Source: Minisyncoccia bacterium (lineage in GTDB: Bacteria > Patescibacteriota > Minisyncoccia > Phycocordibacterales > XYD1-FULL-46-19). Taken from it: a stretch of DNA of 39,935 nucleotides. Under the pieces are notes generated by a model. That model worked only from the letters and a program-made list of their open reading frames with translations. It had not been told where the DNA came from and searched no databases. The position numbers were made by a program, and so were the translations under genes. Below, piece after piece: positions 1-39,935 of the stretch. The stretch covers positions 1-39,935 of the forward strand of contig JBFIHK010000003.1 in NCBI GenBank assembly GCA_041601795.1, given 5' to 3'. How positions within the stretch are numbered: position 1 is the first letter of the stretch; each line of letters starts with the position of its first letter.

Positions 1-1
1 C

Positions 2-199
2 AGAAAAAATAAAAAAGGAGACTTTAGACGACTATGGAATATTAAAATCAATGCTGCTGTCAGACCATTTGAATTGTCATACAGTAAATTTATAGACTTA
101 CTCAAGAAAAAAAATATCGACTTAGATAGAAAAATCTTAGCCGACCTAGCAGAAAACAACCCTGACACTTTTTCTAACATAGTCCAAACTGTTAAATAA
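2..199 (+). CDS. rplT: 50S ribosomal protein L20, 3' part (truncated by window start)
   Basis: Manual translation of frame 2: RKNKKGDFRRLWNIKINAAVRPFELSYSKFIDLLKKKNIDLDRKILADLAENNPDTF..., matching the L20 motifs FRxLWxxRINAA, YSxF and LDRKxLA. TAA at 197-199. Not in the ORF track. Confidence 0.95.
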   Translation, partial: RKNKKGDFRRLWNIKINAAVRPFELSYSKFIDLLKKKNIDLDRKILADLAENNPDTFSNIVQTVK

Positions 200-202
200 A
201 CC

Positions 203-234
203 AATAAAAAAACCTCAAGCGAGGTTTTTTTATT
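203..234. terminator. Bidirectional intrinsic terminator between convergent rplT and MBL-hydrolase genes
   Basis: aataaaaaaacctc-aagc-gaggtttttttatt inverted repeat with A/T tails on both sides. Confidence 0.8.
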
Positions 235-1612
235 ACATATCTAGTTTAATGGTTTGACCTGCTTCGGGCACAGATACTTTCAATCCTAAATAATCCCTCA
301 CTCTTTGAGCTAAGAACATAGACGATTTAGGTTCACCTAAAACACAAAATACTTTTTTTAAAGTATCAGCTGAATCTGAAATAAAATCCAACAAATCATC
401 TGAGTCTTTATGGGCCGAATAACCTGAAATTTTTACTACCTTGGCCCTCACAGCTACATCTTCACCCATAATTTTTACATTTTTAGCTCCATCTTGTAAG
501 TAGCGCCCCAAAGAACCATAAACCTGATACCCCACCAAAAGTAAAGTGCTATTAGGGTCTGGTAAATAAGCTTTTTCATGATGTAGAATTCGTCCCCCAT
601 TAGACATACCAGAACCAGCTATAATTATTTTACGTTTCGGAGCATGTCTGATAGCTTTTGACTGATCTGTACTTTTGGTAAATTGAAGTTGAGGAAAATT
701 AAAAATACCGTCACCCTCATTCATACTTAGTCTTACTTCTTTATTAAATAAATGCTTATGTTTTTCATAGACTTTAGTTACCGCAATACCTAGTGGTGAA
801 TCTAAAAATACTGGTACTAGTGGTATTTCTGAGGCCTCCATCATATTTTCTATTTCAAAAAGAAGCTCTTGAGTCCTTTCAACTGAAAAAGCTGGTATCA
901 TTAAGGTTCCACCGGCGGTCATAGTATTTTTAATAGTATCTTTTAAAATCTTTTTTCTATCATCAGCTAATTCATGATTGCGATCACCATATACAGATTC
1001 TGTCACTAAATAATCAATATCAGTAATTTTCTCTGTTGGGCGTAGAAGTGGCGCTGGAGAATTGCCCAAGTCCCCCGTAAACAACAATTTTCTCTTATTA
1101 ATAGTAAACTCAATCATACTAGAGCCTAAGATATGACCAGCGTCTCGAAATACCACCTGTAAGCCATTTAGTTCAATCGGCTGGTGATAATCGACTGTTT
1201 GCCACTCTGCCATTGCTTGAGCGACATCATCCTCATCATAAAGGGGTGGCTTTTGGGTTTTACTTCTTTCTTTTTCCATCACCCCGAGACTATCCAACAT
1301 AATCAGTTCAGCAATATCACGAGTCGGCAAAGTTGAATAAATGGGCCCCGTAAAACCGTCTTTAATTAATTTTCCTATTCGACCAACATGATCTAAATGA
1401 CCATGAGTAATAAACAAAGCTTTAATGGTGGCAGGATCATAAGGAAATTTTTCATAGTTGCAGTCATCACAAACATTACCCCCTTGAATCAAACCGCAGT
1501 CTATTAAATATTTAAAATTTTCATTGTCACCCCCTGTTTGGAGTAAAAAATTAGACCCAGTCACAGTCCCTGCTCCTCCATGAAATGTAATAGCAACATC
1601 AGTAATCATCAT
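233..1612 (-). CDS. MBL-fold beta-CASP ribonuclease (YSH1/TTHA0252-like RNA-processing hydrolase)
   Basis: GGAGTVTGS, LIDCG, THGHLDH, AGHILGS, FTGDLG, ESVYGDR, GSGMSNGGRILHH and SAH motifs. Confidence 0.9.
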   Translation of the reverse strand: MMITDVAITFHGGAGTVTGSNFLLQTGGDNENFKYLIDCGLIQGGNVCDDCNYEKFPYDPATIKALFITHGHLDHVGRIGKLIKDGFTGPIYSTLPTRDIAELIMLDSLGVMEKERSKTQKPPLYDEDDVAQAMAEWQTVDYHQPIELNGLQVVFRDAGHILGSSMIEFTINKRKLLFTGDLGNSPAPLLRPTEKITDIDYLVTESVYGDRNHELADDRKKILKDTIKNTMTAGGTLMIPAFSVERTQELLFEIENMMEASEIPLVPVFLDSPLGIAVTKVYEKHKHLFNKEVRLSMNEGDGIFNFPQLQFTKSTDQSKAIRHAPKRKIIIAGSGMSNGGRILHHEKAYLPDPNSTLLLVGYQVYGSLGRYLQDGAKNVKIMGEDVAVRAKVVKISGYSAHKDSDDLLDFISDSADTLKKVFCVLGEPKSSMFLAQRVRDYLGLKVSVPEAGQTIKLDM

Positions 1613-1621
1613 ATAAATACA

Positions 1622-2104
1622 TTATATACTAGTTTGTTCCACCTCTGGTGTGTCAATGTTGATATTTACTTTTTTAGGCTTCCAATTAAACCAAAAAATT
1701 AAAGCTGCTGTTGTACCACCTAAGGCATCAAAAAATAAGTCACTAAAAGTATCGTTAATAGAAAATTTCAAAAAAGACAATTGCTTGACAGTCAGCTGGG
1801 CTGTCCATAATTCGTCCAAAGTAAACTCAAACAATTCCCAAATCCCCCCTACAGATAGAGCCGAAATTAAAGCCACTAAAAAAACAGTTGAAAAAGAAAA
1901 ATAAAAGCGTAAAAATCTGGGCTTAACAAAAGAAAAATAAAAAATTAAACCCCATAAGGCCACTGACATGCTAGCTAAAAAATGAATAGCTATATCCATA
2001 TAAGAAAGCTTCCAAAACAAAAAATTATGATAAGCAGCAATACTGAAAAAAAATGTTGCTCCCGTTACCGCCAGGGCCACGATATAAATTAAAAATCTTC
2101 CCAT
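1622..2104 (-). CDS. Integral membrane protein (VanZ/DUF2238-like)
   Basis: About 4 hydrophobic segments; D-x-x-x-HF, WE-x-x-EF and DT-x-x-DL-x-x-D-x-x-G motifs. Confidence 0.7.
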   Translation of the reverse strand: MGRFLIYIVALAVTGATFFFSIAAYHNFLFWKLSYMDIAIHFLASMSVALWGLIFYFSFVKPRFLRFYFSFSTVFLVALISALSVGGIWELFEFTLDELWTAQLTVKQLSFLKFSINDTFSDLFFDALGGTTAALIFWFNWKPKKVNINIDTPEVEQTSI

Positions 2105-2151
2105 AGTTTTTTATTGTACCTGAAAAATATTCTTCTCGCTAACTGTTTTTA

Positions 2152-2190
2152 AACAGAAAAAACCATAATAAAATTATGGTTTTTTCTGTT
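2152..2190 (-). terminator. Intrinsic terminator directly downstream of the 6S-like RNA
   Basis: aacagaaaaaaccataat-aaa-attatggttttttctgtt perfect inverted repeat. Confidence 0.8.
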
Positions 2191-2320
2191 AGGCTATCTG
2201 CAAGTATTAAACCCTAGAAGAATAAATTCTACGTGGGTGCCCGCAATCCAAAACCACGGCTCTGAACAATATAAGGCTCCCTAGGGCAAATTTTGATCTA
2301 GATAATACTTCAAATAGCCT
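2191..2320 (-). ncRNA. ssrS: Compact 6S-like RNA (~130 nt)
   Basis: Ends pair (AGGCUAUUUG-AAGUAUUA with UAAUACUU-G-CAGAUAGCCU). Has a central bubble, a GGGAGCCU/GGGCACCC helix as in Firmicutes-type 6S RNAs, a 3'-bubble mini-hairpin and an apical stem. G-U pairs work only on the minus strand. Flanked exactly by a promoter and a terminator. Confidence 0.75.
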
Positions 2321-2326
2321 TCTTTT

Positions 2327-2354
2327 ATTATAGACCTCTATTCTAAATTTGCAA
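2327..2354 (-). promoter_or_regulatory. Sigma70-type promoter of the 6S-like RNA
   Basis: TTGCAA-16 nt-TATAAT on the minus strand; predicted start ~2320 coincides with the first base of the closing stem. Confidence 0.7.
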
Positions 2355-2358
2355 AAAC

Positions 2359-2844
2359 TTAAATATCTCCCCAATCAGTTTCAGATGCATAAACATAAGG
2401 GGCGTCTGGCTTTTGATAATCAAATATCTCAACTGCAGTGAAAAAACGTTTAATTTCTGCCACCGCTGACTCTTCAGAATCAGAAGCATGAACAATATTA
2501 GACTGAGTATTTAAAGAGAAATCGCCTCTAATAGATCCAGCATCAGCTTTAGATCCATCTGTTGGCCCCACCAGTAGCCTAACAGCCGACACAGCGTCTA
2601 TACCAGAAATTACCATTAATATTACTGGTGAAGTTTGCATAAAACGCTTTAACCCAGAAAAAAATGGTTTATCAATATGATGACGATAATGGTCATCTAA
2701 AACATTGTCCTCTATTTTAAGCATTTTCATAGCTCTTATTTGCAAACCTTTTCTTTCAAAACGACTGATAATTTCACCCAGCAAACTCCTCTGTAAGGCA
2801 TCTGGCTTAATAATGACTAAAGTATCTTGATATTTATGTTTCAT
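2359..2844 (-). CDS. ndk: Nucleoside-diphosphate kinase
   Basis: TLVIIKPDA, GEIISRFERKGL, GSIRGDF and catalytic NIVHASD. Confidence 0.97.
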   Translation of the reverse strand: MKHKYQDTLVIIKPDALQRSLLGEIISRFERKGLQIRAMKMLKIEDNVLDDHYRHHIDKPFFSGLKRFMQTSPVILMVISGIDAVSAVRLLVGPTDGSKADAGSIRGDFSLNTQSNIVHASDSEESAVAEIKRFFTAVEIFDYQKPDAPYVYASETDWGDI

Positions 2845-2856
2845 ATTTTTATCTCT

Positions 2857-3624
2857 TTAAGCTAACAAAGATAGTACTTCCACCCCTTTATCTGTCACTG
2901 CTACCGTATGTTCAAAGTGGGCACTTAAACTACCGTCTTTGGTGACAAAAGTATAACCATCGGCCAAAATTTTAGTTTGATCACTCCCTAAAGTAACCAT
3001 AGGTTCAATAGCAATGACTAAACCAGGTTTTAACACCTCACCCTGACCCTTATGGCCATAATTAGGCACTAACGGCTCCTCATGAACCGCATAGCCAACT
3101 CCATGACCAGCTAAATCTCTAACTAAACCTAGACCTTGTTTTTTAATATATGTTTCTACCGCCGACCCAATATCACCAATAGTGGCCCCTGGCTTAACAG
3201 CTTTAATAGCTAGTTTTAGCGACTCTTCAGTAGCTGTAATTAATAATTTGGCCTCGGAAGAAATTTTTCCCACTGGTACTGTAATAGCAGAATCTGTAAT
3301 CAAACCATCATGTTTTAAGCCTAAATCTATAGTCACCAAATCCCCGTCTTGCAAAATCTTGTTTCCAGGAATACCGTGAACTATTTCATCATTAACCGAC
3401 ACACACAAAGCGGCCGGATAAGGCTTTTTAACTCCTGCTGGCTTATAATTCAAAAAAGCTGGCTTGTCACCCAAGTCTTTAATCATTGATTGAGCCAACT
3501 TATCTAAACTGGCAGTCGACACCCCCGGCCTGATCTCATTCTTAATAGTATGCAAAATTTGAGCCAGACGACGCCCCCCTTCTCTTAACTTTATTATATC
3601 GGTTTTAGTTTTTAATCTAATCAC
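2857..3624 (-). CDS. map: Type I methionyl aminopeptidase
   Basis: CVSVNDEIVHGIP, GHGVG...HEEP, AIEPMV, SAHFEHT; follows adk. Confidence 0.97.
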   Translation of the reverse strand: MIRLKTKTDIIKLREGGRRLAQILHTIKNEIRPGVSTASLDKLAQSMIKDLGDKPAFLNYKPAGVKKPYPAALCVSVNDEIVHGIPGNKILQDGDLVTIDLGLKHDGLITDSAITVPVGKISSEAKLLITATEESLKLAIKAVKPGATIGDIGSAVETYIKKQGLGLVRDLAGHGVGYAVHEEPLVPNYGHKGQGEVLKPGLVIAIEPMVTLGSDQTKILADGYTFVTKDGSLSAHFEHTVAVTDKGVEVLSLLA

Positions 3625-3626
3625 AA

Positions 3627-4247
3627 TTAAATATGGCTTAAATTTGATTGATTTAAAATATCTTGATGAACTTTCTTTATCTCCTGCTCCCCATTTATAT
3701 CTAAATAATCAAAATTATCAGCATTACGAAAAAATTCTATTACTGGTGCTACTTCCTTGTCGAACCAGTCTAGTCTTTTTTCTATTCCTAAAGCATCATC
3801 ATCAACTCGACCTCGACCTAAAAGCCTGTCTTTAGACCACTTTCTCGACACATTCAAGTGAACTACCTTGGGCTTAACTCGACCCAAAAAACTAAGTCCT
3901 GAATCTAGAATTTCCGCTTCGACCAACTTCCTGGGAGAACCATCTATTATTAAATGCTCCCCTCCAGTCACATTTTCTATTAACACCCTAGACCAAATAA
4001 AATTAGACACGAACGAGGGTTGTAGCTCTTTAGCGTCCATTATTTGCTTAGCTTTTTGACTAGCCAAAGACGAACCTTGAACAAATTCTCTTAAATGAGC
4101 CCCTGTTTCCACATGTAAAACAGGGTTTTCAGACAAAGAGGCTGTCTGTTTAATATATTCTATCATTAATTTAGACTGCGTACCTTTGCCACAACCGGAC
4201 CGGCCAATAAAAATATAAGTTAAAAGCTTAGAAGTAGAAACCATCAT
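3627..4247 (-). CDS. adk: Adenylate kinase, short type without LID domain
   Basis: P-loop GRSGCGKGT, DGSPR, RGRVDD; lies between secY and map. Start moved to ATG 4247 (or 4244) because the track's TTG start lies at the secY terminator edge, upstream of a TATACT box. Confidence 0.9.
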   Translation of the reverse strand: MMVSTSKLLTYIFIGRSGCGKGTQSKLMIEYIKQTASLSENPVLHVETGAHLREFVQGSSLASQKAKQIMDAKELQPSFVSNFIWSRVLIENVTGGEHLIIDGSPRKLVEAEILDSGLSFLGRVKPKVVHLNVSRKWSKDRLLGRGRVDDDALGIEKRLDWFDKEVAPVIEFFRNADNFDYLDINGEQEIKKVHQDILNQSNLSHI

Positions 4248-4290
4248 AACGATTAGAGTATACATTAAAATAGCCCCACAAGCTACAATC

Positions 4291-4327
4291 AAACAAAAAC
4301 CTCTACTTTAAGTAGAGGTTTTTGTTT
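4291..4327 (-). terminator. Intrinsic terminator after secY
   Basis: aaacaaaaacctctact-tta-agtagaggtttttgttt. Confidence 0.85.
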
Positions 4328-4347
4328 TTAACTCTGTAAATTGTTTT

Positions 4348-5619
4348 TTAATACTCACGCATTGTCACTTGAGCATCTATTTTTTTAATCAAATCTAGAA
4401 TAACCGACACCACAATCAAAAGTCCGGTTCCACCAATAGCCAAAGTCGCGATACCTGTAATTTCTTGCATAATAAGTGGCAACATAGCAATAACTCCTAA
4501 AAACAAAGCTCCAAAAAACGTTAATCTAGTTAATAAACCAGAAATATAAGTTTCAGTTGGTAGCCCCGGCCTAACCCCTGGAATAAAGGCACCTCCTTTT
4601 TGCAAATTGGTCGCAATAGCATGAGGGTCGAAAGTAACAGCCGAATAAAAGAAAGTAAAGCCAAAAACCAACAAGAAATAAACGGTACTATACAACCAAG
4701 CATTATTGAAAAAATTCAAAAATATACGAGAAATATCTTGCAATAAAATATTGTCAACTTGTCCCAAAAGATTAACTATCATCTGTGGAAACAATAAAAT
4801 AGACAAAGCAAAAATAATTGGCATCACTCCAGCATTATTAACTCTAATTGGTAAATAAGTAGACATGCCACCATAAGTTTTAGCCCCCCTTACTCTTTTA
4901 GCATAAGTAACCGGAATAGGCCTTTCCCCTTCTGTAACTATCACTACTCCAGCCACAATAATAATAGATAGAACAATAAAACCTAAATAAGTTGGCAATA
5001 AACTAACATCAAAAGTCAAAATAAGCTGTGAAATCGCCCCTGGTAAACTAGCTACGATACCGGCAAAAATCAAAATTGACACCCCGTTGCCAATACCATA
5101 TTGATTGATTAACTCGCCCAACCACATCAAAAGAACTGAACCTGCAGTTACAATAAGAACAGCTAAAATTTTTGCCTCCAAAGACATCCCCGGCAAAACT
5201 CCTTGCTGAGATAGTAAAGTCAATAATCCAAAACCTTGAAGAACAGCCAGCGGTACAGATAATAATCGTGAATATTGAGAAAATTTACGCCGGCCGGCAT
5301 CGCCCTCTTCGTGATAAAGCTCCTTTAACCCAGGGAAAATTAAAGTTAATAATTGCATAATAATACTAGCGGTAATAAAAGGACCCACCCCTAGCATAAA
5401 AATAGATAAATTGGCCAAACCCCCACCAGAAAAAATATTTAATAAGCCAAAAAACTGATTGTTAAGTAAGAAATTCTCTAAAGTAGAAGTGTCAATGGCT
5501 GGTATTGGTATCGAAGCCCCAACTCTAAATAAAGCCAATATTAAGCCCACAAATAAAATCCGCTTACCTAAATTTGGATCAGCTAGGATTAATTTAATTT
5601 TTTGAGTAAAATTATTCAT
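4348..5619 (-). CDS. secY: Preprotein translocase subunit SecY
   Basis: SIFMLGVGPFITASIIMQLL, GIGNGVSILIF, AGVMPIIFA, FIPGVRPG, GGTGLLIVV. Confidence 0.98.
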   Translation of the reverse strand: MNNFTQKIKLILADPNLGKRILFVGLILALFRVGASIPIPAIDTSTLENFLLNNQFFGLLNIFSGGGLANLSIFMLGVGPFITASIIMQLLTLIFPGLKELYHEEGDAGRRKFSQYSRLLSVPLAVLQGFGLLTLLSQQGVLPGMSLEAKILAVLIVTAGSVLLMWLGELINQYGIGNGVSILIFAGIVASLPGAISQLILTFDVSLLPTYLGFIVLSIIIVAGVVIVTEGERPIPVTYAKRVRGAKTYGGMSTYLPIRVNNAGVMPIIFALSILLFPQMIVNLLGQVDNILLQDISRIFLNFFNNAWLYSTVYFLLVFGFTFFYSAVTFDPHAIATNLQKGGAFIPGVRPGLPTETYISGLLTRLTFFGALFLGVIAMLPLIMQEITGIATLAIGGTGLLIVVSVILDLIKKIDAQVTMREY

Positions 5620-5705
5620 TGAATTTTTAAAGTCTCAATTTCTGTTACCTTATTCTTAACATTTTTTAAGCTAAAAATCTATCCCGACACTCACCCACAC
5701 AAAAA

Positions 5706-6146
5706 TTAAGACACAGTTCCCCCGGCTTGAGTTATTTTTTCAGCTGCCATTCTAGACACTAAACATCCAGCCACATCTATTTTTTTTGTTAACTGGCCAG
5801 TGCCTAATATTTTTATAACTGGAATTTTTCCAGATACCCGTCTAATGATTCCTTTTTCTAGTAACTTAATAGGAGTCACTTTAGAGTCAGCTACAAATAA
5901 GTTTTCAATATCAGACAAATTTACAGACTGACTTTTAGTTTGAACAGATTTATTAGAATTGACTCCTCTCCCTCTTAATTTAGGGATTTTTTTAATTTGA
6001 TCACGAAGCTCTAGTCTAGTGCTATTACCAGCTCTAGCTTTTTGACCCTTATGACCCTTACCAGAAGTTTTGCCTCTTTTACCTCCACGGCCAATGACTT
6101 TGGCTTTAGAATTTTTAGTAGTTGGTTTTAATTCGTGTGCTTGCAT
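5706..6146 (-). CDS. rplO: 50S ribosomal protein L15
   Basis: GRGGKRGKTSGKGHKGQKAR, KILGTG; spc position. Confidence 0.97.
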   Translation of the reverse strand: MQAHELKPTTKNSKAKVIGRGGKRGKTSGKGHKGQKARAGNSTRLELRDQIKKIPKLRGRGVNSNKSVQTKSQSVNLSDIENLFVADSKVTPIKLLEKGIIRRVSGKIPVIKILGTGQLTKKIDVAGCLVSRMAAEKITQAGGTVS

Positions 6147-6156
6147 GTTTTTTATT

Positions 6157-6723
6157 TTAAGTTAGTGACTCTAAAGCTTGAATAGTCGCTCGACCAATAT
6201 TTAATTTATTTTTACTACGAGACAATATTTTAGCATTAACATCTTTAACACCAGCATGATCTAGAACTATTCTAACAGCACTTCCAGCCACTAAACCTTT
6301 ACCAGCTGATGGTGTAATAGAGATACGAGCAGAGTTATATTTAGCTTCAACTTCGTGGCGAATAGAGCCTTCCTTGGTTATAGGAACAGTAATCATGTTC
6401 CGTTTGGCATCATTAGTGGCTTTTTCTATAGCTAAGGCCGTATCAGAAGCTTTACCTATACCCACACCTACTCTCCCCTTTTTGTCACCAATAACTATAG
6501 CCACAGAAAAACTAAATCGACGTCCACCAGCCATCACTCGAGTCACTCGACGAATATCTAAAATTTTATTAGCAAATTCACTCTTAGGTTTTTCTCTTCT
6601 AGATCCTTGTCCTCGACGCCTACCTTTAAACTGACCATCTGTTTTGGGGGTATCATTAGTTACCAGCCGAGTATTATCAGTCGGATTTTGAGTTTTTGCT
6701 GTCGTTGTTTTTTCTGTAGTCAT
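6157..6723 (-). CDS. rpsE: 30S ribosomal protein S5
   Basis: RRVTRVMAGGRRFSF, GRVGVGIGKA. Confidence 0.97.
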   Translation of the reverse strand: MTTEKTTTAKTQNPTDNTRLVTNDTPKTDGQFKGRRRGQGSRREKPKSEFANKILDIRRVTRVMAGGRRFSFSVAIVIGDKKGRVGVGIGKASDTALAIEKATNDAKRNMITVPITKEGSIRHEVEAKYNSARISITPSAGKGLVAGSAVRIVLDHAGVKDVNAKILSRSKNKLNIGRATIQALESLT

Positions 6724-6760
6724 AATAATTTATTCTTATTCTTATTGGCCAATTTTATAT

Positions 6761-7138
6761 CTAAAAGTTTAAACCGCCCTCTCTAGCGCCTTCAGCCACC
6801 GCTTTTACTCGACCTGAATATCTATTACCCCCCCGATCAAAAACAATAGTGGAAATTTTTAAATCTTTTAGTTTGCCAGCTATTTGCAAGCCTAAAGTTC
6901 TAGCGTCGGCCACCTTTTTAAAGGTGTCCTCATATTTATCTGATTTAACTTTAATAGTATTCAAAGAAACTAAAGTTTGTCTTTTAATATCATCAATCAC
7001 AGACGCTTCAGTGTAGCGATTTGATTTTTTAACTACCAATCTAGGTCTATCAGCTGTTCCAGAAATAAGAGACCGAACTTTAGCTTTCCGTCTCTGTAAA
7101 TTCATATTTTTCTTTTGAGATAAAGTAATTTTTTTCAT
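6761..7138 (-). CDS. rplR: 50S ribosomal protein L18
   Basis: GTADRPRL, VFDRGG.RYSGRVKAVAEGAREGGL. Confidence 0.97.
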   Translation of the reverse strand: MKKITLSQKKNMNLQRRKAKVRSLISGTADRPRLVVKKSNRYTEASVIDDIKRQTLVSLNTIKVKSDKYEDTFKKVADARTLGLQIAGKLKDLKISTIVFDRGGNRYSGRVKAVAEGAREGGLNF

Positions 7139-7141
7139 ATT

Positions 7142-7678
7142 TTATGCAACAGTTTTCTTACCTTGTTTACGAAGAACCTTTTCATCTTCATATCTAATAC
7201 CTTTACCCTTATAAGGTTCGGTTTTTTTATGTAATCTAATAGTTGAGGCAAATTGACCTACTTGTTCCTTATTGAAACCTGAAATAGTAACAATATTTTT
7301 TTCAGCGGTCACGGTTAATTCTTTGGGGATATTTTCTATCACCTGATGTGAAAAACCTAAATCAAGAACTAATTTATCTCCTTGCACATTAGATTTAAAA
7401 CCTACCCCTTCGATAATCAATTTCTTTTGAAAGCCTTCGGTTACACCAATAATCATATTAGTCACATGAGAAGCATAGGTTCCCCATAAGGCTTTAGCCA
7501 AGATCGATTCTTTGGTTGGACTAAAAGTAATAGCATCGCCGTCTATATTAATTTCAATTAAAGGTTTAAAAGTTCTAACCAATTCTCCCTTTGGTCCTTT
7601 TACAGTTAAAACATCCCCCTCTTTAGTAACAGTGACTCCTTTTGGTATACTTAAATTTTTTTTACCTATTCTAGACAT
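7142..7678 (-). CDS. rplF: 50S ribosomal protein L6
   Basis: MSRIGK, VKGPKGEL, LGFSH, EPYKGKGIRY. Confidence 0.98.
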   Translation of the reverse strand: MSRIGKKNLSIPKGVTVTKEGDVLTVKGPKGELVRTFKPLIEINIDGDAITFSPTKESILAKALWGTYASHVTNMIIGVTEGFQKKLIIEGVGFKSNVQGDKLVLDLGFSHQVIENIPKELTVTAEKNIVTISGFNKEQVGQFASTIRLHKKTEPYKGKGIRYEDEKVLRKQGKKTVA

Positions 7679-7687
7679 AATATAAAA

Positions 7688-8083
7688 TTACCACAACTTA
7701 CATAAAACCTCCCCTCCCACCTTCTCTTTCCTGGCCTCTTTGTCTGTTAGTAAACCTTTAGGAGTAGAAATGATAAACAAACCTTTACCTTGTCTAACAG
7801 TATGAATTTCAGACGCTTTACGATAAATCCTTCTACTAGGCTTTGATACTCTGTAAATTTCAGATAAAACAGCCTTTCCTTTATCGTTGTAAGCAATATC
7901 TAAACAAATATACTGACGACTAAAACGAGAATTTTTACTTACACTTTTAATAAAACCAGCTTTTTTTAACACATTAGCTAGATTTAAATTTAAGTTAGAA
8001 AAAGACACCACCACTTGCGGTTTTCCAACTCTAGAGGCATTACGCACTCTAGTAATCATATCTGAGATTGGGTCTATTACCAT
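7688..8083 (-). CDS. rpsH: 30S ribosomal protein S8
   Basis: DPISDMITRVRNA, VSKPSRRIY, ISTPKGL, GGEV. Confidence 0.97.
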   Translation of the reverse strand: MVIDPISDMITRVRNASRVGKPQVVVSFSNLNLNLANVLKKAGFIKSVSKNSRFSRQYICLDIAYNDKGKAVLSEIYRVSKPSRRIYRKASEIHTVRQGKGLFIISTPKGLLTDKEARKEKVGGEVLCKLW

Positions 8084-8262
8084 GATGATTTTTTAATACC
8101 AGGAATTTTACCGTCATTGGCAAATTCTCTGAAACAAATTCGGCACATATCAAAATCACGCATATAGCCGTGCTTACGTCCACAACGGAAACATCGTCTC
8201 ACTACTCGTGAAGCGAACTTTGGGGTTTTTTTTGCTCTCGCTATAACTGATTTTCTTGCCAT
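8077..8262 (-). CDS. rpsN: 30S ribosomal protein S14, short Zn-binding (type Z) form
   Basis: 61 aa; RCFRCGR...MCRICFRE, IPGIKKSSW. Confidence 0.97.
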   Translation of the reverse strand: MARKSVIARAKKTPKFASRVVRRCFRCGRKHGYMRDFDMCRICFREFANDGKIPGIKKSSW

Positions 8263-8296
8263 AATTAAAAAAGGAAGCCCTTATGGGCTAGGTAGA

Positions 8297-8325
8297 ATAT
8301 TAGCAATAAAGATGGGTAATGTCAA
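8297..8325 (-). promoter_or_regulatory. Internal sigma70 promoter for rpsN-rpsH-rplF-rplR-rpsE-rplO
   Basis: TTGACA-17 nt (ending TGc)-TAATAT on the minus strand. Confidence 0.75.
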
Positions 8326-8469
8326 ACTAAAAACGTAGTCTCTTCTTATAATTCTAACCTCGGTATAATAATTTTGATTTTATAGAATAATGTGATTAAA
8401 TTGGCCGTAGAATACCCGAACCTGAGTTCATAACCACAAACTAAAATATACCTTAAGGAGGAACAAGAA

Positions 8470-8940
8470 ATGAAGCCTGATAATCATGCTCAAAGTTCTG
8501 CCCAAAAATACGGCGGAAGCTGGAAGGATTATATCGATATCCATGAATACATGGACGATTCCCGAAGAGGGATGTCGGACATGAGGCATCGAGCAATCAC
8601 TCACCACACTTGGTTTGTCTACGGACCACTGACAGACAAATTTGGCCAGGTTAGAGAAAATTCAGATGGTAAGTTATACTCCGTAGCTCAAATCGGTGAA
8701 GACCACTGTCGTGAAGATCTAGGTGGTCACTTTCCCACCCTGCAAGATTGGTGTATTAGTATAATACCCGAACCTTGGATGTGTGGTGACCTTGTTACAG
8801 GATCAGCTCCTCAGAGCGATAAAATCCCACACCGGCCTGAGGTTACGTCCTCACAGTCAGTGTCAGGACAGATGTTTGACGAAGAAAACATTGACAACAT
8901 CCGTTTTGACGGCGTCGGGAATATTCTTAGAAAAAAATAG
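8470..8940 (+). CDS. DUF6915-like hypothetical protein, inverted within the spc operon
   Basis: HAQSSAQKYGG..DY..IH..MD.S, D.RHRA..HH, NSDG, IGEDH.REDLG, P...DW...I.PEPWM recall the DUF6915 family (by memory, not searched). Strong AAGGAGG SD 8 nt upstream. Confidence 0.75.
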   Translation: MKPDNHAQSSAQKYGGSWKDYIDIHEYMDDSRRGMSDMRHRAITHHTWFVYGPLTDKFGQVRENSDGKLYSVAQIGEDHCREDLGGHFPTLQDWCISIIPEPWMCGDLVTGSAPQSDKIPHRPEVTSSQSVSGQMFDEENIDNIRFDGVGNILRKK

Positions 8941-8953
8941 CTTCCAATATCAA

Positions 8954-8985
8954 AACCGCCAGTCACCCTAGAGTGACTGGCGGTT
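8954..8985. terminator. Bidirectional terminator between the DUF6915-like gene and rplE
   Basis: aaccgccagtcac-cctaga-gtgactggcggtt, 13-bp GC-rich stem. Confidence 0.85.
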
Positions 8986-9009
8986 ATTCTATTTTAAAAT
9001 TAAATCTAA

Positions 9010-9558
9010 TTACTTAACTGCGACCTCTTTTTTAAACGGAAAGTCCATAGCCTCAAAAAAAGCTAAAGCTTCTTTTTTGTTTTTAGCTGTAGTCACCAAA
9101 GTCACAGACAAACCAAAGACATCTTTTAATTCTTCATCTGTAGTCTCAGGAAAAACTACATTTTCTTTAACAGCTATAGTCATGTTGCCCATTTCATCAA
9201 TAGAAGTCTTAGTATAACCTTTAAAGTCCCTCATTCTAGGCATAGCCACATTGATTAACTTATCCAAAAATTTATACATTCTGTCTCCTCTTAGGGTAAC
9301 AGCAACACCCACTACGTCACCTTCTCTTAATTTAAAGCTAGCAATGGACTTTTTAGCTCCTCTCATAGCCGGTTTCTGACCAGTAATTTTAGCTATTTTA
9401 TCAGCCACTAATTCATTTCTTTTTTTATCACTAGCTTTACCTGTACCAGAATTTATGACCACTTTTTGTAATCGAGGCAGGGCTAAAATATTATTTATAC
9501 CAAGCTCTTTCTTTAAAACGGCTTCTGCTTTAGTTATTTTTTCTTTAATCGGAATCAT
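9010..9558 (-). CDS. rplE: 50S ribosomal protein L5
   Basis: PRLQKVVIN, ITGQKP, AKKSIASFKLREG, VTLRG. Confidence 0.98.
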   Translation of the reverse strand: MIPIKEKITKAEAVLKKELGINNILALPRLQKVVINSGTGKASDKKRNELVADKIAKITGQKPAMRGAKKSIASFKLREGDVVGVAVTLRGDRMYKFLDKLINVAMPRMRDFKGYTKTSIDEMGNMTIAVKENVVFPETTDEELKDVFGLSVTLVTTAKNKKEALAFFEAMDFPFKKEVAVK

Positions 9559-9568
9559 AATTCAAATA

Positions 9569-9823
9569 TTATTTTTTCTTAGGGGTAGTTTTTTTAGTTT
9601 TAGCTACAGTAGCCAACTTTACATTAGACACATGAATTGGTGTAGCTACCGATACTGTTTGACCAGCTTCACCTTCTTTTCTGGATTTAATTCTTTTATT
9701 TACCATATTAACTCCTTCTACGACCACTTTATCTTTTTTAGGTAAAGCTAAAACAATCTTACCGGTTTTACCCCGATCTTTACCTGTAATCACTAATACA
9801 TTGTCTCCTTTTTTTACATGCAT
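9569..9823 (-). CDS. rplX: 50S ribosomal protein L24
   Basis: KKGDNVLVITGKDRGKTG, VEGVN, PIHVSNV. Confidence 0.97.
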   Translation of the reverse strand: MHVKKGDNVLVITGKDRGKTGKIVLALPKKDKVVVEGVNMVNKRIKSRKEGEAGQTVSVATPIHVSNVKLATVAKTKKTTPKKK

Positions 9824-9833
9824 GATATTTATA

Positions 9834-10205
9834 TTAAACCACCTCAGGGGCTAAAGAAGAAATTTTTTGATAACCCAATTCCTGAATCTCTCTTGGAATA
9901 GGTCCAAAAATACGTCCTCCGCGAGGCTCTTTTTTATCTTTATCTATAATTACAACCGCATTTTCATCAAATCGCAAGTAAGAACCGTCTTTACGTCTAA
10001 AAGGTTGTTTTTGTCTAACCACCACTGCGTATAAAACTTCTTTTTTCTTAACTTGCTTACGAGGTTCAGCTGATTGAACAGACAAAATAACCAAATCACC
10101 AATACGAGCGTAACGTCTTTTAGAGCCACCAGGAATTTTAAACACCCGCCCAATCTTGGCTCCAGTGTTGTCAGCTATTTTTACAATTGTCTGTGGTTGA
10201 ATCAT
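9834..10205 (-). CDS. rplN: 50S ribosomal protein L14
   Basis: MIQ..T...ADNTGA, RFDENAVV, RIFGP, SLAPEV. Confidence 0.98.
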   Translation of the reverse strand: MIQPQTIVKIADNTGAKIGRVFKIPGGSKRRYARIGDLVILSVQSAEPRKQVKKKEVLYAVVVRQKQPFRRKDGSYLRFDENAVVIIDKDKKEPRGGRIFGPIPREIQELGYQKISSLAPEVV

Positions 10206-10215
10206 GGTTTTATTT

Positions 10216-10473
10216 TTAAACTACTTGAACAGTAAAATGTTTGTCTTTAGACATTGGGACACACTCAACAATAGTTACTTTATCCCCTTTTTTATAAACA
10301 TTATCTTCGTCGTGAGCTTTATATTTTTTGTGCATAGTCACAAATTTGCCATACTTAGGGTGCTTAACCAAACGAGCTACTTCTACCACCACTGTTTTAT
10401 CCATAGCATCAGATACAACTATGCCTTCAAGCTTTTTTTGGTTTATTTTTTTATTGTCGGTTTTATCAGTCAT
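10216..10473 (-). CDS. rpsQ: 30S ribosomal protein S17
   Basis: GIVVSDAMDKTVVV, HPKYGK, KYKAHDE; start taken at ATG 10473. Confidence 0.96.
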   Translation of the reverse strand: MTDKTDNKKINQKKLEGIVVSDAMDKTVVVEVARLVKHPKYGKFVTMHKKYKAHDEDNVYKKGDKVTIVECVPMSKDKHFTVQVV

Positions 10474-10484
10474 AATATTCAATG

Positions 10485-10688
10485 TTAAACACTAGCTTGT
10501 TTTTTAAGTTCTTGCAAGAGAGTTTTGAGTCGGGCAATATTTTTTCTAATATTTCTACCTTCCTTGGTATTAGTCACTTTACCTCCAGAAATATTGAACC
10601 TAAAAGACATTAAAGCTTCTTCTTGCTCTTTCAAGGTTTTAGTTAAATCACTAGCACTTTTTTTTCTTAAATCTTTTATTTTAAACAT
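10485..10688 (-). CDS. rpmC: 50S ribosomal protein L29
   Basis: KDLR, RKNIARLKT; between rplP and rpsQ; start taken at ATG 10688. Confidence 0.93.
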   Translation of the reverse strand: MFKIKDLRKKSASDLTKTLKEQEEALMSFRFNISGGKVTNTKEGRNIRKNIARLKTLLQELKKQASV

Positions 10689-10698
10689 ATTTCTAGAC

Positions 10699-11115
10699 TT
10701 AACGAGCAATAACTTTAGTCTTAAGAGGCAACTTGGCTCCCGCCTTTCTCATAGCCTCTTTAGCTGTGGCTTCATCGACTCCGTCAACCTCAAACAAAAC
10801 TCGACCTGGTAATACCTCTACTTCATAACCTTGAGGGTCTCCTTTACCCTTACCCATACCCACCTCTGCAGCCTTGGCTGTAAACGGTCTATCAGGAAAA
10901 ATTCTAATCCATAGCTTGCCTTTTCTTTGCATTTGGCGACTAATAGTTTTACGGGCAGCTTCTATTTGATTTGATCTAATTCTGGCAATTCCCATAGCTT
11001 TTAAGCCTACAGAACCAAAAGATAAATCTACCCCCCGAGTAGCCACTCGGATTTTATTTTTATTAGTTCGGCCAGTTTGCCATTTTCTATATTTAACTTT
11101 CTTTGGGAAAAGCAT
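10699..11115 (-). CDS. rplP: 50S ribosomal protein L16
   Basis: PKKVKYRK, QIEAAR, WIRIFPD, MGKGKG. Confidence 0.98.
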   Translation of the reverse strand: MLFPKKVKYRKWQTGRTNKNKIRVATRGVDLSFGSVGLKAMGIARIRSNQIEAARKTISRQMQRKGKLWIRIFPDRPFTAKAAEVGMGKGKGDPQGYEVEVLPGRVLFEVDGVDEATAKEAMRKAGAKLPLKTKVIAR

Positions 11116-11134
11116 GTTTCTATTATTAAATTAA

Positions 11135-11794
11135 TTATTTTTTATCTTCAAAAATATCACCTCTATAAATCCAAACCTTAACCCCAATTACACCATAAGG
11201 TAAAAAGGCTTTCTCTTTCACAAAATCAACATCGGCCCTTAAGGTTTGCAAAGGAATACGACCTCTTTTTATGCTTTCTCGACGACTCATTTCAGCTCCT
11301 CCAAGACGACCAGACAAGTTGATCCGAACACCTTGAACCTTTTTATTAGCCATAACCTTTTCAACTGTTTGTTTCATTACCCTACGAAATGGCATTCTCT
11401 TTTCAAGGGCTTCAGCTACCATATAAGCCACAATACCAGCATGGGCTTCAGGATCTTTAACTTCTTCTATGTCAACCTTAACTTCAGGTATCGCTACCTT
11501 CAGTCTTCTCATTTGTTTTAAAATATCTTCTTTTATTTTCATCGCCCCCTCTCCAGAACGACCAATAACCATCCCCGGACGTGAAGTTTTAATAATAATT
11601 CGATAAACTTTTTCACCCCGCTCCATATCTATAGAATCAACATAAAAACCTCTTAATCTTTTTTCTAAATATTCTCTTAAAGTAATATCTGTTTTTAAGA
11701 ATTCTTGGTATTTGCCACGTGCACCAAACCAACGAGACTTCCAGTCTCTAATAATACCTAAACGATGAGAATATGGGTGAACGCTATGTGTCAT
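11135..11794 (-). CDS. rpsC: 30S ribosomal protein S3
   Basis: HP...RLG, RPGMVIGRSG, SGRLGGAEM, GRIPLQTLRADVD, GVKVWI. Confidence 0.98.
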   Translation of the reverse strand: MTHSVHPYSHRLGIIRDWKSRWFGARGKYQEFLKTDITLREYLEKRLRGFYVDSIDMERGEKVYRIIIKTSRPGMVIGRSGEGAMKIKEDILKQMRRLKVAIPEVKVDIEEVKDPEAHAGIVAYMVAEALEKRMPFRRVMKQTVEKVMANKKVQGVRINLSGRLGGAEMSRRESIKRGRIPLQTLRADVDFVKEKAFLPYGVIGVKVWIYRGDIFEDKK

Positions 11795-11796
11795 AT

Positions 11797-12147
11797 TTAT
11801 TTATTTATGGTTTTAACTTCAGTTTCAGAACCCAAAAGAACATTAACATGGCTAGTTCTGTGCCTAATAGGAGCAGCCCGACCTCTGGCTCTGGCTCGCC
11901 AACGCTTCATAATATAACCTTTATCAACGCGGATTTCTTTAATAAATAAACTGTCTTTATCTAAACCATTATTATTAACCGCATTAGCTACCGCTGATTC
12001 AATTAAATCTTTAACTGGTTTAGCCGCTCTCTTAGCAACAAAAGACAACTCGCTTAAAGCTTGAGAGATTTTTTTTCCTCGCACCAAATCAGCTAGTAAT
12101 CTAACTTTTCTGGGTGATTGATTATAATTTGATAAAGTTGCTTTCAT
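11797..12147 (-). CDS. rplV: 50S ribosomal protein L22
   Basis: SPRKVRL, SAVANA, RARGRA, TSH. Confidence 0.97.
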   Translation of the reverse strand: MKATLSNYNQSPRKVRLLADLVRGKKISQALSELSFVAKRAAKPVKDLIESAVANAVNNNGLDKDSLFIKEIRVDKGYIMKRWRARARGRAAPIRHRTSHVNVLLGSETEVKTINK

Positions 12148-12155
12148 ATAAAAAT

Positions 12156-12497
12156 TTATTTTTTAGCTCCATCAGCGGCTTTGGCAGCCTTGGCAGCTGC
12201 TATTTCAGCTTCTTTTTTCTTTTGTTCTAATTCTTTTTGCATTTTACCACCATGACGATAGAATTTTTTAGTAGGAGAAAATTCACCCAAACGGTGACCT
12301 ACCATTTCTTCAGTTACAAAAACTTCTAGATGGCTCTTGCCATTATGCACCCCAAAAGTAAAACCCACCATTTCAGGACTAATTTGACTTCGTCTAGCCC
12401 AAGTTTTAATAACCCCATTTTCTCCGGGTTTTTTACCTGCTATTTTTTGCAATAATTTTTCGTCCACATAAGGACCTTTCTTGAGCGATCTAGACAT
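12156..12497 (-). CDS. rpsS: 30S ribosomal protein S19 with Lys/Ala-rich C-terminal extension
   Basis: [34 protein letters not shown]. Confidence 0.98.
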
Positions 12498-12624
12498 TTT
12501 TAAAATTAACTTTTTAAGTGGTGCAATACTTACAAAAATTCCAGCTACTTTTTAGGCCGGAATACAAGTTCACAGCTTTTTTTAAAATACAATTAAACTT
12601 TTTAAGCTTTAAGAGTACGAGAGT

Positions 12625-12652
12625 ATCCTATCAAATAAACAGAAAATGTCAA
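12625..12652 (-). promoter_or_regulatory. Internal promoter upstream of rpsS
   Basis: TTGACA-16 nt (ending TGa)-TAGGAT on the minus strand. Confidence 0.65.
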
Positions 12653-12693
12653 CAAAAAAGGAACTTTTTTATAGGCTTTTAAGACCTTTTTAA

Positions 12694-12736
12694 ACAGACG
12701 ACCTCATTATTAGGAAATAATAATAAGGTCGTTTGT
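12694..12736 (-). terminator. Long hairpin / probable terminator after rplB
   Basis: Minus strand acaaacgaccttattatta-tttcc-taataatgaggtcgtctgt, short U tail. Confidence 0.6.
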
Positions 12737-12782
12737 CTTTTTAACCACTCTTCCTTAGAAATTCAACGAAATCATCAACAAT

Positions 12783-13625
12783 CTATTTTCTGTTTTTATT
12801 CTTTCGACGAGAAATAATAAATTTATCAGAATATTTTTTAGATTTACGAGTTTTAACCCCAAAAGCTTGTTTACCTTGTCTGGTTTTAGGCCCCCGACGC
12901 AAACCAATACCTTGACGACCCTCTCCCCCTCCATGAGGGTGATCAACTGGGTTCATAGCAGATCCTCTAACTGTTGGTCTAATACCTTTCCATCTAGACC
13001 GGCCCGCTTTACCTAAATTAACCAACTTATATTCATCATTAGACACTGCCCCAATAGAGGCCCAAGCATTTTCATGTATTTTTCTAACCTCACCAGAAGG
13101 CATTTTAACATTAGTATAATTAGCATCGTTAGCTAAAACTTCGGCATAACTACCAGCTGAACGCACCAACTTGGCTCCTCCCCCTGGTTTTATTTCTATA
13201 TTATAAATAAAGGTACCTGAAGCTATTTTTTTTAATGGCAATCTGTTGCCTATTTTATTTTCGGCTTCAGCTGACACTATAAATTTATCGCCTACAGTCA
13301 TATTTTTAGGCACAACTATATATCTATATTCTCCATCATTATAAGCAACCGCAGCAATAAAAGCTGATCTATTAGGGTCGTATTCAACAGTTTTTACTAC
13401 GGCTGGAATATCTTTTTTATCATATTTAAAATCCACCAATCGATATAAGCGCTTGTGTCCTCCACCTTTATGACGAACAGTTATCCGCCCAGCGCTATTA
13501 CGACCAGAAATTCTCTTTTTACCTTTAGTTAAAGACTTTTTTGGTTTAGAGACAGTCAAGGTCTCTTTATAAGAGACTGTTGTCATATGACGTCTAGATG
13601 GGGTTGTAGGGGCGTAATGTTTCAT
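12783..13625 (-). CDS. rplB: 50S ribosomal protein L2
   Basis: GRNSAGRITVRHKGGGHKR, EYDPNRSA, RPTVRGSAMNPVDHPHGGGEGR. Confidence 0.99.
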   Translation of the reverse strand: MKHYAPTTPSRRHMTTVSYKETLTVSKPKKSLTKGKKRISGRNSAGRITVRHKGGGHKRLYRLVDFKYDKKDIPAVVKTVEYDPNRSAFIAAVAYNDGEYRYIVVPKNMTVGDKFIVSAEAENKIGNRLPLKKIASGTFIYNIEIKPGGGAKLVRSAGSYAEVLANDANYTNVKMPSGEVRKIHENAWASIGAVSNDEYKLVNLGKAGRSRWKGIRPTVRGSAMNPVDHPHGGGEGRQGIGLRRGPKTRQGKQAFGVKTRKSKKYSDKFIISRRKNKNRK

Positions 13626-13628
13626 ATC

Positions 13629-13928
13629 TTAAATAAAATCAATATTAGTACCAACAGGCATATAAACTAAAGCTTTTTTAATGCCAGCCCTCATGCCAGT
13701 AGTTCTTCTAACTGTAACCTTTTTACGGGGTAATTTAACAATATTTACCTTTATTGGATCAATATTATACTTAAGTTTAACAGCTTTTTTAACAGCCAAT
13801 TTATTAACAAAATCAGGTATTTCAAAAGTATAAACTGGATATTTATTACCGGTCATAAAAGTAGCCTTTTCTGTGATTCTAGGCTTTTTTAATACTAAAG
13901 CTGGTCGATTGTAATCTGTTCTAGACAT
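13629..13928 (-). CDS. rplW: 50S ribosomal protein L23
   Basis: PRITEKA, YTF, KKALV; S10 position. Confidence 0.95.
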   Translation of the reverse strand: MSRTDYNRPALVLKKPRITEKATFMTGNKYPVYTFEIPDFVNKLAVKKAVKLKYNIDPIKVNIVKLPRKKVTVRRTTGMRAGIKKALVYMPVGTNIDFI

Positions 13929-13933
13929 ATTTT

Positions 13934-14593
13934 TTATAGTCCTCGACTAGTTAATACTTTTAATGATTCATCCGGTTCGGTAATAACTAAATATTTATAT
14001 TTCAAAACATCTAGTGGATTTATATTTCTAATTTCTTCTACTTTAACAGCAGTAAAATTATTAAAACTTTTTAAAACATTCAAATTTACCTTGCCTGTTG
14101 CTACTATGGCTCTAGCACCCTTAGCATAATTTATCTTTTCAAAACCTGCAGTCGCTAGTCCCTCCAAACAAGTTTTAGCTATTTTAGTTTTAGGAGCTGT
14201 TAAATCTAACCCTTCAACAAAAACAATTTCACCGTCTCTTAATTTTTGTGACAATAAAGTAAACAAAGCCTTAGTTTTCATTTTTTTGTTTATCTTTTTA
14301 TCATAGTTTCTATCATTAGTTGGACCATGTGTCACTCCTCCTCCAACCCAAATTGGTGACCGACTAGAGCCATGACGAGCTCGCCCAGTACCTTTTTGAC
14401 GCCAAGGTTTTTTACCACCCCCACTAACTTCACCTCTAGTTCTAGCGTTAGCATTGTTTTGTCTAGCGTTAGATTCCATAGAAGTTACCACTTGATGCAC
14501 TAAATTTGCGTTCCAGGCCACTCCAAAAATTTTATCATCTAAAGTGATTTTTCCAGCCTCTTTACCTTCATTGTTGTAAATTTTTGTTTCCAT
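13934..14593 (-). CDS. rplD: 50S ribosomal protein L4
   Basis: RGEVSGGGKKPWRQKGTGRARHGSSRSP; start taken at ATG 14593. Confidence 0.98.
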   Translation of the reverse strand: METKIYNNEGKEAGKITLDDKIFGVAWNANLVHQVVTSMESNARQNNANARTRGEVSGGGKKPWRQKGTGRARHGSSRSPIWVGGGVTHGPTNDRNYDKKINKKMKTKALFTLLSQKLRDGEIVFVEGLDLTAPKTKIAKTCLEGLATAGFEKINYAKGARAIVATGKVNLNVLKSFNNFTAVKVEEIRNINPLDVLKYKYLVITEPDESLKVLTSRGL

Positions 14594-14603
14594 AATCAAA
14601 ACT

Positions 14604-15230
14604 TTAGGCTTTTATTTCTAAGACTGTTCCGCGACGACCTGGAATTGGACCTTTAACAAAAATCATATTGTTATCTGGGTCTATTTTTACAATAGAAACA
14701 TTTTTTGTTGTAACTCTATCGCTACCCATACGCCCCGCCATTCTGGTACCTTTAAAAACTCTTTGCATACCACCGGCTCCAATTGATCCCGGTTCTCTTT
14801 CGGAGTGTTTTTGACCATGGGATCGAGGCCCCCCTTTAAAGTTATGGCGCTTAACTACGCCTTGAAAACCTTTACCCTTAGAAACACCAGAAATAGTTAC
14901 AATATCCCCTGGACTAAAAGTTGATACTTCTACCACATCTCCCAACTTAATATCAGTTGCTTCAGTATCTAATTTATATTCTTTTAACATCTTGAAACCG
15001 ACGTCCTTTTTAGGTACAACTGTTTTTATATGTCCCCTAACAGCTTTTGATAATCGGCTTAATTTTTGATCACCAAAGCCAAATTGAACAGCATTATAGC
15101 CATCCCGCGCTTTAGTTTTAATTTGAGTCACAGTCATAGGCCCTGTTGCAATAACAGTTCCTGGAGTTACCCGTCCATCTTCATCGAAGATTTGGGTCAT
15201 ATGTGATTTTGTGCCTAATAAAAATTTCAT
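14604..15230 (-). CDS. rplC: 50S ribosomal protein L3
   Basis: SKGKGFQGVVKRH, PGSIG, RMAGRMG, VKGPIPG. Confidence 0.98.
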   Translation of the reverse strand: MKFLLGTKSHMTQIFDEDGRVTPGTVIATGPMTVTQIKTKARDGYNAVQFGFGDQKLSRLSKAVRGHIKTVVPKKDVGFKMLKEYKLDTEATDIKLGDVVEVSTFSPGDIVTISGVSKGKGFQGVVKRHNFKGGPRSHGQKHSEREPGSIGAGGMQRVFKGTRMAGRMGSDRVTTKNVSIVKIDPDNNMIFVKGPIPGRRGTVLEIKA

Positions 15231-15350
15231 GTTTGTTTTTAAAATAGCTCTATATATCTATCATATTTAGGCTATATTGTCTAATTTCCAACACCTAGCT
15301 GACCCCGCTTGAGACCAAAAATCACAAGCGGAGCCAAAAGGTAAGAGAAG

Positions 15351-15707
15351 TTAGATCATTTTAACATCAATATTAACTCCACTAGGAAGATTAAGATTGG
15401 TTAAACTTTCTATAATTTTTGGTGATGGGCTTAAAATATCTATTAATCGTTTATGTACTCTCATTTCGAATTGCTCTCTAGCATTTTTGTGAACGAAAGC
15501 TCCACGATTAACAGTATATTTTTTTATTTCAGTCGGCAATGGAATCGGTCCATTCACTTTAGCGTCGTAACGAATAGCAGTATCAACTATTTGTTTAACG
15601 CTGGCATCTAGAACCTTGTTTTCATAAGCCGACACCCTAATGCGTAATTTAGAAAAATCCGCTTCACCAGTAGGGCTTTTTTTAGTTTTTTTAGTAGCTT
15701 GAGTCAT
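15351..15707 (-). CDS. rpsJ: 30S ribosomal protein S10
   Basis: GPIPLPT, REQFEMRVHKRLIDI, LPSGV. Confidence 0.98.
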   Translation of the reverse strand: MTQATKKTKKSPTGEADFSKLRIRVSAYENKVLDASVKQIVDTAIRYDAKVNGPIPLPTEIKKYTVNRGAFVHKNAREQFEMRVHKRLIDILSPSPKIIESLTNLNLPSGVNIDVKMI

Positions 15708-15725
15708 TAAATAAATTTATTTTAA

Positions 15726-16931
15726 CTAAGCGTTAATTTTAGTTACTACTCCAGCTCCTACTGTTCGGCCACCTTCACGAATAGCAAAACGCAATTGTTC
15801 TTCCATGGCTACTGGAGCTACTAATTTAACCTTAAAGGTTACAGTATCTCCTGGCATCACCATTTTGACATCTTCAGCTAGAGTTACTTCTCCAGTCACA
15901 TCAGTAGTTCTAATGTAAAACTGTGGCTTATAACCAGTAAAGAAAGGAGTGTGTCGTCCACCTTCTTCTTTACTTAAAATATAAACTTCAGCTTCAAAAT
16001 CTGTATGCGGAGTCACAGAACCTGGTTTAGCTAACACTTGACCTCTAGTAATATCATCTTTCTTTAATCCTCGAAGCAAAATACCAGCATTATCTCCAGC
16101 TTGTCCTTGATCTAGAGACTTGTTGAACATTTCTACTCCAGTCACAGTAGTTTTTTTACTATCTTCCAAGCCAACTATTTCAATTTCTTCACCTACTTTT
16201 ACCACTCCTCTTTCAATACGACCAGTCACCACGGTTCCCCTACCTTCGATAGAGAAAATATCTTCTACTGGCATCAAGAAAGGTTTTTCAACGTCTCGAA
16301 CTGGTTCTGGAATATATTCATCCATAGTTTTAACCAATTCTAATACTTTTTGAGCGTTTTCATCGTCTTTAGAAGTAGCTTCTAAAGCTTTTAGACCTGA
16401 CCCTCTGATAATAGGAGTATTTTTACCGTCATACTCATATTTATCAAGTAAATCGCGAACTTCTTCTTCTACTAAGTCTACCAATTCTGGATCGTCCACC
16501 ATGTCTACTTTGTTCAAGAAAACAATCAATTTAGGCACTCCAACTTGGCGAGCAAGCAATACGTGTTCGCGAGTTTGAGGCATAAGTCCATCAGTTGCTG
16601 CTACCACAAGAACAGCTCCGTCCATTTGAGCGGCTCCAGTAATCATGTTTTTAATATAGTCAGCGTGACCTGGAGCATCAATATGAGCGTAGTGCCTATT
16701 AGCTGTCCAGTACTCTGAGTGGTGAAGAGCAATAGTAATCCCACGAGCCTTTTCTTCGGGCGCGTTATCAATACCATCAACCGCTTCGCTTCTTGCACCA
16801 AAACCACCTTCATCTTTATTTAGATTAAGAACGTGCAAAATTGAAGCAGTCAAAGTAGTTTTGCCGTGGTCAACGTGGCCAATAGTACCAACGTTAACGT
16901 GTGGCTTTGACCTGTCAAATGAATCTGCCAT
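15726..16931 (-). CDS. tuf: Elongation factor Tu
   Basis: [51 protein letters not shown]. Confidence 0.99.
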
Positions 16932-17154
16932 AATTTATTTTGATTAAATAATAAAACTTTTTAATAATTACACTAAACCTTTTTACCTTATAGGCTTAGA
17001 AATAGAAAAAGTATTTTCTCATTTCACTTGCTCTACGTCGGTAATAAAATCACACTTCTCTGTGACTACCATGATTGATAAAATATTTAAATTTTACAAG
17101 CCCATAGTAATCACACAGAAACACATACAAAAAGCACGCCTATGCGTAAGACAT

Positions 17155-17182
17155 ATGATAGCAAAACAGAGATGATTGTCAA
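17155..17182 (-). promoter_or_regulatory. tuf promoter
   Basis: TTGACA-16 nt (ending TGc)-TATCAT on the minus strand. Confidence 0.7.
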
Positions 17183-17235
17183 ACTTCACCCACTAAAATA
17201 ATTTTTACGAGAGTCAGCCTAAGATTTAAATAAGA

Positions 17236-17271
17236 AAAAACTCTTTAGATTTTAAAATCTAAAGAGTTTTT
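17236..17271 (-). terminator. Perfect 36-bp palindrome, terminator after fusA
   Basis: aaaaactctttagatttt|aaaatctaaagagttttt. Confidence 0.75.
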
Positions 17272-17292
17272 GATATAAAATTATATATTTTT

Positions 17293-19437
17293 TTAACCCT
17301 GTCTTTTAGCAATAATCTCAGTGGCTACATTTTGTGGAATAATAGCGTATTCTAAAAATTCCATACTGTAGTTACCGCGACCTTCAGTCATAGAACGCAA
17401 AGTGGTGACATAACCAAACATTTCTGATAAAGGCACCTTAGCTCGAACCACTTTTAACATTCCTCGGTCTGACATTTCATCAATCTGACCTCGCTTAGAT
17501 GATAAGTGTCCAGTCACATCACCCATAAACTTCTCTGGTACTGTCACTTCTACTTTCATAATTGGCTCAAGTAGCACTGGACCTGCTTTACGAGCGGCGT
17601 CCTGAAAAGCCATTGAGCCAGCTAATTTGAAAGCTACTTCAGACGAGTCAACATCATGATAAGAACCGTCATATAACTCCACCGACACATCTACCACCTC
17701 AAAACCAGCTTGAACTCCACGAGCCATCCCTTCTCTAACCCCTTTTTCAACTGGAGTAATAAATTCTTGAGGAATGACACCTCCTTTAATAGAGTTTATA
17801 AATTCAAAGGTATCTTCTCTAACTATATTTTTAGGAGCATCTTCTGGTTTTAAGGTTTTATCTAAAGGTTTTATCCGCAAGCGAACATGACCATATTGAC
17901 CGCGACCTCCAGACTGCTTAATATATTTATGCTCCGCCTCAGCTTCTTTAGTAATAGTTTCTTTATAAGCCACTTGAGGAGCTCCCACATTGGCTTCAAC
18001 ATTAAACTCTCTTTTCATCCGATCAACAATAATATCTAAGTGCAATTCACCCATACCTGCAATCACCGTTTCCATAGTTTCTGGATCAGACTTAACCACA
18101 AAAGTTGGATCCTCATCTGACAATTTTTTCAATGCCATACCCATTTTTTCTTGATCAGCTTTAGTTTTAGGTTCAATTCGAAGAGATACTACCGGTTCCG
18201 GGAAATCGATTTCATCTAAAATAATTGGGTTTGCTTCATCAGACAAAGTATGAGAAGTTTTAGTATTTTTCAAGCCGACAATAGCTGCAATTTCACCAGC
18301 GTAAACTTCTTTTACCTCCTCACGATGATTAGCGTGCATACGTACAATTCGTCCAATGCGTTCTTTTTCGCCAGTACTAGAGTTATAAACATAGGTTCCA
18401 GCAGTTAAAATTCCAGAGTAAACCCGAGTGTAAGCAAGTTGCCCCACAAAAGGATCGCTTTGCAACTTGAACACTAGGGCTGATAACGGAGCTTCGTCTT
18501 TAGATTCTCTAGAATCTTCTTCTCCTGTTTTTGGGTCCTTACCATGAATAGGTGGTACATCAAGAGGACTCGGTAAATAGTCTACTACCCCATCCAAAAC
18601 CAACTGAACCCCTTTATTTTTTAGAGCTGAACCACAAAAAACTGGTACCAATTGGTTAGCAATAGTCGCCTTCCGTAAAGTTTTTTTAATTTCTTCTATA
18701 GTTGGCTCTTTGCCCTCTAAATAAGCATTCATTAACTCTTCATCGTGTTCAACTACTTTCTCCACCAATTCTGCTCGATATTTTTCAGCATCAGCTTTTA
18801 GGTTGTCAGGAATATCAACTTCTTTAATCTCATTACCCATAGTACCCTCAAAGAAATAGCCTTTCATTTTTATCAAATCAATCACACCTTCATGGGCATC
18901 ATCTTCTCCAATTGGAATCTGGACTCGAACAGCATTTTTAGTTAAACGATCTAAAATAGTTTTAAATGAATGTTCAAAACTAGCCCCCATTCGATCTAAT
19001 TTATTAATAAAACAAATGCGAGGAACTTTATATTTGTCAGCTTGTCGCCAAACAGTTTCAGATTGAGGTTCCACTCCAGCCACACCATCAAAAACCACTA
19101 CTCCACCATCAAGAACTTTTAAAGATCTCTCTACTTCAGCTGTAAAATCAACGTGACCTGGAGTGTCAATAATATTGACCCGATGTTTTAAATCTGGGTT
19201 AGTAATATCATAAGTTGGAGTCCAAAAAGCTGTAGTCGCGGCTGAGGTAATAGTAATTCCTCGTTCTTGTTCTTGCTCCATCCAATCCATAGTAGCTGCT
19301 CCATCGTGAACTTCACCTATTTTATGGGACACTCCAGTATAGTACAGCACTCTTTCAGTACTAGTAGTTTTACCAGCATCAATATGAGCAATAATTCCAA
19401 TATTTCTAACTTTCTCTAAAGGGTAATCTCTAGACAT
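17293..19437 (-). CDS. fusA: Elongation factor G
   Basis: [42 protein letters not shown]. Confidence 0.99.
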
Positions 19438-19485
19438 ATATAAAAAACATTTAAAATTTATAAAATAACTTAAATAATCAAAAAC

Positions 19486-19980
19486 CTAGCGTCCACTATT
19501 TTGACGACTGCGATTGATGGCAAAATGAGCAAAGGCTCGGTTAGCTTCAGCCATTTTGTGAACATTTTCTCTCTTTTTAACTGCTTCGCCTTCGTTATTG
19601 TGGGCTAAAATAATTTCTTCAGCTAGCTTTTTGAACGTTGGCATACCCTTTCTTGATTTAGCAGCGGCTAAAATCCAGCGATAGGCTAGCGATAATCGTC
19701 TGTCCTCTCTCACTTCATGTGGTACTTGATAGTTGGCCCCTCCTACTCGTCTTGACCTCACTTCCATCTGGGGAGCAACATTTTTAATAGCATTATCTAA
19801 AACTTCAATCGGATCTTCTTTAGTTTTTTCTTTAACTATATCTAAAGCACCATAGACAATTTTTCGAGCAGTATTTTTCTTACCCCGTTCCATGACATAA
19901 TTAATTAACTTCTCAACCTTAAGAGAGTTGAAAACTAAGTCTGGTTTTAAAATATTAGTTGGTTTGTGAGTTCTACGCAT
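19486..19980 (-). CDS. rpsG: 30S ribosomal protein S7
   Basis: [28 protein letters not shown]. Confidence 0.98.
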
Positions 19981-19998
19981 AAATTCTGTAAATTAGTC

Positions 19999-20409
19999 CT
20001 ATTTAGGTCTCTTGGCTCCGTATTTAGACCGACCTTGACGACGTTTGTCTACACCTGAAGTGTCCAGTACACCACGCACTATATGATAGCGAACTCCTGG
20101 CAAATCTTTCACTCGACCCCCTCTCAGTAATACCACGGAGTGTTCTTGTAAGTTATGACCCATACCTGGAATATAAGCTGTTACTTCCATTTGATTAGTT
20201 AAACGAACTCTGGCTATTTTACGCAAAGCTGAGTTTGGTTTTTTAGGTGTAGTTGTTTTAACCTGCAAACAAACCCCTCTTTTAAAAGGAGAATTATAGA
20301 AAGTTGGTTTATTTTTTTGAGTATTAAAACCTTGAGCTAAAGCCACAGCTTTAGACTTCTTAACTATTTTCTTTCTTGGTTTTCTTACTAATTGATTAAT
20401 TGTCGGCAT
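19999..20409 (-). CDS. rpsL: 30S ribosomal protein S12
   Basis: [10 protein letters not shown] (true start ATG 20409), [22 protein letters not shown]. Confidence 0.99.
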
Positions 20410-20463
20410 ATAGTCGGTAACTTTAATACATTTAATATAAAAAAGCAAGCTTTGTTACTGTTT

Positions 20464-21087
20464 TTATAATCCACTCCCAGACATACCGGTAAAAAGATAA
20501 AATAAAATAGAAATAACTGGCGAAATAATAGTAAAAGCAAACAAAATCACTATTAAAATTAAAAATATTTGATATCTTTCTATATTATTTATAATATGAC
20601 GCCACTTATAAGGCACTAAAGTAAATAAAATTTTAGAGCCATCCAGTGGGGGTACCGGTATTAAATTAAACACAGCTAAAACTATATTAAGTAACACCAC
20701 CGTTGAAGCTAGGGTCAAAAAAGTAGTTGAGCCGATATTTATCACATCAGAAAAACGAATTAATAAACCAAAAACTAAAGCTATAATCAAGTTAGACACT
20801 GGGCCCGCTATAGCCACCAAAGCCGGACCGTGGTGACCAGCTTTTAAGTTATAAGGATTAAACGGTACCGGCTTAGCCCAACCAAATATTATTCCCCCAG
20901 GAATTAAACTTAAAATAAGGGGTACTATAATAGACCCTACCGGATCAATATGAGGCACGGGGTTTAAGGTTAATCGACCAGCCAATTTAGCTGTTGGATC
21001 ACCTAAAATATAAGCTGTAAAACCATGAGCCACCTCATGAATTACAACTGAAAATAATAATATAATGATAAAAAATATTGCTTCCAT
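20464..21087 (-). CDS. Site-2 protease family (peptidase M50) membrane metalloprotease
   Basis: HEVAHG, GRLTLNP, AGPVSN, FNLIPVPPLDG. Confidence 0.93.
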   Translation of the reverse strand: MEAIFFIIILLFSVVIHEVAHGFTAYILGDPTAKLAGRLTLNPVPHIDPVGSIIVPLILSLIPGGIIFGWAKPVPFNPYNLKAGHHGPALVAIAGPVSNLIIALVFGLLIRFSDVINIGSTTFLTLASTVVLLNIVLAVFNLIPVPPLDGSKILFTLVPYKWRHIINNIERYQIFLILIVILFAFTIISPVISILFYLFTGMSGSGL

Positions 21088-21151
21088 ATATTTACAACCG
21101 AACTTTAGTATGATAACATAAACAAACTTAAATTTTAAATCAGAAAATATT

Positions 21152-21364
21152 ATGAAAGCTTGTCCTATTTGTGATAAAAGTAGCCGTATGGTTGGAAATT
21201 ATTCTAACCGTGTTCGAGCTACCCAATACAACCCCACTGGCAAAAAAAGAAAGCAACCAAACTTACAGTGGGCTTCTTTGCCTGAATCAGCCGGTGGTGG
21301 ACGCCTAAAAATATGTACTTCCTGTCTGAAAAAAAATAAACACTTAAGTATTAAAATGTTATAA
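21152..21364 (+). CDS. rpmB: 50S ribosomal protein L28 (Zn-ribbon form)
   Basis: CPIC...KRKQPNLQ...KICTSCLK. Confidence 0.88.
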   Translation: MKACPICDKSSRMVGNYSNRVRATQYNPTGKKRKQPNLQWASLPESAGGGRLKICTSCLKKNKHLSIKML

Positions 21365-21397
21365 CAAAAAAAACCGTGCTAGGCACGGTTTTTTGTT
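21363..21397. terminator. Bidirectional terminator after rpmB and the ComEC-MBL gene
   Basis: aaaaaaccgtgc-tag-gcacggtttttt with A/T tails. Confidence 0.85.
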
Positions 21398-21428
21398 GTT
21401 TTAATAATTTTAAAAAGGCTTTGAAACT

Positions 21429-22289
21429 TCAGCAATTTTGGCAAATAATACTCTGGCCGTCACTTGTAAAAGTAATATTACCCCTTCTAGCCGTTTCTAC
21501 ATAAGAAATATTTCTATCTTCTAATCTTTTTAACACCTCCTCATGAGGATGACCATAACGATTATTTTTTCCAGCTGAAATTACCGCCCACTTAGGGCTA
21601 GTGGCTAGTAAAAAATAATCTGAACTAGAAGTATTTGACCCATGATGAGCCAATTTAAGTACATCAATGTCTATCTCTGACGCTAACTTTTGAACTAAGT
21701 AATTTTCTATTTTGTTTGAAATATCTCCCACCAAAAGGAAACTAGTCTCGCCAAATCGAAGCAGGGCCACAATCGAGCCATCATTACGATTTGCAATATT
21801 TAAATTAGATTCTGGCCATAAAATATCAAGCACTACACCCCCACCCAATAAAAACCTTGTCCCGGCCACCGCTTCTACCACCACCGTTTCTTCTTTTGTC
21901 ACAGCTTCAGTAAAAGCATAAAAAACACCAGTATTAGCCTTATCTTTATTTACTATCACCCCTGCAATATCATAACGCTCCAAAACAAAAATTAAACCCC
22001 CAATATGATCAGCGTCTGGGTGACTAGCAATAATTAAATCTAAAGTTCTATCATAAAAAGACATCTCCTGCCCCAAGCTACGCAAAACTTGCCGACCCGT
22101 GCCACCATCTATTAAAACCTGATTTCCAGTGGGGCTTTCTATTAAAATAGCGTCTCCTTGACCCACATCTAAAAAAGAAACTGTTAACACTTTTTGACTC
22201 TCTTTATATACATTAACCCAAACTAAAAAAGTTAAAATAATTAAAATACCTAAAATCACCCCCCTCCACACCATAGGTCTACTATACAT
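21429..22289 (-). CDS. Stand-alone ComEC/Rec2 C-terminal MBL-fold hydrolase with N-terminal membrane anchor
   Basis: FLDVGQGDAILI, SHPDADHIGG, GD, KLAHHGS, ISAGKNNRYGHPH. Confidence 0.9.
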   Translation of the reverse strand: MYSRPMVWRGVILGILIILTFLVWVNVYKESQKVLTVSFLDVGQGDAILIESPTGNQVLIDGGTGRQVLRSLGQEMSFYDRTLDLIIASHPDADHIGGLIFVLERYDIAGVIVNKDKANTGVFYAFTEAVTKEETVVVEAVAGTRFLLGGGVVLDILWPESNLNIANRNDGSIVALLRFGETSFLLVGDISNKIENYLVQKLASEIDIDVLKLAHHGSNTSSSDYFLLATSPKWAVISAGKNNRYGHPHEEVLKRLEDRNISYVETARRGNITFTSDGQSIICQNC

Positions 22290-22325
22290 AAAAATATTAT
22301 ATAACAGGCTTAATTAAATCTAAAT

Positions 22326-22354
22326 TTGACAAAATTACATTTTAATTTTAAAAT
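22326..22354 (+). promoter_or_regulatory. Sigma70 promoter of the rlpA-like gene
   Basis: TTGACA-17 nt-TAAAAT. Confidence 0.75.
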
Positions 22355-22455
22355 GATGGAAGTCTTATTTGATCTTTTTTTGGCACAAAGAAAAGACGCG
22401 CAACCCACAGTTGCACCCCTTTTCTTTTTACCAATGCAACCAAAGAGGAATATTC

Positions 22456-22818
22456 ATGTTCAGCAGCCTGGTAATAATGGTAGTTTTTTTAACTCCCAGC
22501 CCTATACCTGTCCCCCTAAATACCACCGACATGATCTGTAGTTGGTATGGAGCTGATTTTGACGGTCGCCCCACAGCTTCAGGGGAAATATTTCGTAAAG
22601 GTGACCCCCAAATGGCAGCTCATAAGGAGCTACCTTTTGGAACAAGCATAATTTTACGAAATCCAACCAATGGTCGTGAACAATTAGTTGTGGTTTATGA
22701 CCGAGGTCCATTTCATGAAAACAGAGACCTCGATGTCTCTGAAGCTGCAGCTGCAGCCTTAGGCTTTAAAGACGATGGCGTCACGGAACTAAAGGCGACT
22801 ATTATTGAATTCCCCTAA
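22456..22818 (+). CDS. RlpA-family double-psi beta-barrel lytic transglycosylase (short, secreted, no SPOR domain)
   Basis: SWYG..F.GRPTASGE, AAHKELPFGT, DRGPF, LDVSEAAA..LG. Start moved to ATG 22456, which follows AGAGGA and precedes a hydrophobic signal-like stretch. Confidence 0.88.
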   Translation: MFSSLVIMVVFLTPSPIPVPLNTTDMICSWYGADFDGRPTASGEIFRKGDPQMAAHKELPFGTSIILRNPTNGREQLVVVYDRGPFHENRDLDVSEAAAAALGFKDDGVTELKATIIEFP

Positions 22819-22822
22819 CGAA

Positions 22823-22852
22823 AAGGCCGAACACACAAGCGTGTTCGGCCTT
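22823..22852. terminator. Terminator after the rlpA-like gene (convergent pair)
   Basis: aaggccgaacac-acaagc-gtgttcggcctt followed by a T-rich tract. Confidence 0.85.
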
Positions 22853-22874
22853 ATTTTTTGTTTTTTTAAATAAA

Positions 22875-23126
22875 TTATTCCACACTACCATTACCGCCAG
22901 TAGATGAGCCATTAGTAGTTGGCGCACCAGTAGCAGGAGCCCCGCCTGTAGCCTGATTAATGAAGTTTACAATGTCTGTTATATCAGCCCTATTTTGAAT
23001 AGCTAAAACCCTAGTTTGATAAACAACATAAGCGTGACCAACAAAAATTGCCACCACTATACCTAAAATAAAAGCGGTAATTACTTGTTTGGATTTCCAC
23101 ATAGGAACAGAAGAATTTGTAGCCAT
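22875..23126 (-). CDS. Small single-pass membrane protein with Gly/Thr-rich tail
   Basis: From ATG 23126 (MATNSS...): one TM helix, short amphipathic helix, low-complexity C-terminus. Confidence 0.65.
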   Translation of the reverse strand: MATNSSVPMWKSKQVITAFILGIVVAIFVGHAYVVYQTRVLAIQNRADITDIVNFINQATGGAPATGAPTTNGSSTGGNGSVE

Positions 23127-23208
23127 AAATATTTTTAAGAGATAAATAATAATTCTATATTTAAAATTGTAGCACAAAAAAAAATTGAAGTTAATTAAAA
23201 ATTTTATT

Positions 23209-24720
23209 TTACTTGTTGATATCTAGCCTAAAACCATCGGAACGATATTTTACAATTAACATCAATAAGAAAAGATAACAAACAATGACCCCGAAAAAAT
23301 TAAATCTTGGTATAACAATAGTAGAAAAAGTAAAATCAGCAAAAAGCCTCGCCACCTCCAAAATATAATATAGTAAAAAGTAGGCCAAAGTCGCTGGTAT
23401 TATAGCCAAAATTTGACTCCCCCAAGCTATTAAACCAGCAATAAAGCCTAACAACATTACCGCTGGCACTACCGGTAGAACTAATATATTTACCACTAAC
23501 GCCACCGCCGACAGCTCACCAATAAAAAATCCTAACCAGGGCCAAACAGCTACTTGGGCCGAAGTGGTGGTAACAACTATTTCTTTAAACCAATCTGGCA
23601 AAAAATTCAAAAAATAAATTCTATTTTCTATAACAGGAGCCAAATAAACAAGTCCAGCTGTAGCCAAAAAAGACAATTGAAAACTAGGGTCAAAAACAAG
23701 CACCATTGGGTTCCACAACACCATCAAAAAACCCGCTACCCCTAAACCCACCCCAGCCAAATAAGTTCTACCACTAAGTCGAGCCAAAATAGCTATTCCA
23801 GCCATTAAAGATGCCCTAATAACAGCTGGGCCTGCCCCTACAGCTAAAGCAAATAAAAAAATAGCAATTAAACTACAAACTAAAGCTGTTTTTTTGTCTA
23901 AAACATAAGTCAACAAGCTCACCACTACTACCGCCACAATAGTAATGTTAAACCCCGACAAAACTACAATGTGAATTAAACCAGCCTGTCTAAATTTGTT
24001 TTCCCATTCGGTTCCCAATCCTCTTCTATCGCCAGTTAAAATCCCCGCCAGAAGCGAATTGGCTGGCTCTTTTATTAATAAACTCAATTTACTATTAAAA
24101 TTATTTTTAATAGTAAATAAAAATTTTTGTAGGCCCATCACTTGCCCCAAATTAGGCTCAGTGTTTATTTTTTCTACAGTGGCAAAAGAAATTTGATAAA
24201 TAATTTTTTCCTTTTTTAAGAAATTAACATAATCAAACTCTCGACCGGTATCTTCATTAACAAAATTAACCGGCAAAGAAATAACTCCTTCTACTTGAAC
24301 CACATCACCTAAATTAAATTTTTGATAAACATCAGTCACAATCAATATATTAAATTTAGCTTCAGGTACTCTAACCACCAGCCGAGTAGAAGAATCTCTA
24401 ACATCTGGTTCTTTAACAATTTGAGCTTGTATAGAAACTTTAGTCCCCAAAATAAAATTTTGTCCCTCCTTCAAACCAGCTTCAAAAATATCGACTCTCA
24501 AAAACCCTAAAACAAAACCCAAAAGTATCACTACCAGTAAACTAAAAATGAGTTTAACTTTTCTGTACTTCAGTATGGATAAAAAAATTACAACCAAACT
24601 CAACAAATAAACAAATGAAACAAAATAAAAATTTAACTGAGGCCACAAACTAAAAACCAATACTCCAAAAACAAAACCACCGCCACCTAAGAAGAGATGA
24701 CGACGAAGGTTTTTAATCAT
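23209..24720 (-). CDS. comEC: ComEC/Rec2 competence channel (OB/DUF4131-like + competence domain, no MBL domain)
   Basis: FDY..FL, GILTGD, GLIHIVVLSGFNI, AVIRA, NP..L...SFQLSFLAT. Confidence 0.92.
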   Translation of the reverse strand: MIKNLRRHLFLGGGGFVFGVLVFSLWPQLNFYFVSFVYLLSLVVIFLSILKYRKVKLIFSLLVVILLGFVLGFLRVDIFEAGLKEGQNFILGTKVSIQAQIVKEPDVRDSSTRLVVRVPEAKFNILIVTDVYQKFNLGDVVQVEGVISLPVNFVNEDTGREFDYVNFLKKEKIIYQISFATVEKINTEPNLGQVMGLQKFLFTIKNNFNSKLSLLIKEPANSLLAGILTGDRRGLGTEWENKFRQAGLIHIVVLSGFNITIVAVVVVSLLTYVLDKKTALVCSLIAIFLFALAVGAGPAVIRASLMAGIAILARLSGRTYLAGVGLGVAGFLMVLWNPMVLVFDPSFQLSFLATAGLVYLAPVIENRIYFLNFLPDWFKEIVVTTTSAQVAVWPWLGFFIGELSAVALVVNILVLPVVPAVMLLGFIAGLIAWGSQILAIIPATLAYFLLYYILEVARLFADFTFSTIVIPRFNFFGVIVCYLFLLMLIVKYRSDGFRLDINK

Positions 24721-24731
24721 AGGCTTTTAAT

Positions 24732-25172
24732 TTAAATTAATGTTTTTTGACTACCTTGATCCATGGCTTCATTAGCCAGACTATCGGCCAATTTATTTTG
24801 CTCCCGCAATACATGAGTAAACTTAATATTTTTAAATTCACTCACTTTTAAATTCCAAATATGCATAAAATAACGCCACAAGCGTTCTTCTTTTACTTGA
24901 TACTCGCCTGTTAATTGTTTTTTAACCAGTTCAGAATCTATTTTAACCTCTAACTCAATTTGCTTTAACTTATCCTTACCTAAAAACTTTTTAGCTGTTT
25001 CTAAGCCAAAAATAAGAGCTTCGTATTCAGCCTCGTTATTTGTCATGTGGCCTAAAAATTTAGAGGCTGTTTTTAAAGTCGCCCCTTGTTCATCTAAAAT
25101 AGCTACCCCAGCCCCAGCTACTCCAGGGTTACCTCTTGAACCGCCATCAGTATGTAAAATTATTTTTTTCAT
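24732..25172 (-). CDS. rnhA: Ribonuclease HI family protein
   Basis: TDGGSRGNPG, TNNEAEYEA, DSELV, NKLADSLAN. Start moved to ATG 25172 because the track's upstream extension runs through a terminator. Confidence 0.9.
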   Translation of the reverse strand: MKKIILHTDGGSRGNPGVAGAGVAILDEQGATLKTASKFLGHMTNNEAEYEALIFGLETAKKFLGKDKLKQIELEVKIDSELVKKQLTGEYQVKEERLWRYFMHIWNLKVSEFKNIKFTHVLREQNKLADSLANEAMDQGSQKTLI

Positions 25173-25192
25173 TTTTAAAATCTTAGCATAAA

Positions 25193-25240
25193 AAAGCCCC
25201 GCTTTTAATAGCTGCAATCAGATATTAAAAACGGGGCTTT
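25193..25240 (-). terminator. Terminator closing the microprotein cassette
   Basis: Minus strand aaagccccgtttttaata...tattaaaagcggggcttt-ttt; the G-U pair and U tail favour the minus strand. Confidence 0.8.
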
Positions 25241-25244
25241 AAGT

Positions 25245-25379
25245 CTACATCTCCCAAGGACTAACATGATCCTTAATTTGGACATCAAGACTAGTCGCTA
25301 ATCCTATGTAACCAATGACAAGAAACATTATGATCATACCTGTTAATACTCCAAGCAAAAATAGGCCAAACATCCACAT
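25245..25379 (-). CDS. 44-aa single-pass membrane microprotein (not in ORF track)
   Basis: AGAAAGGAAGGT SD then ATG; MWMFGLFLLGVLTGMIIMFLVIGYIGLATSLDVQIKDHVSPWEM*; stop 4 nt before the terminator. Confidence 0.7.
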   Translation of the reverse strand: MWMFGLFLLGVLTGMIIMFLVIGYIGLATSLDVQIKDHVSPWEM

Positions 25380-25467
25380 ACGCACCTTCCTTTCTAGTGA
25401 TTATTCTTACTTCATAGCAAGCCACCAGGACCACTGTCCAAATCATCACCAGAGTCTAAAGTACACA

Positions 25468-25629
25468 TTACCAAATGTGCTTATAATGATTGCAGGCTTT
25501 GTTTCTCCTCTTAATTTCTTGCCAGACGCACATCAGCACATCACTAAATATGGCTACATAATAGATCGCACCAACAATTCCCCAAGATATCACAAACATA
25601 TCTCTGTACAATTCCCAATTAGAAGACAT
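25468..25629 (-). CDS. 53-aa single-pass membrane microprotein (not in ORF track)
   Basis: AAAGGAGGT SD 8 nt before ATG; MSSNWELYRDMFVISWGIVGAIYYVAIFSDVLMCVWQEIKRRNKACNHYKHIW*; hydrophobic core followed by basic KRRNK. Confidence 0.7.
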   Translation of the reverse strand: MSSNWELYRDMFVISWGIVGAIYYVAIFSDVLMCVWQEIKRRNKACNHYKHIW

Positions 25630-25691
25630 TACTTAGTACCTCCTTTTTTATCGAAACAATTAAAAGATCTCGCGCTCCAAAGTAAATGGAA

Positions 25692-27437
25692 TCACTTTAA
25701 ACTTTTTATGTCAACAATCCTCAAACGTAATTCAGGCTTCCATTTAAAGGTTGATTTCTCTACATGGGCCAATATTTCTACCTTTTTCCCTAGTTTAAGT
25801 GTCACTCCTGGCCAAAAATGATTCTCAGGATTTTCTAAGTCTGTTTTAGGATGACAAGCAAAAAAAGCAATCGCCACAAAAGACACACCAGCACTATCGG
25901 TAAATTTTAACTCTAAATGCCCTCCAGTTTTACCAAACTCTTTCACACTGGCCAGGGTTAAATTTTTAAACCAAAAAACTGGCTTAGGAAAATCTATTCC
26001 ATAAGGAGCTAGTCTTTCTATTTCTTTATAAGTACCCCAATTTATATCCCCAAATTCCAACACCATATCGGCTTCTAGCTCTGCCACCACTTCTTTTTGA
26101 GGTAACTGACTAAAAACTTTATTTAAAATTGTTTCCAATTGATCTAGTTTAGCTCCAGATAAAGAAAAACCTCCGGCTGCCTCATGACCTCCAAAGTCTA
26201 AAAACAAACCTTCTCTGCTGGCTAAAGTCATTAACTCCACCACATTAATAGACCCATTCGACCGACAAGAACCTTTAATGTCGCCATTACCGTTACGAGC
26301 CCAAATAAAAGTTGTGCGCCCATATTTTTCGCTCACTCGCCCGGCTGCTAAGCCCAGTACCCCCAAACCCCAATCGTCGGCCCCACAAACGATAACATCT
26401 AACACTGGTTTAGTAGCGTAAATTTTGTCGACCGTGACTAAAATTTCTTCCACCTGATTGCGTCTGGCCTTATTATTGGCCTCTAAACCAGCTGCTATTT
26501 TCATAGCCGCCACCTCGTCTGTGGCTAACATTAAATTTAAGGCATCATTAGCATGAGTCATTCGGCCAGCTGAATTAATACGAGGCCCAATCATAAAGCC
26601 AATATCATCTTCGCTAATATAATTTAGTTTTAATTTAAGAGCGTTAAATAAAGACAGGAGTCCCAGCCGGCGAGTTTTTTGCAATACCCTTAAACCAAAA
26701 TTGACCAACACTTTATTTTCCCCCGTTATCGGCACCATATCAGCGACAGTGGCTATAGCTACTAAATCAAGCAACCACTTTTCCCAACCAGGAGCAATGG
26801 CTTCAAACCGACCTTGTTTAATTAAAGCTTGAACCAATTTAAAAGCGACTCCGGTACCAGATAAATATTTATAAGGATAAGTATCATCAGCCCTCTTAGG
26901 GTCTACCACTGCCACTGCTTGAGGCATTTTTTCGGGCACCGTATGATGATCTGTCACCACCACATCAAGTCCTAACTTACGAGCTTTTTTTATTTCCTCC
27001 ACATTTGACACCCCACAATCAACAGTAATAATTAGATTAAACTTCTCCTCAGCAAATTTTTCTATTACTTCTTGTGACAAACCATATTGCTCATTATGAC
27101 GATCAGGAATATAGGTCTCAAAGTTAGTAAAGCCAATTTTTTCTAAAAAACACACTAAAATCGCCGTTGCCGGTACTCCATCAGCATCATAATCACCAAA
27201 AATAAGGATTTTTTCTTCTTTTTTAATGGCTTTTAATATTCTAGTGACAGCTTTTTTCATGTCCTTCATTAAAAAAGGGTCGTGTAGATCGCGATAATAA
27301 TCTGGTTGTAAAATTTTCTCTACCTCTTCGGTGGTCACAATGTTTCTATTGGCTAAAATATTTTGAACTATTTCTGAAAGCGATCGGTCGTATTTAGTTT
27401 TTTGTTTTTTATTGGGCAAGTGCCATACGTTTTGCAT
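25692..27437 (-). CDS. recJ: ssDNA-specific exonuclease RecJ
   Basis: GDYDADG, TVDCG, TDHH, TVADMVP, PRINSAGR, GSCRS, FGGHEAAGG; start taken at ATG 27437. Confidence 0.96.
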   Translation of the reverse strand: MQNVWHLPNKKQKTKYDRSLSEIVQNILANRNIVTTEEVEKILQPDYYRDLHDPFLMKDMKKAVTRILKAIKKEEKILIFGDYDADGVPATAILVCFLEKIGFTNFETYIPDRHNEQYGLSQEVIEKFAEEKFNLIITVDCGVSNVEEIKKARKLGLDVVVTDHHTVPEKMPQAVAVVDPKRADDTYPYKYLSGTGVAFKLVQALIKQGRFEAIAPGWEKWLLDLVAIATVADMVPITGENKVLVNFGLRVLQKTRRLGLLSLFNALKLKLNYISEDDIGFMIGPRINSAGRMTHANDALNLMLATDEVAAMKIAAGLEANNKARRNQVEEILVTVDKIYATKPVLDVIVCGADDWGLGVLGLAAGRVSEKYGRTTFIWARNGNGDIKGSCRSNGSINVVELMTLASREGLFLDFGGHEAAGGFSLSGAKLDQLETILNKVFSQLPQKEVVAELEADMVLEFGDINWGTYKEIERLAPYGIDFPKPVFWFKNLTLASVKEFGKTGGHLELKFTDSAGVSFVAIAFFACHPKTDLENPENHFWPGVTLKLGKKVEILAHVEKSTFKWKPELRLRIVDIKSLK

Positions 27438-27469
27438 GGCTAGCATTATACCCCATTATCCTAAAAAAA

Positions 27470-27490
27470 TACCAAGGACCGTCCTTGGTA
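27470..27490. repeat. Perfect 21-bp dyad between divergent recJ and HIT promoters
   Basis: TACCAAGGAC-C-GTCCTTGGTA, 10-bp arms with 1-nt centre. Confidence 0.8.
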
Positions 27491-27516
27491 AAAAATTTGT
27501 GATATAATGAATACAT

Positions 27517-27888
27517 ATGGACAACTGCTTATTTTGCAAAATCGTCGCTGGAAAAATTCCAGCTCATAAAGTTTATGAAGATGATCACTTTTTAGCCTTT
27601 TTAGATATCAATCCTCAAACAGTTGGTCATGTTCAAGTGGTCCCCAAAAACCACTTTCGTTGGGTCTGGGACGTACCCAATGTTGGTCCATATTTTGAAG
27701 TAGTAAGTAAAATAGCTAAGGCTCAAAAAAAAGCTTTCCAGACTGACTTTGTCATGAGTAAAGTTGTCGGCGAAGAAGTCCCCCACGCCCACATTTGGGT
27801 TTTCCCTGGAAGTAGTGCTAAGGGTGATAAAAAAGATTTTGAAATAAATAAACAAAAAATTATTGATAATTTAAACCAAAACCAATGA
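27517..27888 (+). CDS. HIT-family nucleotide hydrolase (variant triad)
   Basis: CLFCKIV, AFLDINP..GH..VVPK.H, VPHAHIW. Confidence 0.92.
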   Translation: MDNCLFCKIVAGKIPAHKVYEDDHFLAFLDINPQTVGHVQVVPKNHFRWVWDVPNVGPYFEVVSKIAKAQKKAFQTDFVMSKVVGEEVPHAHIWVFPGSSAKGDKKDFEINKQKIIDNLNQNQ

Positions 27889-28418
27889 AATCACTAGCTC
27901 ATAATTATCTATTACTTTGTTCATATTATTATTTAATATTTACCACTGTACTTGGTGTGAACTTTATTTTAATACATATAGACCCAGACCCTTTAGCTAC
28001 CGGACTTTTAATGTTATTAGTATTCATACCTATAGCTTTGTTTACTAATGTCTTTGGCCCAGCTGTATTTTTATATATTTTATTTACTGGGAAAATAGAA
28101 CCGCTAAAATACTACATAATATTACCTATAATAATATCACTGGCTATTATATTGAGCCTAAAAGCTATTAAATTACTAAAAAAAGAAGATTATTCTAAAT
28201 CTTTTTTAAAGTTTTGGTATTTTATGTCTTTTCTAGTCTTTTCAGTCTTTCTGGTAGAGTTAAGTTTATATTTTTCACCCAAATTTGATGTTTACTTTAT
28301 TTTAATCTTCCCTTCCTTAATTAATTCCATACTAATATTTATATTTTCTCGCTATCTCTATCGACAGCAAAAAAATTCAGGCCCCATTTCGTCCAATTCA
28401 AACACTAAAGTAAATTAA
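27885..28418 (+). CDS. Hypothetical multi-pass membrane protein
   Basis: ATGA overlap with the HIT stop; about 5 hydrophobic segments; no recognised motif. Confidence 0.7.
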   Translation: MKSLAHNYLLLCSYYYLIFTTVLGVNFILIHIDPDPLATGLLMLLVFIPIALFTNVFGPAVFLYILFTGKIEPLKYYIILPIIISLAIILSLKAIKLLKKEDYSKSFLKFWYFMSFLVFSVFLVELSLYFSPKFDVYFILIFPSLINSILIFIFSRYLYRQQKNSGPISSNSNTKVN

Positions 28419-28436
28419 AAAATTGTCTCAACTGTG

Positions 28437-28472
28437 CAAGCCCCGATTTTTCTTTAGAAAAATCGGGGCTTG
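28437..28472. terminator. Terminator between the convergent membrane-protein gene and pgk
   Basis: caagccccgatttttc-ttta-gaaaaatcggggcttg. Confidence 0.8.
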
Positions 28473-28501
28473 ATTTGAATTCCAAGCTAACAAAATTTAT
28501 T

Positions 28502-29620
28502 TTAATCAGACAAAGCTTCTAGCCCCACCAAAGTCCCAGCAGCGATAAATTCCAACATAGCCCCACCGGCGGTAGACACAAAATCAATGTCGTCTATCAA
28601 ATTTAAATCATTCAACACGGCTACTGTATCGCCCCCACCTACAATAGAATAAGCTTCAGAACTAGCTACCGCTTCAGCTATCTGCCGACTGCTATCTGTA
28701 AACCCTTTTTCTACTAAACCTAAAGGTCCATTCCACAACACAAACTGAGCCCCACTAATCGCCTCTACTATTTTGTCTACCGACTGCTTGCCCGCATCTG
28801 ATATCACTTCTTGCATCCCCACTTGTTCAGGTAATTTATTTAACCGCTCATTATTTACACCAGTCACCACTACGTCTTGTGGTAAATGCACATTTTTTAA
28901 TTTTAAAATTTCGTCTAAACCCTTAATACCTTCATCTACAAGCGACTGCCCTACTTCATAACCCATCTTGCGCCATAAAATATGGACCAACGCCCCACCT
29001 AAAAATATATCATCGGCTAGTGGAGCCAAACTTTCCACCACCGGCATTTTGGTACTAAATTTAGCCCCACCTAAAACCACTACAAAAGGTTTACTAGCGC
29101 TAAAAACTCGGCTCAATTCTTCATACTCTTTCATAAACAAAAAACCAACATAACTAGGCAGTATCATAGGCACCCTTACCACTGAAGAGTGAGGTCGATG
29201 AGAAACTGAAAAAGCTTCATTGATATAAATATCAGCCCCTTTCGCTAAGTCTTTAGCCAATACCTCGTCATTGGTTTCTTCGCCTGAGTTTTGTCTTAAA
29301 TTTTCTAGCAATAAAACCTCGCCAGCAGTTAAATTTTTAACTGCCTCAGTATCTACCACCTTTGTTGAAAATTTAACGGGTATAAATTGATTAAGCCAGT
29401 CCGCTACTGGTTTTAAAGTGGCCTTAGAGGCCCCTAAATGACTTATTAAGATCACTTTAGCCCCTGCTTCGACTAAATACTCTACTGTTGGTAAAACCTG
29501 CTTAATTCTAAAACCATCTTGAACTTGGTTATTTTTTATAGGTACATTAAAATCAACTCGCATCAATACAGTTTTCTCATACAAGTCATCTTGTTTTAAA
29601 TCGGTTATTTTTTTAAACAT
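28502..29620 (-). CDS. pgk: Phosphoglycerate kinase
   Basis: RVDFNVP, SHLG, LLENLR, LGGAK, WNGPLG, VGGGDT, STAGGA. Confidence 0.97.
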   Translation of the reverse strand: MFKKITDLKQDDLYEKTVLMRVDFNVPIKNNQVQDGFRIKQVLPTVEYLVEAGAKVILISHLGASKATLKPVADWLNQFIPVKFSTKVVDTEAVKNLTAGEVLLLENLRQNSGEETNDEVLAKDLAKGADIYINEAFSVSHRPHSSVVRVPMILPSYVGFLFMKEYEELSRVFSASKPFVVVLGGAKFSTKMPVVESLAPLADDIFLGGALVHILWRKMGYEVGQSLVDEGIKGLDEILKLKNVHLPQDVVVTGVNNERLNKLPEQVGMQEVISDAGKQSVDKIVEAISGAQFVLWNGPLGLVEKGFTDSSRQIAEAVASSEAYSIVGGGDTVAVLNDLNLIDDIDFVSTAGGAMLEFIAAGTLVGLEALSD

Positions 29621-29624
29621 AAAA

Positions 29625-30401
29625 TTATTTTTTGTTTCCTACGCGCTCAGCAATATTAATAATGTCTTTCATATGATCTGGCATTAAAGAGGCCCTACCG
29701 ATAAGAAGACCATCTGCCCGACCATCTGTTAAAAAGCCTTCGGCATTATCGGCACTAACAGACCCACCATACAAAACCGATAAGTGTCTAGCCATGTCAC
29801 TGCCGGCTATGCCTGAAAAAACTTTTTTGATAAATAAAGCATTATGAAAAAAACTCTCTGGAGTATCGGCTCCACTAGAATCGCTACCTATAGCCCAAAC
29901 AGGCTCATAGGCAATTAAAATATCTTTTAAATAACTTTTCTTTAACAGTGAAGTCGCTACCACTACTTGTTTTTTAAGCAAATTTAAATATTTACCTTCC
30001 CTGTCGCGTCTTGTTTCGCCCACACAAATGATAGTTTTTAGCCCGGCTCTAATAGCACTTTCTGTTTTACGGGCCACTATTTCGTCTGTATCACCTTCTG
30101 CCCTTTGTTCAGAGTGACCCACTAATGCATATTCTACTCCTAAGGTTTTAAACATTTCTGGTGCTACGTGGCCCGTATGAGCCCCGCGTGGTAAAAAAGA
30201 TAAATCTTGACTACAAGTTGTAAAGTTTTTAACTTTTCTTACTGGAGTTACCAAAGAAATAAAAGGGGCTGGGGGCGCTAAAACTAATTTCAAATGTTTT
30301 TTGTTTTTAGTTAAATCTTTTAATTTAAAGCCCAGCCTTTTAGCTTCCTCAGCTGAAGCTGGATTCATTTTCCAATTACAGACAATGAGTTTAGAATTCA
30401 T
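29625..30401 (-). CDS. tpiA: Triose-phosphate isomerase
   Basis: NWKMN, GHSE, AYEPVWAIG, LYGGSV, DGLLIGRAS. Confidence 0.97.
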   Translation of the reverse strand: MNSKLIVCNWKMNPASAEEAKRLGFKLKDLTKNKKHLKLVLAPPAPFISLVTPVRKVKNFTTCSQDLSFLPRGAHTGHVAPEMFKTLGVEYALVGHSEQRAEGDTDEIVARKTESAIRAGLKTIICVGETRRDREGKYLNLLKKQVVVATSLLKKSYLKDILIAYEPVWAIGSDSSGADTPESFFHNALFIKKVFSGIAGSDMARHLSVLYGGSVSADNAEGFLTDGRADGLLIGRASLMPDHMKDIINIAERVGNKK

Positions 30402-30421
30402 GCTTGCATTATATCACAAAC

Positions 30422-30448
30422 AAAAAATCCGCCAGCGGCGGATTTTTT
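30422..30448 (-). terminator. Terminator after the large fibre-like gene
   Basis: aaaaaatccgcc-agc-ggcggatttttt. Confidence 0.85.
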
Positions 30449-30467
30449 CTAATAACTAAAATAAATT

Positions 30468-33400
30468 CTATAAATCTAAACAACGAGCATAGCAAGTTAA
30501 ATTGCCTCCTGCGAGCACACCACTATCTCTGGCACAGTACCAATAACTACTATTATTATAATTAGCTTTGGTACCGGGCCTAGAAATAACAGCGTTAGTA
30601 TGTATAACTCCAGTCACACTACCAATACCAGCTGCGATACCATCGTTGATCTCACCGGTACCAGCTGCGATACCAGATACTGTGCCTCCTTGTCGACCAA
30701 TAAATTCCACTCCTCCACCTATAGCAATACTGTTAGCCCCACAAAATACCTCTATCTCAGGGGTTTCAACTGGCCCCCTTTTTAGCGTCCTAAAATTACT
30801 ACTAGAAATACTACTTCCTCCTCCATCTTGCCAAGTTGCATTACCTTCTGAATCAGTAGCAGTTAATACCTTACCTGGTGCTGGATCTCCCCCACTAACT
30901 GTTAAATTATTTCCCCTCAACCAATTAGCATTTATAAAACTAGAAACGACCAAAGCTCCAGTAATTCTAGTATCTCCAACTATATCAAGCTTAGCAGTGG
31001 GATTGTTTGTTCCTACACCAACATTACCATTTCCTTGGTTTAAAATAGTGTTATTGCCTATAGGGTTTACAAATAAGGGTTCATTATTATAAGACTGAAT
31101 TTGTCCAAAGCCTGTTTCTCTTGAAATTCTTAAATATTCCCCGGTGGAAGGATTGGTCACCCTAAAACCACCTGATACTTCTAATTTTTCACTTGGATCT
31201 ATTGTTCCTACACCAACATTGCCATTTCCTTGGTTTAAAATAGTGTTGTTGCCGGCGGGATTAACAAACAAAGGTTCGCTATTATAAGTTTGAATTTGCC
31301 CAAAGCCTGTTTCTCTTGAAATTCTTAAATATTCATTATTCTGATTACTAGTAATTCTTAAAGCTCCTTTTACATTAACCTTATCAGATCCATCTATAAT
31401 ATTGGTTCCTATGCCAACACTTCCAAATCTAGCATTATTTATGTTGGGCCCAGAACCAATAAGTTCCCACTCTGAATCTCCTCCTCCACCACCAGCTGTT
31501 AAACCAAGCTCGGCAGGAGTTTTCCAAGCCACTGTTCCAATATTATCAACAGAAGCTAATATTTTATTTAATCCAGGCGTACCTCCAGTGACATTAAAAG
31601 TATTTAACCTAACACTACCGTTTACTTCCAATTTTGTAGTTGAAGGTGGTATAGGTGGCAACTCAGCTCCGGCTGGCCTAGAACCAAGCAAAGTATTGCC
31701 TCCTAAAACAGCTAGTCCGTTTCCGATAATACTAGACCCATTTACCTCCAACTTCGCCCCAGGGTTAGATATTCCTATTCCGACATTTCCCCCTTCAGTT
31801 AATCTTAAAACTTCTCTTAAAACACCAGCTTGGCGAGTGCTAAAGCTTAAATTACCATTAGTTCCCCCATTACGCCCTGATGTAATCTGAGAATGCACCT
31901 CATCAGAAGTAGTGTTAGTAAAAGATATATTGCTGGCAACAGTATTATTAGTAGAATTGGTTTTTATTCTAATCCCCCCACTTATACCACCAGTATTTAC
32001 ATCCAACTTAGAAATAGGGTTATTGGTCCCTAAACCAACATTGCCAGTGTCTTTTTTAATAGTTAGCTGGCCAACTATATCATTGAAAGTATTGGAAATT
32101 TGATAGTCACTATTTTGACGAGCATTAATACCAGCATACCAATCTGTAACACCCCCAGTAGTATGCCTAACATAACTAGTCTGACCAATATTACCTCGAT
32201 CTAAAATAACATGGGCATTACGAGCACTATCTACATTTAAACCAATGTTATTGTTAACAATATCATTAGTACCTTCTATTTTTAATTCAGCCACCTTTTC
32301 ATTGTTACCTCTTAAAGAAAGCAAAGAAGAGGGGTTAATGTTTCCTATTCCGACATTACCTGTTGGTGCTATCACCATTTTTAAATTACTTAAACCATCA
32401 CCTTGGCCGGCAAAGAAAGCCCAACCACCGCCACCATTATGCAACCAACCCCAATTATTAAAACTAGCATTTGGTACATTTCTGTTGGGACCATTTACTC
32501 CAATAGAAGCAGCGTGACTACCTCCATTAAACAATTCTATATTAGTAGCCCCAGCTAAATTAGTATTAGTAAACTGACTTCTAAAAACTTGTCCATTAGA
32601 ACTAGAACCTACCACGTGTAATTTATAGTTTGGATTAGCTGTCCCTACACCGACATTACCTCCTTGTGGATTCAAAAGAATATGACCTGGGGCATCAGTA
32701 TTAGTTTGCAAAACTATGTTTTTATTGCCTTCAGAGTTGTAAAGTTCAAAATGGCCATTATTATCTATTCTTAATGTACCTCGAGTAACATCAACACTAT
32801 TTTTCAACCCCAATTGATATTGCCCAGAACGATAGCCAAGTGTTAGTAACCTGTCCGGATTTGTTGTCCCTACACCAACATTACCAGTATTATTATTAAA
32901 AATATTATTACCGTCCAAAGTCCAATTACTAACACCACCGTCTAAACCAAGCTCAGCAGGAGTTTTCCAAGCTGTAGTACCAAGAGTATCTGTAGAAGCT
33001 AAAATTTTATTAACTCCCGGATTGACACTTTTTAAAACCACTGGACTACCATTAACAAACAGCCCTCCAGAAAAAGCCCCTGAACCAGCTACCACCAAAC
33101 GAGAAGTTGGAGTTATGTTACCAGTACCAATACCGACATTACCGTTACTACCTTGAATAAAAAGCTGAGCTTCTCTAACTGTACCATTATCACTATTACC
33201 TCTCAGTTGAATATTTTTATTAGCTGAAATTAAAGCATCACCTCTTTGTAAACCAATAAGATTAGATTCTTGACCTGCCATTTCTAATCTCAAATACTCA
33301 TTACTAGAGTTAGTAATACTTAACCCCCCTGCTCTATCTGACCTTGATCCTCTTAAATAAAGTTGAGTAAAATTATCACTATTTAAAACAGATTGTCCTT

Positions 33401-33698
33401 GAACAAATAACTTAAGACTAGTTAAAGGAAAAGTTATACCCCCAAGTAAAAGTTCTTGGGCTGTAGGTAAACTATTTCTTCCTGTAGCTACCCCTCCCAC
33501 TGAAGAGAAAGAACCTGACTTAAATTGAGCCGTATTAGATATATTAATTGGTGTTGGCGCATTATTATTCGGCGGACTAGCTGGAGCTGGGTTCCAAGTT
33601 TGAGCTGAAACTACAGTCACCAATAAAAAACTAAATCCTAGAATGGTGGCAACCTTAATTGAAGACTTAGTCAAAATGGAAGTTAATTTATTTTTCAT
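30468..33698 (-). CDS. Large secreted fibre/adhesin-like repeat protein (1076 aa)
   Basis: Signal peptide (VSA|Q), W-x-P-x-P-x-x-PP-x-x-N-x-x-x-PIN N-terminal motif, about 9 GNVG[IVL]G-type modules, Cys-containing C-terminal domain. Confidence 0.75.
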   Translation of the reverse strand: MKNKLTSILTKSSIKVATILGFSFLLVTVVSAQTWNPAPASPPNNNAPTPINISNTAQFKSGSFSSVGGVATGRNSLPTAQELLLGGITFPLTSLKLFVQGQSVLNSDNFTQLYLRGSRSDRAGGLSITNSSNEYLRLEMAGQESNLIGLQRGDALISANKNIQLRGNSDNGTVREAQLFIQGSNGNVGIGTGNITPTSRLVVAGSGAFSGGLFVNGSPVVLKSVNPGVNKILASTDTLGTTAWKTPAELGLDGGVSNWTLDGNNIFNNNTGNVGVGTTNPDRLLTLGYRSGQYQLGLKNSVDVTRGTLRIDNNGHFELYNSEGNKNIVLQTNTDAPGHILLNPQGGNVGVGTANPNYKLHVVGSSSNGQVFRSQFTNTNLAGATNIELFNGGSHAASIGVNGPNRNVPNASFNNWGWLHNGGGGWAFFAGQGDGLSNLKMVIAPTGNVGIGNINPSSLLSLRGNNEKVAELKIEGTNDIVNNNIGLNVDSARNAHVILDRGNIGQTSYVRHTTGGVTDWYAGINARQNSDYQISNTFNDIVGQLTIKKDTGNVGLGTNNPISKLDVNTGGISGGIRIKTNSTNNTVASNISFTNTTSDEVHSQITSGRNGGTNGNLSFSTRQAGVLREVLRLTEGGNVGIGISNPGAKLEVNGSSIIGNGLAVLGGNTLLGSRPAGAELPPIPPSTTKLEVNGSVRLNTFNVTGGTPGLNKILASVDNIGTVAWKTPAELGLTAGGGGGDSEWELIGSGPNINNARFGSVGIGTNIIDGSDKVNVKGALRITSNQNNEYLRISRETGFGQIQTYNSEPLFVNPAGNNTILNQGNGNVGVGTIDPSEKLEVSGGFRVTNPSTGEYLRISRETGFGQIQSYNNEPLFVNPIGNNTILNQGNGNVGVGTNNPTAKLDIVGDTRITGALVVSSFINANWLRGNNLTVSGGDPAPGKVLTATDSEGNATWQDGGGSSISSSNFRTLKRGPVETPEIEVFCGANSIAIGGGVEFIGRQGGTVSGIAAGTGEINDGIAAGIGSVTGVIHTNAVISRPGTKANYNNSSYWYCARDSGVLAGGNLTCYARCLDL
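31007..31334. repeat. Intragenic direct duplication, 195-nt period
   Basis: 31007-31139 vs 31202-31334: about 15 mismatches in 133 nt by manual alignment, mostly synonymous. Confidence 0.9.
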
Positions 33699-33720
33699 AT
33701 TTTTTGATAATTTCTAATAT

Positions 33721-34053
33721 TTATTGTGACAGTTGTTCTAAAATAGCATCTCGTTCAGCATCTGTTAGTTCGGGTGTATCCACGCTTTCTAATTGTTCTA
33801 AAATAGCATCTCGTTCAGCATCTGTTAGTTCGGGTGTATCCACGCTTTCTAATTGTTCTAAAATAGCATCTCGTTCAGCATCTGTTAGTTCTATATTGGC
33901 ACCCCCACCATTTTCAGTATTAATGCCACTATTTAACTTGCCCCAAAAAACATAAATTAAAATACCAACTAGAATTATAACTAATACCGTCCAAATTATT
34001 TTTTTTAAATTACTACTATTACTATTACCAGTATCGGTAGGAGAATTTTCCAT
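33721..34053 (-). CDS. Small single-pass membrane protein with 20-aa tandem repeats
   Basis: KK + TM helix, then ELTDAERDAILEQLESVDTP x2.6; ends 22 nt upstream of the fibre gene on the same strand. Confidence 0.8.
   Translation of the reverse strand: MENSPTDTGNSNSSNLKKIIWTVLVIILVGILIYVFWGKLNSGINTENGGGANIELTDAERDAILEQLESVDTPELTDAERDAILEQLESVDTPELTDAERDAILEQLSQ
33733..33891. repeat. Exact 60-bp coding tandem repeat (about 2.65 copies)
   Basis: Consecutive 60-nt lines are identical: ttgttctaaaatagcatctcgttcagcatctgttagttcgggtgtatccacgctttctaa. Confidence 0.95.
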
Positions 34054-34211
34054 ATTACAAATTTATTTAAATTTAAAATTAGACTTAAGAACCTGATTTA
34101 AAATTCATTATAGCAAAAAGCTTGACCAAACATAGTTTCACCATCTTTAAGTATGTTGATAACTATTAAACAAAACAAATTTTTAAAGTACATTAGGAAC
34201 AAAAATGTAAT

Positions 34212-34239
34212 TTGACAAAAAACTTTAAATTGATATAAT
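34212..34239 (+). promoter_or_regulatory. nusA promoter
   Basis: TTGACA-16 nt (ending TGa)-TATAAT. Confidence 0.8.
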
Positions 34240-34265
34240 TGTAATTAATCAGATAGTAGTTTATC

Positions 34266-34301
34266 TTCCGCTTATCCATTCAGGGCAAGCGGAATTTCAT
34301 T
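34266..34301 (+). promoter_or_regulatory. Leader hairpin with weak U tract (candidate NusA-dependent attenuator)
   Basis: ttccgctt-atccattcagggc-aagcggaa-tttcatt between the promoter and the ATG. Confidence 0.6.
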
Positions 34302-34323
34302 AAAAATAACAAAAAAAATAATC

Positions 34324-35589
34324 ATGATAGATTTAAAAGGTTTAAATTCGGCTCTAGATCAACTAGAAGAAGAGCGTCATATCCCCCGAGAAAAAATAAT
34401 GGAGGCTATAAATGACTCTTTGGTTGCTGCCTACAAAAAAGACTATGGTAAAAAAGGCCAGATTATTCGAGGTGATTTTGATTTAAATACCGGCAATACT
34501 AGTTTTTACCAAGTAAAAATCGCTGTTGACGACTCAGTAGTCAAGAAACCGACTGATATAGACTTAGAAAATGAGGAAGAAAAAGAAATTGAGGACGAAA
34601 ATGATGCCGACGACAGACCAAGATTTAACGAAGAACACCATATTTGGCTAGAAGATGCCCGAAAAATTAAAAAAGATATCCAATTAGAAGAAGAATTGAT
34701 TTTTCCCCTAGAAACCAAAGAAGATTATGGCCGAATTGCAGCCCAAACCGCTAAACAAGTGATTATTCAACGGATTAGAGAAGCAGAAAAAGTGTCTATT
34801 TTAGATGAATATGAGGAAAAAGAAGGCGATATTATCACCGGTAAGGTTCAAAAAATAGAACGAGGTAATGTTTTTATAGATTTAGGTCGCACAACTGCTC
34901 TTTTACCCTATGAAGAACAAATTCCAGGTGAATTTTACCGTCAGGGCGAAAGAATTAGAGCTTACCTCTATCAAGTTGAGGAAACTCCTAGGGGAATTAT
35001 GCTTAAAGTTTCTCGTTCACACCCTCGTTTTGTAGAGCGTTTGTTTGAAATAGAGGCTCCAGAAATAGCCGCTGGCACTGTTTTAATTAAAGCTATCGCC
35101 AGAGAAGCTGGTTCTCGAACAAAAATCGCCGTTGACACCATTGATGACAGCATTGACCCGGTAGGCTCTTTGGTCGGCCAAAGGGGTACTAGGGTTAACA
35201 CTGTTATTTCAGAATTGGGTGGAGAAAAAATAGATATTATAGAATGGGAAGATAATCCAAGTTTATTTATTTCCAACGCCCTCTCCCCGGCTAAAATTAC
35301 CAATGTTAACTTGAATGAAGATGAGCACCAAGCTAGTATTGAAGTAGCAGACGATCAGTTCTCACTAGCCGTTGGTAAAGGAGGACAAAATGTTCGCCTA
35401 GCAGCCAAACTATCTGGCTGGAAAATAGATATCATCGCCCCAGAAAACTTAACTCAAAAAGAAACCGAGACTTCAAAAAATATTGACAGTGAAGAAAAAA
35501 ATACACCTTCAGAAGATACTGAAATAGTAAAAACTCCTCAAGATGAAGACTTAGACGAAAAAGAAGAAGCCACAGACACTACAGAGTAA
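34324..35589 (+). CDS. nusA: Transcription termination/antitermination factor NusA
   Basis: GRIAAQTAKQVIIQ, AREAGSRTKIAV, GEKIDII, SLAVGKGGQNVRLAAKL; acidic tail. Confidence 0.98.
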   Translation: MIDLKGLNSALDQLEEERHIPREKIMEAINDSLVAAYKKDYGKKGQIIRGDFDLNTGNTSFYQVKIAVDDSVVKKPTDIDLENEEEKEIEDENDADDRPRFNEEHHIWLEDARKIKKDIQLEEELIFPLETKEDYGRIAAQTAKQVIIQRIREAEKVSILDEYEEKEGDIITGKVQKIERGNVFIDLGRTTALLPYEEQIPGEFYRQGERIRAYLYQVEETPRGIMLKVSRSHPRFVERLFEIEAPEIAAGTVLIKAIAREAGSRTKIAVDTIDDSIDPVGSLVGQRGTRVNTVISELGGEKIDIIEWEDNPSLFISNALSPAKITNVNLNEDEHQASIEVADDQFSLAVGKGGQNVRLAAKLSGWKIDIIAPENLTQKETETSKNIDSEEKNTPSEDTEIVKTPQDEDLDEKEEATDTTE

Positions 35590-35619
35590 AAATCACATTA
35601 AAAAATAACTTATAATTTT

Positions 35620-36144
35620 ATGAATTTATGGCATGACATTCCTAGTGGAAACTCAAATGAACTCAACGTTATAGTTGAAATCCCAAAACTGTCTAGGATT
35701 AAATATGAATTAGATAAAGAAACTGGTTTAATTATGGTGGATAGAGTTTTGTACTCCCCTATGCATTACCCAGCCAATTATGGTTTTGTTCCCCAAAGTT
35801 TATGGGAAGACGGTGACCCGCTCGATGTTTTAGTTATGAGCCATGAACCTTTTAATCCTGGATGTTTAGTCAAAGCTAGAGCTATTGGAGTAATGGAAAT
35901 GACAGACGACGGTGATTCAGATGCTAAAGTTTTAGCTGTGCCAGTATCTGACCCTAGATACAAAAATATTCAAGATATAAAAGATATAGACGAACACACT
36001 TTAGAAGAAATTAAACATTTCTTTAAAGTTTACAAAGACTTGCAAAAAAAAGAAGTTATAGTTGCCCACTGGCGAGATAAAGATGAGGCTAAAAAAGATA
36101 TAGACCATTCTTTTGATTTATACCGTCAAAAATACTCCAAATAA
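35620..36144 (+). CDS. ppa: Inorganic pyrophosphatase (family I)
   Basis: EIPK..RIKYE, DRVL, YPANYGF, DGDPLDV, D.GDSDAK, FFKVYK. Confidence 0.97.
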   Translation: MNLWHDIPSGNSNELNVIVEIPKLSRIKYELDKETGLIMVDRVLYSPMHYPANYGFVPQSLWEDGDPLDVLVMSHEPFNPGCLVKARAIGVMEMTDDGDSDAKVLAVPVSDPRYKNIQDIKDIDEHTLEEIKHFFKVYKDLQKKEVIVAHWRDKDEAKKDIDHSFDLYRQKYSK

Positions 36145-36155
36145 CATATACCCCT

Positions 36156-36184
36156 TAGACAAATATCTGTGGTATACTTATAAT
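36156..36184 (+). promoter_or_regulatory. Sigma70 promoter, probably yielding a leaderless mRNA
   Basis: TAGACA-17 nt-TATAAT-7 nt-ATG. Confidence 0.7.
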
Positions 36185-36191
36185 TAAATCT

Positions 36192-36953
36192 ATGTTGAAT
36201 AATAAAAATATTAAATCTAATCTACTTTTTACTTCTGTTGTCATAGGAGGCCTATTTTTAGTTTCTCCTACTGTTCTTTTAGCGCAAGAAGTAGCCACCT
36301 CAACAAGTGGTACGCCTGAAAATAAAACTTGCTCTGGTTATACTTACTCTAGAATTACTAATTCTTGTTCTCTAGTAGAAGCAATAAATTGTGACACCGA
36401 TAATATATTTTCTACTACTAAAGAAATGTGTGAATTAGAAAACAATATCACCAACCCTAGAGAAGAAAGATCTGGTGGTACCATTTTAGACAAAGTAAAA
36501 GCCGACAGAAAAACTTTCATAAAAGACCGTTTATATGAAGATGATTCTAGCAATCAAATTACCACAGACAATATTAATATTTTATCAAGTCAAATAATAG
36601 AAGCCCAAAAACAAATATTATTGTTTGAAATAAATAACACTATCATCAAAACTAGGAGTTATATCCCCTATTTTGAAAATATTATCTATCGCTTGGAACA
36701 AAATTTAGCTTCTTCTACTCATGTAAATAATGAAGATATAAATAAGCTTTTATTGGAAGCAAAAACAAAAATAGACTTAGCTAGCTCTACTATAAACAAA
36801 GCTGAGAATAACTCCGACGACTTACTGACAACCTCTGACATCAGTAAAACGATTAGTAATATTAAAACTCAAATCATAGATACCATCTCTATTTTAAAAG
36901 AAGTACGAGAAGCACTAAAACAAGTTATTAGTATTACCAAAAATATTCTTTAA
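36192..36953 (+). CDS. Secreted hypothetical protein: 4-Cys module plus long helical/coiled-coil C-terminus
   Basis: Signal peptide (LLA|QE), Cys at 47/59/67/80, heptad-like C-terminal half. Confidence 0.75.
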   Translation: MLNNKNIKSNLLFTSVVIGGLFLVSPTVLLAQEVATSTSGTPENKTCSGYTYSRITNSCSLVEAINCDTDNIFSTTKEMCELENNITNPREERSGGTILDKVKADRKTFIKDRLYEDDSSNQITTDNINILSSQIIEAQKQILLFEINNTIIKTRSYIPYFENIIYRLEQNLASSTHVNNEDINKLLLEAKTKIDLASSTINKAENNSDDLLTTSDISKTISNIKTQIIDTISILKEVREALKQVISITKNIL

Positions 36954-37270
36954 TGAAACCTAACCCTCTTTTACACCCCTCAAGTAACTCAGGTTCTGGA
37001 CCTGTTTTTGGTATCGTCATAATTATTATAGTGCTAATTTCGGGTGCTATATTTGTTTTTTCTAAACAATGGCAAGAAAGCAAAAAGTGGCAAGAAAATA
37101 TACCTACCGACAATACTTCCAGCTTTAAAACTACAAACACCACCGATATCACTCCCAGTGGAGACTTTAACTCATCTATTAGCTTAGAAGATATAGAAAA
37201 CGATTTAAATGAGGCTGATTTTGACAGCTTTGAAGAAATAGTCAAAGAAATTGACACGGATATTAATTAA
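36953..37270 (+). CDS. Single-pass membrane hypothetical protein with acidic C-terminus
   Basis: TAATG coupling to the upstream gene; GPVFGIVIIIIVLISGAIFVF TM; IENDL-type acidic helix. Confidence 0.75.
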   Translation: MKPNPLLHPSSNSGSGPVFGIVIIIIVLISGAIFVFSKQWQESKKWQENIPTDNTSSFKTTNTTDITPSGDFNSSISLEDIENDLNEADFDSFEEIVKEIDTDIN

Positions 37271-37303
37271 TGTAAAGTAAACAAGGCTGGTCTAGAAGTT
37301 CCC

Positions 37304-37334
37304 TGAAGCGTTTAAGCGCTTCATCTTTGTTTTT
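37304..37334 (+). terminator. Intrinsic terminator-like hairpin upstream of tig
   Basis: tgaagcg-tttaag-cgcttca-tctttgttttt. Confidence 0.6.
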
Positions 37335-37413
37335 ACATTCCAAGTCCAACTAACATCCATTTTTAAACTCTATTTAACAATAAATAACCATTAACATTTA
37401 ATATAAATTAACC

Positions 37414-38469
37414 ATGAAAGTAGATATAAAAAAATTACCCCAAAGTGAACTTGAAATTGAAGTTTCTGTTCCCACTGAAGCTTTTATGACAAGTTGGTCA
37501 CAAGCCCTAAAAACTTTAAGTCAAAAAACAAAAATAGATGGTTTTAGGCCTGGCATGGCTCCTGAGAAAGTTTTAATAGACAAAGTAGGAGAAGACAATA
37601 TTTTAATAGAAATGGCCGACACTACTATTAAAAAAGTTTACCCCGAAGTTATCAAAGATAAAAAAATTGATGCCATTGGAGCCCCTGAAGTTGTTTTAAC
37701 AAAATTAGCTAAAAATAACCCTCTAGAATTTAAAATTAAAACTGCAGTTATGCCAGAAGTAAAACTTCCTGATTATAAAAAAATAGCAGAAGCTACAGAT
37801 AAAAAACACCCCCTAGATACAGAGGTAACCAAAGAAGAGGTAGAAAAAGTGATCACTGAAATATTAACTCAAAAGCAAAAAGCAAGTAGCGATAAAAACC
37901 CTGCAGATGAAACCACCCCCCTACCAGAGTTAACAGACGAAATGGTTAAAACTTTCGGTCCCTTTGAATCTGTAGCTGACTTTAAAACCAAAATTAAAAC
38001 CAACATCCAAGCCGAGAAAGAACACAAGGCCAGAGAAAAAAAGCGTTTAGCTATAGTTGAAGCTATTGGAGAAGCCGCTAAATTTGAACTACCGCCAGTT
38101 TTAATAGAACACGAAACAAGTAAAATGTTGGGCGAAATGAAACATCAAATAGAACAAATGGGTATGAAATTTGATGATTATTTAACCCATTTAAAGAAAA
38201 CAGAAGTGGAGCTTAAAGAAGCTTGGCAAGGCGAAGCTAAAAAAAGAGTTGTTTTTGGTTTAGTAGTTCACACTTTAGCTGAAGCAGAAAAAATAAAACC
38301 TAGCTCAGAAGAAGTAACTAAATATGCCGAGATGTTAAAAAGCCAAATGGGCAAAGAAGCCGAAAAAGTAGATGAGGCTAGACTTCAGTCCTATGTGGTT
38401 AATGTTTTAACTAATGAAAAAGTGATGGATTTATTAGACCCTAAACCAACCCCTAAGGTTAAAGATTAA
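37414..38469 (+). CDS. tig: Trigger factor lacking the FKBP PPIase domain
   Basis: IDGFRPGMAP ribosome-binding signature, PEVKLPDY, LPELTDE, LP..LIE.E; only 351 aa; directly upstream of clpP. Confidence 0.92.
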   Translation: MKVDIKKLPQSELEIEVSVPTEAFMTSWSQALKTLSQKTKIDGFRPGMAPEKVLIDKVGEDNILIEMADTTIKKVYPEVIKDKKIDAIGAPEVVLTKLAKNNPLEFKIKTAVMPEVKLPDYKKIAEATDKKHPLDTEVTKEEVEKVITEILTQKQKASSDKNPADETTPLPELTDEMVKTFGPFESVADFKTKIKTNIQAEKEHKAREKKRLAIVEAIGEAAKFELPPVLIEHETSKMLGEMKHQIEQMGMKFDDYLTHLKKTEVELKEAWQGEAKKRVVFGLVVHTLAEAEKIKPSSEEVTKYAEMLKSQMGKEAEKVDEARLQSYVVNVLTNEKVMDLLDPKPTPKVKD

Positions 38470-38526
38470 TTGCTCTTAAATTAAAAATTGTCTATACTCG
38501 CTTTAAATAATTAATTTTTAAAAAAT

Positions 38527-39114
38527 ATGCTTATACCAACAGTTATTGAAAAATCAACCTACGGCGAAAGAGCCTATGATATTTATTCTCGCCTTTTAAA
38601 AGAAAGAATAATTTTTCTAGGTGGCCCTATAGATGACCAAGTAGCCAATATTGTCATTGCCCAACTTTTATTTTTAGAGTCTGAAGATCCTAAAAAAGAT
38701 ATTAAACTTTATGTTAATTCACCTGGTGGTTCTGTTACCTCTACTCTAGCTATGATCGATACCATGGACCATATTGCTCCTGATGTATCGACTATTTGTG
38801 TTGGCATTGCGGCCTCCGGTGGCGCTCTTATTCTAGGTGCTGGCACCAAAGGTAAGCGCCTAGCCCTACCTAACTCCGAAATTATGATTCATCAACCACT
38901 AGGAGGCACCGAGGGTCAAGCTTCTGATATTGAGATTACAGCTCGTCATATTCTAAAAACTAAAGATAACTTAAATAAAATGTTAGCGAGCTTTACTAGT
39001 CAACCTCTAAAACAAATAGAAAAAGATGTCGACCGCGACTTTTATATGTCGGCCGATGAAGCCAAAAAGTACGGTATTATAGACCAAGTGGTCAAGCCAA
39101 AAAGTAAAAAATAA
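38527..39114 (+). CDS. clpP: ATP-dependent Clp protease proteolytic subunit
   Basis: [42 protein letters not shown]. Confidence 0.98.
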
Positions 39115-39148
39115 CAAAAAAGCGAGGATAACCTCGCTTTTTTGTTAT
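39111..39148 (+). terminator. Terminator after clpP
   Basis: ataacaaaaaagcgagg-ataa-cctcgcttttttgttat. Confidence 0.88.
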
Positions 39149-39170
39149 TTATTTAGAATTAAACTAATAT

Positions 39171-39199
39171 TAGACATCAGACCATATATCTGCTAAGAT
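39171..39199 (+). promoter_or_regulatory. Probable rny promoter
   Basis: TAGACA-17 nt (ending TGc)-TAAGAT. Confidence 0.65.
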
Positions 39200-39378
39200 T
39201 CAAGTATTCAATTTATTAATTAAATAAGAATTGCCTAACTTGAATTTTTGCTGTCACGAGGACGAATAACCAACTTTAATTTGAAACACTACCTTTATTC
39301 TTACAATTTAAATCAGCTTTCGCCCGTTTTTATTGACTCTAAGTAAAAAATCAGGTCGGGTAAATTTACAAACGACCT

Positions 39379-39935
39379 ATGACACTTGCAACTGTAATTA
39401 TACTAGCCGGTACTACCGGTTTAGGAGGAATTGTTGTTGGCTACTTCTTGCGCTGGCTGGTTACCTTGGGCCAAAAAGGTTCCATGGAGCTAAAAGTTAA
39501 GCAATCACTTTTAGAAGCCAAAGATAAAGCTCAACAAATTACTGCCGATGCTGAAAAAGAAGCTTCTAAAATAATATTAGAAGCCAAAACAGCTGAAAAA
39601 GAAAAAGAAGCTAGTCTAAAAAAACTAGAAGACAGACTTCTTAAAAAAGATGAACTATTAGACAAAAGACAATTAGACATAGACACTGAAACGGAAAGTC
39701 TAAAAAACAAGCACGAAGACATAAAAGCTTTAGAGGCTAAAATAAGCTCCAAAGCAGAAGAAGCCGAGAAAGAATTGGCTCGTATTTCTAATCTATCTAA
39801 AGAAGAAGCTTTAGTGGAGTTAATTAAAAAAATAGAAGCTGAATATGAGGAAGATCTTTTAGTTAGAATGAGAAAACTGGAAGTCTTTGGCGATCAAAAA
39901 ATAGAAGAAAAGTCTAAAGATATTTTAGCCACCAC
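39379..39935 (+). CDS. rny: Ribonuclease Y, N-terminal part (runs off window end)
   Basis: Manual translation MTLATVIILAGTTGLGGIVVGYFLRW... TM anchor, long coiled coil, EDRLLKKDELLD, ELARISNLSKEEA, then KDILAT. KH/HD domains are not visible. Not in the ORF track. Confidence 0.85.
   Translation, partial: MTLATVIILAGTTGLGGIVVGYFLRWLVTLGQKGSMELKVKQSLLEAKDKAQQITADAEKEASKIILEAKTAEKEKEASLKKLEDRLLKKDELLDKRQLDIDTETESLKNKHEDIKALEAKISSKAEEAEKELARISNLSKEEALVELIKKIEAEYEEDLLVRMRKLEVFGDQKIEEKSKDILAT

Follow-up and report, generated by a model that had tools for sequence, protein, structure and literature searches.

6S RNA is a global regulator of transcription. It is about 160-200 nt long (PMC8414754) and, in the account given in PMC8876501, is an open-promoter mimic bound by RNA polymerase holoenzyme carrying the primary sigma factor, with the 3' strand of the central bubble serving as a -10-like element and a -35-like region in the apical arm. 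The same source describes how polymerase transcribes a product RNA from the strand of the 5' bubble and P2, how P2 unwinds and the RNA is released, and how release in E. coli-type 6S RNAs is aided by a hairpin within the 3' bubble strand. It also reports that engineered 6S-1 RNAs of 78-82 nt bind polymerase, template a product RNA and are released, with an affinity about tenfold lower (PMC8876501). Ms1 of Actinobacteria is likewise a 6S-like rod that associates with RNA polymerase, and the small SRP RNA of bacteria (RF00169) is also a rod of similar size with paired ends (on Ms1, PMC9130861).

Here we analyse a rod-shaped RNA encoded in a 39.9-kb stretch of DNA (the window), which a first-pass annotation had described as an unusually compact 6S-like RNA. 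Our literature search, conducted outside subscription journals, found no paper on 6S RNA in these bacteria. One paper on Patescibacteria uses the term "6S RNA" for SRP RNA.

A separate transcription unit between ndk and a 160-aa reading frame

The rod lies in a 254-nt gap between ndk and a 160-aa reading frame, all on the minus strand (Table 1). The minus-strand promoter TTGCAA-16-TATAAT proposed in the first-pass annotation was found where it had been placed, and in our promoter scan the pair scored 10/12; the predicted start, 7 nt downstream of TATAAT, falls at ~2320, as had also been proposed. Because the same scan returned 7 promoter-like sites in 1.5 kb against 5.1 expected, the match in the window is by itself weak evidence. 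Across homologous loci, 48 of 66 have a -10 hexamer with at least 5/6 matches at a constant spacing from the rod; among order-level loci, by our count of the rows, 46 of 51 do. The -35 hexamer is weakly conserved, with at least 4/6 matches at 23 of the 66 loci.

Downstream, the first-pass annotation had placed a perfect terminator at the very next base. The inverted repeat is indeed perfect, with 16 bp, a 3-nt loop and then UUU, but it starts 2-3 nt past the end of the rod. Our own scan for hairpins followed by U runs gave it an energy of -9.2 kcal/mol. A consensus terminator scan calls no terminator at this AT-rich hairpin, since its 16-bp repeat has just two G-C pairs and is followed by UUU. 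A hairpin and U run at dG <= -6 lies downstream of 52/66 homologues, and in the window the hairpin folds separately from the rod, with no bases in common. By these features the rod is its own transcription unit, with a promoter and a terminator conserved in position. Transcription would start from its own sigma-70-type promoter at ~2320 and probably end at the hairpin and U run at ~2155, giving a primary transcript of ~166-170 nt between predicted ends.

A four-helix rod with a large central bubble

Folding of the 132 nt that begin at 2320 gave -45.2 kcal/mol (z -3.95), and none of 200 shuffled sequences folded as well. The minimum free energy (MFE) fold agrees with the architecture first described for this locus: a 130-nt rod with an 18-bp closing stem, a UCUAGA/UCUAGG extension, a bubble, a helix with an A-A mismatch and an apical stem. 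One element of that description failed: the mini-hairpin AGAAU/AUUCU is impossible with 5 bp because it would leave a loop of 2 nt, so that at most 4 bp, AGAA/UUCU with the loop UUUA, are sterically possible. The closing stem, P1, consists of 10 + 8 bp around one bulged G and brings both ends of the RNA together. Next to the bubble, P3 is formed by GGGAGCCU/GGGCACCC around its A-A mismatch, and an internal loop, UAUAUU (2273-2268) opposite UGC (2245-2243), flanks the apical stem-loop P4. In place of the mini-hairpin, the MFE fold has AAAUUU and GAAUUU paired across the bubble; homologues do not conserve these pairs.

Table 1. Features of the locus, with positions in the window
Feature	Position	Strand	Basis or remark
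ndk gene	2359-2844	minus	Pfam NDK, E 1.7e-49
-35-like hexamer TTGCAA	2349-2354	minus	promoter scan and sequence
-10 hexamer TATAAT, 16-nt spacer from -35	2327-2332	minus	promoter scan
6S-homologous rod, 130 nt, A2320 pairs with U2191	2191-2320	minus	fold, model R1, covariation
Closing stem P1, 5' strand	2303-2320	minus	fold, covariation
Closing stem P1, 3' strand, G2201 bulged	2191-2209	minus	fold, covariation
P2, 5' strand UCUAGA, within near-invariant GUAUUAUCUAGAUC (2308-2295)	2297-2302	minus	fold, near-invariant columns
Central bubble, 5' strand, 15 nt	2282-2296	minus	fold
P3, 5' strand GGG-A-GCCU	2274-2281	minus	fold, alignments
Apical stem-loop P4, 9 bp, tetraloop CGUG (2258-2255)	2246-2267	minus	fold
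P3, 3' strand GGGC-A-CCC	2235-2242	minus	fold, alignments, covariation
Central bubble, 3' strand, 16 nt, ACGUAGAA... in the window	2219-2234	minus	fold, alignments
P2, 3' strand UCUAGG	2213-2218	minus	fold; alternative pairing with start of 3' bubble strand
Terminator-like hairpin and U run (hairpin 2154-2188)	2151-2188	minus	sequence, separate fold, energy
160-aa ORF	1622-2104	minus	without Pfam match
beta-CASP ribonuclease gene	233-1612		downstream of rod

The -10 box lies directly upstream of the rod. For this reason the closing stem cannot extend at its 5' end, and the short size of the RNA is real and not an error in placing its boundary.

Conservation and covariation across the order

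A BLAST search with 181 nt against 60 relatives covered the core of the RNA in 23 other genomes at 69-84% identity, which far exceeds what an intergenic spacer keeps. We aligned 25 sequences with plain MAFFT, not fitted to any structure (alignment A1); locus L013 (genome G002) was omitted since its upstream sequence is cut by a contig end, and L025, L026 and L028-L030 were dropped as short chance matches, mostly to the terminator. In A1, GGGAG and UGCGG-N-CACCCAC are invariant or nearly so, as is UAUUAUCUAGAU on the 5' strand, and CACCCAC is invariant in all 25 sequences. RNAalifold on A1 predicted 28 pairs, 21 of them with compensatory changes; P2 and the inner closing stem were missing from this prediction.

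A covariance model built from homologues had been suggested in the first-pass annotation, and the one we made from the 25 sequences and a hand-written structure of 38 pairs (R1) scores the window's RNA at 113.3 bits over 2188-2323. It matches 136 of 151 genomes sampled across the order (120/134 of those of high quality). Nearly all of these matches are single and full length, spanning 114-185 nt, with two matches in 3 genomes. In a phylum-wide sample R1 matches 51 of 151 genomes, and the 100 without a match may hold further 6S subtypes. Among the 51 order-level matches the median length is 131 nt and 46 are of 140 nt or less; in longer relatives the additional bases sit in the apical stem P4, which there takes up 43-70 nt against a median of 22.

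We then measured covariation in 66 sequences aligned to R1 (alignment A2), for which 64 of 80 loci were taken; left out were the duplicates L004, L031-L035 and L040, the truncated L013, five chance matches, the unrelated weak match L063, and L076 and L079, which only RF00013 had found. In A2, whose fitting to the structure inflates pair counts, 91.5% of cells pair and 37 of 38 pairs change on both sides; 0/500 shuffles did as well, and pairs with slid partners form in 39.6-48.5%. Compensatory changes occur in all ten outer pairs of P1 (10/10) and in all eight pairs of P4 (8/8), and the variable positions of P3 covary, one of them, for example, being CG in 32, UA in 26 and AU in 4 of the 66 sequences. 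All four helices of A2 are also present in the MFE fold, and P1, P3 and P4 in the RNAalifold prediction from the unfitted A1. The 5' strand of the bubble ranges from 13 to 19 nt across the 66 homologues and is variable in sequence and A/U-rich. Given the homologues, the covariation and a promoter and terminator conserved in position, the observation goes beyond chance: the rod is a real, conserved RNA gene.

Homology to 6S RNA below the reach of the Rfam model

The Rfam model for 6S RNA, RF00013, gave no match in the 39.9-kb window at its gathering score, no match at E<=10 in a 401-nt scan around the rod, and no match in the whole 564-kb genome. Its gathering cut-off of 46.4 bits was reached in none of 41 relatives, the best scores in the order being 21-23 bits, and 16 homologous loci scanned jointly against Rfam returned nothing at E<=0.5 (E scaled by 4227 families and 48 kb). 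That standard models might miss this RNA, as had been anticipated, is thus what we see. RF00013 also found nothing on the R1 loci of five genomes with longer R1 matches (172-184 nt); the extra length of these members is an apical insertion and not a return to the standard form.

Below the cut-off, the only two RF00013 matches in the 41 relatives (E 0.0025 and 0.009) both fall on R1 loci. To one homologue, L017 (21 bits, E 0.009), RF00013 aligns over the whole model, and the score is low because ~22 closing-stem and ~30 apical-arm positions are deleted. In this alignment the RF00013 consensus GGGagccc ... gggcaCCCACCUgga, with an unpaired a in each strand, falls with top posterior probability on the letters that the rod family conserves. 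The near-invariant letters of the family, GGG-A-GNC on one side and GNC-A-CCC-ACCUAG on the other, are RF00013 consensus letters; the 3' bubble strand, which reads ACCUAG in most relatives, aligns to the consensus CCCACCUgga, and the window itself carries GGGAGCC ... GGCACCCACGUAG beside the bubble. The motif GGGAGC...GGCACCCAC, singled out at the start as 6S-like, is therefore well chosen, since RF00013 has the same letters in its alignment to L017; the accompanying label "Firmicutes-type" found no support.

In the phylum-wide sample, RF00013 matches 23 of 151 genomes, 7 of them over the 46.4-bit cut-off. Fifteen of the 23 coincide in place and strand with R1 matches, among them five over the cut-off (73.2, 59.4, 58.4, 48.2 and 46.8 bits), and in every genome with both kinds of match (15 genomes) the two share locus and strand. 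These sequences all have a place in alignment A2. This co-location argues for homology to accepted 6S RNAs: judged by sequence comparison, the RNA is a 6S homologue. The other 8 RF00013 matches have no R1 partner, so that some 6S RNAs of the phylum escape R1 and other subtypes exist. The phylum RNAs that pass RF00013 and were found at the same loci by R1 (such as G321:C17:3838-3995, 73.2 bits, 158 nt) have the same short apical arm and the same P3 and tetraloop design as the window's RNA, but their closing stem is ~13-17 nt longer per strand (~13 in G321) and their neighbouring genes are different.

Compared with E. coli 6S RNA and B. subtilis 6S-1 RNA, the window's RNA shows the same rod of closing stem, central bubble and apical stem, the same GGG-A-GCC / GGC-A-CCC helix bordering the bubble on its apical side, with ACCUGG/ACCUAG after it, and likewise one copy per genome with its own promoter. 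Unlike them, it has a closing stem and an apical arm that are both shorter, the latter a single 9-bp stem with a CGUG or CUUG tetraloop, and it scores under the reporting limits of RF00013. Its core of 130 nt, against ~160-200 nt (PMC8414754), agrees with the original estimate of about 50 nt less than usual.

Overall, the RNA folds into a rod with closing stem, large bubble and apical stem-loop, and it is predicted to be independently transcribed from a single copy (sometimes two) in most genomes of the lineage; a primary, RpoD-type sigma factor is encoded in the genome (E 1.7e-97). What it lacks are a score at the RF00013 cut-off and the usual 6S length of 160-200 nt, as the rod measures 130 nt between the start set by the -10 box and the last base of the closing stem. 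Taken together, this locus is very probably the gene for the organism's 6S RNA (ssrS), in miniature. RF00013 recognises 6S RNAs of some lineages in this phylum above its cut-off, so that their occurrence there was implicitly known already; what is new is a shortened subfamily that the RF00013 model does not detect.

Predicted operation of the shortened rod

In the mechanism that we propose, the 130-nt rod would present a 24-bp downstream arm (P1 and P2), a bubble of ~15/16 nt and a short upstream arm made of P3, a small internal loop, the 9-bp stem and its tetraloop. By homology, it would bind RNA polymerase with the primary sigma factor as an open-promoter mimic, and the 3' bubble strand would, by analogy, be the -10-like element. 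The upstream arm may be too short for a full -35-like contact. The idea that polymerase is sequestered specifically "in a host-free state", which had been part of the first-pass annotation, is not supported.

No other single strand of the RNA is as conserved as GUAUUAUCUAGAUC, which we infer to be the template for the product RNA. By copying the 5' bubble/P2 strand, polymerase would make a short product RNA, unwind P2 and free its 3' strand CUAGG, as a putative release switch. The freed CUAGG could then pair with CCUAG (CGUAG here) of the 3' bubble strand to form a release hairpin of the E. coli type; in E. coli-type 6S RNAs, as described in PMC8876501, a 3'-bubble hairpin competes with the downstream helix, as it may here. 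CUAGG in the 3' strand of P2 has two possible partners, UCUAG on the 5' strand and the CCUAG with which the 3' bubble strand begins. In folds of the 3' segment by itself, at least 4 of 5 P2 bases entered a 3'-bubble hairpin in 52/66 sequences. In A2 the alternative hairpin pairs in 72.2% of cells, against 29.9-60.3% in slid controls, and its inner pair, which lies outside P2, changes on both sides in 23 sequences. Its five core pairs are nearly invariant, hardly covary and are uninformative either way. In the window's own clade CCUAG has become CGUAG, and the alternative hairpin there is UAGAA/UUCUA.

The template strand is almost invariant and holds the palindrome AUCUAGAU, and because of this palindrome the three CUAG boxes (5' P2, 3' bubble, 3' P2) can pair in any combination. 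As part of the tentative reading that follows, the boxes might form a three-state switch, and the product RNA might be able to pair with more than one strand of the RNA.

This reading, which we hold only tentatively and consider rather less probable than not, is that the order uses the smallest natural class of 6S RNA, a 130-nt rod that still runs the full cycle of sequestration and release by product RNA. On that same tentative footing, the RNA would have lost the outer part of its closing stem and the greater part of its upstream arm. A natural 6S RNA of 130 nt, as in our main reading, is plausible because the engineered 6S-1 RNAs of 78-82 nt complete the cycle (PMC8876501). Two of these, 6S78 and 6S82cp, have a bubble flanked by short arms only and go through the 6S cycle in vitro, as that source describes; they are laboratory truncations without the -35-like region and bind about tenfold more weakly (PMC8876501). 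The window's RNA, unlike them, is natural, conserved across the order and keeps ~20 bp-equivalents of upstream arm.

Alternative explanations

We weighed the miniature 6S RNA against other accounts of the same stretch. Of these, the one closest to it holds that the rod descends from 6S RNA with shortened arms and is no longer a holoenzyme decoy, binding perhaps core polymerase, as Ms1 does, or some other protein. The 130-nt core, the short upstream arm and a closing stem that lacks ~13 nt on each strand relative to G321 would fit such a change of role, as would the loss of about tenfold affinity in truncated 6S-1 RNAs (PMC8876501); Ms1, which binds core polymerase and is longer than the window's RNA, offers an example of a 6S-like RNA whose polymerase target is another one, by its description in PMC9130861. 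Yet the parts that serve the 6S cycle are the most conserved ones (the A-A mismatch of P3, ACCUAG in the 3' bubble strand, and P2 with the template strand), the alternative hairpin is retained, and the genome has a primary sigma factor, and we regard this account as unlikely. Less likely again is a cis-acting leader, a riboswitch or attenuator that would govern the 160-aa ORF and the beta-CASP ribonuclease through the terminator. Promoter, structured RNA, terminator and gene do follow one another on one strand, and at 45 of 51 order-level matches the ribonuclease gene follows the RNA in the same orientation, in some at a distance of 49-132 nt. Against a leader, the terminator shares no bases with the rod, which leaves no alternative pairing between them; the gene immediately downstream varies, being the 160-aa ORF at 27 loci and, at others, the ribonuclease itself; the 15 phylum-level homologues have neither ndk nor ribonuclease neighbours within the flanks, and the RNA persists there; and the RNA is homologous to 6S RNAs that pass RF00013. 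We rejected the leader for its varying neighbours and independent terminator, as very improbable.

A divergent SRP RNA would account for the failure to detect SRP RNA in these genomes: RF00169 has no match in the organism's own genome or in 41 relatives, so that the slot seemed empty, and the rod's shape and size (~100-130 nt with paired ends) are compatible. In the 401-nt scan around the rod, however, RF00169 had no match at E<=10, and the apical loop is CGUG or CUUG and the conserved letters are those of 6S RNA, so that the window's RNA differs from SRP RNA in Rfam match, apical loop and conserved letters. Searches for the protein partners of SRP RNA were negative too. PF02978, the M domain of Ffh, is matched in 0/1 own genome, 0/41 relatives and 0/151 genomes of the phylum sample, and the SRP54 GTPase domain (PF00448) in 0/1 own genome; TIGR00959 gave no match and TIGR00064 only 11-bit noise. 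Each of these four models matches 14/14 control genomes, and the organism's genome is 98.4% complete. As a filter on reading frames we used the GTPase motifs P-loop and DTAGR, and no frame joins the two. With Ffh and FtsY not found, we rejected SRP RNA and give it next to no credence. Equally negligible, in our estimate, is the idea that the stretch encodes a protein. A 55-aa reading frame is present (2207-2374, minus strand), but it has no Pfam match and starts upstream of the -10 box, and homologues show paired compensatory changes and loop indels, a pattern of RNA and not of coding sequence; the frame was rejected for its lack of a Pfam family and its RNA-type substitutions.

Implications

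A miniature 6S RNA points to a gap in annotation: the RNA occurs in 136 of the 151 genomes sampled from a highly diverse order and is overlooked by the model that annotation pipelines use, a gap that adding these sequences to the Rfam seed would close. It also shows which parts are kept on shortening, namely the A-A mismatch of P3, the 3' bubble strand, P2 with the template, and one short capped stem, and these agree with the truncation experiments on B. subtilis 6S-1 RNA as reported in PMC8876501.

The 564-kb genome has kept a 6S RNA, and Ffh, FtsY and SRP RNA were not found there. Retention of 6S RNA in such a genome suggests that keeping RNA polymerase in check is important to these organisms. 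If the reading as the smallest natural class is true, the RNA would be a natural minimal model for 6S function, and it would be evidence that episymbiotic bacteria with ~0.5-Mb genomes control transcription by growth state.

Conserved gene order around the RNA

In the window, the 6S-like RNA lies within a conserved gene order on the minus strand (233-3624): methionine aminopeptidase, ndk, the RNA, a small ORF and a ribonuclease (table). At the order-level matches, ndk was found upstream of the RNA in 44/51 and the beta-CASP ribonuclease downstream in 45/51. The small ORF, which starts about 45 nt past the terminator-like hairpin, had no Pfam match; its relatives are encoded at 27 homologous loci, with 24-57% identity.

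Features of the RNA neighbourhood and paired RNA copies
Feature	Position	Strand	Remark
methionine aminopeptidase	2857-3624	minus	
ndk	2359-2844	minus	
small ORF	1622-2104	minus	160 aa
beta-CASP/metallo-beta-lactamase ribonuclease	233-1612	minus	
CUAG within 8-nt palindrome	2296-2303	minus	5' strand of RNA
UAG in place of CUAG	2229-2232	minus	
CUAG	2214-2217	minus	
paired RNA copies, genome G067	locus L048, 1201-1324 and 1501-1632	same strand	R1 matches
paired RNA copies, genome G084	locus L037, 1501-1629 and 1956-2083	same strand	R1 matches

Self-complementary boxes

The near-invariant 5' strand of the RNA includes an 8-nt palindrome, AUCUAGAU. The self-complementary CUAG occurs three times in the RNA, and several mutually exclusive pairings are therefore possible. 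On the window's 3' bubble strand, CCUAG is changed to CGUAG, which leaves UAG in place of CUAG.

Signal recognition particle

No SRP RNA (RF00169) was detected in the 41 relatives or in the window's own genome, and the Ffh M domain (PF02978) was not found in the same 41 genomes. The SRP54 GTPase domain, TIGR00959 and TIGR00064 were likewise without a real match in the own genome. As a positive control, RF00169 and PF02978 matched 13-14 of the 14 control genomes; the protein models searched in the own genome only did likewise. The apparent absence of the SRP is probably known already, because PMC8080830 names two SRP subunits as missing from many CPR bacteria. Even so, the count for the Ffh M domain across the whole phylum sample, 0/151, is striking.

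Second copies and probable further 6S subtypes

In a few genomes, a second copy of the RNA, more divergent than the first, lies 180-330 nt away from it on the same strand, as judged by matches to R1, the covariance model built from homologues of the compact RNA. Two further genomes, G118 and G179, have two R1 matches each. Such two-copy genomes recall the 6S-1/6S-2 pairs of Bacillus. Within the phylum sample, R1 had no match in 100 of the 151 genomes, and eight genomes matched the Rfam 6S model RF00013 without an R1 match (for example G232, 60.2 bits, and G281, 57.7 bits). The phylum probably holds more subtypes of 6S RNA.
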